64,000 nucleotides of DNA, taken from contig CAWJKT010000010.1 in NCBI GenBank assembly GCA_963843375.1, forward strand, positions 96,001 through 160,000, in the 5' to 3' direction. The position numbers and the translations under genes are program-made. The notes below the pieces were generated by a model. The model had not been told where the DNA came from. It searched no databases and was given only the letters and a program-made list of their open reading frames with translations. Positions 1 through 64,000 of this stretch are shown in pieces. This DNA comes from an uncultured Pseudomonadota bacterium. Lineage in GTDB: Bacteria; Oederibacteriota; Muellerivitia; Muellerivitales; Muellerivitaceae. How positions within the stretch are numbered: the first letter of the stretch is position 1; each line of letters begins with the position of its first letter.

Positions 1-167
1 TTGCTTTGAAATAACGAGGCCCCAACCACAGGTGTGGCCTCGTTGACCTCGGTGGCGACCGGGGTCACCGCCGGTGTATCCGTAGGCTTAACTTCATCCG
101 CGTAGCTGAAGGCCCGAAAGCCCAACAACAACATGGCGGCCATCAAAAGTCTTTTTACAGTCTTCAT
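1..167 (-). CDS. Secreted protein, N-terminal part only (runs off the window start)
   Basis: Manual translation from ATG at 167: MKTVKRLLMAAMLLLGFRAFSYA-DEVKPTDTPAVTPVAT..., a signal peptide followed by a Pro/Thr-rich linker. GGAGGAG SD upstream. Not in the ORF track. Confidence 0.7.
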   Translation of the reverse strand, partial: MKTVKRLLMAAMLLLGFRAFSYADEVKPTDTPAVTPVATEVNEATPVVGASLFQS

Positions 168-267
168 AATATTTCTCCTCCTTTTTTTAAAAAAACTCTT
201 CTTTTTACTCCCGATCCATTCCCCATCCCGACGCCGAAGATCGTAGTTCGGCACGGGAATTTCACTC

Positions 268-969
268 TCAGTTACCCGTTTCCTGAATCCCAAGTTTGAT
301 CACGTAATGGACGACGATTTTGTTGTCCACGTTCATGACCAGCGCCATGCTATAGGGTGACACTCCATAATCCTTTTGGAGGATATCTTGGTTTCCGTAA
401 AGCACTAAACCCTCCGGTCCGTTGAGCAGGGTAGCCTCAAGGACAATGTCCCTTTCCTGTCCGGCTATTTTCATCTTGCCTTGGGCAAGGATGGCATAGA
501 CGCCCGGTGTGCCGGGGAAGGGCTTGACCACGTAGTCGTTCATCTTGAAGACGATGTCGGGAAAATCCTTGGCCTTCAAGGTATTGGCGGCGTTCTTGTC
601 CATTCCATCTTCACCCGATTTCAGACCTGCAATAGGAACTGTCACGGTGAGATTGTGAATCTTCCGGTCAAGGATCAAGGATAAGAGACTTTTATCTTTG
701 GGGTCGGACTTGTCCACTTCGCTGGTAGCGGAAACCTGCGTAGCGTTGAAATAAAAACGGTGCACAGTAGAGTTGCCTTCCAACCAAAGCTCCGTACCAG
801 CCTTAAAATCCAGAGCTGGCTTTCCGGATTTGGCGTCGATTGGCCCTGCAACCGGCGTCGTGAGATAAACGGTTTTGGCCTTGCTTTCCGCATCATCCGC
901 CCGAAGGGCCGATGATAAGGGAAGGGATAAAGCCAAGACCGAAAGCACTGCAAGTTGAATCTTTTTCAT
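268..969 (-). CDS. YceI-family (polyisoprenoid/lipid-binding) periplasmic protein
   Basis: Signal peptide MKKIQLAVLSVLALSLPLSSALRA. YceI-like motifs EGNSTVHRF, VPIAGLKSG..MDKN, FPDIVF, DYGVSP. Start set at ATG 969 (GAGGAG SD). Confidence 0.8.
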   Translation of the reverse strand: MKKIQLAVLSVLALSLPLSSALRADDAESKAKTVYLTTPVAGPIDAKSGKPALDFKAGTELWLEGNSTVHRFYFNATQVSATSEVDKSDPKDKSLLSLILDRKIHNLTVTVPIAGLKSGEDGMDKNAANTLKAKDFPDIVFKMNDYVVKPFPGTPGVYAILAQGKMKIAGQERDIVLEATLLNGPEGLVLYGNQDILQKDYGVSPYSMALVMNVDNKIVVHYVIKLGIQETGN

Positions 970-1036
970 TTTTTCTCTCCTCGTAAAATTAACTTCATTT
1001 ACCACGCGCATCATGCCGATGATTCCAAATTTTCTT

Positions 1037-1052
1037 TATGAGCTTAGTCATA
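1037..1052. promoter_or_regulatory. Crp/Fnr-type palindrome TATGA-gcttag-TCATA
   Basis: Perfect 5-6-5 inverted repeat, 21 nt from a minus-strand CATGAT (-10-like, 1015-1010) facing the YceI gene. This places its centre at about -41.5. Confidence 0.7.
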
Positions 1053-1249
1053 TAAAAAAACTTTTTCGGTTTACATCCATCGACATTGATTCCTAGAGCA
1101 AGGGAAATGCCACTTCAAAGAACCTAATAAAAGGCGATTTAAAAAAGAATCCATTGGTTCAATTAGGGCATTGTGGTACCAACACCATAGCGTGAGCGCC
1201 ATAGACCAAAGGAGTTTTCGGCCTTTTCCTAGAATTCGAGAATTATCAA

Positions 1250-1265
1250 TATGAGCGGCGTCATA
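1250..1265. promoter_or_regulatory. Crp/Fnr-type palindrome TATGA-gcggcg-TCATA
   Basis: Perfect 5-6-5 inverted repeat upstream of the cNMP-domain gene, with GACAAT 20 nt downstream. Confidence 0.7.
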
Positions 1266-1322
1266 TGGGGGAGCATGAAAAAGCGGACAATGAATTCAGG
1301 ATATTAACCAAGGAGAATCGAA

Positions 1323-1823
1323 ATGCCGAACTTGGAACAAAGAATGACCAAGCACCCATTTTTAAGAAGCATCCCCGGCGATAACATTCGTCTTTTGGCG
1401 GAAGATACAACGCCGATGATATTCAAGCCGGGTGAAATGGTTTTTCGCCGGGGGATGAATGCCAATCATCTTTTCCTGGTGGAAAAGGGAATCGTTCTAG
1501 TGGGTTTGCTAAAATCCGAATCTGGAGGGCCCTTGACCATTGCGACGGTTACAAAAGGGGGCAGTTTGGGTTGGTCCTGGGCCTTTGAGCCTTATCGCTG
1601 GAAGTTTGATGCAAAGGCCAAGACTCGGGTGGAGGTTCTGGCGTTGGAAGGAAAACCCCTTCTCGCCAAGATGGGGAGGTATCCGCTTTTAGGATATGAA
1701 CTCATGAGTCACTTGGCGCTCTCACTATCCAAGGGTTTGGAAGCTACCCGCCACCAGTTAATCAAGCTTCATCACCGGAAGTCAAAAACCGACTTGATCT
1801 ATTTGCAGCAACCGTTATTTTAA
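1323..1823 (+). CDS. Cyclic-nucleotide-binding (Crp N-terminal-like) domain protein, no HTH
   Basis: FKPGEMVFRRG..ANHLFLVEKG, GGSLGWSW..PYRWKFDA. 166 aa, lacks a C-terminal HTH. AAGGAG SD. Confidence 0.85.
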   Translation: MPNLEQRMTKHPFLRSIPGDNIRLLAEDTTPMIFKPGEMVFRRGMNANHLFLVEKGIVLVGLLKSESGGPLTIATVTKGGSLGWSWAFEPYRWKFDAKAKTRVEVLALEGKPLLAKMGRYPLLGYELMSHLALSLSKGLEATRHQLIKLHHRKSKTDLIYLQQPLF

Positions 1824-1884
1824 GGGGTTCTAAGAAACATACATTACTTGGAATTTTGGTTTCTTATGCGGACGCAGGGACTAC

Positions 1885-2628
1885 TTATTCTACGGGCGGC
1901 GCAAAAACGAGGTCATAATGGATTTCGATTTCGTCCGTGCAACTTATGGAAGTCCCTTGAATTGAAATTGAAGGCAATTTCACCCCGTAATCGGACATTT
2001 TGAGCTTTTGAATTCCCTTCAAATGAATTTTGGCATCTTTGATTTCAATTATCGGGGACATTGTAATGGGAAGTGTTATTCCAGCAATCTTTAGGTTCCC
2101 AGTCGCCATCATGAGATTTCCTTTTAGGGTTTCACTTTCCAGATCGAATTCAATGGATGGATTTTCCTTGGAATGCAGGGCATTATAAACATTATTGTCC
2201 AAAGCCGTTTTCTTTGATTTCAAATTGCCCACAGGGACGACTAAAACCATCGAATCCACCCCATTGTTTTTGAGCGCTTCGGTCAATTCCGTCTTGGGTT
2301 CTTTCAACGACCCTGACGCTAAAAGAACAGTGGCATTTAAATGGTACTTGTGAACCTTATTTGAGTTCATTTGGTATTTGTAAAATATGGAATCCCCTTC
2401 CAAGTAAAGAAAACTACCCGTCTGGAGGACCAAGTCCGTTTTCACTGTGGGATCAACAGGTCCAACAGACTGGGCTGCACTCTCGTACCAATGTGGTGCT
2501 CCTGGCTTGAGCTGATTGTTGGCGTTTGGAGTCGTCAACGGGTTAACCTGGCTGTCAGCTAAAACGTTTAGAGTCGCGGCCGTTACGAACCCCGTCATGG
2601 CGAACCGTAGTAATAATGATTTCGTCAT
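1885..2628 (-). CDS. YceI-family periplasmic protein (paralog of 268-969)
   Basis: Signal peptide; VPVGNLKS..LDNNVYNAL..NPSIEF, GNLKIAG, MSDYGVK. GGAGG SD. Confidence 0.8.
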   Translation of the reverse strand: MTKSLLLRFAMTGFVTAATLNVLADSQVNPLTTPNANNQLKPGAPHWYESAAQSVGPVDPTVKTDLVLQTGSFLYLEGDSIFYKYQMNSNKVHKYHLNATVLLASGSLKEPKTELTEALKNNGVDSMVLVVPVGNLKSKKTALDNNVYNALHSKENPSIEFDLESETLKGNLMMATGNLKIAGITLPITMSPIIEIKDAKIHLKGIQKLKMSDYGVKLPSISIQGTSISCTDEIEIHYDLVFAPPVE

Positions 2629-2715
2629 CGCATGCCTCCCTTTAACGAATCGATATCGAGTGAATAATTTTATTTATTAAGCATTCAAATCATGCCAGTC
2701 TCCCTGGATTTTTAT

Positions 2716-2731
2716 TATGACTTAGAGCACA
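2716..2731. promoter_or_regulatory. Crp/Fnr-type site TATGA-cttaga-GCACA
   Basis: Same 21-nt spacing to a minus-strand CATGAT (2694-2689) as the site before the first YceI gene. Confidence 0.6.
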
Positions 2732-2797
2732 AAAAAATAATTTTAAGCGCTTAAAACGGCAGTAAAAACAACCCGATAAAAAAAGAAATTGAAAAAA

Positions 2798-2813
2798 TAT
2801 GATCCCAATCATA
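2798..2813. promoter_or_regulatory. Crp/Fnr-type palindrome TATGA-tcccaa-TCATA
   Basis: Extends to AATATGA-N6-TCATATT. Upstream of the sensor kinase, with CATCAT 20 nt downstream. Confidence 0.7.
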
Positions 2814-2879
2814 TTGGCGTTCCCCGTTTGGAGCATCATAGCTTTGTAAAGGTTTCCCAATTCAGGTGGAGGAAAATTC

Positions 2880-4259
2880 GTGGAGCCATTTTGGGGGGAA
2901 GGAATCTATGTAAAAAAAGGCGGATGGTTTATCGGCTTAAGATGGATTGCGGTCGCCGGCGGACTTTTGATTCTGATAGTCGCTCCTTTTTTAGTTCCCT
3001 TGGATGTTAAGTATGAAAGATTATCGACTGTTCTTCTCTTTGGCGGGTTTTTGAACGGGGTTTATTATTGGTATTGGAATCATTTAAAGCGTATAGGTCT
3101 TTCCCAAACCGAATGGACCAAAAAGGTGGAATGGTTTCTTCATATTCAAATGGGTGGGGATCTCTTGGCTCTTACCCTTTTGCTTTTATTCAGCGGTGGA
3201 TCCAATAATCCTCTGATTTTTTTCTACCTTTTCCATCTCGCTATTGGGGCCATTCTTTTCGACCGGGTGCAAAGCCTGCCCTATGCCCTGGCTGCTTTGG
3301 CCATCCCTTGGCTACTCTACTGGGTGGAACCCTTGACTAATCCAACTCAAAATCTTTGGAAAGGACTCGGAGAAATCCAGCCAGAGCATCAAAAGGCCAT
3401 CTTGTTGGCCTACTCCCTGACGGTTGCCGGCCTTTGGTTTTTCCTCACGAACCTGGCGGAAGACTTGAGGGGAAAGGAACGGAATCTTTGGGAGACGGGA
3501 GAAAAACTTCATATCGCCAATACCGAATTGAAAGAATTGGATATTTTTAAAAACCGGTTTTTAAAACAAGTGGTCATGCAAGTCAAGGACCCCTTGATGG
3601 AACTGGGATTGGAATTGGGTAAAGTCGAAAAGAACATTGCGGGTTCGGATGAAATCGCTTCGAGGGCGATTGAGATGGCCAAAAAACAGATTTGGGTTCT
3701 CTTGCAGTTGATTGAAGATTTAGTTTGGATTTCCAGAACTCGGGCCCAGGACAACTCCTTCAAACGTGATTGGGTGGATGTTTACGAAACTTTAAGAAAG
3801 TGCATTCAGGCAAAAGAGGAGCAGGCAGGAAAAAAGGGAATCCATTTTTTACTTCACGGGGAGCCTCAGGTCCGTTTGAGAGCGGATCCAGAGTCTTTTC
3901 AAAAAGCCGCGGATAATTTGATCGCCAATGCCGTCCAATATACACCGGAAGGTTGGGGCGATATTCTTGTAGAGTTCAAAATTGAGGGAGATTGGTTGGA
4001 ATTTGCCGTCGAAGACCACGGAATCGGTATTTCACCCAAGAATCAGAAAAATTTGTTTCAGGAGTTCTACCGTGGTTCCAATGCCAAAAGACAAGAAAAG
4101 TTCGGAACGGGACTGGGCCTTTCAATCGTCAAATCAATAATTAATCTGCATGGAGGAAAAATCCAAGTACGAAGCGAACCCAAAAAGGGAACGAGAGTGG
4201 ATACTTGGTGGCCGCACGTTCATGATGAGGCAAGTCCGGAACCGACAAAAATCAACTAG
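2880..4259 (+). CDS. Membrane sensor histidine kinase-like protein (HATPase_c), degenerate H-box
   Basis: About 5-6 TM segments. N box NLIANAVQY, G1 EDHGIGI, F LFQEFYR, G2 GTGLGLSIVK. H-box reads VMQVKDPL instead of SHELRTPL. Confidence 0.85.
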   Translation: MEPFWGEGIYVKKGGWFIGLRWIAVAGGLLILIVAPFLVPLDVKYERLSTVLLFGGFLNGVYYWYWNHLKRIGLSQTEWTKKVEWFLHIQMGGDLLALTLLLLFSGGSNNPLIFFYLFHLAIGAILFDRVQSLPYALAALAIPWLLYWVEPLTNPTQNLWKGLGEIQPEHQKAILLAYSLTVAGLWFFLTNLAEDLRGKERNLWETGEKLHIANTELKELDIFKNRFLKQVVMQVKDPLMELGLELGKVEKNIAGSDEIASRAIEMAKKQIWVLLQLIEDLVWISRTRAQDNSFKRDWVDVYETLRKCIQAKEEQAGKKGIHFLLHGEPQVRLRADPESFQKAADNLIANAVQYTPEGWGDILVEFKIEGDWLEFAVEDHGIGISPKNQKNLFQEFYRGSNAKRQEKFGTGLGLSIVKSIINLHGGKIQVRSEPKKGTRVDTWWPHVHDEASPEPTKIN

Positions 4260-5278
4260 GTTCGGTTAATTAGGGCGTCCCCCATTTGCAAAACAGCGGC
4301 TCCCTCCAGGCGTCCTGCGCGAAGATCCGCAAGGGCTTCGTTGGCTTTACTCAAAGGATAAACCTTGACATGGGTTTTGATGGGAATTTGGGGTGCCAGT
4401 TTCAGGAATTCCTCGCCGTCTTGCCGGGTTAGATTCGCGACGGACCGGATTTGCCGCTCGCCCCATAAAATGGAATAAGGGAAAGAAGGAATGTCACTCA
4501 TGTGTATGCCCGCACATACGACTATTCCGCCCTTGACGACCGCTCGAAGAGCCAGAGGAACCAATTCTCCCACCGGGGCGAAAATAATGGCGGCATCCAG
4601 TAATTTTGGCGGTTTTTTCGCCGATTCTCCCACCCAATCCGCTCCGAGTTCTTTTGCAAAGGCCTGATTTTCACTATTGCCAGGACGGGTGAAGACATAA
4701 ACTTCACGATTTTGGTGCTTCGCAACTTGGATTAAAAGATGAGCCGACGCGCCGAATCCGTAAAACCCCAATCTTTTTCCTTCCCCTGCCATCCGAAGGG
4801 CCCGGTAGCCGATCAAACCAGCGCATAACAAGGGCGCCGCTTGAAGATCGGGATAACTTGGAGGAATCGGAAAAGTGAAATTTTGATCTGCCAGGCAATA
4901 TTCGGCAAAGCCACCATCCAATTGGTATCCCGTGTAGCGGGCAAGGTCGCACAAGTTTTCCTTCCCGGCCATGCAATAATCGCAAGTTCCGCAACTTCCT
5001 CCCAGCCATGGGACGCCAACTCGTTCACCCATTTTAAAGGCCACTACCCCGGGACCTAAGCCTTCCACCACTCCGACGATTTGATGACCAGGGACCAGCG
5101 GCAACTTCGGCTCTTTCAAGTCGCCATCCAACAAATGAAGGTCGGTGCGACAAACCCCGCAAGCCTTGATCTGGACAAGTACTTGACCGGCAAGGGGAAT
5201 AGGTTTGGGAAGGACAACCGGTTTTAATGGTTTTCCAACGGAATCTAGAACCATAGCATTCATGAAGGGGCGATCCAT
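4256..5278 (-). CDS. Zinc-dependent alcohol dehydrogenase (MDR family)
   Basis: CGVCRTDLH, PGHQIVG, structural Zn motif CGTCDYC..ENLC, AAPLLCAG, GFYGFGASA. Confidence 0.95.
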   Translation of the reverse strand: MDRPFMNAMVLDSVGKPLKPVVLPKPIPLAGQVLVQIKACGVCRTDLHLLDGDLKEPKLPLVPGHQIVGVVEGLGPGVVAFKMGERVGVPWLGGSCGTCDYCMAGKENLCDLARYTGYQLDGGFAEYCLADQNFTFPIPPSYPDLQAAPLLCAGLIGYRALRMAGEGKRLGFYGFGASAHLLIQVAKHQNREVYVFTRPGNSENQAFAKELGADWVGESAKKPPKLLDAAIIFAPVGELVPLALRAVVKGGIVVCAGIHMSDIPSFPYSILWGERQIRSVANLTRQDGEEFLKLAPQIPIKTHVKVYPLSKANEALADLRAGRLEGAAVLQMGDALINRT

Positions 5279-5320
5279 AAGAACAGTTTAACAGTTCTTT
5301 TGAATTTCATGGCGCCGTCG

Positions 5321-5524
5321 CTATTTGACGTTCTTAATTTTAATTTCTGACGGATCGGGTGGGGGAAGAAAATGCATCGAAAGCGATTTAGAGATCAAAC
5401 CCTGCGTGGGGTCCAAATAAACAGAATCTTTCACGCGCGGGCATTTAATGGTGCGACGACAATTATCACTCCATTTCCGATGTAGTGCCTCAAAAAATTC
5501 TTTTAATATCTTCGATTTCTGCAT
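5321..5524 (-). CDS. Small hypothetical protein (67 aa)
   Basis: ATG with a GGAG SD, lying between the Crp-box promoter and adh on the same strand. No recognisable domain. Confidence 0.35.
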   Translation of the reverse strand: MQKSKILKEFFEALHRKWSDNCRRTIKCPRVKDSVYLDPTQGLISKSLSMHFLPPPDPSEIKIKNVK

Positions 5525-5619
5525 TTGAAGCTCCGGTTTTCATTCTGGTAAAAGGGGTAACTTAAAAGCTCCTCCAATTCCAGGATGTGACGTATCCAAT
5601 ATGGTCAAGTTCTTTTTAA

Positions 5620-5645
5620 CTCTCTATGACGTCGGTCATAGAGAG
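5620..5645. promoter_or_regulatory. Extended palindrome CTCTCTATGAC-gtcg-GTCATAGAGAG containing TATGA-N6-TCATA
   Basis: Perfect 11-bp arms. Core (5625-5640) is 21 nt from a minus-strand CATATT (5603-5598) and 33 nt before the Crp/Fnr ATG. Confidence 0.7.
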
Positions 5646-5673
5646 CCCGTAAAAAGACCCGTAATTTAACCCA

Positions 5674-6333
5674 ATGAACACAAAAAGTTTTCTTTCCACA
5701 ATGGAAGTTCTGAAAAATCTGCCGGCGGATCGGTTGGCCGAGTTTGAAAAAAAGATGGTGGAGAAGAAATATCCAAAGGGTTCTTCTATTTTTCTTGAAG
5801 GCGACCCGGCGGATTATGTTTGGTTTGTAAAGGAAGGTCATGTGAAGGCCGTGATCCATTCCGCGGGAGGCAAGGACATGACTCTCTGCATGGTGGGTGC
5901 CACCAGCATGTTCGGAACCTGTTGTTGTTTTGGAGGCGGTCAATATCCATGCAACAGTATGGCCGAAACCGACACAACGGTAGTGGCTTATCCCATGAAG
6001 GAGTTCCTGGGGCTGCTGGAAAAATACCCCGCAATGTCCAAAGCAGTTGTACAGGCCCTTTCGGAAAGGTTGCGTCAATCCAAGGACATGCAGGTTTTTG
6101 AGCAGGAAAGCGTTGAAAAACGAATTCTGCATGTTTTGATCGGCTTGGTGTCGGAATTCGGAAACACGATTCCTTTAACCCGTCGGGAAATTTCCGAAAT
6201 GTGTGGAACAACCGTGGAAACCTGTATTCGCACCTTTTCCCATTTGGAAAAGGAGGGATTGGTTTCAAGTACGCGCGGAAAAATAACAGTGCGCAATGTT
6301 CGGGATCTCCTGGACCGGCAAGGGGCGTCTTAA
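5674..6333 (+). CDS. Crp/Fnr family transcriptional regulator, Cys-rich
   Basis: YPKGSSIFLEGDPADYVWFVKEG cNMP fold; HTH LTRREISEMCGTTVETCIRTFSHL. Confidence 0.95.
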   Translation: MNTKSFLSTMEVLKNLPADRLAEFEKKMVEKKYPKGSSIFLEGDPADYVWFVKEGHVKAVIHSAGGKDMTLCMVGATSMFGTCCCFGGGQYPCNSMAETDTTVVAYPMKEFLGLLEKYPAMSKAVVQALSERLRQSKDMQVFEQESVEKRILHVLIGLVSEFGNTIPLTRREISEMCGTTVETCIRTFSHLEKEGLVSSTRGKITVRNVRDLLDRQGAS

Positions 6334-6361
6334 CGACCTGCCCTAAATCTCTTTTTTCTGG

Positions 6362-9100
6362 TTACTTCAACTCGAGGTAGGCAGTTACATATTCATCGCC
6401 TGATTTTTGTGTTTCCGTAAAATTGAATTTTCGGCAAACGGCTCGCATAGCTTGGTTTTCGGGAAGAATATAGGCGAACACTCTGCCAATTTTCTCTGCC
6501 TTTCCCGCTTTTAAAAGGGATCCGAGGATTTCGGTTCCCAAACCACGTTTGTGCCATCGGTCTTCCACCAGTGTGGCAAATTCAGCGTCATCCCCAAACT
6601 TCGAACGACTCAAGCGGCCGATTGCGGCTATTTCTTTTTCACCTTTTGTATTTATTGTTTCTGCCACCAGAACGATTTCCCGGTCGTAGTCCACGTAACA
6701 AGTCCGGGTAAGTCGTTCATGAGTTGTTCGGGTGCTCAGCTTGATGTCTTGGAAATACCTCATGTAAACACTTTGAGCCGAAAGCGTCTCATGGAAATTC
6801 ATCAGTAAGGGTTCATCCTCTGGACGGATGGGCCGTAAGGTAAAGGGTTCGCCCAGGTTTGATTTCCATTGGGTGATATATTGGCTCGGATAAGGACGTA
6901 TGGCGAGTCGTGGAAGCTTTTCCAATGGGGTGGTTGGGTCATGCAATACGACTCTCGCGTCCAATGCGATGAGTGCGTTAGGCGAAGCCAGGAGGGGATT
7001 AATATCCAATTCCTTTATGAGCGGCTGTTCAGCGATTAGTCGGCTAAACCTGACCAGCAGCTGTTCCAGAGCCAACAGGTCCACGGGCTTGCGACCCCGC
7101 ACCCCTTGTAAGGCTCCAAAAATTTTGGTTCGTTCCATGAGTCTTCGAGCCAGGGTAGTGTTCAAGGGGGGAAGCGCCAAGGCACGGTCTTTATAAACTT
7201 CCACCATCTGCCCGCCGGAACCGAACAATAAAACCGGGCCCACCTGGGGATCAAGGCTACTGCCTAAAATGATTTCATAACCTTCCAAGGACACCATGGG
7301 TTGAACCGTCACGCCTTGAAAGTGGTTCGCCCCTTCCAGCTTTGTTACTGAGTCTTTGATCTCCTCAAAAGCGCGTTTAACCGAAGTTTCGTCCTTTAGG
7401 TTCAGCTTCACTCCCCCAACATCGGTCTTGTGGGTGATGGTAAGAGAATGCAGTTTTAGAACAACGGGATAACCCAATTGAGATGCGGTTTTTGCTGCTT
7501 CTTCCGCGCTTGGGGCTAGAAGAGTCTTGACCGTTGGAATCCCATAAGCCTCCAATAGCAATTTGGATTCCAGTTCCGTCAAAAGAGTACGGCCTTCCTG
7601 TCCGGCCTTGGTCAAAATGGACCAGGCTCCTTCCGGATCTGGGGAAGAACCGCCTTCGGAAAGGCTGGGCGTCTCATAAAGGGCCTTCAAGTTATAACTG
7701 TATTGCCACATGTAATTAAACATTCGACAAGCGGTATCCGGAAAAGGAAAGCAGGGCAGGTTGGCTTGACTGAGGATATTTCTCCCCATCTCCACGTCCG
7801 CTCCTCCCATCCAACTGGCGAGAATGGGCCGGTCCTCCAACTTTGCGAATGTCGCTACCTGTTTTGCGGTTTCCGTTGGGTCGGTCATGGCTTGGGGAGT
7901 CAGGATGATCAAAAGTCCATCATTCCCGGGGTCTTTGGAAAGGGTTTCTACCGCCTTCCCGAACCGCCCGGGATCCGCATCCCCCAAAACATCCACTGGA
8001 TTGCCATGGCTCCAGGCGGAAGGCAGAAAGGATGAAAGGGTTTCTTTCGTTTCGGGTAAAAGTTCGGCCAATTCACCCTGGCCCTCGATTAAGGCGTCGG
8101 TGGCCAGGACTCCGGGCCCACCTGCATTAGTTACGAGGCAAAGCCTTCGGCCTTTAGGGCGAGGTTGTTTGGAAAGGATGTCCGCCATATAGAATAGATG
8201 GGAAATATGGTCCACGCTCAATATCCCGCAACGCCGAAAGGCCGCTTCCAAAACCTCATCGCTTCCTGCAAGTGATCCGGTATGGGATGCCGCGGCTTTG
8301 GCGGCGGCTTCCGTGCGGCCCGCTTTGATAACAATGATAGGTTTCGTGAGCGCCACTTCGCGGGCCGCTGAAAGAAAGGCTCTTGCATCACCAATGGTTT
8401 CCATATACAGAACAATACTTTGGGTTTTGGGGTCATTTCCCAGGTAGTCAATCATATCTCCCCAGCCCACATCCAACATGGAACCCAAGGAAACAATGGA
8501 GCTGAAGCCAACATTCTCCTGCAAACTCCAATCCAAAACGCCGTTAAAAGGGCGCCGCTTTGGCTTACAAATGCCACGTTCCCGGTGCGTGCCATCGTAT
8601 TGGCGAAGGTTGCGTTCAATCCCGAAATCGGATTCATAACACCCAGGCAGTTGGGGCCAATGATCCGCATGCGAGCTGGCTTGGCTTTAGCGAGAACTTG
8701 CTTTTCCAATTCGGCTCCATTGCGGGCCCACTTCTTTGAAGCCCGCCGAAATGATAATGGCTGCCTTCACCCCAATCTCAACGCACTGGGCGACTAAGTC
8801 GGGGACAGTCGGCGCGGGTGTCATGATCACCGCAAGGTCGATTGGATCGTGAAGATCGGAAATCCTGGGAACAGCCTTGACGCCTAAAACACTGGAGTGG
8901 TTTGGATTGATAGGAAACACAGCCCCGCCGAATGGAGTTTTCAAGAGATTGGAAAGAAGGGTCCGTCCTACCGTGCCGGCTTTTCCAGTGGCCCCAATGA
9001 CCGCCACACTCTTCGGACTGAAAAAAAGCTCCAGGGGATTTGGCTGTGTACGTAAAAAATCATGAGAACGGTCGGCAAGGGGTTTCGAATCAATGTTCAT
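6362..9100 (-). CDS. Acyl-CoA ligase (ADP-forming)-like / GNAT fusion (Pat/Pka-type); two apparent frameshifts near 8700 and 8535
   Basis: Three consecutive ORFs give [34 protein letters not shown]-grasp [15 protein letters not shown] and a C-terminal [17 protein letters not shown]. Confidence 0.9.
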
Positions 9101-9390
9101 GGCGATATCCTAAGGTGCATGTATTCGAAAAGAAAGCAGAGGATTCCCCCACACGATGAAATAAATGGTTCGGTTCCAGAGCCGGGCAAAATTGCCTTAA
9201 ACAACTCGGGAAATTTGATGTAACCGAGGTGGAGACGATAAGTCGATTGTTGAATCTTCAAAAGCTTCGGAGAACAGGCAGGAATCTTGTTTAACCCTCA
9301 TTTCAACCAATTCGGATTGATTGCTTGTTTTTTTGAGGGTTTTGATTAAAATTGCTCCCTCGGTTTTAAGCCGGGGTTGTCAAATAAGTT

Positions 9391-9466
9391 GGGGGCGTAG
9401 CTCAGCTGGGAGAGCACTTCCATGGCATGGAAGGGGTCGTGGGTTCGATCCCCATCGCCTCCACCA
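9391..9466 (+). tRNA. tRNA-Ala (GGC)
   Basis: 76-nt cloverleaf: acceptor GGGGGCG/CGCCTCC with G3:U70, anticodon arm CTTCC-ATGGCAT-GGAAG, T loop TTCGATC, encoded CCA. Confidence 0.98.
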
Positions 9467-9531
9467 TTCTTTCTTGATGTTCAACTGATGGTCTTGAGAT
9501 CAAAAAAGAGTCGTGTTTCTCAACTTGGATT

Positions 9532-9575
9532 AACAAAAAAGCATCCGCATTAAATGGCGGGTGTTTTTTTGTTTT
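9532..9575 (+). terminator. Intrinsic terminator after tRNA-Ala
   Basis: AACAAAAAAGCATCCGC-ATTAAATG-GCGGGTGTTTTTTTGTT hairpin with U-tract. Confidence 0.75.
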
Positions 9576-9872
9576 AGCAACATCCGAACCTAGGTTTTAA
9601 TCGTTTTTTTAGCAAGCTTATCCAAATTAACTCTTCCTTTTTCATCATTTAACTTACCCTTTTTCAATCAACTTTTTAAATGTTAGTCGAACACCCTTAC
9701 ACGGGGTTCGTTCTTCGAGAAAGAGAAGGCCTTGCTAGGTATTTATTGGTTGCATACTATAAAATGACCATCGATTGAAAAATGTTTAAAAACCGGATTG
9801 TATTCTTTTCCAAGAATTACTTGAATTTAGCTTGGTTACTTCAGGAATATATAAAACCTAAGGCGCTGAAAA

Positions 9873-11018
9873 ATGAGATCACGGGAAGAACTTGAAATAA
9901 TTGAAGAACAAAGCCTGGCCTCGTACGCTCAAAAATCCAGCCGGAGTAAAGGGCGTCAATACCCGGAAGCGGAGCATTCCTATCGAACAGCCTTCCAACG
10001 GGATAGGGATAGAGTCATTCATTCTTCCGCCTTCCGACGCCTTCAATATAAAACCCAGGTGTTCGTCAATCACGAAGGGGATTACTATCGCACAAGAATC
10101 ACCCACACGATGGAAGTCGCCCAGATAGCCCGCTCCATAGCCAGAAGCTTGGGATTAAATCAGGACTTAACTGAGGCCATTGCGCTGGCCCACGACTTGG
10201 GCCACACTCCTTTTGGCCATTCCGGAGAAAAAATCCTTAACGAGATTATGAAAAGTGATGGCGGGTTCGAGCATAACGCTCAAAGTTACCGGATCGTCAC
10301 CCATTTGGAGGACCGTTATCCGGATTTCCGGGGACTGAACCTAACCTATGAGGTCTTGGAGGGGGTGGATAAGCATCGGACAAGGTACGACAGACCGGGC
10401 GGGGATGGGGAACAATATACTCTGGAAGCTCAAATTGTCGATTTGGCCGATGAGATCGCCTATACCTCCCATGATATTGATGACGGACTTACATCGGGTC
10501 TGCTGGATTTCGAGGGACTGAATGAAGTTCCGCTTTGGAAGCGGAACATGGAAAAAGTAAAATCCCGGCACCCTCAACTCAGTAAAGATAAAATCAAATA
10601 TCAAACCGTAAGGTTTTTAATCGACGAACAAGTCACGGATTTGCTGGATGAGACCGTGAAGCGCATTGAAAAATTCAAGGTGCAATCGGTCGATAATGTC
10701 CGGAAATGCTTGGAAGAGTTGGCCTCCTTTTCGAATGATTTTCGCCAACAGTTTCTGGAAATGAAGAGTTATCTTTTTCAACATATGTACCGCCACAACC
10801 GGGTCACTCGGATGGAGGGCAAATCAGCCAAAGTGATTCAGGAACTTTTTAAACTTTATGAATCCGATCCAACGATTCTGCCAACAAATACCCGGGAAAA
10901 AATCAAAAATAAGGCTGAGCCGGTAAGACGCATTATTTGCGATTACATTGCCGGCATGACGGATCGTTTTGCCATCGAGGAATTCGAGAAATTGACCGAG
11001 CCTTCCATCCGGGTTTAA
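9873..11018 (+). CDS. dgt: Deoxyguanosinetriphosphate triphosphohydrolase (HD family)
   Basis: FQRDRDRVIHSSAFRRLQYKTQV, RTRITHT, AHDLGHTPFGHSGE, FEHN, DYIAGMTDRFA. Confidence 0.95.
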   Translation: MRSREELEIIEEQSLASYAQKSSRSKGRQYPEAEHSYRTAFQRDRDRVIHSSAFRRLQYKTQVFVNHEGDYYRTRITHTMEVAQIARSIARSLGLNQDLTEAIALAHDLGHTPFGHSGEKILNEIMKSDGGFEHNAQSYRIVTHLEDRYPDFRGLNLTYEVLEGVDKHRTRYDRPGGDGEQYTLEAQIVDLADEIAYTSHDIDDGLTSGLLDFEGLNEVPLWKRNMEKVKSRHPQLSKDKIKYQTVRFLIDEQVTDLLDETVKRIEKFKVQSVDNVRKCLEELASFSNDFRQQFLEMKSYLFQHMYRHNRVTRMEGKSAKVIQELFKLYESDPTILPTNTREKIKNKAEPVRRIICDYIAGMTDRFAIEEFEKLTEPSIRV

Positions 11019-11037
11019 ACGCTTCTCCCGGGGCCGG

Positions 11038-11067
11038 TTGACAGCCCTCTTTCTTTAACATTAAGAT
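11038..11067 (+). promoter_or_regulatory. Putative sigma70 promoter of the arg operon
   Basis: TTGACA-N18-TAAGAT. Confidence 0.6.
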
Positions 11068-11075
11068 GCCTCCAT

Positions 11076-11118
11076 AAGTCCCCGTAAGCAAAAGGCTCAC
11101 GGGGGCTTTTTCATTTTT
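11076..11118 (+). terminator. Terminator-like hairpin between the arg promoter and argD
   Basis: AAGTCCCCGTAAGC/GCTCACGGGGGCTT 14-bp stem (1 mismatch, 1 GU) running into a TTTTTCATTTTT tract. Confidence 0.75.
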
Positions 11119-11135
11119 GAGCGAGGATCCAGACC

Positions 11136-12339
11136 ATGGAAACATTCCAAATTATCCAAAACGGTGACGATTATCTCCTGCCGGTTTATAACCGGCAAAA
11201 GATTGTCCTCATGCGTGGAGAAGGGGTCCATGTTTATGATTCCGAGAGGATGGTTTACCTCGATTTTTTTTCCGGAATTGCCGTAAACGGCCTGGGACAA
11301 GCCTATCCCGAGGTGGTCAACGCCATTATCGAGGCAACCAAGAAACTGGGACACGTTTCCAACGTTTATTACAACGAAACTAATGTTAAGTTGGCAAAAC
11401 TATTGTGCGAAATTTCCTTTGCCCAAAAAGTATTTTTCTGTAATTCGGGCACGGAAGCGGTCGAGGCTGCCCTCAAACTTTCCCGGAAACATTTCAGGCA
11501 GCAAGGGAAAGATAAATTTGAGATTATTAGTTTTTATCATTCCTTCCATGGAAGAACTTATGGTTCGATTTCAGCCACCGGACAAGTGAAGTACCAGGAG
11601 GGGCTGGAACCGCTCCTGCCGGGTATCAAGTTTGCGACTTTCAACAACATCGAAAGCGTGAAAGGGTTGATCACGGATAAAACGGCCGCCGTCATTATCG
11701 AACCCATTCAATGCGAGGGTGGCATTCAGCCCGCCGACCCGAAGTTCTTAAAAGAATTACGGGACTTGACCAGGGATAAGGGAGTTCTTCTGATTCTGGA
11801 CGAGGTCCAGACGGGTTTGGGCCGGACAGGTAAAATGTGGGCCCACGAACATTACGGGATAGAGCCGGACATGATGGTTTCGGCCAAGGCGCTGGGCGGC
11901 GGGCTTCCCATGGGGGCTCTTTTAGTGACCAATCAAGTTAGCCATGGTTTCAAACCGGGAGACCACGCTTCCACTTTCGGCGGAAACCCTATTGTCAGTG
12001 CGGCGTCCATCGCCACCATTGAAGCCATCCTTATGAAAGACTTGGTGACTCATGCGGCTAAAATGGGAGAAAAATTAAAACAAGGGCTGGAAGGTATCCA
12101 AAGGGAATATCCCAACCTCTTCACCGAAGTAAGGGGTATCGGATTGGTCCTTGGAATGGAAATGACGCCGAAAGGCCGCCACGCTGGTTTCCCATTGCGC
12201 CAAATACGGGTTATTAGTTGGTTCAGCCCATGAAAATGTCCTGCGATTTTTGCCTCCGCTTATTATCACCCAGTCGGATATTGACCAGGCATTGGACAAA
12301 CTGAAAAAAGCCATCACTGACGATCTTAAGTCAGTCTAA
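11136..12339 (+). CDS. argD: Acetylornithine aminotransferase (frameshift near the C-terminus, ~12170-12200)
   Basis: [40 protein letters not shown]. The C-terminus [11 protein letters not shown] (12339) is in another frame. Confidence 0.9.
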
Positions 12340-12348
12340 GGACACTCC

Positions 12349-13284
12349 ATGGCCACTTTTCCCAAACACTTATTAACGTTAATGGAATTATCCCCAGGGG
12401 AAGTTTCGGATCTTCTGAATCTGGCGGCCAAAATCAAGAGGACACCAGATCAGTACTCCGAAACCCTGAAGGGCCAATGCCTGGCCATGATATTCGAAAA
12501 AAGCTCAACCCGGACGCGGGTTTCCTTTGAGACTGGAATGGTCCAACTGGGCGGTCACGCCCTCTTCATGAACAAGCAGGATCTTCACCTCGGCAAGAGC
12601 GAAACTGTGGCGGATACCGCCAGGGTCCTTTCGCGTTTCGTGCAGGGGATCATGATCCGGACTTTCGATCAAGAAACTGTTGAGGAACTGGCCCGGTTTT
12701 CGACTGTTCCCGTCATCAACGGATTGAGCGACAGCCACCATCCTTGTCAGGCGCTCGCGGATTTGCAGACCATCCAGGAACACTTCAAGAAATTGAAGGG
12801 TCTTCAAATCGTATTTATCGGAGACGGCAACAACGTCGCACATAGCCTAATGGTGGGTTCGGCCAAAACAGGGATTCATTTTAAATTAGTCTGTCCCGTG
12901 GGCTATGAACCCGATTCTTCGATCCTGGCTTATTCCCAAAAAGAAGGGAAAAAAAGCGGAAGCCGGATAGAAGTGACTCATCAGGTTCAAGGGTCGGTTC
13001 AAGGGTCGGATGTGGTTTATACCGATGTTTGGACCAGCATGGGACAGGAAACCGAAAAAGCGAAAAGACTTAAAGATTTCAAAAATTTTCAAATCAACGA
13101 AAAACTTATGGCCCAATCTCCGAAAGCCATCTTCTTGCATTGTTTACCAGCCCACCGTGGGGAGGAAGTGAGCGCCGGGGTGATGGATGGAAAACAATCG
13201 AGGGTTTGGGACGAGGCTGAAAACCGACTTCATGCCCAAAAGGCCTTGCTGGTGACTTTGATGGGTAAAAGAGGAAAAAAATGA
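12349..13284 (+). CDS. argF: Ornithine carbamoyltransferase
   Basis: STRTRVSF, HPCQALAD, DVWTSMGQE, HCLPAHRGEE. Confidence 0.97.
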   Translation: MATFPKHLLTLMELSPGEVSDLLNLAAKIKRTPDQYSETLKGQCLAMIFEKSSTRTRVSFETGMVQLGGHALFMNKQDLHLGKSETVADTARVLSRFVQGIMIRTFDQETVEELARFSTVPVINGLSDSHHPCQALADLQTIQEHFKKLKGLQIVFIGDGNNVAHSLMVGSAKTGIHFKLVCPVGYEPDSSILAYSQKEGKKSGSRIEVTHQVQGSVQGSDVVYTDVWTSMGQETEKAKRLKDFKNFQINEKLMAQSPKAIFLHCLPAHRGEEVSAGVMDGKQSRVWDEAENRLHAQKALLVTLMGKRGKK

Positions 13285-14492
13285 GATCGCATATTAAAAA
13301 AGTAGTTCTTGCTTATTCCGGGGGGCTCGATACTTCCGTTATTATTCCTTGGCTAAAGGAAAATTATCGCTGCGAAGTGGTAGCTTTTATTTCTGACGTT
13401 GGGCAAGGAAAGGAAGTGGGCCCCGCTCGGGCCAAAGCTTTACGAACGGGAGCCATCAAGGCCATCGTAAAGGACCAGAGAAAAGAATTCTTGGAGGATT
13501 ATTGTTTTCCGGCACTGCGGGCGCAAGCCAAATACGAGGGAACCTATTTGTTGGGAACTTCGCTGGCAAGACCGGTTATTGCCAAAGGCATGGTGGAAAC
13601 AGCCTTAAAAGAGGGAGCCGATGCCATTGCTCATGGAGCCACCGGCAAAGGGAATGACCAGGTCCGGTTTGAACTGGCCGTGATGGCTTTGGCCCCACAC
13701 CTGAAGATCATCGCTCCATGGAGGGAATGGGAAATCAAATCCCGGGAAGACGCCATTGATTACGCCCAGAAACATGGTGTGGAAGTACCGGTGACTAAAA
13801 AAAGGCCCTATTCGATGGATGGGAATCTTTGGCACCTAAGCCATGAAGGCGGGGAATTAGAAGATCCCTGGAACGCTCCATCCAAACATGTTTATTTGAA
13901 TACCAAGGAACCCGCTTTGGCGTCGAAGAAGCCGCTGAATCTAATCGTTAGTTTTAAAAACGGTATACCCGTTGGGTTGAACGGAAAGAAGGTCGGTGCA
14001 GTCGCTTTGGTGGAAAAGATGAATAAATTCGCTGCAAGCTATGGAATTGGCCGAATTGATATCGTCGAAAACAGGCTGGTTGGGATGAAAAGCAGAGGCG
14101 TTTATGAGTCTCCCGGCGCGACGGTTCTTTATGAAGCCCATCGGGCCTTGCAAAGCCTAACGGTGGAAAGGGAAATACTCCATCACAGCCAGGTCATGTC
14201 GGTTAAATACGCGGATCTCATCTATAACGGCCAATGGTTTTCGCCTTTACGAGACGCCTTGGAAGCTTATTATCGTGAAATGCAGAAAAACGTAACGGGA
14301 GATGTCCGGGTGGAACTGAATCCGGGAAGGGTTATGGCCACCGGCGCCCGCTCGCCTTATTCCCTTTATCAACAAGACCTGGCAACTTTTGGGGAGGACG
14401 CGGTTTATGACCAACGGGATGCAGAAGGATTCATCCATTTGTTCGGACTGCCACTGATGGTAGTAGGAACTGTGAAAAGGAAGAACAAATGA
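13281..14492 (+). CDS. argG: Argininosuccinate synthase
   Basis: LAYSGGLDTS, HGATGKGNDQVRFE, ENRLVGMKSRGVYE. Confidence 0.98.
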   Translation: MRSHIKKVVLAYSGGLDTSVIIPWLKENYRCEVVAFISDVGQGKEVGPARAKALRTGAIKAIVKDQRKEFLEDYCFPALRAQAKYEGTYLLGTSLARPVIAKGMVETALKEGADAIAHGATGKGNDQVRFELAVMALAPHLKIIAPWREWEIKSREDAIDYAQKHGVEVPVTKKRPYSMDGNLWHLSHEGGELEDPWNAPSKHVYLNTKEPALASKKPLNLIVSFKNGIPVGLNGKKVGAVALVEKMNKFAASYGIGRIDIVENRLVGMKSRGVYESPGATVLYEAHRALQSLTVEREILHHSQVMSVKYADLIYNGQWFSPLRDALEAYYREMQKNVTGDVRVELNPGRVMATGARSPYSLYQQDLATFGEDAVYDQRDAEGFIHLFGLPLMVVGTVKRKNK

Positions 14493-15889
14493 AGAAGACG
14501 TGGGGAGGGAGATTCCGAAAATCAACCAACCCTCAGGTCGAGGCATTCACCGAGTCAATTTCGTTTGACCAGCGGTTGGCGTCTTTTGACATTGAGGGAA
14601 GCTTGGCTCATGTCCAAACCCTAGTCAAGGCGAGGCTTTTAAAACCCTCCGAGGGAAAAAAGTTGTCAACCGGTCTCCAAAAAGTGAAAAAACTCCTCAA
14701 GGCCAGAAAACTACCAATGGATTCCAGCCAAGAGGATATTCACACGGCTATCGAGAGTGCCCTTACCCGGATCGTGGGACCTTTAGGGGGAAAACTTCAT
14801 ACCGGACGATCCCGCAACGATCAGGTGGCAACGGATTTACGCCTTTATTTGCGTCATGCGGTTAATGAAGCGGTACAAGCTGGCATTGAATTGTTGGAAC
14901 TCTTGACGAGGCTGGCGGTTGAAGAAAAAGACACTCTTATGCCGGGTTATACCCATCTTCAAAGGGCCATGCCTGTTACTTTAGGCCATCATCTGGCCGC
15001 TTATGCCTTCATGGTGACCCGGGACATGGACCGGTTTCTTGTCACTTGGGACAGGGCTAACTCTTTGCCTTTGGGTTCGGGCGCTTTGGCGGGAACCAAC
15101 CACCCTTTCGACCGTCTGCAAACGGCCAAACTACTCCGATTGAAATCGGTCGTTCAGAATAGCCTGGATGCGGTTTCCGACAGGGATTCTTACGTGGACT
15201 TTCTTTCGGCCGCCGCCATTACACAGATGCACCTTTCAAGATTTTCGGAAGACTTGATTCTATGGGCCAGCACCGAATTCGGCTTTATCGAAATGGACGA
15301 TGCATTTTCGACCGGTTCCAGTTTGATGCCCCAGAAGAAAAATCCGGATGTGGCGGAACTTGTCAGGGGCAAGGCGGGTCGGACGATCGCAAACCTGACC
15401 GGGCTTTTAGCGGTATTAAAAGGTTTGCCTTTGTCCTATAACCGGGATTTGCAGGAAGATAAACATTTTGTTTTCGATTCGGCGGATACGGTTGTGGCAT
15501 CGTTGAAAACCATGGCCGGATTTTTGGCCTCGGTAAAATTCAATCGGGAAAAAATGGGTCAAAAAGCCGATGAGGATTTGACACTTTTGGCGACGGATTT
15601 AGCAGATGTTTTGGTTTCTCAGGGCATGCCCTTCCGCCGTGCTCACGAGGCTGTGGGTCTAGTCGTTAATTACTGCCTGGAACATGGAAAGCGAATCCAG
15701 GATTTAAACGATCAAATCCTACGAAAGTTTTCCGATTTGTTTCCCAGGGGAACCGCCGAAAATCTTTCGGTGAATCATTCCGTCAATCAGAAAAAGACGG
15801 TCGGTGGGACATCACCGCAAAACGTCGTGAAACAATCTGTTTTGTTAAAAAATGAAATCACTAAAATAAAAAAAAGATTACCCCTTTGA
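14489..15889 (+). CDS. argH: Argininosuccinate lyase
   Basis: WGGRF, HTGRSRNDQVATD, GSSLMPQKKNPD, YNRDLQEDK. Confidence 0.98.
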   Translation: MKKTWGGRFRKSTNPQVEAFTESISFDQRLASFDIEGSLAHVQTLVKARLLKPSEGKKLSTGLQKVKKLLKARKLPMDSSQEDIHTAIESALTRIVGPLGGKLHTGRSRNDQVATDLRLYLRHAVNEAVQAGIELLELLTRLAVEEKDTLMPGYTHLQRAMPVTLGHHLAAYAFMVTRDMDRFLVTWDRANSLPLGSGALAGTNHPFDRLQTAKLLRLKSVVQNSLDAVSDRDSYVDFLSAAAITQMHLSRFSEDLILWASTEFGFIEMDDAFSTGSSLMPQKKNPDVAELVRGKAGRTIANLTGLLAVLKGLPLSYNRDLQEDKHFVFDSADTVVASLKTMAGFLASVKFNREKMGQKADEDLTLLATDLADVLVSQGMPFRRAHEAVGLVVNYCLEHGKRIQDLNDQILRKFSDLFPRGTAENLSVNHSVNQKKTVGGTSPQNVVKQSVLLKNEITKIKKRLPL

Positions 15890-15896
15890 GGAATTC

Positions 15897-17145
15897 ATGA
15901 CCGGGTTTCATTTAAAAAATAACCACTGGTGTTCCGATGGAGTTATTCTTTCCACAATCGCGGAAAAAGTTGGAACGCCCTGCTATGTCTACAGCCTTCC
16001 GGCTTTTGAGGAAAGGTATCGGGAAATTGATCAGGCTTACCGATCCGTGCCTCATTTGGTGGCTTATTCCATGAAGGCCAACGGAAACCTGTCGGTTGTA
16101 AGCGCATTGGCCAAATTGGGGTCTGGGACCGACGTGGTTTCAGGGGGGGAATTGTTTAAAGCCCGCAAGGCGGGGGTTGCACCCAATAAGATCATCTTTG
16201 CGGGTGTTGGCAAGACCGATCGACGAAATCGCTTATGGATTAAAAGAAGGCATTAGGTATTTCAATGTGGAATCCATTCCGGAAATCTTGGCCATCAACG
16301 ATGTAGCACATAAAATGAAAAAAATCGCGCCGATTGCCATTCGCTTTAATCCGGACGTCGATCCTAAAACCCACCATTACATTACGACCGGTAAAAAAGA
16401 GACTAAGTTTGGGGTTTATCTGGGTGATGTGGAAAAAGTCATAGAAGTTGTCCGCCAATGCCGGTGGGTTCATTGGACGGGTGTTCATGCTCATATCGGA
16501 AGCCAAATGACTCAAACCGGGTCGGTGGGCAAAGCCGCTAAAGTCATTGAAAAACTGGTCCTCCAACTTCGGCGGGAGGGTTTTCCCATCCATACCGTGA
16601 ATTTAGGAGGCGGTTATGGAATTGATTACGAAGGCGAAAAGCCGCCCAAACCCTCCCAATACGCCGCCTTGGTTTTGCCAGTCATCAAGCGTTTGAATGC
16701 CACCCTGGTTTTGGAACCGGGCCGGTATATCTCTGGCAATTCAGGTGTGCTTTTAACCCGTGTCACCTATGTGAAACAAAGCGGGACTAAAACTTTCTAC
16801 ATTGTCGATGCGGGAATGGGGGAACTCATTCGTCCATCTCTCTACGAGGCTTACCACCGAATTGCCCCGGCCATAGGCTCTCAAAAACCCGTTCAAAAGG
16901 TGGATGTGGTAGGCCCCATTTGCGAATCGGGTGACTTTTTCGCCAAGGACCGGCGACTTGCGGCGATGCAACGCGGGGATTTAATGGTTATTTTCTCCGC
17001 CGGGGCGTACGGCAGCGTGATGGGTAGTACCTATAACGCCCGTCCATTGCCGCCGGAAGTCGTCGTTCGAGGTTCCCGATTCCATGTGGCTCGCCAGAGA
17101 CAAACTTGGCAGGATTTGGTCCGTTCGGAAAAAATTCTGTCCTAA
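15897..17145 (+). CDS. lysA: Diaminopimelate decarboxylase (frameshift ~16220)
   Basis: YSMKAN, DVVSGGEL, HAHIGSQ, LEPGRY, GPICESGD, GAYG across two frames. Confidence 0.93.
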
Positions 17146-17166
17146 GCCGGGTTTCAGAAAGTTCAC

Positions 17167-17240
17167 TTGCGATAGCGGGAAAAATTCCCTAATATAACTT
17201 TCACACAACTCCAACCCCCAATCGGGGGTTTTGTTATTTT
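17167..17240 (+). promoter_or_regulatory. Putative promoter followed by a terminator-like hairpin upstream of dapA
   Basis: TTGCGA-N17-TAATAT, then AACCCCC-AATC-GGGGGTT followed by TTGTTATTTT. Confidence 0.5.
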
Positions 17241-17263
17241 GGGACAAAGGACCGGTAAATCGA

Positions 17264-18160
17264 ATGTTTCGTGGAGCTTATACCGCGCTGGTGACGCCAT
17301 TTAAAAATGGACAGGTGGATTATGGAGCCCTTGAGGCTTTGATTGAAAACCAAATATCAAAAGGTATTGACGGTCTTGTGCCGTGCGGCACGACGGGGGA
17401 ATCCCCCACACTGACGGAAAAAGAACACGGGGAAGTTATTGCCTTTACGGTAAAGACTTCCCGGGGAAGGCTTCCAGTGATCGCTGGAACCGGCTCAAAC
17501 GCCACTGCGGAAGCCATTCAACTCTCTCGGCACGCTAAAGAAGTTGGCGCTGACGCGGTTTTATTGGTTTGCCCCTATTACAACAAACCCAGCCAAAGAG
17601 GCCTCATCGCTCATTTCACCGCCATTGCGGATGCGGTGGTTATTCCCCAAATTCTTTACAACATCCCTGGGAGGTCGGTGATCAACATGACTCCTGAAAC
17701 TATTTTCGAACTTTCAAGGCATCCAAACATCGTCGGCGTCAAGGAAGCCAGTGGTAACTTGGAACAAATGACCCGGATAAGAAGTCTTTGTGCCCCCGAT
17801 TTTTCCCTCATCTCGGGGGATGATACTCTCACCCTTCCCGTTCTGTCGGTTGGAGGCACAGGAGTCATATCGGTGACATCCCATATAATCCCGCAGGAAA
17901 CTTCCCGAATCGTGCATTCCTATCTTGAGGGAAAAACCGACGAGTCCCGTGACCTTTTTATGAAATATTTTGATTTGGTTAAAACGATTGTTACCGCCGA
18001 TGTGAATCCGGTTGGAATCAAAACAGCTCTGGCCCTCCGGGGACAGGTGGCCGAGGAATTCCGGCTTCCCCTGGTTCCCGCATCCCCCGATGCCAAGGAA
18101 ACCATCCGCAAGCAATTGGACCGTCATGGATTATTGGCGCCTGCTGGGCAGCGCCGATGA
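17264..18160 (+). CDS. dapA: 4-hydroxy-tetrahydrodipicolinate synthase
   Basis: TALVTPF, CGTTGESPTL, YNIPGRS, GVKEASG, SGDD. Confidence 0.97.
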   Translation: MFRGAYTALVTPFKNGQVDYGALEALIENQISKGIDGLVPCGTTGESPTLTEKEHGEVIAFTVKTSRGRLPVIAGTGSNATAEAIQLSRHAKEVGADAVLLVCPYYNKPSQRGLIAHFTAIADAVVIPQILYNIPGRSVINMTPETIFELSRHPNIVGVKEASGNLEQMTRIRSLCAPDFSLISGDDTLTLPVLSVGGTGVISVTSHIIPQETSRIVHSYLEGKTDESRDLFMKYFDLVKTIVTADVNPVGIKTALALRGQVAEEFRLPLVPASPDAKETIRKQLDRHGLLAPAGQRR

Positions 18161-18975
18161 GTGTGCGCTTAGCCGTATCCGGTGCTACGGGCCGGATGGG
18201 CCATACAATCCTTGAATTGGTTTCCAAAGACCCCCAATTTGAAATTACCGGTGCGTTAGAATCAAGTTCCCATGCGGCAGTTGGCAAAAGCCTGTCGGAA
18301 GTTTTGCCTTCCCTGGGAACGGGGTTTAAAGTCTCGGTAAATTCGGCCATTTCCCGATTGAATCCCAAACCCCAGGTTCTGATCGATTTCACCCAACCGG
18401 CGGCAACCTTGGGTTATTTAAAAGAGGCGGCGGCTTCCGGTATCGGATTGGTGATTGGAACCACTGGTTTTTCGTACCCCGAAAAAAAATTAATTCATGA
18501 TGCCGCTAATACCATTCCAATAGTTATGTCCTCCAACATGAGCGTCGGCATGAACCTGCTTTTTGCCCTGGTGGAAGAAGCGGCGGCCAAACTGGGTCAA
18601 GATTACGATGTGGAAATCGTGGAAGCCCACCATCATTTCAAAAAAGACGCGCCTTCCGGTTCGGCTTTAAGCCTAGGGGAATCAGTAGCCCGTGCCTGGA
18701 AAGTGAACCTAAAGGATGTCGCCACCCATGGCAGGGAAGGGCAGGTTGGGGAACGAAAAAAAGGAACCATTGGTTTTCATGCGGTCCGGGGCGGTGATAT
18801 TGTGGGTGACCATACCGTCCTTTACGCGGGCCAGGGCGAACGATTGGAATTGACACATCGGGCCAGTAGCCGGGAAGCTTTTGCGAGGGGAGCCTTAAAA
18901 GCGGCCCTGTTCCTTTCCACTAAAAGTAATGGATTTTATGACATGTTTGACGTCCTCAGTTTACGTAGTAAATAA
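18157..18975 (+). CDS. dapB: 4-hydroxy-tetrahydrodipicolinate reductase
   Basis: GATGRMG, IGTTG, EAHHHFKKDAPSGSA, RGGDIVGDH. Confidence 0.97.
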   Translation: MSVRLAVSGATGRMGHTILELVSKDPQFEITGALESSSHAAVGKSLSEVLPSLGTGFKVSVNSAISRLNPKPQVLIDFTQPAATLGYLKEAAASGIGLVIGTTGFSYPEKKLIHDAANTIPIVMSSNMSVGMNLLFALVEEAAAKLGQDYDVEIVEAHHHFKKDAPSGSALSLGESVARAWKVNLKDVATHGREGQVGERKKGTIGFHAVRGGDIVGDHTVLYAGQGERLELTHRASSREAFARGALKAALFLSTKSNGFYDMFDVLSLRSK

Positions 18976-19078
18976 ATTTGAACCGCCAAGTTCACCTAAA
19001 AAGACAACGAAATTGTTCCAAACAAGTTAGGGATTTATTTTAACTTGTTGACCCTGGCGGCAAAAGATTAGGTTCTTC

Positions 19079-19846
19079 GTGAGAATCTCGCGACTTCTTC
19101 ATAACGGCAAACCCCGCTGGGCCATGATGCTGGAATCCGGGGACACTTACCGTCTTTTTCATTCCGACGAACCCTGGAACGACCAGACTTTTGACCCCAA
19201 ATCCTATCCGGTTCATTCCGAAAACCTTTTGGCTCCTGCCCTTCCAAGTAAAATTGTCGCCGTGGGTCTGAATTATCGCGACCACATTCAGGAAATGAAA
19301 CATGAGGACCACAAGGAGCCGGTTCTTTTCCTGAAACCACCCTCCGCTTTGTTGAAACCGGAAGGTAAAATCCTGTATCCTCCCTCATCTTCACGCGTAG
19401 ATTACGAGGCCGAATTGGCTGTTGTGCTGAAAAGCCGCTTGCGTAAAGCTGGCCCCAAAGAAGCCCTGGAAGCCGTTTGGGGATTCACCTGTTGCAATGA
19501 CGTGACGGCCCGGGATTTGCAGAAAACGGACGGTCAGTGGACAAGGGCCAAGGGGTTCGACAGCTTTTGTCCCCTGGGTCCCTGGCTGGTAACGGATTTT
19601 TTGGAGAAAAACCAAAAAATATTATGCCGGGTAAATGGGGAAACAAAACAATCCGCGAAGATTTCCATGAGGATTTGGAACACGGCTGAATTACTTTCTT
19701 TTGTTTCAAAAGTCATGACCTTGGAACCCTTGGATGTCTTGACTACGGGAACCCCTTCCGGGATTGGGCCCGTAAATCCGGGGGATATCGTTGAAGTTGA
19801 AGTAGAAGGAATTGGCATTCTACGAAATCAAGTTGCAGCTATTTAG
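19079..19846 (+). CDS. Fumarylacetoacetate hydrolase family protein
   Basis: SKIVAVGLNY, DYEAELAVV, NDVTARDLQ..WTRAKGFD, TGTPSGIG. Confidence 0.93.
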   Translation: MRISRLLHNGKPRWAMMLESGDTYRLFHSDEPWNDQTFDPKSYPVHSENLLAPALPSKIVAVGLNYRDHIQEMKHEDHKEPVLFLKPPSALLKPEGKILYPPSSSRVDYEAELAVVLKSRLRKAGPKEALEAVWGFTCCNDVTARDLQKTDGQWTRAKGFDSFCPLGPWLVTDFLEKNQKILCRVNGETKQSAKISMRIWNTAELLSFVSKVMTLEPLDVLTTGTPSGIGPVNPGDIVEVEVEGIGILRNQVAAI

Positions 19847-19860
19847 ACGCGGAGGAACAA

Positions 19861-21027
19861 ATGGATTTCCCACAAGCCGAACGGATGAAAAAATTTCCAC
19901 CTTATCTTTTTATCGAAATGGATAAAAAGAAAAAAGCGGCCATCGAAAAAGGCGTGGACATCATAAGCCTGGCCATAGGCGACCCCGATTTGGCCACTCC
20001 CGATTTCATTGTGGAGGCCCTTTACAAAGCCGCCAAAGACAAGGCCAACCACCAGTATCCGCTAGGGCCGGGGCTACCCAAGTTTCGCGAGGCCGTGGCC
20101 TATTGGTATGACCGCCGCTTTGGGGTCAAGCTTGACTGGAAAGATGAAGTGGTGGCCTTGATTGGCTCCAAGGAAGGAATTGGTCATCTTCCAATTGGGA
20201 TCATCAACCCCGGGGATGTGGTTCTCATGCCTTCGCCTGGATATCCGGTTTATCATGCGGGAACACTTTTTGCTGGAGGTGAATCTTATTTCATGCCGCT
20301 TTTGGAAAAGAACAATTTTTTACCCGATTTGGACGCCATTCCGACTGGATGTTCTCAAAAGAGCTAAACTGATTTGGACCAATTCGCCCAATAATCCCAC
20401 TGCTGTCCTCGCGGGAAAGGATTTTTTCACCAAAGTGATTGCATTCGCCCAAAAACATCAATCTCATCGTGGCCAACGACGCCGCTTATACCGAAATCTA
20501 TTACGACGGGGAAAAAGCCGATCAGTTTCCTGGAACTTCCGGGTGCCAAGGAAGTCGGTGTGGAATTTCATTCCCTTTCGAAAACTTTCAATATGACCGG
20601 TTGGCGTGTGGGTTTTGCCGTGGGAAACAAAAGCGTCGTGAAGGCTCTGGCCGATGTGAAAGGAAACCTAGATTCGGGTGTTTTCAACCCCGTCCAATAC
20701 GCGGGAATTGCGGCCTTGGAAGCGCCCGATTCGGTCACGGAAAATATTCGTAAAATCTACCAGGAACGCCGGGATATTTTTGCCGCGGGTTTGAAAAAAC
20801 TGGGATGGCAATTCCATGTTCCCAAAGCCGCTTTTTACTTCTGGGTCAAGGTGCCAAACGGCATGACTTCCGCCGATTGGTGCGGAAAGGTATTGGAAGA
20901 GGCTGGAATCGTAGTCACACCGGGCAACGGATTTGGCAAGGAAGGCGAAGGCTATTTCCGCATGACCATTACGGTGGATAAAGCCCGCCTGGAAGAAGCG
21001 ATACAAAGACTAGGAAAACTCAAATAA
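19861..21027 (+). CDS. dapL: LL-diaminopimelate aminotransferase-type class I PLP enzyme (frameshifts at ~20345-20530)
   Basis: IGDPD, IGSKEGIGH, PNNPT, DAAYTEI, EFHSLSKTFNMTGWRVG, PGNGFG. Lies in dap gene context. Confidence 0.8.
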
Positions 21028-21113
21028 GATGACGGTCGGTTGTTGATAAGGCCATTAGTTATCTATAATCCTCTGCACCAACCGTCTACCAGCGGCTAAA
21101 AGCTGGGAATTAA

Positions 21114-21603
21114 ATGGCTTTGGTTTATTTGTCTTTAGGGTCAAATTTGGGTAATCGGGACTTAATACTTAGCACAAGCCCGGAAGGCCATCGAGAAATC
21201 ATTTTCCATCGTCCGATTCTCAAAGTTTACGAAACCGAACCCGTGGATGTTACGGACCAACCCTGGTTTTTGAACCAAGTGGCCGAATTGCAGACCGACT
21301 TGGCGCCGGAAACTTTGCTAGAATGGGCACGGGTTTTGGAAAGCCAAGCCGGACGCCAAAGGGACATCCCCAAAAGGCCCACGGACTTTGGACATTGATA
21401 TATTGCTTTATGATGACTGGATTTTGGATGTCGAAGAGCTGGTGTTGCCCCACCCGCGCCTGGAGCAACGACGGCATGTTTTAGTACCTTTAATGGAACT
21501 ATCGCCGGAAAGGATCCTTCCGACCACGTCAAAAAACGGTCCGGGAAGCCCTTGAAACAAGTAAAAGACTTCGGCACAGGTTAAAACCCATGCTTCACCA
21601 TAA
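21114..21603 (+). CDS. folK: 2-amino-4-hydroxy-6-hydroxymethyldihydropteridine diphosphokinase (frameshifted)
   Basis: YLSLGSNLG, YETEP, FLNQV, then PRTLDIDILLY and LPHPRL in a shifted frame. End is approximate. Confidence 0.88.
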
Positions 21604-22233
21604 ATATATCGCGATCGAGGGTCCGATTGGTGTGGGGAAAACCAGTCTGGCGGATATCCTCGCCAAAAAACTAAACTCCCGTTTGATATTGGAAGGTGCG
21701 GAAGAAAATCCATTCATTACCGAGTTCTATAAAGACATCAAAAAACACGCTTTCCAAACCCAAATGTTTTTCCTTCTTTCCCGATACCGCCAACAGCAGG
21801 AAATGACCCAAAGCGACCTTTTCCAGCAAGGCATTGTGAGCGACTACGTTTTCGCCAAGGACCGGATTTTCGCCAACCTAACTTTGGACGACAATGAGTT
21901 AAAACTTTATGAACAAATTCATTCCATTTTAGGTGGCGGGTTTTGAAACCCGATTTTGTCATCTATCTCCAGGCTTCCACTGATGTTCTCTTGAAACGAA
22001 TCTCCATGCGGGGTCGGAAATTTGAAAACCAAATCACAGGGGATTACTTGGCGGAATTGAATCAGGCCTATAACTATTATTTCTTCCACTATCAGGAAAC
22101 TCCTTTGATGGTCGTCAATACAAGTGAGATCGATTTTGTCCACCGGGACGCGGACCTGGACGATCTTTTGACTCACATGGCGAAAGTCACCAAGGGAACG
22201 GTTTATTACCAACCCGTCAGCGTGAAAAAATAA
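21590..22233 (+). CDS. Deoxynucleoside kinase (frameshift ~21940)
   Basis: IAIEGPIGVGKTSL, AFQTQMFFL, DRIFA, KPDFVIYLQA. folK-dNK-panB synteny. Confidence 0.88.
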
Positions 22234-23049
22234 TGTCCGCCAAACAAACACCATATTGGATTTCCAAAACAAGTGCGACCGGGGTGAAAAACTCGTTGTG
22301 GTGACGGCTTATGATTATTCCATGGCTTTGGCGGTTGATGCCGCCGGGGTGGATGCCATTCTCGTGGGGGACAGCCTTTCCATGACCATGTTGGGCCGTC
22401 CCAATACTCTTTCGGCCACGATGGATGAGATGATCCACCACACCAAGGCGGTTACAAAGGGGGTCAAGAATGCCCTTATTATAGGGGACCTACCTTTTCT
22501 TTCTTATCAACTTGGGACTGGAAGAGGCTTTGGATAACGCCGGAGCCTTCCTCACCGAAGCTGGAGCCCAAGCGGTGAAACTGGAATGGTGTCCGCAAGC
22601 CCCCGAAGTAACGGCCTTTTTGGTTGAGAATGGGATTCCGGTCATGGGCCACGTGGGTTTTACCCCTCAACATGTTAACCAATTAGGGGGCTATCACTCC
22701 CAAGGTAAGGACAAGTCCACTGCCTTAAAATTACTTCAACAAGCAAAAGCATTGGAAAAGGCGGGCGCTTTTTCGGTGGTTTTGGAATTGGTGCCGGCAG
22801 AAGTGGCAAAAAAAATAACCGATTCACTTCGAATTCCAACAATTGGTATTGGTGCCGGACCCTTATTGTGACGGCCAAGTCCAGGTCCTTCACGACCTTT
22901 TGGGATTGCTTCCCGACTTTCATCCCAAACACGCCAAAGCTTATCTTAAACTGCACGAAGCTATTCGTGATGCCGTCCAACAATATGCCTATGGAAGTAA
23001 GAACCCAAAAATTCCCCAAGTAAGGCATCATCCCAAAGGTCCCCAATGA
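22233..23049 (+). CDS. panB: 3-methyl-2-oxobutanoate hydroxymethyltransferase (several frameshifts)
   Basis: [51 protein letters not shown]. Confidence 0.92.
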
Positions 23050-23892
23050 AAACTATCGTAGCTCCTTTCGAAGTCCATAAGCTTGTCCGGAAATGGCGTC
23101 AAACCCAAAAAACAATTGGTTTTGTACCGACGATGGGCGCCCTCCATGAAGGTCATTTGGAATTGGTGCGGACCTGCCGCAAGCAAAACAAGATACCGTT
23201 GTTTCGATTTATGTGAATCCCCTCCAGTTCGGTCCCCATGAGGATTTCAACCAATATCCCCGGATGATGGAAAAGGACTTGGAACTCCTCCAAAAAGAAA
23301 AAGTTCATTTGCTTTACAACCCAACGAACCGGGAAATGTACCCGAAAGGATTTTCCACTGAAATCAAAGTTAAGGGACCACTGGTCGAAGGTCTTTGCGC
23401 GCCCTATCGCCCCGGACACTTTGACGGCGTGGCCACGGTGGTGGTTAAACTTTTGGGAGCCGTTCAACCCGACCGGCTTTACCTTGGCCAAAAAGACGCA
23501 CAACAAGCCGCTGTCCTAAAAAAGGTGATCGCAGATCTTGAACATTGCGACCCAGACAGTGACATGCCCAATCGTCCGTGAACATGATGGACTGGCCATG
23601 AGCTCCCGGAATCAAAAATTAAGTTTGGAAGGACGGAATATTGCGCCTGTCCTTTACAGAGCGTTGAAAGTGGGGAAGAGCATCGTGGAATTGGGAGAAA
23701 CCGAGTAGTCGAAAAAGTGCTGGAAGAAATAAAAAAAGTGATTGCTGATGAACGTAAAGTCAAGATTCAATACTTGGAGGCGGTAAAAGCCGAAAGCTTG
23801 GAGCCTGTAAAGCGAAATAAATCCGGGCACGACTGATTGCCTTGGCGGCCTACCTTGACAATGTCCGGTTGATTGACAATATTGTTATCTAA
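23046..23892 (+). CDS. panC: Pantoate-beta-alanine ligase (several frameshifts)
   Basis: [52 protein letters not shown]. Confidence 0.92.
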
Positions 23893-23921
23893 CAGAAAAC
23901 CGATTGTTATTTCGAATCGCA

Positions 23922-24020
23922 GAAAGACGGAAATGACCTTAAATAAGGCATTGCTTCTTGAAGGCTGGATGCGTCCGGTCTTTCGGTTAAACTGTCGAAT
24001 ATTGAATCCCAATTCGAGGA
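23922..24020 (+). ncRNA. Candidate structured cis-regulatory RNA between panC and panD (possibly pan motif-like)
   Basis: GAAAGAC/GTCTTTC closing stem, an inner AATG(A)CCTT-AAAT-AAGGCATT hairpin with a bulged A, and a TCGAAT/ATTCGA stem overlapping the panD SD. Confidence 0.4.
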
Positions 24021-24024
24021 AAAC

Positions 24025-24396
24025 ATGGCCCGTACATTCGTTAAATCCAAGATCCATCAAGTGAGTGGTTACTCAAACCGAACTTTGGTACGAGGGAAGT
24101 ATCACGCTGGATTCAAAATTGATGAAAGCCGCAGACATCGCCCCTTATGAGCAGGTTCACGTCTTGAATCTTAACAACGGCAGCCGGATCGCTACTTATG
24201 CCATTGAAGGGAAAGCCCAATTCGGGGGTCGTGTGCATGAACGGGGCGGCGGCCCGGCACACTGAGATCGGTGACAAGCTCATCGTTCTTGACTTATGAA
24301 AGTTTTCCCCAGGCACCTTCCGCCGGTTATTCTCCGACCGTAGTTTCGGTCAACGCGGAGAACAAAGTCACGAAGGTAAAGAGAGGAAGCTTGACC
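24025..24396 (+). CDS. panD: Aspartate 1-decarboxylase (frameshifted)
   Basis: KSKIH, YEGSITLD (self-cleavage G-S), NNGSRIATY, MNGAAAR. No in-frame stop before nadA as read. Confidence 0.9.
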
Positions 24397-25332
24397 ATGT
24401 CACTTGACCTGTTTTTAGATGACACGGAACTTATTGCCCGCATCCAGGAACTGAAAAAGGAGCGAAAGCCATTATTTTGGCCCATAGTTATGAGCGGCCC
24501 GGAAGTACAGGATATCGCTGATTATGTCGGGGATTCTCTGGAACTTTCCCGTTTGGCGGCAAAGACGGATGCCGATGTCATCGTTTTTTGCAGCGTCCAT
24601 TTCATGGCGGAAACCGCCAAAATCCTTTCACCCCAAAAAACCGTTTTATTGCCCGCCGCTGAAGCGGGTTGCCCACTGGCCGATATGATCACGCCCGCCC
24701 AATTGGAAGCGGAAAAAGCCAAGTATCCGAATGCCGCGGTGGTGGCCTATGTCAATTGTTCCGCCGAAATCAAGTCCATGGCCGACGTCTGCTGTACTTC
24801 GGCGAATGCCCTTCAGGTCGTAAATGCCATGCCCCAGGAAGAAATTCTTTTCGTGCCCGACCACCACCTGGGCCGCTGGGTGCAGACCCAGACGCATAAA
24901 AAAATGATCCTCTGGGCAGGCTGCTGTCCGACGCATCAGCGGATGAAGCCCAAGGACATCATCGCCCTCAAGCAGGAACATCCGGACGCGGTCGTGGTGG
25001 TCCATCCCGAGAGCAACGAGGATATCTGCAACATGGCGGACGCCATCCTTTCGACGTCCCAAATGCTGCGTTATTGCCAGGGCTCACCGGCCAAAACCTT
25101 CATCATCGGCACCGAAATGGGTATGCTGCACCGTCTGCGAACATCCATGCCGGAAAAAAGTTTCCTTCTTCCGACCAAAAGTCTTATTTGCCCCAACATG
25201 AAAATGACCCAATTGGAAGATGTTTACGAGTCCTTGAAGGAACTCCAACATCCCATCGAAATTCCCGAACCCATCCGGATCAAGGCGCTCAAAGCTCTCG
25301 ACGGCATGTTGGCGGCGGTTCCCACGAAGTGA
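24397..25332 (+). CDS. nadA: Quinolinate synthase
   Basis: GDSLEL, VHFMAETAKIL, AGCPLAD, YVNCSAE, CCTSAN, CPTH, HPE, CPNMK. Confidence 0.95.
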   Translation: MSLDLFLDDTELIARIQELKKERKPLFWPIVMSGPEVQDIADYVGDSLELSRLAAKTDADVIVFCSVHFMAETAKILSPQKTVLLPAAEAGCPLADMITPAQLEAEKAKYPNAAVVAYVNCSAEIKSMADVCCTSANALQVVNAMPQEEILFVPDHHLGRWVQTQTHKKMILWAGCCPTHQRMKPKDIIALKQEHPDAVVVVHPESNEDICNMADAILSTSQMLRYCQGSPAKTFIIGTEMGMLHRLRTSMPEKSFLLPTKSLICPNMKMTQLEDVYESLKELQHPIEIPEPIRIKALKALDGMLAAVPTK

Positions 25333-26165
25333 AAAGGGCTCCATCCAGGCGCCTTGGAATCGTCGGTTGTGGCGCCATCGGTTCGCTGGTAGCCCGTCTC
25401 CTTGAAAATAAAAAATCTTCCTTTCGCGTTACCGCACTTTTCGACATTAACCGCTCATCCGCTGTTGGACTCTCAAACAAATTGAAATCTCGACCTGCTA
25501 TTTGTGCCCGGAGTAAGTTCCGTTGCTCGAGAAATGCGACATCGTTTTGGAAGCGGCTTCCGTTCCGAGCGTCGCTTGCTATTGCTATTTCCGCATTGAA
25601 AAAAAAGAAACCCATCGTGATGATGAGCACCGGGGGATTTCTTCTTCATCAAAAACAATTGGAAAAACTAGCCCGGCGTTACCGGACCAAAATTCATCTT
25701 CCCTCAGGAGCCCTTTGCGGATTGGACGGTTTAAAAGCCGCCCGGCAAATCGGTGAAATAAGGGAATTGCGCATCACCTCCACTAAACCATCCAAGGAGT
25801 TTTGAGGGGGCTCCCGGTTTAACCTCATGCTCAAAAACAAATTGCTTTCCAAAAGAAAAACCCCTTTTTATCTTTATCGCGGGGATGTTTGGGGAGCTAT
25901 CCATCGTTTTCCGGCTAATATCAATGTGGCCGCGACAACGGCTTTGGCTTCTGGAAATCCCCAAAAACTCAAAGTTCGGATCATGGCCGATCCAAAAACC
26001 AAATTTAATCAGCACGAAATTCATGTTTCAGGTGATTTTGGCGAGTTGACAGCTGTCTCTCGCAACTTTCCTTCAAAGCAGAACCCCAAAACCAGCGCCT
26101 TAGCCATACAAGCGGCCCTCGCGCTCTTTGAGCGTTTGGAAAGTTATGTGGAAGTGGGAAACTGA
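25329..26165 (+). CDS. nadX: L-aspartate dehydrogenase (frameshifted)
   Basis: GIVGCGAIG, LEAAS, PSGALCGLD, FPANINVAA, NPKTSALA. Directly after nadA. Confidence 0.88.
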
Positions 26166-27151
26166 TGCCAGAACCATCGACTACCGGCGTTCCCTGCGCG
26201 ATTCAAATAAGGAATCTTTCGAAAACATATAAAACCGGTTTTTGGTTCACCCCCAAAATCACTCACGCCCTTAAAAATCTTCACTTGGATGTTTACGAAA
26301 ATCAGGCTTTCGGCCTAATGGGTCTTGAATGGGGCCGGAAAAACAACGGTTATTAAGTTGGTCTTGGGTCTTTTGAAACCTACGAAAGGATCCATTGAGG
26401 TTTTAGGCGGAAAAATTTCCAATAGTCAAGTCCGCAAGCAAATAGGATATCTTTCCGAATTGCCCTATTTTTCCAAACAGCATACCGGTCAGGGAGTTAC
26501 TTGAATATTTTGGCTCCTTGCATGGCTTAGTCGGGTTAGCCACTCTGGCCCACCGGGTGGATGAAATTTTGAATTAGTCAGAATGACTCCGACCTGCCAA
26601 AGATAAAGTTTCCGGATATTCCAAAGGAATGCTCCAGCGCATCGGAATAGGTCAGGCGCTTATTGGAAAACCCACAACTCCTTATTTGCGATGAACCCAT
26701 GAGTGGCCTGGACCCTGTGGGTTACAAGGAGATGCGGGATATATTCATCGACTTGAAAAAAACAGGAACGACCCTTTTTCTAAACACCCACATCTTGGAT
26801 GAAGTGGAACGTATTTGCGATCAGTATCGGAATTCTCCATGACGGAATGTTGAAAGAAACGGTACCTACATGTCCAAAATCCTGGAGTCTTCCGTTCCGG
26901 TGGATTATTGGGTGGATGTGGAGAAGGCGGAGGCGGCCAAATTGTCGGGCATGCCGTTTCAGGACGCTATCCACCATAATGGTGGGGTTCAAATAACGGG
27001 TTTGGTGCTTGCGGAAACCCTCGCTCTTTTAAACTCCCGAAAAGCCAAAATAAAGGGAGTGCGGCCCCTTTCCTCATTGGTGGAGGCTTATTTCCTTAAT
27101 GCGATCGGGGCTCAAGACCATTTGACCCGGTCCCTTCGGAGGAGGAAAAAC
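26165..27151 (+). CDS. ABC transporter ATP-binding protein (PilH-like; multiple frameshifts)
   Basis: NLSKTY, Walker A G..GAGKTT (disrupted), YSKGMLQRIGIGQAL, DEPMSGLDP, THIL. End is approximate. Confidence 0.8.
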
Positions 27152-27930
27152 ATGAATCGAATTCTAGCCGTAGGAAATTTTACTTACCGGGAATTGATCC
27201 GAAGCAAGATGCTGTTTATTTGGCTAATTAGCGTGGTAGTATTTGTGGTCTGGCTTTTCTTTTGTCCATCCTGAGTTTTGGCAGCGTCCTTGAGATATTC
27301 ATGGATTTGGGATTAACCGGAATGGAAATATCGGGGTTGTTGGTTCTCGATTTTAAGTCTGGCCGTGACCTACACGACGGAAATGGATCAAAAAGCCATT
27401 TACCTCCATTTAGCCAAACCCCTCACGAAGGGAGAATATCTCTTGGGTCGAATTCTGGGTTTTTATGGGGTGATTTTGTTGGTGGTACTCGGGATGGGTT
27501 TGGTGGTAGTCGGATTGTTGTTTTTGTCGGGGGTGGCCAGATTCCCCCGCTCTTTCTACGATTGTGTTGTTTTCATCCTATTGGAAATGTTCGTCCTAAC
27601 CGATTCTGGGGTTGACTTATCCAAATGATCGCCACTTCCATGGTAGGAGTCGTGCTTTACACCTTTCTTCACTATTTTCCTGGGCCATTGCATCGGTGAA
27701 GTGGAATGGCTTTTAAACCAGCAAATCGCCCAATGGGTTAAAGTTCTTTTGAAGATGATTTATTACATCTTCCAAACTTGGAAGTTTTTAATTTGAAAGA
27801 CCGGATTTATGATCCCACCATGGTTTTGGGTTGGACCCAGTGGCAAGAAGTCCTCCTTTACGCCTTGGCTTATTCTTTAACCGTCTTTCTGATCGGATGG
27901 ATGAATTTGGAAAAAAGGGAATTTAAATGA
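27152..27930 (+). CDS. ABC transporter permease (PilI-like; frameshifted)
   Basis: MNRILAV..TYRELIR, DLGL, EMDQKAIY..LAKPL..YLLGR, LPNLE, ending EKREFK. Confidence 0.75.
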
Positions 27931-28639
27931 ACACGAGTTCGCTTTATGACAGGATTTTAAATTGGGCACCGGGGTTGATTATGGTGGCTGTTTCTAACCC
28001 AGGCTTTTCTTTCCCGATCTAGAATCATGGGTACATCCCGAATCTTTCGAAGTTGGCGGGGTCATCAAAAAATGGATCAAAGAGTTTCATCCACTTTACG
28101 AGCCGTGGCTTTTTTAAGCGGATACAAAGTGCTCGTGGGACATGTCTTTTGGATTGAGGTGATTCAGTACTATGGGGACTCAGATAACGCGGCGACTCGC
28201 GTTTTTCAAAATTATATGATTACTGCAGTTTGGCTTCGGATCTTAATCCCCAATTTATCTCCATTTATACCTTTGGCGGCCGCCGCCTTGGCGTTTCATT
28301 TGAAACGAATCGACGAAGGCGACGCAATTATTGGAAAAAGGGATAAAGTCCAATCCCCACGCCGAACGGCTTAAGTTTCTCCTGGCCGCCATTCTTTACC
28401 AACACACCGAAAAGGAAGAGGATTTGATTCCAGTCCTTGAGGAGGAAGCGGGGCGCCCTGACGCACCCCCGATGCTGGTGAACATATTGGCCAATACGTA
28501 TAAAAAAGTGGGCCGCTACCAGGATGCCATCCGGGTTTGGAAAAAAATTCTCCAAACTGGTGAAACGGATATGCAAAGGATCACGGCCGCCCAAAAGCTT
28601 CAGGAGCTTTACCTGATTACCAAGGTTGCCAAGCCTTGA
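27927..28639 (+). CDS. TPR-containing membrane-associated protein (PilG-like; frameshifted)
   Basis: FWIEVIQYYG, EKGIKSNP, TPR-like LANTYKKVGRYQDAIRVW. Follows the ABC pair. Confidence 0.55.
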
Positions 28640-28655
28640 GGTTCTGGAATACTCA

Positions 28656-29594
28656 ATGATCCATCTTGTCACCCTTAATCCCGCGTTGGACTTGGAACTT
28701 CGATTAAAAGAACCGATCCAGGGAAAAATTGGGGAGGTTTTGGAGTCGAACGTGGAAGCTGGCGGCAAAGCTCTCAATATCGCCCGATTTTTTCGAAAAT
28801 GGAGGATACCGGCCAGGACCTGGTTGGGAACCGGCGGGGGAAATCACCCCACCCATCATCTTTATCGTTCTTTGCTGGCAAGGGAAGGACTGGCCCCCTA
28901 TTACCTCAGTTCAAAAGTTCCCATCCGGTTAAATGTAGTGGTGGAAAACAATCGAAAAACAAAAAAATATAATCATCCCGGTTTCGAACTGGATTTAGGA
29001 GAATTCGGCCGTTTGGATAAGGCAGTTAAAAAAGATGATCTATTGGTAATGACGGGCCGACTTCCCAAGGGAATGAATCCAGCCCTTTATGGGTCTTGGA
29101 TACAAGTCTTCAAGCGCAGAGGTGTTTGGACAGTGGTCGATAGCTCAGGCCCGGCTCTTCGAGAAGCTCTTAAGGCCAAACCTTGGTTTTTCAAAGTGAA
29201 TCTTTACGAATTTTCGGAATCGATTCACCGCAAATTATCCGGGTTAAAGCAGGTTTATCAATACTTGCCAAACCTCTTTAAATCCGGTCTTTTCCACGGA
29301 GCTGTGACGAATGGAATCGAAGGCGCGTTGCTTTGGAACGGTAAAGAAGTTTGTTGGGTCAAGTCTCCCCAAAAGGTAATCGGACGTATGGTCGTGGGAG
29401 CGGGAGATGGTTTTTTAGCGGGATATTTAAAGAGCCGGCAAACTGGAAAAAACTTCATCGAATGCGCCCGCCTGGCATCCGCCACCGGCACGGCGGTTGC
29501 TTTAACCGGAATTATGGGCTTTGAACCTCGATTAATCTCCCGTTTAGCCAAAAGCATAAAAGTGAAAAAGTTTAAGGATCTCAATGAATCTTGA
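28656..29594 (+). CDS. 1-phosphofructokinase-family (PfkB) hexose kinase
   Basis: VTLNPALD, GGKALN, DSSG, KVNLYE, VGAGDGFLAG. Confidence 0.9.
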   Translation: MIHLVTLNPALDLELRLKEPIQGKIGEVLESNVEAGGKALNIARFFRKWRIPARTWLGTGGGNHPTHHLYRSLLAREGLAPYYLSSKVPIRLNVVVENNRKTKKYNHPGFELDLGEFGRLDKAVKKDDLLVMTGRLPKGMNPALYGSWIQVFKRRGVWTVVDSSGPALREALKAKPWFFKVNLYEFSESIHRKLSGLKQVYQYLPNLFKSGLFHGAVTNGIEGALLWNGKEVCWVKSPQKVIGRMVVGAGDGFLAGYLKSRQTGKNFIECARLASATGTAVALTGIMGFEPRLISRLAKSIKVKKFKDLNES

Positions 29595-30879
29595 AAATCG
29601 AATGATTTATTCCGTTTCTGAGCTTCTTCAATCCGCCCGAATGCTTTTGGAAACCAAGTTTCCGAATATTCTGGTCCAAGGTGAAATAACTGATTTCAAA
29701 CATCATTCTTCCGGTCATATGTATTTTTCCCTCAAGGACGAGAAAAGTGTTTTACGATGCGCTTTTTTCAAAGGCAATAACTTTGGGCTAGCCTTCAAGC
29801 CCGAAAACGGCTTAAAAGTGGTGGCGGGAGGTCTTATCACGATCTACCAAGGCTACGGCCAGTTTCAAATGAATGTTCAGTTGCTGGAGCCTCAAGGTGT
29901 GGGCGGCCTTCAATTAGCCTTTGAGCAGTTGAAAAAGAAACTGGCCGAAGAGGGCCTTTTTGATCCGGCAAGAAAAAGACCTCTCCCCAAGTACCCAAAA
30001 CGAATCGCCATTGTTACCTCGGGGCAGGGAGCGGCCCTGCAAGATTTTTTGAAAATTCTTGCCACCCGGGTTGGAGTTGAGGACTTTGATGTTTTCGACG
30101 TCAAGGTTCAGGGTAAGGAAGCCCCTGTTGAAATCATTTCTGCTATCCGGGAAATTTCTGAAAAAGCGCTCCACGATGTTCTGGTTTTAACCAGGGGTGG
30201 AGGCAGCCAGGAAGATCTGGCGGCCTTCAACGACGAAAGGGTGGTGAGAGAGCTGGCCTCCTCAAGCGTCCCGACCATTTGCGCCGTAGGACATGAGGTG
30301 GATTTCAGCCTTTGTGATTTCGTCGCAGATTTGCGGGCTCCGACTCCGACGGCAGCGGCGGCTATGCTGGCCCCCGGACGGGATGAGGTGGAGTCGGAAA
30401 TCGCCAATCTGGCTTTGCGGTTAAAAGACGCCTTGAATGACTTGGTTCAGGAAAGAAAAAGAGACCTTCAAGAACTGTCGGGAATTCTTCAAGAACGCCG
30501 ACCTGATTATTTAATCACTGAAGCCCGTCAGAACCTGGACCGCAGAACAGAAGATTTACAGGAAGCTTTACTGAAAGCACTTCAAGATAAGAAACTAATT
30601 CTTCAGCGTTTCGGGGATTTTCTTTCCCGCGCCACACCCCTACAGGCCGTCAAACCTTTCCGTGAAAAGATCCATGGCCTGGAAGCCCAATTACAAGCCT
30701 ACCATCCTTATGGCCCATTGAAACGGGGATATGCGGTGGTCAGCCTCAAAAAGACAGGTGAAATCCTGCGTTCTCCTAAGGGTTTGAAAAAGGGCGACCG
30801 TCTTGGCATTCAACTTCAGCAAGGAACCCTGGAATCTGAAGTGAGCGGCCTTGATGAACAAGGGGATTTGCTTTCGTAA
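29584..30879 (+). CDS. xseA: Exodeoxyribonuclease VII large subunit
   Basis: SGHMYFSLKD, RGGGS.EDL..FNDE, AVGHEVD, RAPTPTAAA. Confidence 0.97.
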   Translation: MNLENRMIYSVSELLQSARMLLETKFPNILVQGEITDFKHHSSGHMYFSLKDEKSVLRCAFFKGNNFGLAFKPENGLKVVAGGLITIYQGYGQFQMNVQLLEPQGVGGLQLAFEQLKKKLAEEGLFDPARKRPLPKYPKRIAIVTSGQGAALQDFLKILATRVGVEDFDVFDVKVQGKEAPVEIISAIREISEKALHDVLVLTRGGGSQEDLAAFNDERVVRELASSSVPTICAVGHEVDFSLCDFVADLRAPTPTAAAAMLAPGRDEVESEIANLALRLKDALNDLVQERKRDLQELSGILQERRPDYLITEARQNLDRRTEDLQEALLKALQDKKLILQRFGDFLSRATPLQAVKPFREKIHGLEAQLQAYHPYGPLKRGYAVVSLKKTGEILRSPKGLKKGDRLGIQLQQGTLESEVSGLDEQGDLLS

Positions 30880-31011
30880 ATGAACTTAACGATCTACAAA
30901 AGCGCTTTTTCGGTAATTTGGCTCGTTATGAGATTCGTTTGCATTTAAAAGATTTAAAAAATCTTGGCCTCAAATGAATTCCGCTTATATCATCAGTCCC
31001 CGGAGGTAGGC

Positions 31012-32967
31012 ATGAAGGCTTTCGTAAAGTCAATGATGCTCCTTACTTCCATAGGTTTGGTTTCAATTCCATCCATTCTTCGTTCAGAAGGAACAATGCC
31101 AGAGAATCATTATAAAAATTTCAAAACTGCCATCTATATCGTGGTCAACGCGACACGTTCCTTTTCCGATCTCAAACGGCTACAACGGGAATTCGATCGA
31201 ACCATGGCCCAGGTCAAATTCGACAAGGTCTATCTGGAAGTCTACCGAGACAAACAATTTGCCGACGAATCGAAGTTGGATGGCATCAAAAAGTTTTTCA
31301 CGGACCATGGGGTGGAAGTTTGGGGTGGAATTACCCTGGCCAAGGGCGGGCATGGGGGCCAGTTCGGAACTTTCGATTATGAGAATCCGGAGGATAGGGC
31401 CGAATGCAAGAAAGCCGTGGAAATGGCCGCTCGGCATTTCGACCATGTCATTCTGGATGATTTTTTCTTCTATACAAGCAAATCCGACGCTGATATCTCC
31501 GCGAAGGGCAAGCGTTCCTGGACGCAATACCGGCTGGATACCATGCGCAAAGCTTCCAGGAACCTCGTTCTCAAACCCGCAAGGACCATCAATCCTAATA
31601 TCAAGATGATCATCAAGTACCCTAATTGGTACGAGCATTTTCAAGGGCTCGGCTACGACCTGGAAAAACAATCCCAAATGTTTGACTACATTTATACCGG
31701 GACAGAAACCCGTGATCCAACGATCACGGATCAACTTCTCCAGCAATACGAGAGTTATGAAATTTTCCGCTACTTTAGCAACATCCGTCCGGATGGAGGC
31801 AATCTAGGTGGATGGGTTGACGTCTACAGCACCCGTTACGTGGATCGTTACGCCGAGGAATTGTGGGACACCCTTTTTGCCAAAGCACCTGAAATTACCC
31901 TATTCAATTGGGCTCCGATGTCCGAAACCCGTGCCTTGGATCCGGGAAACCGGGAAACCTGGAAGAACTTAGCGACAAGTTTTAATTGGGATGAAATGAT
32001 CAAGACCTATAACCCAGCTCCCGGGGATACCGCCCCACCTGGGTGGGGAAGAGCGGCGGGTTATTCGCTGGAGAAAGTAGACCGGGTCTTGGGAATGCTG
32101 GGGAATCCCATCGGCATCGCCAGTTACAAGCCTTACCAGTCAACAGGAGAGGATTTCCTCCACAATTACCTGGGCAACATCGGGATTCCCATTGAGCTTC
32201 TACCCGAGTATCCCAAGGACGCCGATACAATCCTGTTGACTGAATCCGCAAAATTTGACCCCCGGATTGTTTCCAAGATCAAGTCCAGCCTGAAAGCGGG
32301 CAAGAACGTCTTCATTACCTCGGGACTTTTGAAGGCTTTGCAGGGGAAGGGGATCGAGGACATCGCAGAGCTGGAGTGTACCGGGCGAACGGTCTCCATT
32401 CATGATTTTATCAACGGTTACGGGGCCGGGAACGGAACCCCTTTAAACGACCCAAGTCACGAAAACCCATCCATTCTATTTCCGGAAATCCGGTTTTTCA
32501 CGAACGATACCTGGGGGATCATCCGAGGTGTGGCCACATCCAAGGGATTCCCAGTCCTGCTTATGAACCGGTATTCCAAAGGCATCCTTTATGTGATTAC
32601 AATTCCCGAAAACATTTCCGATCTCTACAATCTGCCGCAGGGCGTGGTGACCGCGATTAAAGGCTACCTTCAGGGCGATTTTCCGGTTCGGATCGATTCC
32701 CCCGCCCAGGTGGCTCTCTTCGCCTATGACAACAACAGCTTCGTGGTGGAATCTTTCCGATCCGAGCCCTGTGACGTGACGGTGACTTTGCCGGGAGAAA
32801 CGGTTAAGTTAAGAGACGTTCAACTTGATGTGCGGGTGGATGCCCAACCCGTCGCGACCCCCGACCTGAATAATTGGTGGGCCCAACAAAACCCCGAACC
32901 GCCAAAGAGGAATTTCAAAGTCCAAATAGCACCTCATTCCTACCGGGTTTTCTCCATCGAAAAATAG
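31012..32967 (+). CDS. Secreted uncharacterised protein, probably glycoside-hydrolase-like (TIM barrel plus accessory domains)
   Basis: GGAGG SD, signal peptide, ILDDFFF, IIKYPNWYE, TGTETR, rich in aromatic residues. Intact 651-aa ORF. Confidence 0.6.
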   Translation: MKAFVKSMMLLTSIGLVSIPSILRSEGTMPENHYKNFKTAIYIVVNATRSFSDLKRLQREFDRTMAQVKFDKVYLEVYRDKQFADESKLDGIKKFFTDHGVEVWGGITLAKGGHGGQFGTFDYENPEDRAECKKAVEMAARHFDHVILDDFFFYTSKSDADISAKGKRSWTQYRLDTMRKASRNLVLKPARTINPNIKMIIKYPNWYEHFQGLGYDLEKQSQMFDYIYTGTETRDPTITDQLLQQYESYEIFRYFSNIRPDGGNLGGWVDVYSTRYVDRYAEELWDTLFAKAPEITLFNWAPMSETRALDPGNRETWKNLATSFNWDEMIKTYNPAPGDTAPPGWGRAAGYSLEKVDRVLGMLGNPIGIASYKPYQSTGEDFLHNYLGNIGIPIELLPEYPKDADTILLTESAKFDPRIVSKIKSSLKAGKNVFITSGLLKALQGKGIEDIAELECTGRTVSIHDFINGYGAGNGTPLNDPSHENPSILFPEIRFFTNDTWGIIRGVATSKGFPVLLMNRYSKGILYVITIPENISDLYNLPQGVVTAIKGYLQGDFPVRIDSPAQVALFAYDNNSFVVESFRSEPCDVTVTLPGETVKLRDVQLDVRVDAQPVATPDLNNWWAQQNPEPPKRNFKVQIAPHSYRVFSIEK

Positions 32968-33016
32968 GCCTGTCTTAAGGTACACTAAGACTTTAAATTT
33001 ACCTGAGGATTTATAG

Positions 33017-33241
33017 ATGCCAACACAGCCCGCGTTTGAAGATTCACTCACAAAACTTGAAGCTATTGTCGAAAAAATGGAATCGGGCGACCTCAAGTTG
33101 GAGGACTCATTAAAGCTGTTTGAAGAGGGAATGAAACTCACAAAGGAGTGCAATTCCCGTCTTAATGAAATTGAAAAAAAGGTCAAATTGCTTTTGAAGA
33201 ACGCCTCGGCCAAATCCAAAGACGAAGATTCCAAAAGCTAA
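33017..33241 (+). CDS. xseB: Exodeoxyribonuclease VII small subunit
   Basis: FEDSLTKLEAIVEKMESGDLKLEDSLKLFEEG. Confidence 0.95.
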   Translation: MPTQPAFEDSLTKLEAIVEKMESGDLKLEDSLKLFEEGMKLTKECNSRLNEIEKKVKLLLKNASAKSKDEDSKS

Positions 33242-33246
33242 CCCGG

Positions 33247-34143
33247 ATGTCTTTTTCCATACAATCCTACCTGGAACAAAAACGCCATGTGGTTGACCAA
33301 GCGCTCCAAAAGGTCTTCCGTGACGGATTCCCTTGCCCTTCGACTCTTTGGAACAGCATGAAGTACAGCGTCTTTGCAGGGGGCAAACGCTTACGTCCTA
33401 TCCTTTGCTTGGCATCGGCGGATGCGGTGGGTCTTGCTCACAAGGACGCCCTTCGGATCGCCTGCGCTTTGGAATTGATTCACACCTATAGCCTCATTCA
33501 TGACGATTTGCCATCATTGGACGACGATGATTACCGGCGCGGACGCAAGACCAACCACAAGGTTTATGGCGAAGCTATGGCCCTTTTGGCCGGAGATGGA
33601 CTCCAAACCCTCGCCTTCGAGTGGATTTCAAATCCCGCCGCCTACAATGCCCGTTACCGCAAAAACATCCCCCAAACCATATTTGAACTGGCGCATTACG
33701 CCGGCTATCCCGGCATGGTTGGCGGTCAGGTGGATGACGTCCTGGCGGAAAAGCAAAAACCTTTGTTGTCCAAAGTGCTTTCCATCCACCGCCGTAAAAC
33801 CGGAGCCCTGCTTCTTTCTAGCGTCAGGCTTCCGGCGCTTTTGGCGGGTGCCCCACGTCCAAAACTTATGGCCTTAACGGATTATGGCTGGTCGGCGGGC
33901 TTGGCTTTCCAGATCGTGGACGACATACTGAACGAAACAGGGAACCGCAAAACATTGGGCAAATCCACCGGGAGCGACCGAATCCGGGGAAAAATGACTT
34001 ATCCCGCGGCAATTGGTTTGGAAAAGTCAAAAAGAGAAGTCGACAATCTTACCCAGAGGGCCGTAAAAGCCTTGAAGCCCTTGGGAGAAAAAGGAATACC
34101 ACTGGAAGAACTTGTGCATTACATGGCTTGGAGGACAAGTTAG
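33247..34143 (+). CDS. ispA: Polyprenyl (farnesyl/geranyl) diphosphate synthase
   Basis: GGKRLRP, HDDLPSLDDDDYRRG, GQVDD, FQIVDDIL. Confidence 0.93.
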   Translation: MSFSIQSYLEQKRHVVDQALQKVFRDGFPCPSTLWNSMKYSVFAGGKRLRPILCLASADAVGLAHKDALRIACALELIHTYSLIHDDLPSLDDDDYRRGRKTNHKVYGEAMALLAGDGLQTLAFEWISNPAAYNARYRKNIPQTIFELAHYAGYPGMVGGQVDDVLAEKQKPLLSKVLSIHRRKTGALLLSSVRLPALLAGAPRPKLMALTDYGWSAGLAFQIVDDILNETGNRKTLGKSTGSDRIRGKMTYPAAIGLEKSKREVDNLTQRAVKALKPLGEKGIPLEELVHYMAWRTS

Positions 34144-34145
34144 CC

Positions 34146-34601
34146 ATGAAACCATTGAATGAAAAGGGATCGGTAAAAATATTATATGCAACTACGGTGG
34201 CTTGGGTCATTGCACAGGGCTTTAAGGTTTTGATATATTACGTCCGGCACCGAAAGATCAATTTCCGGTTGTTTGTGGGTACGGGAGGCATGCCAAGTTC
34301 CCATTCAGCTTTAGTCTGTTCCCTTGCCACGGCCATTGGCCTGGAAACCGGATGGGATTCACCGGTTTTCCTGCTGTCAGTTGGGATGGCCCTGATCATC
34401 ATGTCGGATGCGGCAGGCGTACGTCGAGCGGTGGGTCAACAGGCTCAAATCCTCAATGAAATTATGGACGATCTGAATAGTTCCAGGCCCGTTCCCGACA
34501 AAAAGCTTAAGGAACTGTTGGGTCATACACCGGTTCAAGTATTTATGGGCGCCCTCTTGGGTATTATTGTGGTTTTGGTGATGTACCATTGGATGCAATA
34601 G
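34146..34601 (+). CDS. Divergent PAP2 family protein (DUF212)
   Basis: GGMPSSHSA, DAAGVRRAVGQQA, ELLGHTP. Confidence 0.92.
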   Translation: MKPLNEKGSVKILYATTVAWVIAQGFKVLIYYVRHRKINFRLFVGTGGMPSSHSALVCSLATAIGLETGWDSPVFLLSVGMALIIMSDAAGVRRAVGQQAQILNEIMDDLNSSRPVPDKKLKELLGHTPVQVFMGALLGIIVVLVMYHWMQ

Positions 34602-34609
34602 GAAACGAA

Positions 34610-36526
34610 ATGTACGAATATTTGGATAAAATAATCTCTCCAGCTCACTTGCGGGCCTTGCCGGTCGAGGCTCTTCCCAAAGTGGCTGAAGAACTGCGTG
34701 ATTTTCTCGTCACTTCTGTCTCCCAAACTGGGGGCCATTTAGGCTCCAGTATGGGCGCGGTGGAGTTGACGCTGGCCATGCATTATGTTTACGACACCCC
34801 CCAGGACCGAATCGTATGGGACGTGGGGCACCAAGCCTATGGCCATAAAGCTATCACGGGTCGCCGGGAAAAGTTCCCCACACTCCGTCAATTTCAGGGA
34901 CTTTGCGGCTTCCCCAAGCGCAACGAAAGCGAATATGACACTTTCGCTGTTGGCCATGCGGGTACGGCCCTCTCAGCCGCCTATGGAATGGCTAGAGCCC
35001 GGGATATCCAGAAAAAAGATTTTCATGTCGTGGCGGTCGTGGGGGATGCGGCCATTTCCAACGGCCTTTCCATGGAAGCTCTGAACAATATCGGTGATCA
35101 CCCTAACATGAACATGACGGTTATCCTGAACGACAACGAAATGTCCATTTCACCCAGTGTGGGGGCGATGACTTCCTACCTCAATAAAATCCTTGCCGGT
35201 AAATCCTATAATGAGGCCAAGACCCATGTGGAGCGGTTCATCGACCGTATTCCCAAGGTCGGCCATCAAATGCTCCAAATGACCCATCACGCCGAGGAAG
35301 CCCTCAAAGGATTCGTGACCCCGGGTACGCTTTTCGAGGAATTGGGCCTTCGCTATTACGGCCCTATCGACGGTCACGACTTGCGGACCCTGGTTGAGAT
35401 CTTTAAGAAAGTTAAGCAATTGAAGGGTCCTATCATGTTGCACGTCGTGACCCGGAAGGGAAAGGGCTACAGTCCGGCGGAGGAAAACCCTGAGAAATTT
35501 CATGGGGTGACGGTGTTCGATAAGGAAACCGGAAAAAGCACCGCGGTTCCAGTTACCGGCGCGGCTCCTGCTTATACGAAAGTATTTGGCGACGCTATGA
35601 TCGAACTTGCTAAAAACAATCCGAAGCTGGTCGGAATTACGGCGGCTATGCCAGAAGGAACCGGATTAAAAAAATTCGGGGAAATTTACACCGACCGTTA
35701 TATCGACGTGGGCATTGCGGAAAGCCACGGCGTTTGCATGGCGGCGGGACTGGCTTGCGAGGGCATCAAGCCGGTAGTGGCCATATACTCCACTTTCCTT
35801 CAAAGGGCTTATGACCAGATCATCCATGACGTCTGCCTGCAAAAACTCCCAGTCGTTTTCGCCCTCGACCGGGGCGGCCTTGTGGGCGAGGATGGGGAGA
35901 CCCACCAAGGCGTTTATGACCTTTCCTATCTTCGTTGCGTGCCCAACATGGTCGTAATGGCTCCTTCGGACGAGAATGAGATGAGAAACATGCTTTACAC
36001 CGCCGTCGAGTACAACGGGCCTATCGCTTTGCGGTATCCCCGGGGGAACGGAGAAGGGGTGAAAATTGAAGAAGGGTTCAAAAAACTTGAGATCGGCAAA
36101 GGAACCCTCCTTGAAGAAGGCAAAGATTACGCGCTCCTTGCGATCGGCCGTATGGTGGGCGTGGCGAAAATCGCCCGTGAAATGTTAAAGAGAGAGGGCC
36201 TGGAAGGAACTGTTGCTAACTTTCGTTTCGTGAAACCCTTGGATGAAAAGCTTCTGGTTTCTATTGCTCAAAAAACAAAGGTCCTCGTCACCTTGGAAGA
36301 GAACTCAGCCATTGGAGGTTTTGGCAGCGCCGTACTGGAAGCCCTCCAAAAAAACGGGATAACGGATTGCGCGGTAAAATGTATCGGCATTCCCGACCGT
36401 TTTATTGAGCATGGAAAACCTCAGTTACAGCGGGAATTGTGCGGCCTCGAACCCCCCCAAGTAGCTGAAATCGTCAAAAAAATGTTGAAGGACCAAACCC
36501 CTTTCATGTTGGGAGTCGTATCCTAA
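34610..36526 (+). CDS. dxs: 1-deoxy-D-xylulose-5-phosphate synthase
   Basis: GGHLGSS, WDVGHQAY, LNDNEMSI, YSTFLQRAYDQ, GEDGETHQG. Confidence 0.97.
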   Translation: MYEYLDKIISPAHLRALPVEALPKVAEELRDFLVTSVSQTGGHLGSSMGAVELTLAMHYVYDTPQDRIVWDVGHQAYGHKAITGRREKFPTLRQFQGLCGFPKRNESEYDTFAVGHAGTALSAAYGMARARDIQKKDFHVVAVVGDAAISNGLSMEALNNIGDHPNMNMTVILNDNEMSISPSVGAMTSYLNKILAGKSYNEAKTHVERFIDRIPKVGHQMLQMTHHAEEALKGFVTPGTLFEELGLRYYGPIDGHDLRTLVEIFKKVKQLKGPIMLHVVTRKGKGYSPAEENPEKFHGVTVFDKETGKSTAVPVTGAAPAYTKVFGDAMIELAKNNPKLVGITAAMPEGTGLKKFGEIYTDRYIDVGIAESHGVCMAAGLACEGIKPVVAIYSTFLQRAYDQIIHDVCLQKLPVVFALDRGGLVGEDGETHQGVYDLSYLRCVPNMVVMAPSDENEMRNMLYTAVEYNGPIALRYPRGNGEGVKIEEGFKKLEIGKGTLLEEGKDYALLAIGRMVGVAKIAREMLKREGLEGTVANFRFVKPLDEKLLVSIAQKTKVLVTLEENSAIGGFGSAVLEALQKNGITDCAVKCIGIPDRFIEHGKPQLQRELCGLEPPQVAEIVKKMLKDQTPFMLGVVS

Positions 36527-37510
36527 ATGCCGTTTCTCAACCGTAGGGTTTGTTTATTTCTTCTTTTAGACGCGGCCATTCTCCTGGCTCTCATGGGAAT
36601 TTTTACCGCCATTAATCACGCCTTTGTTCCGGCGCCCAATACCTTAAGCGAAAAAATATCCATTACACCGACGGTGGCGGCTATCCCCCAAACCATCACC
36701 GCCCGCAAAACCGGCCCCATTGTGGAATCCCAACCCGGTGAGGAATTTGACACCACAAAACTTCGGTCCAAAACAGTCAAAGTCGTAGCCCATGCCATTG
36801 CTATGGGTGAAAACTATTGGACTATTGCCAAAAACAACAGCATTGATATCTACACCCTCATTGGGGCCAATCCGTCCATGCCTTTCAAGGCCAGGATCAA
36901 ACAATCCCTAAATCTTCTTTCACGAAAAGGCATTCTTTATACCGCTCAAAAAGGGGACGATATTTCCAAGATCGCCCAAGCTTTGGGAACGGACGAGAAA
37001 ACCATCAGGTCGGAAAACGGCATCACTTGGTGGAACAACCTGAAAGAAGGCGATGTTCTTTTTATCCCCGCCGTTAAACCGATTTTCATGGTCAAAGATT
37101 GGAAGGATTATTTCAGCAAGCGGGGTATTTTTGGTGACCCCTTAGGAAGATGGGGAAGGATCAACTCCCCTTTCAGTTTCCGTACTGACCCGATCACGGG
37201 TGAAATCCGCCACCATAATGGTGTGGATTTGAAGGCCAAATATGGTGATCCCGTCTATGCCGCGGCTGGGGGAAAGGTGATTTTCACCGGGGTTTCGGGC
37301 GGTTACGGGAACTTGATCATCATCGCAAGTGCAAACTCCTTCCACACCTATTATGGGCATCTTTCCAAAATTTACGCCAAACAGGGCCAAAAAGTGCGGC
37401 GGGGAATCCTCATTGGCCGGGTCGGCGCCACCGGCCGCGTGACCGGCCCCCATCTCCATTTTGAAATCCGCAAGAACGGAAAACCCGTCGATCCTTTGTT
37501 GTATATTTAA
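36527..37510 (+). CDS. LysM/M23 family metallopeptidase
   Basis: N-terminal TM, two LysM-like segments, HNGVD, YGHLS, TGPHLHFE. Confidence 0.9.
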   Translation: MPFLNRRVCLFLLLDAAILLALMGIFTAINHAFVPAPNTLSEKISITPTVAAIPQTITARKTGPIVESQPGEEFDTTKLRSKTVKVVAHAIAMGENYWTIAKNNSIDIYTLIGANPSMPFKARIKQSLNLLSRKGILYTAQKGDDISKIAQALGTDEKTIRSENGITWWNNLKEGDVLFIPAVKPIFMVKDWKDYFSKRGIFGDPLGRWGRINSPFSFRTDPITGEIRHHNGVDLKAKYGDPVYAAAGGKVIFTGVSGGYGNLIIIASANSFHTYYGHLSKIYAKQGQKVRRGILIGRVGATGRVTGPHLHFEIRKNGKPVDPLLYI

Positions 37511-37708
37511 AATCAAATAAGGCTCTTAACCCATAAAACCCCAGGGACACCAGGATAATCGAAAATAAGCTTAACTTTGACTCCTATTGAACCTCTTTGC
37601 TTTTAATCATTCTTATTGCCTTTTATGCCTTCGTGGTTCAAAAGCTTTATCGGATTGGTTTTTTGGAAGGTTGAATTCGCTGGTTTAACCTTGTAATGTA
37701 ATAGGCCA

Positions 37709-40700
37709 ATGGATCCAAGATTTGTCAAAGATACGGGCACAGAGACTTATACCGGCAACGAACTGATTCTCAAAGGCGGTCTGGAAGCGGGGATGAACCT
37801 TTTAACCGGTTATCCCGGTTCCCCCGTGGCGGATGTTTTCGAAGCCGCCGTCAATGCGACCCCCTACCTTAAAGAGCATGGCATTCTCGCCCAAATTGCC
37901 AACAATGAGGCCCTCTCCGCCGCAAGGTTGAACGGGGCTCAAATGGCTGGACTGCGGGCCATTACAGTCATGAAATCCGTAGGGTTCCACGTTGCCGCCG
38001 ACGCCCTAGTGGCGGGAAGCCTGGCAAAGAAAGACCACAAAGGCGCTGGGGTGATCGTCATCGGCGATGACCCCTGGAGCGATACCACCCAGGTGCCGGT
38101 CGATTCCCGGCGTCTCTCCGACCATTTGTTCATCCCCGTTTTGGAACCGGCTACTTTTCAAGAAATTAAGGATTGGATAAAGGTCGCCTTCGAGCTTTCA
38201 GAAGAAGCTGATCTTTTCATCGCCTACCTGCTTATCACCTATACGGCCGAAGGCGGGGGAAGCGTGGATGTCTATCCTAATCAACCTCCCAAAGGCGCTA
38301 CGACCCTGAACAAGGTTACCATCGACAGTTCCAAGTTTGACATCACCCATTCCATAGTCCTGCCACCGCACACCATCCCTCTGGAAAAAGAAGCTCTGGA
38401 AGTGAAGTTCCCCCGGCTCCTCGAATCCGCACGGGCTAAGGGCATCAATAAAATAATTCCGGCCAAAGAAAAGAGTTTTGCCTTTATCACGGCAGGGGCT
38501 TCTTACACCTACCTGGAGCAGGCCCTGTCGGAATTTGGCTTATCGGGTAAGTTTCCGATCCTGAAATTAGGCCTCACATTTCCGGTGGATCCCCAAGCGG
38601 TCGAGGAAATTCTGAAATACTCCGCCACCCTGGTAGTGGTGGAGGAAAAACGCCGTTTTATCGAAAGTCAGGTTCGAAATATCGTCATGGACCTTTACCA
38701 ATCCGGTAAACTCAAGGAAATGCCGACGGTCTGGGGCAAATCTTTTCCCGAAGGACTGGAAGGCTTTACTGAAGGCAAGGGGTTAAGCCCGGCAGTGGTC
38801 ATGACTACCTTGGCACCTCTCTTGAAACATTTCGAGCTTTCCACCCCTAAGGTGAACAAGGAAATCCAATTCATCAAGAGCCTGGACGACCTGGAAGTGA
38901 ACATACCCAAACGCACCCCGTCTTTCTGCCCGGGATGTCCACATCGGGATTCCTCCTCGGTCTTCCTCCAATTGGTGGCGGATTTTAAAGACCCCGTCTA
39001 CATGAAAAAGAACCACAAGCAAGGCCCTCTCGACATTCTTTTCCACGGGGATGCGGGTTGTTACGTTCTTCTTTTCATGCCCCCCAATGGGCCATTAATG
39101 CACAACTATATCGGCATGGGCCTGGGTGGCGGCACGGGCGCTGGCTTGTCGCCTTTTTCGACCAACAAATCGGTTTGTTTTATTGGTGATTCTACTTTCT
39201 TCCACTCCGGGCTTTCGGAAATCTCCGATTCCATCAAGAACAACCAGGATGTGCTTTACGTGGTTTTGGACAACAAGACTACCGCCATGACCGGCCACCA
39301 GCCCCATCCGGGAATGGAGTCCGACCTGATGGGCAATCCCACTTTCGGCCAGGATATCGAAAAGGTTCTGAAAGGACTGACGAAAGGGAACGATCTCACC
39401 ATTGCGCGAGTGAATCCTGAGAAGCGTGATGACTATCGGTTCCTGCTAGAGGATATGATTTTGGAACCAGGTGTGAAATTCGTCATCGCAGACAAGGAAT
39501 GCGGCATTACTTATCACCGCCGCAAGCGTCGGGAAGTCAGCCAATTCAAGGCCAAGCATGGCTACCTGCCCGTCCAAAAACGCGTCAATGTGAACGACCA
39601 TACCTGCGAATATTGCCTGGAATGCACCCGATTGACAGGTTGTCCGGGTCTCGCCATAGAAGACACTCTTTACGGCCCTAAAATGTCCACCGATCTTTCC
39701 TATTGCGTTTCCGATATGGCCTGCACCCGAATCAAAGCTTGTCCGGCCTTCGAGGAACTCACCATCGTCCGTGCCCACAAACTGGAAAATCCTGTTTTGC
39801 CCGATCCGGGCCAAATACCGGAACCTCAGCCTTTTGCATTCGAAGAAGACTGGCGTGGTTATATTGCCGGCGTCGGAGGGATGGGTATCGGTAGTTCCAC
39901 CGCGGTTCTAGTGCGTGCCGCTGAAAAGCACGGCTACCACATAACTTTTTGTGATAAAAAGGGAATTGCCATCCGCAACGGCGGAGTCTATTCCCAAGTA
40001 ACCTTTTCTAAGAAAAAAAAGGTGGTCTCGCCCCTGCAACCCCAGGGCAAATCCAATCTGCTTTTGGGCCTGGATATTCTGGAATCTGCACGGGGCCTAG
40101 ACCCTCGTTTGAATTTCCGCATGGGTTCTAAACAATATACCCATTCGGTGGTGAATACCCACAAGACTCATACGATTTTAACTCTGATGGGAAAAGACGA
40201 TTTCAGCCCGCTGGAACTATCCGAGCTTTTCAAGAAATACACGATGGATTATTTTGGTGCCGATATGAGCGCCATTGCCGAGCATTACCTGGGAAATAAG
40301 GTGTTCGTAAACGTCCTGCTTTTGGGTGTGGCTTTCCAAAGGGGCCTTTTGCCCGTCACTCTCCACGAAATGGTTGATTCCATCAAGGACAACTTCAACC
40401 CCAGCGCCGCCAAGCACAATATCGACGCCTTCCATTTGGGCCGGGATGTGGCAGTCCATCCGGAGAAATACGATGCCGAGGTCCGGCTAAGTTTCCAGGA
40501 AATTGTGATGAAGAAGACTGCGTTTTTGGGCGGAAAACGCGCTGAAGTCTATCTGAATATGACCAAGGAATTCCTGAAACTTTGGGAAGGAGATGAGGAT
40601 ACAAGAGTTCAATTTGCCAACCGTCTTTACGACCTAATCGAGTTTGAAGACCCCGGCTATGCCCGCAAGTACCTGGACAGAATACTGGCAACCCTTCAAA

Positions 40701-41251
40701 AGGACTCGAAAGCTGCAGATTTCTCGGCCACTAAGGCGGTCGTGAAATATTTACATAAGGTCATGGAAATCAAAGACGAGGTCTATGTGGCTCATCTATT
40801 GACCAGCCCGGAGAAGTACGAGAAGGATGCCAAACGCTACAAGGTGGATTTGGCCAACGGTGACAGGATCATTTACAAGCACTTCAACCGCCCTCATTTC
40901 GATATTTGGGGAATGAACATAGAGTTCGATTTCAACAGTCGCGACTGGATGTTAAGGATAATGAAACACATGAAATTCCTACGCCGCCTCATGCCCGCAT
41001 GGCATAAACGCGAAAAGGGTTTTAGGGCCTGGTATGAAGCCCTAGTGGACCGTTTTGAGTACACTAGCCCCGAAATGTACGAGCGTTGGGTAGCTGTTCT
41101 TTCCTTGCCGGAGGAGGTCAGGGGATACCGTTTGGTTCGTTACCCCAAGATGGAACAGGCTATGGAACAAGCCGAGAAGATTCTTTCAGGAACAGCCTTG
41201 GCGCCCGCCTTCAATCCCGCCAACCCGCCGAAACAACTTTCTAAAGTTTAA
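37709..41251 (+). CDS. Single-chain indolepyruvate:ferredoxin oxidoreductase family protein (alpha+beta fusion)
   Basis: GYPGSP, FCPGCPH, GDSTFFHSG..DNKTTAMTG (TPP), C..C..C....C ferredoxin motif, GVGGMG, KDEVYVA. Confidence 0.9.
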   Translation: MDPRFVKDTGTETYTGNELILKGGLEAGMNLLTGYPGSPVADVFEAAVNATPYLKEHGILAQIANNEALSAARLNGAQMAGLRAITVMKSVGFHVAADALVAGSLAKKDHKGAGVIVIGDDPWSDTTQVPVDSRRLSDHLFIPVLEPATFQEIKDWIKVAFELSEEADLFIAYLLITYTAEGGGSVDVYPNQPPKGATTLNKVTIDSSKFDITHSIVLPPHTIPLEKEALEVKFPRLLESARAKGINKIIPAKEKSFAFITAGASYTYLEQALSEFGLSGKFPILKLGLTFPVDPQAVEEILKYSATLVVVEEKRRFIESQVRNIVMDLYQSGKLKEMPTVWGKSFPEGLEGFTEGKGLSPAVVMTTLAPLLKHFELSTPKVNKEIQFIKSLDDLEVNIPKRTPSFCPGCPHRDSSSVFLQLVADFKDPVYMKKNHKQGPLDILFHGDAGCYVLLFMPPNGPLMHNYIGMGLGGGTGAGLSPFSTNKSVCFIGDSTFFHSGLSEISDSIKNNQDVLYVVLDNKTTAMTGHQPHPGMESDLMGNPTFGQDIEKVLKGLTKGNDLTIARVNPEKRDDYRFLLEDMILEPGVKFVIADKECGITYHRRKRREVSQFKAKHGYLPVQKRVNVNDHTCEYCLECTRLTGCPGLAIEDTLYGPKMSTDLSYCVSDMACTRIKACPAFEELTIVRAHKLENPVLPDPGQIPEPQPFAFEEDWRGYIAGVGGMGIGSSTAVLVRAAEKHGYHITFCDKKGIAIRNGGVYSQVTFSKKKKVVSPLQPQGKSNLLLGLDILESARGLDPRLNFRMGSKQYTHSVVNTHKTHTILTLMGKDDFSPLELSELFKKYTMDYFGADMSAIAEHYLGNKVFVNVLLLGVAFQRGLLPVTLHEMVDSIKDNFNPSAAKHNIDAFHLGRDVAVHPEKYDAEVRLSFQEIVMKKTAFLGGKRAEVYLNMTKEFLKLWEGDEDTRVQFANRLYDLIEFEDPGYARKYLDRILATLQKDSKAADFSATKAVVKYLHKVMEIKDEVYVAHLLTSPEKYEKDAKRYKVDLANGDRIIYKHFNRPHFDIWGMNIEFDFNSRDWMLRIMKHMKFLRRLMPAWHKREKGFRAWYEALVDRFEYTSPEMYERWVAVLSLPEEVRGYRLVRYPKMEQAMEQAEKILSGTALAPAFNPANPPKQLSKV

Positions 41252-41405
41252 CAATGTGCTGAACCCCCGTTTTTCCTTCAAAAAAAACAGAGGAATGGAG
41301 ACGTTTCAAATTCCTTTGCGTTTAGAAAATCAGCATCTTGTTAATCAGGGAACTTAATCACCCACAACCAACTTTTTGGAACTTGTTCACTCAGGGATTC
41401 AATTC

Positions 41406-41978
41406 TCAATTAGGACGCGGATTTCTTCGCCAGAACTCAGAACTGGCCTCGGGCATTTTCTTGTAAATGTTGTTCAAATGCGTCTTCAGAGTGGCCTTTG
41501 AAATGGACAATCTCTTGACGATTCTGGAATTGGTAAATCCTTGGATACAAAGATTGGCTATTTCCAATTCCCGCTTGGTTAAATCTTTGTTCCTGAATCT
41601 CTTGAGCCATGCGTCATATTTCTGCTGGAGGGGATACAACATCACCATTCGGTAAGGAACCGCATTGAAAAAAAGAACGTCAAAAAACTGGTTTCCCACC
41701 TTTTGGTTCGAAAAATATTGTATCCCATCCTCGCCGAGGGGCCTCCCCAGGTTTTTTTCGCAGGACACGACACAGGTTTGTGGGCAATCCATTCCGGAAA
41801 AATTCCCGCAAAGTTTCTTGCAGACCAAGTTTTGGAAATAAACCCTGGTCCCCGACCTTAATAGGCAAATACTGGTGCGGTTTTTCTTTAGAGCTTCCTT
41901 AAACCAAACGATCATTTTCCACCCGGAGGGTTGATTGTGGGTTCGTTCCTTTAAACGGACAATGAACTCCTGTCGCAT
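41406..41978 (-). CDS. LuxR-type HTH regulator with a Cys-rich N-terminal sensor domain
   Basis: LTKRELEIA...GFTNSRI...ISKATLKTHLNNIYKK; N-terminal CKKLC..CPQTCVVSC. Confidence 0.8.
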   Translation of the reverse strand: MRQEFIVRLKERTHNQPSGWKMIVWFKEALKKNRTSICLLRSGTRVYFQNLVCKKLCGNFSGMDCPQTCVVSCEKNLGRPLGEDGIQYFSNQKVGNQFFDVLFFNAVPYRMVMLYPLQQKYDAWLKRFRNKDLTKRELEIANLCIQGFTNSRIVKRLSISKATLKTHLNNIYKKMPEASSEFWRRNPRPN

Positions 41979-42046
41979 TAAACGTTAAATGATTCTAAAA
42001 CAATATGATTCGCATCAGGTTGGGATAAAACTACCGGGGTGAAGCG

Positions 42047-42709
42047 ATGACCGCCGTAACTAATGGAATGACCGTTTATACCGCCAAACAGGAAATGGCC
42101 AACTGCTTAACGGCTGGAATGGGAGTTGTCTTGGTTGGTGCAGGAACCATCTTTTTGATCGTTTTAGCCTGTCTTGAGGGAAATGCCTGGCATGTCGTAA
42201 GTTTCAGTATTTATGGCGGAACACTAGTCCTGCTTTACTTGACAGCCACCCTTTACCACAGCTTCCGATCGCCTGGGGTTAAAAGGTTTTTTGAAAAACT
42301 GGACCATTCGGCGATATTCCTCCTGATAGCCGGCACTTATACCCCTTTCACCCTGGTAATTTTAAGAGGTGCCTGGGGCTGGTCACTTTTCGGGATAGTT
42401 TGGGGGATAAGCCTTTTGGGAATTGTTTACAAACTCTTATTCACCGGACGTCACCGGGTTTTTTCAACCCTTCTCTATATTGGCCTAGGTTGGATGGCGC
42501 TTTTGGCCTTTAAGCCCCTGATGTCCGCCCTTTCTATCAGAGGAATGATTTTGTTGTTCTTGGGTGGAGTCAGTTACAGTTTCGGGACGGTTTTTTACCA
42601 CCGAAAAAATTTTTATTACAGTCATGCGATTTGGCACCTTTTCGTCTTGACCGGAAGCCTCTTCCATTACTTTGCGATTTTGTATTACGTTTTGCCCACG
42701 AAAGTTTAA
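42047..42709 (+). CDS. Hemolysin III / PAQR family membrane protein (TrhA-like)
   Basis: TLYH, DHSAIFLLIAGTYTP, HAIWHLFV; 7 TM. Confidence 0.93.
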   Translation: MTAVTNGMTVYTAKQEMANCLTAGMGVVLVGAGTIFLIVLACLEGNAWHVVSFSIYGGTLVLLYLTATLYHSFRSPGVKRFFEKLDHSAIFLLIAGTYTPFTLVILRGAWGWSLFGIVWGISLLGIVYKLLFTGRHRVFSTLLYIGLGWMALLAFKPLMSALSIRGMILLFLGGVSYSFGTVFYHRKNFYYSHAIWHLFVLTGSLFHYFAILYYVLPTKV

Positions 42710-42733
42710 CCTCTAAAATATTTTAACTTTTGT

Positions 42734-43431
42734 TTGAAAGACAATTTCTTGATCGCCGTCGCGAACCCTTCTCCCCGCTGTTTGTTCGTTTATCCCCATT
42801 TTACTTCCCAGTCCTTTTGGAATTACCGAGCCACCTGTGAGGTGGTAGGTGCCAAATATCCCACAGCCCCCCTAGGACTTATCACCGTGGCAGCCATGCT
42901 TCCCCCGGAATGGGAAATTAGGCTTAGCGACCTGAATGCGGAGGAACTGGACGTACGGGATGTGGAATGGGCCGACATTGTTTTTCTTGGGGGAATGATT
43001 GCTCAACAGCCTGATCACTTATACCTCATCGATTATTTCAAATCCTTGGGGAAAATAGTTGTCGTGGGAGGCCCGACGCAACATCGAGTCCCCGCCTTTA
43101 CGATAAGGCCGACTATCTTGTGCTTGGGGAAGCCGAGGTGACAATGCCCCTATTCCTAGCTGATTTCGCCAAAGGTAAAGCCGGACATTTTTACGAAACA
43201 GGTGGTTTGAAAGCAATTATGGCTGACGGTCCAATGCCTCGTTTCAAACTGCTGAGGTTCGACAACTATCTCCATGTGGGAATCCAATGGAACCGAGGAT
43301 GCCCCTTCATGTTCAAATTTTGCGACATCATCGAGCTATTCGGACGGATTCCGCGTGGAAAAAGTGTGGATAAGGTGCTGGAGGTTGCATATATTACGGG
43401 TTGTTGCGATTTTACCGATTCTTTTGTGTGA
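42734..43431 (+). pseudogene. Truncated B12-binding radical SAM protein
   Basis: PLGLITVAAMLP and VVVGGP (cobalamin domain). RGCPFMFKFC lacks the middle Cys. Homology stops about 20 aa later, just before the MFS gene. Confidence 0.8.
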
Positions 43432-43449
43432 TTGAAGAATGGAGGGGAG

Positions 43450-44706
43450 ATGGAAGAGCAACCTGTAAAGTTGTACTCGTACAGATGGGTAGTGCTCGCG
43501 GTGTTCATGCTCATAAATGTCATGGTTCAAGTGCTGTGGATCTGTTACGCGCCTATCGCAACGCTGGCGGCCACCGCCTACGGAGTGAAGCGTGAAGACA
43601 TCGATCTCCTGGCGAACATGTTCATGCTTATCTACATCGTTGTCGCTTTCCCGGCGGCCTGGGCAATTGATACTTACGGTTTCAAGAAAGCGGTCGGATT
43701 CGGCGCCTCATTGATGGGAGCTTTCGGACTGCTCCGTGCGCTGTTTCCCACGAATTACACTATGGCGGTGGTGGGATCGATTGGTATATCGGTCGGACAA
43801 CCTTTTCTTTTAAATGCGTTCACCAAATTTGCTGCCCTTTGGTTTCCGCAAAAACACAGAGCAACCATAACGGGCGTCATTTTTCTTGCTGTGTTTTTAG
43901 GTATCGGGCTTGGCGAGGTGCTGGGACCAGGATTGGTTTCTGCCTGCGGTTTTGCAGGAATGCAGCTCATCTATGGAATTGTCTCGGCAGTTTCAGCCTT
44001 GTTGTTCCTTGTTCTGGCACAATCTGAGCCGCCAACACCGGCGAGCCCTCCGGGAGAGGAGGTTCGCGCGCTTGTGCTTGACAGCCTGAAGCAAATCCTA
44101 AAAAACAAAGACGTCTATATCCTCTCTCTCGCGCTGTTCCTGGCCAGCGGCATTGTGAACGGTGTGTTTACCCTGATTGACGGACTCGGAAAGGAGCTTT
44201 CGCTCACTGTAGACCAAGGTGTGCTGCTGACGGCTTTGTTGCTCCTCGGTGGAATCGTCGGTAGTATTGCGATTCCCGCGGTTTCGGACGCCTTAGGACG
44301 TCGGAAGCTGGTGCTGCTCATTTCGGTCTTTCTAGCAGTACCGGCCACGCTCGGTTTGGTGCTCGGGAGAGGCTTCGCATTCGAGATCATTTGTTTCTTT
44401 GTAATGGGCTTCGCGGTCACAGGCGTGACGCCGGTGGCCTATCAATACGGCGCTGAAATCACTTTTCCGGCTCCCGAGGGTACGAGCAATGGGATTTTCG
44501 CCCTGGTCGTACAGGCATCCGGTCTTCTGATAGTCCTGATGGACGCATTCCGGGGAACGTTCCATAACTCCTACATCCCATCGTTTGTAGGCCTCGCGCT
44601 GTTGCTGGGGGGAGCAGCCTTCCTCATGCTATCACTCTCCGAGTCCCCGAAGATGGCTCGATCATCGATAGCCGCTGAGTCGGAAGTAATATCAGACGGA
44701 CTGTAG
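43450..44706 (+). CDS. MFS transporter
   Basis: YRWVVL, 12 hydrophobic segments, GQPF..N, WFP..RAT, SDALGRRK. Confidence 0.92.
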   Translation: MEEQPVKLYSYRWVVLAVFMLINVMVQVLWICYAPIATLAATAYGVKREDIDLLANMFMLIYIVVAFPAAWAIDTYGFKKAVGFGASLMGAFGLLRALFPTNYTMAVVGSIGISVGQPFLLNAFTKFAALWFPQKHRATITGVIFLAVFLGIGLGEVLGPGLVSACGFAGMQLIYGIVSAVSALLFLVLAQSEPPTPASPPGEEVRALVLDSLKQILKNKDVYILSLALFLASGIVNGVFTLIDGLGKELSLTVDQGVLLTALLLLGGIVGSIAIPAVSDALGRRKLVLLISVFLAVPATLGLVLGRGFAFEIICFFVMGFAVTGVTPVAYQYGAEITFPAPEGTSNGIFALVVQASGLLIVLMDAFRGTFHNSYIPSFVGLALLLGGAAFLMLSLSESPKMARSSIAAESEVISDGL

Positions 44707-44776
44707 CGAAGCCCCTTGGCTAGTGGATAAACGGCGATCAAAGACCTCTTATGCCTTTATTAATGTGGGGTATTAA

Positions 44777-45151
44777 GTGAATCCAGTCCTCAAAAAACTC
44801 CAATTCAAGGGCCAAAGTCCCGTATTGTTGATAGCGGCTCCTGCGGAGTTTCGAAAGATCGCAAAAGATTTCAAGGTCCCACTTCATACCGACCCAAAAG
44901 GGCAATACGAATTTATTCTTTGTTTTGTCACCTCCTTGGCCGAAGGAGAAAAAATATCTAAACGCCTTAAAAAAGCGGTTGGTAAAAAGACCGTTATGTG
45001 GATTGCATATCCCAAGGGAACCTCGAAAAAGTACCACTCTGATTACAACCGAGATACTGGGAACGCACTGATGGAGAAGCGGGGTTTTACAGGTGTTTCA
45101 TTGGTGGCCTTGGATGCGGATTGGTCCGCAATGCGTTTCAAAATATTTTGA
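44777..45151 (+). CDS. Conserved hypothetical protein
   Basis: WIAYPKGTSKKY..DYNRD, VALDADWSAMRF, a recurrent small uncharacterised family. Confidence 0.75.
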   Translation: MNPVLKKLQFKGQSPVLLIAAPAEFRKIAKDFKVPLHTDPKGQYEFILCFVTSLAEGEKISKRLKKAVGKKTVMWIAYPKGTSKKYHSDYNRDTGNALMEKRGFTGVSLVALDADWSAMRFKIF

Positions 45152-45255
45152 TGAACCTGCAATTTATTATTCGGCCATCCCGAACAAAAAATCCATCTAG
45201 AAACAAGCATTTTTCTAATGACAGTTTTGATCACAATGAGGCGAGGAGGATTTAA

Positions 45256-45642
45256 ATGAGGATTAAGCTAAACAGCGTATTCGTAGACGACCAAGAAAAG
45301 GCTCTTAAGTTTTATACAGAAGTCTTGGGTTTTGTTAAAAAAGTTGATTTCCCCGTGGGGACATTTAAATGGTTGACGGTTGTCTCTCCTGAAGAACCAG
45401 ACGGAACACAATTATTGCTTTCGCCGAATGCCAACCCTACTTCAAAGACTTATCAAAAATCAATTTTTGAACAAGGAATACCTACCACCTCATTTGCGGT
45501 GGACGATGTTCAAAAAGAATATGAAAAGCTTAAAAAACTCGGAGTAAAGTTTAGGCAACAACCGGTAAAAATGGGACCGGTAACTCAAGCGGTTTTTGAT
45601 GATACCTGTGGAAACCTAATTCAGATTGCAGAGAAGGAATGA
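45256..45642 (+). CDS. VOC (glyoxalase/bleomycin resistance) family protein
   Basis: VDDQEKALKFYTEVLGF, FAVDDV, FDDTCGNLIQI. GAGGAGG SD. Confidence 0.93.
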   Translation: MRIKLNSVFVDDQEKALKFYTEVLGFVKKVDFPVGTFKWLTVVSPEEPDGTQLLLSPNANPTSKTYQKSIFEQGIPTTSFAVDDVQKEYEKLKKLGVKFRQQPVKMGPVTQAVFDDTCGNLIQIAEKE

Positions 45643-45649
45643 AAGTCTT

Positions 45650-45662
45650 TCCACAACGGGGA
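45650..45662 (+). repeat. 28-bp palindrome family, copy 1 (left half only)
   Basis: TCCACAACGGGGA, 7 nt after the VOC stop, merging into the GGAGG SD of the next gene. Confidence 0.6.
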
Positions 45663-45672
45663 GGGTAAAAAG

Positions 45673-46455
45673 TTGAAAATAATCGGAAAAGAAATATTGG
45701 TAGTGCTGGGACTTATAGTCGCTATAAGCATTCCAGCGTATTTACTCCGACTTCTCTTTAAGTACTACGCTTTGTTTTCGTCCGTCGACCCCTTTGGGAC
45801 TACTTGGAAAGGAGTGTGGATCCTTCAGGCCTCTACCTTGGTGGGCGTTCTCGTGACCGCCCTCTATACGAGCTGGCTGTTCTCCCTAAAACCCTGGCAA
45901 GGATTTGAATTCATGGGATTCAAAAAGCCTGATGGGAAACAAATCCTAGTTGCTTTATTGGCTTCTTTGCCTACCGCTTTGAACATGTGGTATGCCCTTC
46001 ATTCAAGTCCTGGCGCAGCTTTGATTCAGGGTTGGGGACCCCACCTTCTTTTTTCTTTTCTTGGTAACGGGGTTGTCGAGGAAGGCTTTTTTCGCGGCTT
46101 TTTCTACCATTATTTTCGAATGAACCACTCTTTTGAGGGAGCTGCTTTGGGTTCGAGCCTTCTTTGGAGCTTGGCGCATCTGTCAATGTCCAGTGCCTTC
46201 GGCTCTTTTTGGGTCTCCATGATCTTGGCCCTCGTTTTGGGTTTCCCCTTTGCCTACCTTTTTGAAAAAGGGAAGAATGTCCTTTGGGGCTGTATGCTGG
46301 TCCACATGGTTCTTGATTCATCCCAGTTATTCAAAAATCCAGATGGAACCGGTCTTAATTTAGGAAATCTCCAGGTTGTGAGTCTTTTGCTCACCACAGC
46401 CCTTATTTTTATTCTGCCAAGATGGGTTATGAAATCGGATCGATCAATTCAATGA
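45673..46455 (+). CDS. CPBP (Abi/CAAX-like) intramembrane metalloprotease
   Basis: EEGFFRG, WSLAH, H...D motifs; multi-TM. Confidence 0.88.
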   Translation: MKIIGKEILVVLGLIVAISIPAYLLRLLFKYYALFSSVDPFGTTWKGVWILQASTLVGVLVTALYTSWLFSLKPWQGFEFMGFKKPDGKQILVALLASLPTALNMWYALHSSPGAALIQGWGPHLLFSFLGNGVVEEGFFRGFFYHYFRMNHSFEGAALGSSLLWSLAHLSMSSAFGSFWVSMILALVLGFPFAYLFEKGKNVLWGCMLVHMVLDSSQLFKNPDGTGLNLGNLQVVSLLLTTALIFILPRWVMKSDRSIQ

Positions 46456-46458
46456 TAG

Positions 46459-46488
46459 ATGTCCACGACGGGGACCCGTCATGGACAT
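46459..46488. repeat. 28-bp palindrome family, copy 2 (full)
   Basis: ATGTCCACGACGG-GGAC-CCGTCATGGACAT, 3 nt after the CPBP stop. Confidence 0.9.
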
Positions 46489-46533
46489 GGAAATATTAGT
46501 TAATGAGGACTACGTTTTTCGAAGGGAGGCGTT

Positions 46534-47081
46534 TTGAGAAAAAACAAGGCCTTTTCAAATGATCTCGGGACTTTGCCCGTCACTATTTATGGAGGGGTTC
46601 CAGGCGCATTGTCGTTGTTCGGGTTGGGATTTTGCCTGGCATTTATTGTCGTCTTTTTACAAGTAACTGGGGACATTGTTCCCTTGTGGGCATGGCTGCT
46701 TTTTGGTTCCATGTCTTTTTTTATGTTTTTAATGGGAATGGTGATTCTTGAAAACCGCATCCAGGTTAACGAATCGAGTTTGTCCTTGTCCCGCATGCAC
46801 TGGAACCTATTTTCCCCGCCATACTTGAAAATTCCTTGGGCCGACATCCGGAAAATCGATGCCAGCCAAAAGAACATCAAACCCGGCCGATATGGCCCTA
46901 ACCAAATAACGTTGGTCCAAATTTTTCACAGCAGCTCGGAATAACCAGCGGAGATAAACGTAACCTTATTCAAGTCGAATCCCCAATGGCCAGTTATCGA
47001 AAAACCATCCTAGAGAAAGTGGGTGAAGTTCGGATCACGGAATCGGCCGGAAGGATTTTGGGGCGGGCGAGTCTTCATTAG
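46534..47081 (+). CDS. Hypothetical membrane protein (2 TM plus soluble domain; probably frameshifted after 46944)
   Basis: GGAGG SD with TTG start. The ORF stops at 46944, but a coding-like frame continues to TAG at 47081. Confidence 0.55.
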
Positions 47082-47086
47082 AAACT

Positions 47087-47120
47087 TGCCCACGACGGAA
47101 ACCCGTCGTGGACACCTAAA
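47087..47120. repeat. 28-bp palindrome family, copy 3 (full) plus CCTAAA extension
   Basis: TGCCCACGACGG-AAAC-CCGTCGTGGACA-CCTAAA. Confidence 0.9.
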
Positions 47121-47142
47121 TTTAGAATTGTGTACATAATTA

Positions 47143-47170
47143 TTGACATAGTAATAAGAAGCATTATATT
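47143..47170 (+). promoter_or_regulatory. Putative sigma70 promoter of the TA module
   Basis: TTGACA-N16-TATATT. Confidence 0.6.
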
Positions 47171-47211
47171 GAAGGGGTCGAAGGTTTTATAGCTTTCAAG
47201 AAGGTGGTCTT

Positions 47212-47490
47212 ATGCGAGTCGCGGGAGTAAGAGAATTTAGGGATCACGCGCCGGAATTTTTGAGCGGCGACGACCTTGTCTTTGTGACCAAACACGGGAA
47301 GGTTGCCAGCCTTTTGGTTCCGATGTCTAAGTCGCAGGAACTTCCCTTGGAATTGCGGAGGGAGCTTTTAACGAACCTGGGTTCTTCCATTTCAAATCAC
47401 CTCAAAAAATCAGGCGTCACTGAGCGGACGGTAACACATGACTTTGAAACATGGAGAAAAAGCCACCGGGCAAATCGCCGCGGACGCTAA
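47212..47490 (+). CDS. Phd/YefM-like antitoxin
   Basis: MRVAGVREFR...VFVTKHGKVASLLVP; overlaps the downstream PIN gene. Confidence 0.8.
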   Translation: MRVAGVREFRDHAPEFLSGDDLVFVTKHGKVASLLVPMSKSQELPLELRRELLTNLGSSISNHLKKSGVTERTVTHDFETWRKSHRANRRGR

Positions 47491-47869
47491 CGTCCTCCTT
47501 TCCGCCGCAACCGGGAGGGCCGCTCTCAAAGTTTTCATCCATTCCAACCTTGAAGTCATATCCACATCCTTGAACATCAAAGAAGTTTGGGAATATCTTC
47601 CCGTAATGGCCGCGAAATATGGAATAGCCCCTGAACTCATGGAAAGCCAATTTCAATTATTAGCTGTCAGGGAATACGAACTCAGGGATTACCAAGGATC
47701 ATTGGCTATAGCTCGAAGAAAAATTGGAAAACGAGACCCGGATGATATTGATTTGCTGGCTTTATCTCTTGATCTGGGAATACCCCTGTGGTCAAACGAT
47801 GGTGATTTTTCGGGAACCGGCGTTGAATGGTATACCACGGCTCAACTTCTTAAAAAGTTAGAGCTTTAA
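47438..47869 (+). CDS. PIN-domain (VapC-like) toxin
   Basis: ADANVLLSA, RDPDDIDLLAL, LWSNDGDF acidic motifs. Confidence 0.9.
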   Translation: MTLKHGEKATGQIAADANVLLSAATGRAALKVFIHSNLEVISTSLNIKEVWEYLPVMAAKYGIAPELMESQFQLLAVREYELRDYQGSLAIARRKIGKRDPDDIDLLALSLDLGIPLWSNDGDFSGTGVEWYTTAQLLKKLEL

Positions 47870-47877
47870 TATGCGGC

Positions 47878-47902
47878 TTTAGGTGTCCACAACGGGGACC
47901 CG
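47878..47902. repeat. 28-bp palindrome family, copy 4 (left arm, loop and start of right arm) with TTTAGG extension
   Basis: TTTAGGTGTCCACAACGGGGACCCG; 18/20 match to the reverse complement of 47101-47120. Confidence 0.88.
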
Positions 47903-48046
47903 GAATGACAGGCTACTTGTAAGGTTTTACATCTTCATTAAGGGTCATTTGGGCGACGAAAAGGCTACTGGGGCGGGCACTTGTCGCCAAAATGGATTAA
48001 GCATAAAATGCTTTTAATTGTCAGGAAGAAACCAAAAGGCATTGAG

Positions 48047-48346
48047 ATGAAAACAGCCATCCAAATCGACAAAGAAAAAATAGCTGAAATATGCCGAAGA
48101 CACCATATCCAAAGGCTGTCCCTTTTTGGATCGGTCTTGCGGGATGATTTCAAGCCCGACAGCGACGTGGACGTACTGGTGCAATACCAGCCGGGCCAGG
48201 CCGTTGGTTTCGAGGTTTTTGACATCGAAAAGGAACTATCGGACCTGTTTGGCCATGAAGTGGATTTGGTGACTGAAAAATACCTTAATCCACGCCTTCG
48301 GGAACGCGTGCTCAATTCGGCGGAAGTCCAGTATGCAGAGGGATGA
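48047..48346 (+). CDS. Minimal nucleotidyltransferase (MNT) antitoxin
   Basis: FGSVLRDDFKPDSDVD (GS-x10-DxD), VDLV. Own promoter TTGTCG-N17-TAAAAT at 47981-48009. Confidence 0.92.
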   Translation: MKTAIQIDKEKIAEICRRHHIQRLSLFGSVLRDDFKPDSDVDVLVQYQPGQAVGFEVFDIEKELSDLFGHEVDLVTEKYLNPRLRERVLNSAEVQYAEG

Positions 48347-48671
48347 CCGGGTTTATATCGGTCATATGTTAGATACGGCCAAAAAAGCCATCCTGAAAAT
48401 TCAAGGCCGGAAACAAGAAGAGTGCGAAGCGGACGAGGATTTTTGCATCGTCCTGGCCCATTACGTTCAAACTTTCGGGGAGGCCGCCCGACATGTAAGC
48501 CCCGCCTAACAATCCGCTCACCCCAATATTCCCTGGGAAAAAATCATCGGGACGCGCCATAAAATTGTTCACGATTATTTGAGCGTGGATTATGGGGTCG
48601 TCCTGGGGGTTGTCTTCAGGGAATTTCCACCGTTAATCCCCATCTTGGAAAAATACCTGGCCGAGATTTAA
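48333..48671 (+). pseudogene. HEPN/DUF86 RNase toxin with an in-frame stop
   Basis: [46 protein letters not shown]; TAA at 48507-48509 precedes the R-x4-H motif. Confidence 0.85.
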
Positions 48672-48706
48672 ATTCGAGTTTTCGGGCTTATTTTGCCGAA
48701 ACAACC

Positions 48707-48734
48707 TGTCCACGACGGGGACCCGCCTTGAACA
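48707..48734. repeat. 28-bp palindrome family, copy 5 (right arm degenerate)
   Basis: TGTCCACGACGG-GGAC-CCGCCTTGAACA. Confidence 0.88.
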
Positions 48735-48815
48735 AAGAAAAAGAACTGATTTGGCGGTCTGAAATGTGGAGTCTCTCGATTGCGATTTCTGGAAAAAGGT
48801 CGTAGGATTTAGGTC

Positions 48816-49166
48816 ATGCAAAAACTGATTTTGATAATTCAACGAATGGTCTTGGTGTTTGGGTTCTTGGTGTCCCTGGTGCCCTGTTATGCTTGTCAGC
48901 AAGAATCAACCCCTATGAAGGCTTGTTCTATGTGCCACATGGAGCTTCCGATGAGTTGCTGCCATCACTCCAAGCCGACGGATCCCTTGTGCCAAATTGT
49001 GAACCAGCCGGCAGTTACACTTTCCTCAGTAAATCCGTCGATTGCGGCCACTACGGTGACTGCAAAAAGAATATTTCAACCGCCGTATTTGCCGATATTT
49101 AAGGCGGCTCCGGTTATCCAAATCGTTGAATCTCCTCCACGAAGTTCTCCTGTCCTTAGAATCTGA
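48816..49166 (+). CDS. Small exported Cys/His/Met-rich protein with a Pro-rich C-terminus (putative metal-sensing leader)
   Basis: Hydrophobic N-terminus, CSMCHMELPMSCCHH, C-terminus ESPPRSSPVLRI. Promoter TTGCGA-N17-TAGGAT ends 7 nt before the ATG. Confidence 0.7.
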   Translation: MQKLILIIQRMVLVFGFLVSLVPCYACQQESTPMKACSMCHMELPMSCCHHSKPTDPLCQIVNQPAVTLSSVNPSIAATTVTAKRIFQPPYLPIFKAAPVIQIVESPPRSSPVLRI

Positions 49167-49244
49167 TCCATTCCTTTTGCGGTTGTGAAAGCGAAAGCCG
49201 GTTGGCTTCCGCTTAATTGCGCTTTTGCGCTCAAAAGGAGTGGG
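49167..49244 (+). promoter_or_regulatory. SD-sequestering RNA stem
   Basis: TCCATTCCTTTTG (49167-79) pairs with CAAAAGGAGTGGG (49232-44; 2 GU pairs) and covers the AAGGAG 7 nt before TTG 49248. Confidence 0.7.
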
Positions 49245-49247
49245 ACC

Positions 49248-50621
49248 TTGAAAAGCTTAAATAAGTACTCATCCGATTTTTTACCTGTACTTGGGCGGTT
49301 TTACCGCCCAAGTACACGACTTCTGCTATTGCCAGTCCTGACGGCTGTTTTCTTCATTTCACCCTGTTTTATTTCGGGTCTTTGGGCCGACTCGATGATG
49401 GACAAAATGATGCCTTCCATGAAAGAAGACGGCATCCTTTTGAATCCTACCCCAGACTTAGGTGGGATGGAACTGATGGACGTGGATATGCAGATGGTCA
49501 TGCCCTTCGCCTTGCCCCACATGCCCATGAGCATGCTGATGCTTCACGGCTATGGTTTTGGGGAATGGATCACGGAAGACGGTGCCCGTGGCCGTACGGC
49601 TTTTTCAGGACCCGACATGTTCATGGCCGATCTTGGAACGACCCTGGATGACCATCAATACCTCAACTTGGACTTAATGCTGACCAGCGACCTTTGGGCT
49701 GTGCCTGCCGCAGGAATCCCCGAACTCCTGCAAATCGGCGAGGACCAGGCCAACGGCCAGCCTTTTATCGACGCTCAGCACCCACACAGTTCACCCATCA
49801 TGGGCTTAACTCTCAGCGACACCTTTACCTTGGACGCAAGTGATAAAAGTGCCCTTAAATTATTCGTTGCGCCCCGGGGCGAAAGTACCGACGGGCCAAT
49901 CGCTTTTATGCACCGGATTACAGGCATGGTTAATCCTGACGTGCCTTTGGGACACCATATCGGCCAAGACGTAGGTCACATTACGAGCACCGTTTTGGGC
50001 GAGTCGCTAAAACTGGGTAGCTTCCATATCGAGTCCTCGGTTTTTAACGGTTCGGAACCCAACCCTACTCAGGTGGACCTACCCATCGGCCCGATCAACT
50101 CAGTGGCAGTCCGGGGCATTGAGGAATTTGCACCGAACATCATGCTCATGGCTTCTTACGCCTGGGTGGGTACGCCCGAGCCGGGCATCGCCAATGACCA
50201 GCGCTATTCCGCCTCCCTTTACACGCACACCCTACTTAGCGACACATGGACTTTTCATAACACACTTATCTATGGGGGTATTACCAATATCGACCACGTA
50301 TTCCAGTTGAGTTCTTTTTTGGATGAGTTTTTATTCAGTAACACTGTGGAAGACATATTCGCGCGCGTCGAAGTACTTCAACGCACACCGAATCAATTGG
50401 ATATCCCCGACATTCCTAACGGCAATACGGGCCAATGGGTGAGCGCTTTGACGTTGGGGTACAGCCATCAGCTTGAGGCCTGGGATGGATGGGAATTGAG
50501 GGCGGGATTTTCCGTGACCAACGACCAGCTTCCCGTGGACTATCAGGCATCTTATTCAGGAAACCCCTTTACCTATAAAGTGTTCTTCCAGTTGGGAGGC
50601 ACCCAGTCTTATCAGCTTTAA
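49248..50621 (+). CDS. Exported Met/His-rich protein, probable outer-membrane beta-barrel (metal-related?)
   Basis: Signal-like segment then DSMMDKMMPSM..MELMDVDMQMVMP..HMPMSMLM; QHPH, PLGHH..GH; amphipathic beta pattern in the C-terminal half. Confidence 0.65.
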   Translation: MKSLNKYSSDFLPVLGRFYRPSTRLLLLPVLTAVFFISPCFISGLWADSMMDKMMPSMKEDGILLNPTPDLGGMELMDVDMQMVMPFALPHMPMSMLMLHGYGFGEWITEDGARGRTAFSGPDMFMADLGTTLDDHQYLNLDLMLTSDLWAVPAAGIPELLQIGEDQANGQPFIDAQHPHSSPIMGLTLSDTFTLDASDKSALKLFVAPRGESTDGPIAFMHRITGMVNPDVPLGHHIGQDVGHITSTVLGESLKLGSFHIESSVFNGSEPNPTQVDLPIGPINSVAVRGIEEFAPNIMLMASYAWVGTPEPGIANDQRYSASLYTHTLLSDTWTFHNTLIYGGITNIDHVFQLSSFLDEFLFSNTVEDIFARVEVLQRTPNQLDIPDIPNGNTGQWVSALTLGYSHQLEAWDGWELRAGFSVTNDQLPVDYQASYSGNPFTYKVFFQLGGTQSYQL

Positions 50622-50662
50622 GCGAGCAGTGATTTTAAATAAATAAAAAAAGGGAGCGGAAA

Positions 50663-51031
50663 ATGAAAAAGGCAATGATGATTTTGTTGGCGGCGACGTT
50701 GATGGTTTTAGCGAGCGTTAAATTATGGGCTCATGGAGATGATAAAACATCCGATCAAAACTTGACAGGGGAAGTGGTCTGCCTTAACTGCTATTTGGCG
50801 CATGGGGGACAAGGGAATGTCCATGTCAAATGCGCGAAACAATGTTTTGTCAAGGGTTTGCCGGTTGGTTTGAAAGTCGGGGAAAAACTTTATTTGTTGG
50901 TGGGGGAAAAACACGGAACCGCCAATAAGATGATGGCTCCCTATGCCGGGAAACAGGTTACGGTTTCCGGCCATCTTTTTGAGCAAGAGGGAATGAGTAT
51001 GTTCGAGGTTGAAAAAGTTAAAAAAAATTAA
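50663..51031 (+). CDS. Secreted Cys/His-containing small protein
   Basis: Signal peptide ending WA-H; CLNCY..H....H.KCAKQC..G.PVG; OB-like VTVSG. Confidence 0.75.
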   Translation: MKKAMMILLAATLMVLASVKLWAHGDDKTSDQNLTGEVVCLNCYLAHGGQGNVHVKCAKQCFVKGLPVGLKVGEKLYLLVGEKHGTANKMMAPYAGKQVTVSGHLFEQEGMSMFEVEKVKKN

Positions 51032-51099
51032 GGCTATTGCTGAATAATATTTTTGTACCTTAAAGTAAAGTTTAATTTTTTCTGATTATTGGTTATTAT

Positions 51100-51981
51100 T
51101 TGGCCGTGACCCGCTACTTTACCAACAAACAACTATTAAACCCTCCCATCAAACGTGCAGCCTATTCGGATCGCACCGCCTGGATCATGTCACAATGCTC
51201 CGAATTGGCCTATGTAGAAGAACCTGTTTTGTTGAAGAAGAACTTGGCTGAAGGGGATTTCACCCTTCTCAAAACATTCGTCTACCAACCCAAGCGCATG
51301 AACGCCTACCTGGCCCTATCTATCAAGCACAAGTTGTCCGTATTAGCTTTTAAGGGCACTGTACCTTCCGAATGGCCCACGGTTCAGGTTGATTTGGATT
51401 TTCGCTATTACCACACGAAAAATGGGGTTTTTCACCAGGGATTTTATGATGCTTTCAAAGCTATGGAAAAACCCATCAACCGAAACCTAGGGTTAGTGCG
51501 GGGACTGCCCATTTACATTACCGGACATAGTCTTGGAGGCGCATTGGCGACCATGGCGGCCATGAACCTGACCGAAACCGACCGAGTGGCAGCCTGTTAC
51601 ACTTTCGGTGCGCCCCGCATTTGCGACCTGAAAACCATCATCCATTTTTACAAAATACCCATTTATCGGGTGGTCCATGCCGACGATATTGTACCGTCCC
51701 TGCCGCCGCCTTCAATGTTCGGAGGCTATGCCCAGATCGGCGACCTACGCTATATTACCGATAATTTCGAGTTGATCCCCGGTAGCGCGGCGGTTTGGTT
51801 GCGCTTATGGCTTCAAATTAAAAGCTTCCTCCTCTTGCGTTGGAAGAATTCTATTGCGGATCACATGATCGACTTTTATGCAAAGATTCTGCAAAGGATT
51901 GCCGAGGACAGAGAAGAACGTCGACTGCGCCATAAATTCGGGAAATTGGCTTCAAATATATTTGCAGCAACTAAAAAATAG
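51100..51981 (+). CDS. Lipase class 3 family protein
   Basis: AFKGT, HQGF, GHSLGGALA, TFGAPR, DIVPSLP, DH. Confidence 0.92.
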   Translation: MAVTRYFTNKQLLNPPIKRAAYSDRTAWIMSQCSELAYVEEPVLLKKNLAEGDFTLLKTFVYQPKRMNAYLALSIKHKLSVLAFKGTVPSEWPTVQVDLDFRYYHTKNGVFHQGFYDAFKAMEKPINRNLGLVRGLPIYITGHSLGGALATMAAMNLTETDRVAACYTFGAPRICDLKTIIHFYKIPIYRVVHADDIVPSLPPPSMFGGYAQIGDLRYITDNFELIPGSAAVWLRLWLQIKSFLLLRWKNSIADHMIDFYAKILQRIAEDREERRLRHKFGKLASNIFAATKK

Positions 51982-52020
51982 ATTCCAACGTTCCAATTAG
52001 ATCGCGAGAAGTTTCTCAAA

Positions 52021-52060
52021 GAAAAAGCCGTGGATTGTTAGATCCCGGCCTTTTTTGTTT
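52021..52060. terminator. Terminator between convergent lipase and gpx
   Basis: AAAAAGCCG-TGGAT..ATCC-CGGCC-TTTTTT imperfect hairpin. Confidence 0.55.
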
Positions 52061-52074
52061 AAAGATTTTTAAAA

Positions 52075-52641
52075 TTATTTTGAAACGGCAGCCTGGATGT
52101 CAGCGTCGAAATCTTCTGGTTCAATTTTCGTAACGATCCTTTTTATGGGATGGCCATCCCGGTCGATCAGGAATTTTGTGAAATTCCATCCGATGTCCAG
52201 TTTTCCATCCGGGTCCGGTTCCGAGGTTTTAAGGAACTTGTAAAGAGGATTGGCATTGTCCCCGTTGACTTCAATCTTATCGAAGAGAGGGAATGTCACG
52301 TTGTATTTGCTGGTGCAAAAGGTCTTAATTTCTGCGTCCGTTCCCGGTTCCTGTTCCTTGAATTGGTTGCAGGGGAATCCCAGGATGGCAAAGCCTTTTC
52401 CCTTATACTTCTCATATAGCTTTTCCAAACCGGTATATTGTGGTGTATGGCCGCATTTGCTGGCAACGTTTACGATAAGCAAAACCTTTCCCTTGTATTT
52501 GGAAAGGGGAACCGTATTACCATCGATATCCTTCATCTTGAACGAATAAACCGTGTCGGATTTCGTTTCGTCGGCCAAAATGGCGGAAACCGATAGGCAG
52601 ACAAGTAACGCTCCAAGAATCATTCCAAAACATTTCTTCAT
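52075..52641 (-). CDS. Glutathione peroxidase family protein (Cys type, signal peptide)
   Basis: NVASKCG, GFPCNQF, WNFTKFL. Confidence 0.95.
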   Translation of the reverse strand: MKKCFGMILGALLVCLSVSAILADETKSDTVYSFKMKDIDGNTVPLSKYKGKVLLIVNVASKCGHTPQYTGLEKLYEKYKGKGFAILGFPCNQFKEQEPGTDAEIKTFCTSKYNVTFPLFDKIEVNGDNANPLYKFLKTSEPDPDGKLDIGWNFTKFLIDRDGHPIKRIVTKIEPEDFDADIQAAVSK

Positions 52642-52923
52642 AATATTGCCCCCTATCCAATGGTTGATTTCATTATTACGCCATGGGTTCATGAAAAAAT
52701 CTAGAGGGGTTGTTGATTTTAGGTGATCCCCTTGAACCGAAATGTAAATGGTTTCACATAATTTTACCTTTAATTGACTTTCAAGTTTCAGGATTATTAA
52801 TACAATGCTTAGAAAAGGTCATTTATTGTCGGTAGAATTTCGATACTTTCGTCAAAACGACACTCGCCTGATTAATGAATCGTCTAAAGCTTACTATCAA
52901 CATTTCACTTAGATCAGGATAAT

Positions 52924-53388
52924 ATGGTCGGCGAATCAACTGAAGACTCAAAACCGGTGAGTATTCTCCTGGTTGAGGACGACCTAGGCGATGTCAAATT
53001 AACGATGGAGGCTTTCAAGGCTTTCCATGTTCCTTTGAAGGTATCACGGGTTCGGGATGGGGAAGAAGCGGTCAACTACTTGCGCAAAAAAGGAGAGTTT
53101 CAGGAAGCGCCCAGGCCCGATCTGATCTTCCTCGATCTGAAAATGCCGAAGAAAAACGGGTTTGAGGTGCTTTCCGATATCAAAAACGACACTAACCTGG
53201 AAGCCATACCTGTGATGATTCTATCTGGTTCCAGATCACCCGAAGATATTCAAGCCGCTTACGAGGCCAAGGCCAATTTTTACATCACGAAACCCGCCAA
53301 AGTTGATGAGTTTTTTGCTGCAATGAACTATGTCGAGGAGTTCTGGCTTAAGAAGCGGGAATTTGCCCCCGAAAAAGATTCGGTTTAA
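52924..53388 (+). CDS. Single-domain response regulator (Rcp1/CheY-like)
   Basis: LLVEDD, PDLIFLDLKMPKKNG, YITKP. Confidence 0.93.
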   Translation: MVGESTEDSKPVSILLVEDDLGDVKLTMEAFKAFHVPLKVSRVRDGEEAVNYLRKKGEFQEAPRPDLIFLDLKMPKKNGFEVLSDIKNDTNLEAIPVMILSGSRSPEDIQAAYEAKANFYITKPAKVDEFFAAMNYVEEFWLKKREFAPEKDSV

Positions 53389-53399
53389 AAAAGGCCACT

Positions 53400-54587
53400 T
53401 TAAACGGCTTGTCCGGCGGCCCATCCTGAGGCCCATGCCCATTGGAAATTGTATCCACCTAATTGGCCCGTGACATCCACTACCTCACCTATGAAATAGA
53501 GCCCAGGCACTTTTTTGCATTCCATTGTCTTGGATGAGAGTTCGTCCGTATCCACCCCCCCCTTGGTGACCTCGGCTTTCGAATAACCAATCGTCGCCTC
53601 CGGAATGAATGTGTAATCTTGAATTTTCTTGCAAAAATCTTCGAGTTTTTTATCCGTAAGTTTATCGATAACTGTACCCGGGGTAAGTTCCAATTCGCAA
53701 AGCCGCTCTGCCAAACGTTGGGGTAGCCATTCTTTCAAAAGCGTCTTGATCTCGACCTTTGAGCCACCTTTTTTGTGATTCAGAAACCATCGGACCAGCT
53801 TTTCAAGGCTTTGGCTGGGAATAAAGTTGATTTTTAAAGTATTGTCCCTATTCCAATAGAGGGAAGCCTGTAAGGCGGCGGGACCGCTTAAGCCGGTGTG
53901 AGTGAAAAGGATATTTTCCCGGAAAGAGACCTTGCCGCAGGTTATTTGGGCGTCTGTTGAAACCCCTGTCAGATCCCCGAATTTTTTCAAGTCGTTGGCC
54001 TTAAACCGGAAACCATCCAGGGCGGGAAAGGGCAAAACTATTTTTAAACCGAACTGTCGAGCGAGGTCATAACCGAACCCAGTGGCCCCGATTTTGGGGA
54101 TGGAAAGCCCTCCTGTGGCGACGACCAGGGAATCAGAGGTAAATTCCTCCTTATCGCTTTTGACTTCAAATTTGCCGTTTTTCGATACCGAAGCGATCTG
54201 TTGGTTTAAATAAACCTGGACACCCGCCTTGTGGCATTCCTCTTCCAACATTCCCACAATATCCTTGGCCGAACGGTCGCAAAATAGCTGCCCTAGTTTC
54301 TTTTCGTGATAGGGGATTTGGTGGGCTTTCACCATTTCAATGAAATCCTGGGGAATGTAACGGGAGAGGGCCGATTTGGAGAAATGAGGATTCTGGGAGA
54401 CGTAGTTTTCAGGCCCGATGTTCATATTTGTGAAATTACAGCGCCCACCTCCCGATATAAGGATTTTGGCCCCCACCTTTGGGGAATGGTCTAAGAGGAC
54501 CACCTGGCGGCCCCTTTTGCCTGCCTCGATGGCACACATCAGTCCTGCTCCTCCGGCACCGATAATGATGACGTCAAAGTTTTTCAT
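53400..54587 (-). CDS. NAD(P)/FAD-dependent oxidoreductase (HI0933/YhiN family)
   Basis: IGAGGAG, KILISGGGRCNFTN, GGLSIP, VTKGGV, GGYNFQWAWASG. Confidence 0.93.
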   Translation of the reverse strand: MKNFDVIIIGAGGAGLMCAIEAGKRGRQVVLLDHSPKVGAKILISGGGRCNFTNMNIGPENYVSQNPHFSKSALSRYIPQDFIEMVKAHQIPYHEKKLGQLFCDRSAKDIVGMLEEECHKAGVQVYLNQQIASVSKNGKFEVKSDKEEFTSDSLVVATGGLSIPKIGATGFGYDLARQFGLKIVLPFPALDGFRFKANDLKKFGDLTGVSTDAQITCGKVSFRENILFTHTGLSGPAALQASLYWNRDNTLKINFIPSQSLEKLVRWFLNHKKGGSKVEIKTLLKEWLPQRLAERLCELELTPGTVIDKLTDKKLEDFCKKIQDYTFIPEATIGYSKAEVTKGGVDTDELSSKTMECKKVPGLYFIGEVVDVTGQLGGYNFQWAWASGWAAGQAV

Positions 54588-54693
54588 GCCGAAAGTTTAG
54601 CAGGCAATTTAAGTGGAATCGTTAATAATCCTGTACTTAAAGAGGAGGTTTGCCAATTTAGAAAAATGACCTCGAGGATGTTAAAGAAATACT

Positions 54694-55887
54694 TTAACGG
54701 ACTTGGCTTAAAACCTTCAGCAAGACGGTACCATGGGGGGGCACCGAAACGGTATAGCTGTCATTAAAAATCCCGAGGTCTTGGTGGTTCCAAAGATCCC
54801 GAACTGAAGCCGGACCAGGGGGTAGCCCCAGGTCGCTCCATTTAGCTGTAATGGAAGAAGTGCCAGTCGAGCGATTTAGAAGGGCCACAGCTCGGCTATT
54901 GGGGCCTTCCAGTACTTTGGAATAGACATTAGAACCCTGACCATCATCCGCCACACGGACACCCTGCAATCCCCAGGGGTCCTGGTCTACGGCAATGACT
55001 TCCCGGTTCAGTAAAATATCAGCGGTTTGCGGGGACATGGTTCGCAGATCGTTTCCAGCAATAAGAGGCGCGGCCATGATCGCCCATAAGCTGAAATGGG
55101 TGCGGTATTCGGTGTCGGTCATGCCTCCATTTCCGATTTCCAGCATATCCGGGTCGTTCCAAGCACCAGGACGAGCATATGAAGCAACTTGTTCGTTGTT
55201 GTCGAAAGCGCCAATCATGGAACCCCAATCATCATGAATGTCCCCGCCAGTCCGCCATAAATTGCCGGTTTCGGGCATCCAATTAAGGAAGCCCCAGGCG
55301 CAAATGCTGAATACAATAGGCCGACCCGCAGCCGTTAGGGCGTCCCGCATTTTTTTATAATCTCTGGCTTGGTTCGAAAAGAAAGGAGGATTGCAGTTGT
55401 CGTATTTCAGGTAATCCACACCCCAATCGGCAAAATCTTTCGCATCCACGGTTTCATACCCATAAGAGCCCGCTTTGCCTTGGCAGGTCGCATTTCCACG
55501 GTCCGAATAAAGCCCAAGTTTAAGTCCCTTGGAATGGATAAAGTCCGCCAGCCCTTTAATACCCTCGGGGAAAGCGGACGGATCCGCCTTTAAATGACCG
55601 TCTTCACGGTTTGGAAGTTCCCAACAATCGTCAATATTGACATATTGGTACCCTGCGTCTTTCATGCCGTTAGTAACCATGGCGTCCGCGATTTCTCGGA
55701 TAAGCTTGTCGCTGACCACACATTGGAACTTATTCCAGGAATTCCATCCCATGGGAGGGGTAATGGCTAATTCATTTCGGTAAGAAGGACTTGATTGGGA
55801 GTTGGTGGAGCTATTAGTTCCACAACCAAACTCCGACAAGACAATTGTTAGAAAAAGGCATAAACTCAAAAATAGTGTTCGTTTCAC
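54694..55887 (-). CDS. Alpha-galactosidase (GH27), probable lipoprotein
   Basis: TPPMGWNSWN, NIDDCW, YLKYDNC, WNDPDML; lipobox-like FGC. Start is GTG 55887 or ATG 55914. Confidence 0.92.
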   Translation of the reverse strand: MKRTLFLSLCLFLTIVLSEFGCGTNSSTNSQSSPSYRNELAITPPMGWNSWNKFQCVVSDKLIREIADAMVTNGMKDAGYQYVNIDDCWELPNREDGHLKADPSAFPEGIKGLADFIHSKGLKLGLYSDRGNATCQGKAGSYGYETVDAKDFADWGVDYLKYDNCNPPFFSNQARDYKKMRDALTAAGRPIVFSICAWGFLNWMPETGNLWRTGGDIHDDWGSMIGAFDNNEQVASYARPGAWNDPDMLEIGNGGMTDTEYRTHFSLWAIMAAPLIAGNDLRTMSPQTADILLNREVIAVDQDPWGLQGVRVADDGQGSNVYSKVLEGPNSRAVALLNRSTGTSSITAKWSDLGLPPGPASVRDLWNHQDLGIFNDSYTVSVPPHGTVLLKVLSQVR

Positions 55888-55948
55888 GGGCCTTATTGTA
55901 ACCAATCCTTTCATTGATAATTTATTTTCTCCAAAATATATTGGGTCC

Positions 55949-57664
55949 ATGCTTCGACAGCTTTCCATTAAGAATTTCGCCATTGTCCAGTCGGTCACCA
56001 TGGAATTCGGCCCGGGTTTTAACGTCCTCACGGGGGAAACCGGCGCGGGAAAATCCTTGATCGTGGACGCACTTTATTTCCTTCTGGGAGACCGGATGAA
56101 TGCGGATATGCTTCGCGCCGGGGAAGATCGGGCTGTTGTGGAAGCTCTTTTTCAACTGCCCTTGAAAAGTTCCACCTTTAAAAAACTATCGGAATGGGGC
56201 ATCGACGCCAGCCATGGGGAATTGCTCATCAAAAGAGAATTCAACCGTTCTTCCGGAAAAACCCGTAGTTTCGTAAATGGGGAAATGGCAACCGCTTCCA
56301 TGGTTTCCGAACTGGGGGATTGGCTGGTGGATATCCATGGCCAGCATGAACACCAAGCGATCTTCAATGTGGGTCGACACCGCCAATTGATCGATTCCTT
56401 CGGGCATCTTGAAAAACCGCTGGAAAAAACAAACAGTGCCTATGAAATTCTTGCGGGTTTGTTGGTTGAACAATCCCGTCTTGGCGGGGATTCCCGGGAA
56501 ATCGCCCGCCGGACTGATCTTCTCCAGTTTCAAGTACAGGAAATCGAGGCCTCGGGCGTGGAATCCCTGAACGAGGAAGAACTCCTAAAAAAATACCAGT
56601 TAATGAAACACGCGGAAAAGATCACGAAATACCTGACCGAAGCCCAAGGATTATTGGACGAGGAAGGCGCTGGCGGCGCTACGGGACTTTTTGGAACCGC
56701 GGTGTCCCGCTTGATGGATTCGGCAAAACTGGATCCGGATTTGGGGAAAATGGTTGAAGTCTCCAAAGCAGCGCAGGAAAGCCTGAACCAAATCTCTTTT
56801 GATATTGCCCAAAAGTTGGAGTCTTATTCTTTTAGCGAGACGGAATTCCAGGAATTATCAGATCGAGTCGATGGACTGAATTCCTTGAAAAAGAAGTACG
56901 GTGATTCGGTGGGGGAAATCGTGAAGTACCTCGGCCAAATCCGAGAGGAACTGAAGAACCTGGAAGACCGGGAAGGACGGTTGGGAGCCCTTGCAAATGA
57001 AATTGAAAAGGCGGCGGAACAATATCGCCTGGCTTCAAGCCAATTAAGCTCGAAGAGGGCGCAATCCGGCACCGAACTGGCGGACCAAGTCCAAATCACA
57101 CTCAAGGAATTAGGCTTGACCCACGCCCAAATGGGGGTCCAGTTGACGCCTTTGGAAGAGTCCAACAGCCCGGTCATCGAAAAAGGAAAGCGGCTTCACC
57201 TTTCCCCGATGGGTTGGGACAAAGTAGAATTTCTTTTTTCGGCTAATCCGGGCGAACCGCTTCGGCCTCTGGCAAAGGTCGCCTCGGGCGGCGAAGCTTC
57301 ACGGGTAATGTTGGCCCTGAAAACGGTTCTTACCGAGAGTGATGAGGTGCCGACGCTTATATTTGACGAGATTGACACGGGTGTTGGCGCCAGAACTGCC
57401 CCCACCGTAGCCAGATTGTTGAATCATTTAGCCGCTTCCAAGCAGGTTTTATGCATCTCCCACCTGGCACCCATCGCTGGATTGGGAGAAAATCACTTCC
57501 AAGTCCTCAAAGAAATCATCGATTCGAAAACCTCGGTAACTGTCAACCGTTTAACGGAAAACGCCCGAATCGATGAATTGGCCAAAATGTTGGGCGGGGA
57601 ACCCATTTCCGAAACTTCCCGTACCCATGCCAAAGAACTCTATGCTAGAATGCGCGTCAAATGA
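55949..57664 (+). CDS. recN: DNA repair protein RecN
   Basis: GETGAGKS, IHGQHE, SGGEASR, FDEIDTG, ISH. Confidence 0.97.
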   Translation: MLRQLSIKNFAIVQSVTMEFGPGFNVLTGETGAGKSLIVDALYFLLGDRMNADMLRAGEDRAVVEALFQLPLKSSTFKKLSEWGIDASHGELLIKREFNRSSGKTRSFVNGEMATASMVSELGDWLVDIHGQHEHQAIFNVGRHRQLIDSFGHLEKPLEKTNSAYEILAGLLVEQSRLGGDSREIARRTDLLQFQVQEIEASGVESLNEEELLKKYQLMKHAEKITKYLTEAQGLLDEEGAGGATGLFGTAVSRLMDSAKLDPDLGKMVEVSKAAQESLNQISFDIAQKLESYSFSETEFQELSDRVDGLNSLKKKYGDSVGEIVKYLGQIREELKNLEDREGRLGALANEIEKAAEQYRLASSQLSSKRAQSGTELADQVQITLKELGLTHAQMGVQLTPLEESNSPVIEKGKRLHLSPMGWDKVEFLFSANPGEPLRPLAKVASGGEASRVMLALKTVLTESDEVPTLIFDEIDTGVGARTAPTVARLLNHLAASKQVLCISHLAPIAGLGENHFQVLKEIIDSKTSVTVNRLTENARIDELAKMLGGEPISETSRTHAKELYARMRVK

Positions 57665-57717
57665 GGGTGCCTGCCTGAGATAGGCCCTTGAACAAATGAA
57701 AATTCGGAGGATTTAAT

Positions 57718-58569
57718 ATGAAGTTTTGGAGCCGATTTGTTGGCACTAGTTTGATTTTCGCCTTGGCCTTGAGCTTTGGAACCGCGAATGCGGCAGCGAA
57801 GAAGAAAAAGAAAATGGAAAAAGAGGTTGTCCACCACGCGAGGGTGGAAAGACCTCATCCCATTGAAGGGGCTGATTTGAACGGCCGTCCGGGTTATTTT
57901 TTCGCGGACACAGCAAATACGCCTAACCAAGGCCAAATCATGGGAGCCGCCCACGTATGGTTCGATTCGGCTTTCAACGGACTCAGCATTCCTTTTGGCG
58001 GAGCTTATGGAATAACCGATCAGATTCAGGTCCATGCCAGCAGTTCTTTTTATGCCGCAGGGGGGCTCAGTGGATTGAATTTCCTGACTTTCGGCGGGAA
58101 GTATGGCTTCAAGCATGTCGCCCCGGGCCTGAATATCGCCGCAGGGTTGGATCTTTCAATAGGGCCATTATATGTTGCGAACGCAAGTGCGTTAGGTTTT
58201 GATCCTTATGGAATCGTCACTTATACCTTCATAGACGGGCTTCAGTTGAACGGCCAATTGGGCGTATTCGTTCCGGGCGGAAGGAGCTATGCGAATCCTC
58301 TCTACGGAATCATACCAAACCAACCACAAAATATTTCTTTAACGCCTCCAGCTTATCTTCAATTTAATGCGGGGGCAGCCTATCCCTTTGATCCAGATTT
58401 GACTGGAATTGCTGAACTTGCGGTTAATGGAGAAGGGAACGCTGCTACTCCTTTAATCGTTGGTCTTCGCACAGGACATGACGTGCAACTTCAAGCCTTC
58501 GGCGGGTTGGACTTAGCCGGACAAGTCGGCGTTTTAATCGGTGGTGGCGTCGCTCTTTTTTCAAAGTAA
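57718..58569 (+). CDS. Exported hypothetical protein, probable outer-membrane beta-barrel
   Basis: Signal peptide ending ANA, Gly/aromatic alternating strands, GGAGG SD. Confidence 0.65.
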   Translation: MKFWSRFVGTSLIFALALSFGTANAAAKKKKKMEKEVVHHARVERPHPIEGADLNGRPGYFFADTANTPNQGQIMGAAHVWFDSAFNGLSIPFGGAYGITDQIQVHASSSFYAAGGLSGLNFLTFGGKYGFKHVAPGLNIAAGLDLSIGPLYVANASALGFDPYGIVTYTFIDGLQLNGQLGVFVPGGRSYANPLYGIIPNQPQNISLTPPAYLQFNAGAAYPFDPDLTGIAELAVNGEGNAATPLIVGLRTGHDVQLQAFGGLDLAGQVGVLIGGGVALFSK

Positions 58570-58579
58570 TAGATCCCTT

Positions 58580-58620
58580 AAAAAAGCTGGTTCCTCTTGG
58601 ATTGGGGAGCCAGCTTTTTT
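58580..58620. terminator. Intrinsic terminator (A- and T-tracts on either side)
   Basis: AAAAAAGCTGGTTCCTC-N7-GGGGAGCCAGCTTTTTT. Confidence 0.8.
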
Positions 58621-58634
58621 ATTATCAGGACACC

Positions 58635-59114
58635 ATGAACCCATTAACCTACCGGAGGGCTAGGCCTTCCGATACAAGGTCCATTCTCAATCTGATCAAC
58701 CATTACTCCGCCAAAGGATTGATGTTGCCCCGATCTTTTTCCCAGGTGATTGAAAAGGTAAGGGATTTCACAGTGGCGGTCGAGGAAACCCATTCCCAAC
58801 CCCTCAAAGGGGTCGTCGCCCTTCATGTCGTCGGAGAAGACCTCGCCGAAGTCCGGTCCCTGGCCGTTGAGGAGGCGCTACAAGGACAAGGTATTGGCAG
58901 GAAACTACTCCAACATTGTTTTGACGATGCCAAGGAATTGCGCCTTCAAAGAGTTTTTACCCTCACGTATCAAACCGAGTTTTTCTCAAAATTGGGTTTC
59001 GCCAAGGTCGAAAAATTAACCTTACCTCAAAAAATTTGGGGTGATTGCGTCCATTGCGCCAAGTTTTCCGATTGCGATGAAATAGCCATGTTGCTTAACA
59101 TATCGAAATCATGA
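58635..59114 (+). CDS. N-acetyltransferase, short ArgA-like (amino-acid acetyltransferase)
   Basis: MLPRS, LAEVRSLAV, GIG, FTLT, LPQKIWGDCVHC..F..CDE. Confidence 0.85.
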   Translation: MNPLTYRRARPSDTRSILNLINHYSAKGLMLPRSFSQVIEKVRDFTVAVEETHSQPLKGVVALHVVGEDLAEVRSLAVEEALQGQGIGRKLLQHCFDDAKELRLQRVFTLTYQTEFFSKLGFAKVEKLTLPQKIWGDCVHCAKFSDCDEIAMLLNISKS

Positions 59115-59833
59115 CAGTTACTACTTCCACCCACCCCCAACCAAGTAAAAAATCGACGCGACCTACAGTCTGGAGACAGTTTGCCAGCAAATACGTTGAC
59201 ATATTGATCTGCGGGTTCATTTCCTGGGTGGTTTGTTTTACTTTTGGATGGCATTCCTATTGGTCATCCCTGACCCTGTTTTTATTCTTCGGCGAATGGT
59301 TTTGGTGCCGGGACCGCCTGAATCCTACGGCGGGAGAATATTTTCTGGGGATCCGGTATCTCACCTCTTCCTCCAGCCAAGTGGTGGCCGATATCCAAGT
59401 TATCAACGCCAAATTAAAACTCAACGGTTTCTTGCTGACTGGCGGAGTAGTGGAGCTGACGCTCGCCATCTTCCTGTTTTCTGGATGGACTTTTCTTTCA
59501 CAGGCTCCCGCTTTCGGATTTTATCTCGCCCCCCCGCTCTCGTTGGTTTATTGGGCACTGGCAGGTTTCGCCTTTTTTCTCTGCAGTGGCTATCTCTTGA
59601 GCGGTTCCAAATTGGCCTTCTTTGTCGTTCCGGCCGTGCATCTTTTTTTCCTGGTGGATCTTTTTTTGAGTCACCCTCTCTGGAACAATCTTTTGCAAAC
59701 CGGAGACTCGGTAGTTTCCGGCCTTGTCCATGTCACCCGGACACAACCTTTTCCATTATTGGATTTGTTCATCCTCTGGAGCATCTATATCCTGGGGACG
59801 CTTATTTTTTCCCGCAAACATTTGGCAAATTGA
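59111..59833 (+). CDS. Hypothetical membrane protein (RDD-like N-terminus)
   Basis: WRQFASKYVD, TAGEYFLGIR; multi-TM. Confidence 0.6.
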   Translation: MTVTTSTHPQPSKKSTRPTVWRQFASKYVDILICGFISWVVCFTFGWHSYWSSLTLFLFFGEWFWCRDRLNPTAGEYFLGIRYLTSSSSQVVADIQVINAKLKLNGFLLTGGVVELTLAIFLFSGWTFLSQAPAFGFYLAPPLSLVYWALAGFAFFLCSGYLLSGSKLAFFVVPAVHLFFLVDLFLSHPLWNNLLQTGDSVVSGLVHVTRTQPFPLLDLFILWSIYILGTLIFSRKHLAN

Positions 59834-59916
59834 ATTAAAAGAATATTTCACTCCTGTTTAAAAGATGGGTTTTTCCCTTATAATTCTCGTCTTCGCAACC
59901 TTTTTGAAAGGCCGGT

Positions 59917-62422
59917 ATGGAAGCCTATAATTTCACTGAAATCGAAAAGCGTTGGAAAAAACAATGGGTCGAAAAGGGCATCTTTGCCTGCGATCTCTCA
60001 AAAACCGATAAAAAATACTATACCCTGGTCATGTTTCCTTATCCTTCCGGGGATTTCCTTCACGCCGGCCACGGGCGAAATTACATCATCGGGGACGCAG
60101 TCTACCGTTACTTTAAGGCACAGGGACGTAACGTCTTGAATCCCATGGGCTTCGATGCCTTCGGCCTCCCAGCCGAGAACGCCGCCATTCACAAAGGCAT
60201 TCATCCCGAGGATTGGACTCTTAAAAACATTGAGCGCATGAAGGGCCAGTTTTACGATTGGGGAATGGGTTACGACTGGGACAAGGAAGTGGTTTCCTGT
60301 CTTCCCGATTATTACCGCTGGACCCAATGGATTTTCCTAAAACTTTACGAAAAGGGCCTGGCTTATCGAAAAAAAGCCTATGTCAACTGGTGCCCTTCCT
60401 GCCTGACGGTTTTGGCCAACGAACAGGTGGTGAATGGCCAATGCGAACGTTGTGACTCCATCGTCGAGCAAAAAGACCTGGAACAATGGTTCTTCAAGAT
60501 TACGGCCTATGCTGACCGGCTTTTGAAGGATATCGACCGCCTGGAATCCTGGCCCGATCGGGTCAAAACCATGCAGCGAAACTGGATTGGCAAGAGCGAA
60601 GGCGCCGAGGTCCAATTCAAGGTGGAAGGAAAGAACGAGACCATTACGGTATTCACCACCCGACCTGACACCCTTTTTGGGGCGACCTACATGGTCCTAG
60701 CCCCGGAGCATCCCCTGGTATTGTCTCTTGTGAAGGGAACGGACAAAGAAGCCGAAGTGAAATCCTTCGTGGAAATGGTAAAAAAACAGAGTTCGCAGGA
60801 TAGGGTAGGGGAGAGCGCTGAAAAGCTGGGTTTGGAAACGGGAATCCGGGCGGTCAACCCAGTTAACGGAAAATCGATTCCGGTCTACTTGGCCAATTAT
60901 GTCCTCATGGATTACGGAACGGGAGCCATCATGGCGGTACCGGCTCACGATACCCGGGACTTCGACTTTGCTCAAAAATACGGCATTCACATTGTTCAGG
61001 TGATCGACCCGACGGATGAAGTCAAACACGCCTGGAAAGCCTCCAATCATACCTACGATCCCAAGGGGGAAGCTTATACGGATGACGGTAAACTGGTGAA
61101 TTCAGATTTTCTGAACGGCCTGAATGTTGAAACCGCGAAGAAAAAAATGACCGCTTGGCTGGAAGAAAAAAAGATGGGGAAAGCGGCGGTAACCTATCGC
61201 CTGAGGGACTGGCTCATATCCCGCCAACGCTACTGGGGAGCGCCCATCCCCATGATTAATTGCGAAGCCTGTGGCTGGGTGTCGGTTCCGGAAAAGGATC
61301 TGCCGGTCCTTTTGCCGCGGGCCATTGAATTTAAGCCAACCGGAGAATCACCGTTGAAATCGGTCCCGTCCTTTGTGAATGTCTTCTGCCCCAAATGTGG
61401 GGGGAAAGCCCGTCGAGAAACGGACACCATGGACACCTTTGTGGATTCCAGTTGGTATTTTCTGCGTTACGTATCGGCAAAAAACCAACAAGAAGCCTTC
61501 ACCACCCCAACAGCAAACAAATGGCTTCCCGTGGACCAATATATCGGCGGGGTTGAACACGCTATTCTTCACCTTCTGTATTCACGGTTCATTACGAAAG
61601 TTTTAAAGGACCAGGGATTCATCAATTTTGACGAGCCTTTCAAGCGGCTTTTCACCCAGGGAATGATCACCAAAGGCGGGGTTAAAATGTCCAAGAGCAA
61701 GGGCAACTCCGTCCAACCCGATGAGCTGCATCAAAAAATACGGCTCGGATACTTTCCGGCTCTATACTCTTTTTATCGGCCCACCCGAACGGGACGCCGA
61801 GTGGGACGACCGGGCCGTGGAAGGTCCGTTTCGTTTTTTGAACCGTATTTGGAAATTTTTTCAGGAAGTGATGGAAAGACCGGACTTTGCCCAGAGTGAA
61901 AAACCCGAAGCCACGACCGAAGCCGACAAAGAAATCCGACGCAAAACTCACCAAACCATTCAAAAAGTGACGGTGGACATGACCGAAGGTTTCAAATTCA
62001 ACACCGCAATCAGCGCTATGATGGAAATGATTAATTTGCTTTATGATTACAAAGAACAACCCGGCGCCAAAACCCCTCTTTTGCGAGAGGCTTTGGAGGC
62101 TCTGGTGAAACTTTTAGGGCCTTTTACCCCCCACGTGGCCGATGAAATGTGGAGCCGTCTGGGCGACGGGAAGAATCTCTTACAAGCCGGATGGCCTCAG
62201 TTTGACCCGGCATTGTTAAAATCCGATGTGGTGGAAATTCCCGTGCAAGTTAACGGCAAGGTGAAAACCAGGGTAAATATCGCCGTGGGATTGGCGGAGG
62301 AGACAGTGAGGGACTTCCTATTAAAAGAGGAAAAAGTCTTGAAGTTTGTCCGGCCCGAAACCGTCCAAAAATTGATTTGGGTGAAGGATAAATTGGCTAA
62401 CTTTATTGTGAGAACAAATTGA
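59917..62422 (+). CDS. leuS: Leucine--tRNA ligase (frameshift ~61725)
   Basis: [35 protein letters not shown]-terminal VQVNGK in the second frame. Confidence 0.97.
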
Positions 62423-62955
62423 ATACTTATTTCTTAGGTCTGAAATCATTCGGAATTCGGCGATTCGCCTGTTTTTTGCTTTTACTCATTGGCATAACGG
62501 GGTGCCACCCCGCCGCCCTGGTCATTCCTTCTTACATCCAAAACGTGGGCGTTGACCTTTTTGAAAACCGAACCAGTTACTATGGATTGGATACGATCTT
62601 TACCGAGGCCACGATTCGGCAATTTCAAATCGACGGAAGGCTACCGATTGAAACGGCGGATAAGGCCGATATGGCCGTAAAGGTCATCATCCGTCAATAT
62701 ATCCGGGAGCCTCAGCTTTACGCCAATAACACCAATTACGTCCTCGAATACCGTTTGTCCGTTGTCTATGATCTGGCGGCCATCGACCAACGGGAAAAGA
62801 AAACGTTCCTTGAGGACACGGGAAAGGTCCATAGTATTTATTTTTATACTCCCCAATATACGGGAGCGATCCCCGAAACCGAGGACCAGGCGATTACCCA
62901 ACTTGCCAGTGACATGGCTTACACCATTGTCCGCCGTGTTTTAGAAGGAAATTGA
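62419..62955 (+). CDS. lptE: LPS assembly lipoprotein LptE-like
   Basis: Lipobox ITGC, FENRT; leuS-lptE-holA synteny. Confidence 0.8.
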   Translation: MNTYFLGLKSFGIRRFACFLLLLIGITGCHPAALVIPSYIQNVGVDLFENRTSYYGLDTIFTEATIRQFQIDGRLPIETADKADMAVKVIIRQYIREPQLYANNTNYVLEYRLSVVYDLAAIDQREKKTFLEDTGKVHSIYFYTPQYTGAIPETEDQAITQLASDMAYTIVRRVLEGN

Positions 62956-63026
62956 CCGGTGTGTCAAGTCAAACGGAACTTAGAATCTGCAATTTTTAGT
63001 TTGAAACCAAAAGACGAGAGGTTGAC

Positions 63027-63749
63027 ATGAACGGATTGAAAATTAAAAATTTCACATTAATTATTTTGGCTCTCATGTCTTTTACTTTGGCGGGAAGCGC
63101 AGGAGCTGATCTGGAGTGGATCACCGGTGGCGTTCCTAAAAACGCTCCCGACAAGCCCTCTTCCACGGGCGTGAAAGACGCCCCTCCTGAAGCATCCTCC
63201 AGCAGTCCGACGGTTAACCAGGACATCATCGTGAGCCATTTGATCACCTGCACCAAAATCGTGAACCAATATCCAGTCGACAGCGTAAACTATTTTTATT
63301 TAAACAAAAACGATCAAATTTGTTATTTCGCTTATTTTTTAATCAAACCTTCCAGTCGAATCCATACTGCGACGGTGGAATGTTTTTCACCGACGAATCT
63401 TCGTATCGCGAAATTCGACCAGGAATTCCAGGTGGGATTCACCGACCGACTTTTGACGATCCAGGACGAAACCTACCAATGGTTCCTGGTGGACCTTACC
63501 CTGGGGTTGGACCATCTTCACTCCGAGTATGGCCAAACCGGCTTGCCAAGAGATGTGGGACTTTACACGATCCACTTAAGCGTGGACGGCCAATTGGTGG
63601 GAATCACCTTTTTTTATGTGAAACCCGAGGAAACTAAAAACGCCACCCCCGTTGCCACCATACCTCCGGCTCCAAATGCCAGCCTCTTGCCCGTAAGAAC
63701 CCCTTACACCACCCAACCCATTTCACCCATACCTCAGGGTATCCCTTGA
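63027..63749 (+). CDS. Secreted hypothetical protein (Ig-like core, Pro/Thr-rich tail)
   Basis: Signal peptide ending AGA; GLYTIHLSVDG; GAGG SD. Confidence 0.65.
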   Translation: MNGLKIKNFTLIILALMSFTLAGSAGADLEWITGGVPKNAPDKPSSTGVKDAPPEASSSSPTVNQDIIVSHLITCTKIVNQYPVDSVNYFYLNKNDQICYFAYFLIKPSSRIHTATVECFSPTNLRIAKFDQEFQVGFTDRLLTIQDETYQWFLVDLTLGLDHLHSEYGQTGLPRDVGLYTIHLSVDGQLVGITFFYVKPEETKNATPVATIPPAPNASLLPVRTPYTTQPISPIPQGIP

Positions 63750-63781
63750 TCCACTTCGTTTCGTGAAAGAGGAAGGGGACC

Positions 63782-64000
63782 ATGTACTTCGACGACTTTT
63801 TAACCCGTCTTAAAAAAAATGATTTGCCCCGGGTTCTTTTGCTTTTTGGTGATTCAGAAGGGGTTTTATCCGAAGGCCTTCAAAACATCCGGGAAAAATT
63901 TCGCGAAATGGCGCCCGATGGAACCTTACAGGTTTTTGACGGACAAGAAATAAACCTTGGGGAAATGTTGATGGCTGCCCAAACATCCTCGCTTTTCGCC
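63782..64000 (+). CDS. holA: DNA polymerase III delta subunit, N-terminal part
   Basis: Manual translation MYFDDF..LPRVLLLFGD..FDG..AAQTSSLFA; position after leuS/lptE. Confidence 0.75.
   Translation, partial: MYFDDFLTRLKKNDLPRVLLLFGDSEGVLSEGLQNIREKFREMAPDGTLQVFDGQEINLGEMLMAAQTSSLFA

Follow-up and report, generated by a model that had tools for sequence, protein, structure and literature searches.

A 28-bp repeat joining mobile gene cassettes in a family of uncultured soil bacteria, with a short serine recombinase as its candidate enzyme

The window analysed here, a stretch of 64,000 nucleotides, carries a short palindrome behind each of five unrelated gene modules. What is this repeat, and which enzyme, if any, acts on it? 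A sequence-only reading had proposed an integron-like cassette array whose repeat is not attC and whose recombinase lies outside the window.

Site copies and cargo modules in the window

The repeat pattern as first written had no match in the window, but degenerate copies were present at all five places (Table 1). As described earlier, they share one orientation, lie just 3' of the upstream stop codons (gaps of 5, 4, 5, 14 and 33 nt for copies 1 to 5) and are the only copies within the 64 kb. No Rfam match was obtained over window positions 41000-52000. The left-half score of copy 1 (17.3) was reached genome-wide at 80 real places versus 4 shuffled ones, and copy 1 is therefore not a chance match. 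The candidate for a right half-site 5' of the VOC gene scored 3.5 (8e-4 per base), which is not significant. Copies 1 and 4 had both been read as truncated and as possible recombination scars. This is borne out in part, copy 1 being a half-site, whereas copy 4 is a full site that lost a single base. The upstream flank of copy 4 is common to two other loci (L057 and L139), both of which then run into different DNA. With a serine recombinase as the enzyme, the AA centre of copy 3 is predicted to make it incompatible with sites that have GA.

Table 1. Site copies and cargo features in the window.
Feature	Position	Strand	Remarks
VOC/glyoxalase gene	45256..45642	+	Pfam match; followed by left half-site (copy 1)
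Site copy 1	45648..45662	+	Half-site: positions 1-15 (left half) of the 28-bp frame 45648-45675
CPBP (Rce1-like) membrane protease gene	45673..46455	+	Pfam match
Site copy 2	46460..46487	+	Full; 1 mismatch to the 28-nt consensus
Membrane-protein gene (module 3)	46534..47081	+	No Pfam match; in-frame stop 46942-46944
Site copy 3	47087..47114	+	Full; 3 mismatches; central AA, not GA
TA cassette, centre to centre	47101..47897	+	Between copies 3 and 4
Promoter-like site of TA cassette	47143-47170	+	
Putative antitoxin gene	47212-47490	+	
PIN toxin gene	end 47869	+	
Site copy 4	47884..47910	+	Left arm intact; right arm is a common variant minus one base
MNT antitoxin gene	48047-48346	+	
HepT gene	48333-48673	+	In-frame stop 48507-48509
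Site copy 5	48707..48734	+	Final array site; 3 mismatches to the consensus

Pfam searches bore out the VOC, CPBP, PIN and nucleotidyltransferase assignments of the cargo, but the antitoxin of the TA module matched neither Pfam nor NCBIfam. A relative of the CPBP gene is located in another array of the same genome (C9:95010-95361). Module 3 has an in-frame stop 142 nt 5' of copy 3; the second stop, 5 nt from that copy, belongs to a different frame, and the gene appears to be broken. The MNT-HEPN module was correctly named as to HepT, but codon 59 of the HepT gene is an in-frame stop, which breaks the gene. Both the TA and the MNT-HEPN module had been credited with promoters of their own. The TA promoter agrees with the consensus at 11 of 12 bases. 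For the MNT promoter the figure is only 9, a level expected by chance (4 such matches found versus 4.9 expected). The TA cassette was recovered whole in two other genomes, G005 (86%) and G023 (81%), next to unrelated neighbours. We infer that the window array is an enzyme-less orphan and that it is decaying, with one half-site, a changed centre, a lost base and two broken genes.

Distribution of the site and position of the exchange

Whether the repeat clusters in arrays had been raised earlier as a test, and in the full genome and its relatives it mostly does. The genome of the window (G000) contains about 86 sites, of which 74 lie within 6 kb of another and 12 are solitary; a shuffled genome gave none at the same score. 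Copies are grouped among accessory genes. A co-oriented ORF precedes 71 of the 86, at a median gap of 33 nt. Neighbouring sites were co-oriented in 388 of 402 pairs. The site was found in 27 of 31 genomes of the family (FCPU426; uncultured soil bacteria) versus 0 of 29 outside the order, and is near-invariant between genera. A central GA is present in 573 of 608 sites, a conservation that is partly a product of the search pattern itself. On the largest contig of one genome (G001) all sites face away from dnaA (27/27). Viral contigs contained no site match, and the neighbouring MFS gene used as query gave no match either. Group II introns were observed inserted at sites.

Each cassette opens with a right half-site and closes with a left half-site, with 0.3-3 kb of cargo in between. 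A set of 387 cassettes drawn from 14 genomes gave 58 whole-cassette matches, and in 54 of these both neighbours were unrelated. Nine were matched end-to-end at 96-100% identity, five of these across genera. Modules thus swap neighbours precisely at the repeat, as a repeat-bounded cassette system had been proposed to do, and by these genome comparisons mobile gene cassettes are joined to one another at the 28-bp repeat. Four read runs compared with the largest array, as contigs only, gave two site-to-site joints, in which the short side of 26-29 letters was the repeat itself, and no circle was observed.

Where within the site does exchange occur? After removal of 25 of 591 sites beside group II introns, the remaining 566 contained 17 clusters with common upstream DNA only, 16 with common downstream DNA only and no pair with both. 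Variants at position 11 track the upstream DNA, and those at positions 16-18 the downstream DNA. Position 19 varies in 9 of the 17 shared-upstream clusters versus 2 of the 16 shared-downstream clusters; an early result in which it followed neither flank was an artefact of the intron-flanked sites. Positions 9 and 10 vary in 2 and 3 of the 17 shared-upstream clusters, respectively, and position 15 in one. Comparison of these arm variants showed exchange to be bounded to positions 12-15 of the site, and the breakpoints fit a 2-bp and a 4-bp overlap alike.

The candidate enzyme and its rivals

As anticipated, the best enzyme candidate is coded outside the window: a clade of serine recombinases of 275-283 aa. 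Its 19 clusters are 69-98% identical to each other, with next relatives at 61% or less, and form one side of a branch with an SH-aLRT of 99.8 in a quick tree, one of whose outgroup rows (L315) is on an aberrantly long branch. All 19 members match PF00239 (Resolvase) and PF07508 (Recombinase) only, without zinc ribbon or coiled coil, and the motifs YVRVSS and DRLYR are invariant. Stop codons were confirmed in the DNA for seven intact genes. With dN/dS values of 0.05-0.18, the clade is under purifying selection. The predicted fold, from a modest model (pLDDT 66), is akin to the SPbeta, Bxb1, phiC31 and LI integrases.

The 3' end of the recombinase gene points at the last site of the array. An opposed site follows at a distance of 8-36 bp in 13 of 14 cases, and in the 14th the contig stops inside the site, these 14 adjacencies sharing ancestry and not being independent. 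Among other recombinase homologue loci in metagenomes, 0 of 78 had the site. Four of six full-length relatives adjoin a tRNA gene at the same end, and a target at the 3' end therefore looks ancestral. The DNA 5' of the gene does not align across copies, and no common promoter or accessory gene was found there. Against this candidate, an intact short recombinase is present in only 5 of the 31 family genomes, versus sites in 27, and near-identical cassettes also occur in genomes in which the recombinase was not found (G021 and G030).

We consider it probable, on comparative grounds, that the repeat, besides being the joint of mobile cassettes, is the crossover site of this shortened serine recombinase coded elsewhere. 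A recombinase dimer would occupy each 13-bp half of a duplex site and cut at the central GA; in the accessible text of PMC3783163, the recombinase domain touches ~13 bp per half-site. The asymmetric GA would set orientation, so that a co-oriented site pair would release a circle with one hybrid site, and any other site could then take this circle up again. Without the domains that tell attP from attB, which it has lost, the enzyme would make no distinction between sites. In the same text, a coiled-coil deletion is reported to recombine all four site pairs tried. The recombinase probably rides on ArdC-bearing mobile DNA, leaving enzyme-less arrays behind, and TA cassettes probably curb cassette loss.

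Might the site instead be folded into a single-stranded hairpin and serve an HUH (RAYT-like) or IntI-like enzyme? The consensus is foldable as 12-4-12, and group II introns use the site as an insertion point. Copies 2 and 3 of the window fold well, but the other three form no such hairpin. Over 435 sites, arm pairing equals the base-frequency expectation (pair 10-19: 0.515 versus 0.500 expected), and because the arms show no covariation, a duplex site is likely. A RAYT/Y1 gene had been suggested beside the repeat, but no Y1 transposase (PF01797) was found in G000, which is 80% complete, and GTAG precedes only 17 of 608 sites, in keeping with the stated lack of the REP tag. TIGR02249 (IntI) was matched at 1e-40 by 0 of 31 genomes and likewise by no control genome. 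A hairpin substrate is very improbable, and the evidence favours a 13-2-13 site over the 11-6-11 or 12-4-12 geometry proposed before. Sites directly 3' of stop codons, and about 86 copies per genome with 12 of them solitary, would also be accounted for by a common REP-like or mRNA-end palindrome, the modules being shuffled by chance recombination between short repeats. We rate this the least probable explanation: copies cluster among accessory genes, identical cassettes across genera have both ends exactly at sites, and exchange is limited to the site centre. A T-run follows just 22 of 605 sites, which agrees with the noted absence of a terminator U-tract. A supposed likeness of the site to resolvase site I had no backing in the literature searched.

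Real cassettes could also be moved by a host enzyme, for example a family-wide single-copy Xer-like tyrosine recombinase (11-6-11) or another, the short serine recombinase being a passenger or one element's integrase. An Xer-like orthologue is present in 29 of 30 family genomes and in the one same-order genome, and its range is a far closer fit to the range of the site than is that of the serine enzyme. The constancy of the site between genera also suits a host enzyme, as does its polarity relative to dnaA, although leading-strand gene bias could explain the latter. Nevertheless, we regard this explanation as unlikely. The sequence-only reading had named an Xer-like gene as a possible neighbour of the repeat, but no 28-bp site occurs within ~1.5 kb of the gene in 30 loci, and a different, unrelated, conserved AT-rich motif lies just downstream of it. 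One left arm is joined to right halves differing at positions 16-17, inside the 6-bp spacer, whereas pdif recombination, according to the available portion of PMC13141974, requires identical or near-identical spacers. A passenger cassette should carry a site at its other end, but none was found within 7-40 kb for four of five intact recombinase copies. Against TIGR02249 the Xer-like protein scored 73 (cut-off 265). G000 contains 14 tyrosine recombinase matches, six of them paralogues of 58-66% identity, with three in tandem. Three of the six are 1.4-3.3 kb from a solitary site and for another match the C18 array ends 1.2 kb away; none abuts a site, unlike the serine gene, and they were rejected as movers.

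Relation to known systems and significance

attC sites recombine as a folded bottom strand and have RYYYAAC...GTTRRRY ends. The repeat is indeed not attC, being a 28-bp site with other ends and arms that do not covary. In contrast to integrons, the site is fixed, shows no sign of selection for folding and exchanges at its centre; the candidate is a serine recombinase placed tail-to-tail with the last site of the array, and attI and Pc were not identified. REP/RAYT elements are short intergenic palindromes in tens of copies with a GTAG tag and a Y1 gene. The present sites are likewise short, intergenic and in tens of copies, but have no GTAG tag, no Y1 gene that we found, one copy per module and central exchange. 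Sedentary chromosomal integrons and CALINs, as the accessible text of PMC8618304 describes them, resemble these arrays in having cassettes lined up in tandem and in one orientation, each with one or two ORFs and a single site, in TA, GNAT and unknown cargo, in enzyme-less clusters and in group II introns at sites. Acinetobacter pdif/dif modules (XerC/XerD; PMC13141974, in part) also have 28-bp sites that bound shuffled accessory modules, with the crossover within the site. In pdif modules, neighbouring sites point in alternating directions, the C arm differs from the D arm and the 6-bp spacers must match, whereas the present sites are co-oriented (see above), GC-rich, chromosomal and tolerant at positions 16-17, and do not resemble the AT-rich motif beside the host Xer-like gene. 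With large serine integrases (LI/A118, Bxb1, phiC31, SPbeta; available portions of PMC3783163 and PMC5499577) the candidate shares the catalytic and recombinase domains and the fold, and, as in the tRNA-adjacent full-length relatives, its gene has a target site at the 3' end. It differs from the integrases of those sources in its length of ~280 versus ~520 aa, in lacking zinc ribbon and coiled coil, and in its site, a single short type present dozens of times instead of one attP/attB pair. No description of this system was found in the literature searched, whose coverage excluded subscription journals and supplements.

We think it rather more plausible than otherwise that this is a third, independently evolved cassette platform, next to those of integrons and dif modules, in which a tRNA-targeting large serine integrase lost its zinc ribbon and coiled coil and became a one-site cassette shuffler. 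Cassettes, dozens per array and traded between genera, would be excised and inserted by a 280-aa enzyme on a 28-bp site. Findings on LI integrase speak against the enzyme assignment: in the portion of PMC3783163 available, the protein binds ~25-fold more weakly without its zinc domain, and without its coiled coil intermolecular integration is abolished. Because such laboratory deletions lose binding or integration, a natural 280-aa integrase derivative on a 28-bp site would offer a direct test of the need for zinc ribbon and coiled coil. The short recombinase could also serve as a compact engineering tool. Were the enzyme assignment wrong, the finding of mobile cassettes would still stand, and their site would still be distinct from both attC and dif. 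Stockpiling of single-gene cassettes is so far known mainly from integrons; if serine chemistry does indeed provide another route, this would represent convergence on the integron idea by independent invention. Tools based on attC would miss such arrays, which would also be a new source of genes for TA systems, stress responses and possibly defence.

Distribution and arrangement of the site

The sequence-only reading had reported five copies of a 28-bp repeat in the window, which spans C10:96001-160000 of the source genome G000. Its consensus has no exact match there, but five related, co-oriented elements are present (Table), each shortly 3' of a stop codon as had been described (gap 4-33 nt). 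Copies 1 and 4 had been called truncated; this is correct for copy 1 only, since copy 4 is merely short by one base. The left half of copy 1 scores far above chance (80 real vs 4 shuffled places genome-wide). Two cargo genes in the array, encoding a membrane protein and HepT, are broken. In G001, a genome of the same genus, the flanks are syntenic and ~70 kb occupy the place of window positions 41251-51070. This replacement has sites of its own, and the window's modules are all absent from it. Within the region missing from G001, a gene for a B12-binding protein is apparently fragmented.

Weight-matrix scanning of the source genome G000 revealed 88 sites at score ≥13 (1 in the shuffled genome) and 86 at score ≥16 (0 in the shuffled genome). 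A search for clustering in the genome and its relatives had been suggested, and the repeat was indeed found in arrays: 74 of the 86 sites have another site within 6 kb. A co-oriented ORF precedes 71 of the 86 (median gap 33 nt), and neighbouring sites in all fetched arrays share their orientation in 388 of 402 pairs. Two local changes of orientation were noticed in the source genome (Table). In the fetched parts of the largest G001 contig all 27 sites point away from dnaA, which we read as leading-strand gene bias. Among 55 array ORFs that we picked from 80 listed, 12 matched TA-named families; the remaining cargo comprised GNATs, oxidoreductases, regulators, beta-propellers and unknowns.

The site was present in 26 of 30 genomes of the family FCPU426 and in the single genome of the same order, and absent from all 29 other phylum members examined. 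In a GTDB-wide scan, the 80 matches listed, out of at least 168, carried the titles FCPU426, Firestonebacteria, "uncultured bacterium" or "proteobacterium"; five of these were checked (three titled "proteobacterium") and had match counts identical to genomes already in the family. The viral contigs searched gave no match.

Table. Coordinates of sites, genes and related features (C, contigs of the source genome G000; L, fetched loci)
Feature	Location	Details
Copy 1	window 45648	left half only
Copy 2	window 46460	1 mismatch
Copy 3	window 47087	3 mismatches
Copy 4	window 47884	right arm short by one base
Copy 5	window 48707	3 mismatches
B12-binding protein gene	window 42734-43431
Short serine recombinase	C9:137160-138005	281 aa
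Recurrent neighbour genes	C9:138816-146356; L361-L363, L366	ArdC, NYN-like, RadC-like, HTH, pRiA4b ORF3
Divergent right half-sites	L363, L364, L365, L366, L381, L411, L216	beside intact recombinase genes
Group II introns at sites	C9:135155-137123; L365, L370, L373, L375, L377	inside a site or beside an arm
Head-to-head arrays	C6:18597-24571	two arrays meet
Inverted site	C9:261806	perfect, inside large C9 array
Xer-like gene	C10:182408-183469; L185-L214	motif at 183606; second similar motif C10:207331
Tyrosine integrase paralogues	C6:226038, C8:84965, C8:179354, C9:31181, C11:49933, C11:206672	six, ~370 aa, 58-66% identical
Tandem tyrosine recombinase matches	C8:95096-98359	three

Mobility of the modules and the point of exchange

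Cutting 14 genomes from site to site yielded 387 cassettes (median 834 bp). In 58 pairs the match covered 90% or more of each cassette; both neighbours were unrelated in 54 of these, three had a common neighbour and one was without data on one side. Nine pairs, four intra-genome and five inter-genus, aligned along their entire length at 96-100%. A 975-bp cassette is 100% identical between G001 and G025, as is a 388-bp cassette between G022 and G026, and the window's TA cassette was found whole in G005 (86%) and G023 (81%). Because all genomes are metagenome-assembled, a single pair may reflect mis-assembly, but the number of pairs and their exact ends speak against this as a general cause. The modules between sites move, and almost certainly they represent mobile cassettes with a site distinct from both attC and dif.

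The flanks of 608 distinct sites were compared (591 with flanks; 566 after removal of 25 abutting group II intron ends). At 95% flank identity, 17 clusters shared upstream DNA only, 16 downstream DNA only, and no pair shared both. In upstream-sharing clusters positions 19, 20, 21 and 22 varied in 9, 8, 6 and 6 cases, compared to 2, 1, 1 and 0 in downstream-sharing clusters. Variants at position 11 go with upstream DNA and those at 16-18 with downstream DNA; the exchange therefore falls within positions 12-15, joining modules at the site centre. The left-arm signal is weaker (in upstream-sharing clusters, position 9 varied in 2 and position 10 in 3). A central GA is present in 573 of 608 sites, in part built in by the search pattern. 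Selection for a hairpin fits less well, as arm-to-arm pairing is no higher than base frequencies predict; two protein-bound half-sites agree better with this. Group II introns were seen at the site in two arrangements: one splits it between positions 11 and 12, and others, with several copies per genome, lie ~2 nt past an arm.

Candidate recombinases

The sequence-only reading had placed the recombinase outside the window, and a candidate was found there. A Resolvase search led to a source-genome protein whose Pfam domains are limited to Resolvase and Recombinase. Its clade (19 clusters, 275-283 aa, 69-98% identity) is set apart by a single branch (SH-aLRT 99.8) in a quick tree; the next relatives share at most 61% identity, complete ones being mostly ~520 aa. 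Among seven intact genes dN/dS is 0.05-0.18; in many comparisons the synonymous sites are almost saturated. The predicted structure (pLDDT 66) resembles serine integrases.

An opposed site lies 8-36 bp past the stop codon in 13 of the 14 loci that include the 3' end of the gene, which is intact in 7 and a remnant in 7; at the fourteenth the contig terminates within a site. In the source genome a group II intron of 1.9 kb sits inside this site, parting position 11 from position 12. Of the 78 other homologue loci from metagenomes, not one carries a site. At the corresponding end, a tRNA gene was present in 4 of 6 full-length relatives versus 0 of 6 short-clade loci tested. The other side of the gene is site-free for 7-40 kb in four of five intact genomic copies, three of which have ArdC-like genes there. 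The recombinase gene closes the array. We consider this short serine recombinase the probable enzyme of the cassettes. Right half-sites beside intact genes mostly have 4-6 mismatches, compared with a mean of 2.2, and one end of this kind was found as remnants in three genera; these half-sites are possibly platform-specific. Several genes recur near the recombinase and array ends (Table; Pfam check for ArdC and pRiA4b ORF3 only), which suggests a mobile carrier.

A check for the repeat beside a RAYT/Y1, Xer-like or IntI gene had also been suggested. Just 3' of the family's single-copy Xer-like gene lies a different motif, AT-rich and conserved, which may be the dif site of a one-recombinase system. 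No Y1 transposase was matched in the source genome (80% complete), and an IntI search was silent, as was its control. Several of the six tyrosine integrase paralogues have a small excisionase-like ORF 5' of them, and the tandem tyrosine recombinase matches resemble a recombinase-in-trio element.

Comparison with known systems and proposed mechanism

The arrays work in the same manner as integron arrays, but the site fails the attC test, as had been anticipated. The 28-bp length is common to pdif, whose orientation and spacer tests, as given in PMC13141974, our sites fail. An ordinary REP had been named as the reading that would overturn the proposal; the source genome has ~86 copies, 74 of them near another site. 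The system fails the REP tests too. Our literature search found no earlier description of this system.

In PMC3783163, the recombinase domain has a 13-bp contact area, with the zinc domain binding further out; zinc domain removal weakened binding ~25-fold, and coiled-coil deletion allowed excision between all four site pairs tested while integration was not seen. The weakened binding and the missing integration form the chief objection to the proposed enzyme. The role of the coil is described likewise in PMC5499577. An enzyme without zinc domain and coil would thus need a ~13-2-13-bp site and be blind to site type, and the single site type seen here agrees with this. Excision would therefore be well predicted by the model, insertion not, and gene capture lies outside its reach.

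Within the family, intact short recombinase genes were found in 5 of 31 genomes, compared with none of 68 from the rest of the phylum. This rarity keeps alive the alternative that a host enzyme moves the cassettes. It also fits the preferred short recombinase, if a mobile enzyme moves on and orphan arrays stay behind, similar to the origin proposed for CALINs in PMC8618304.
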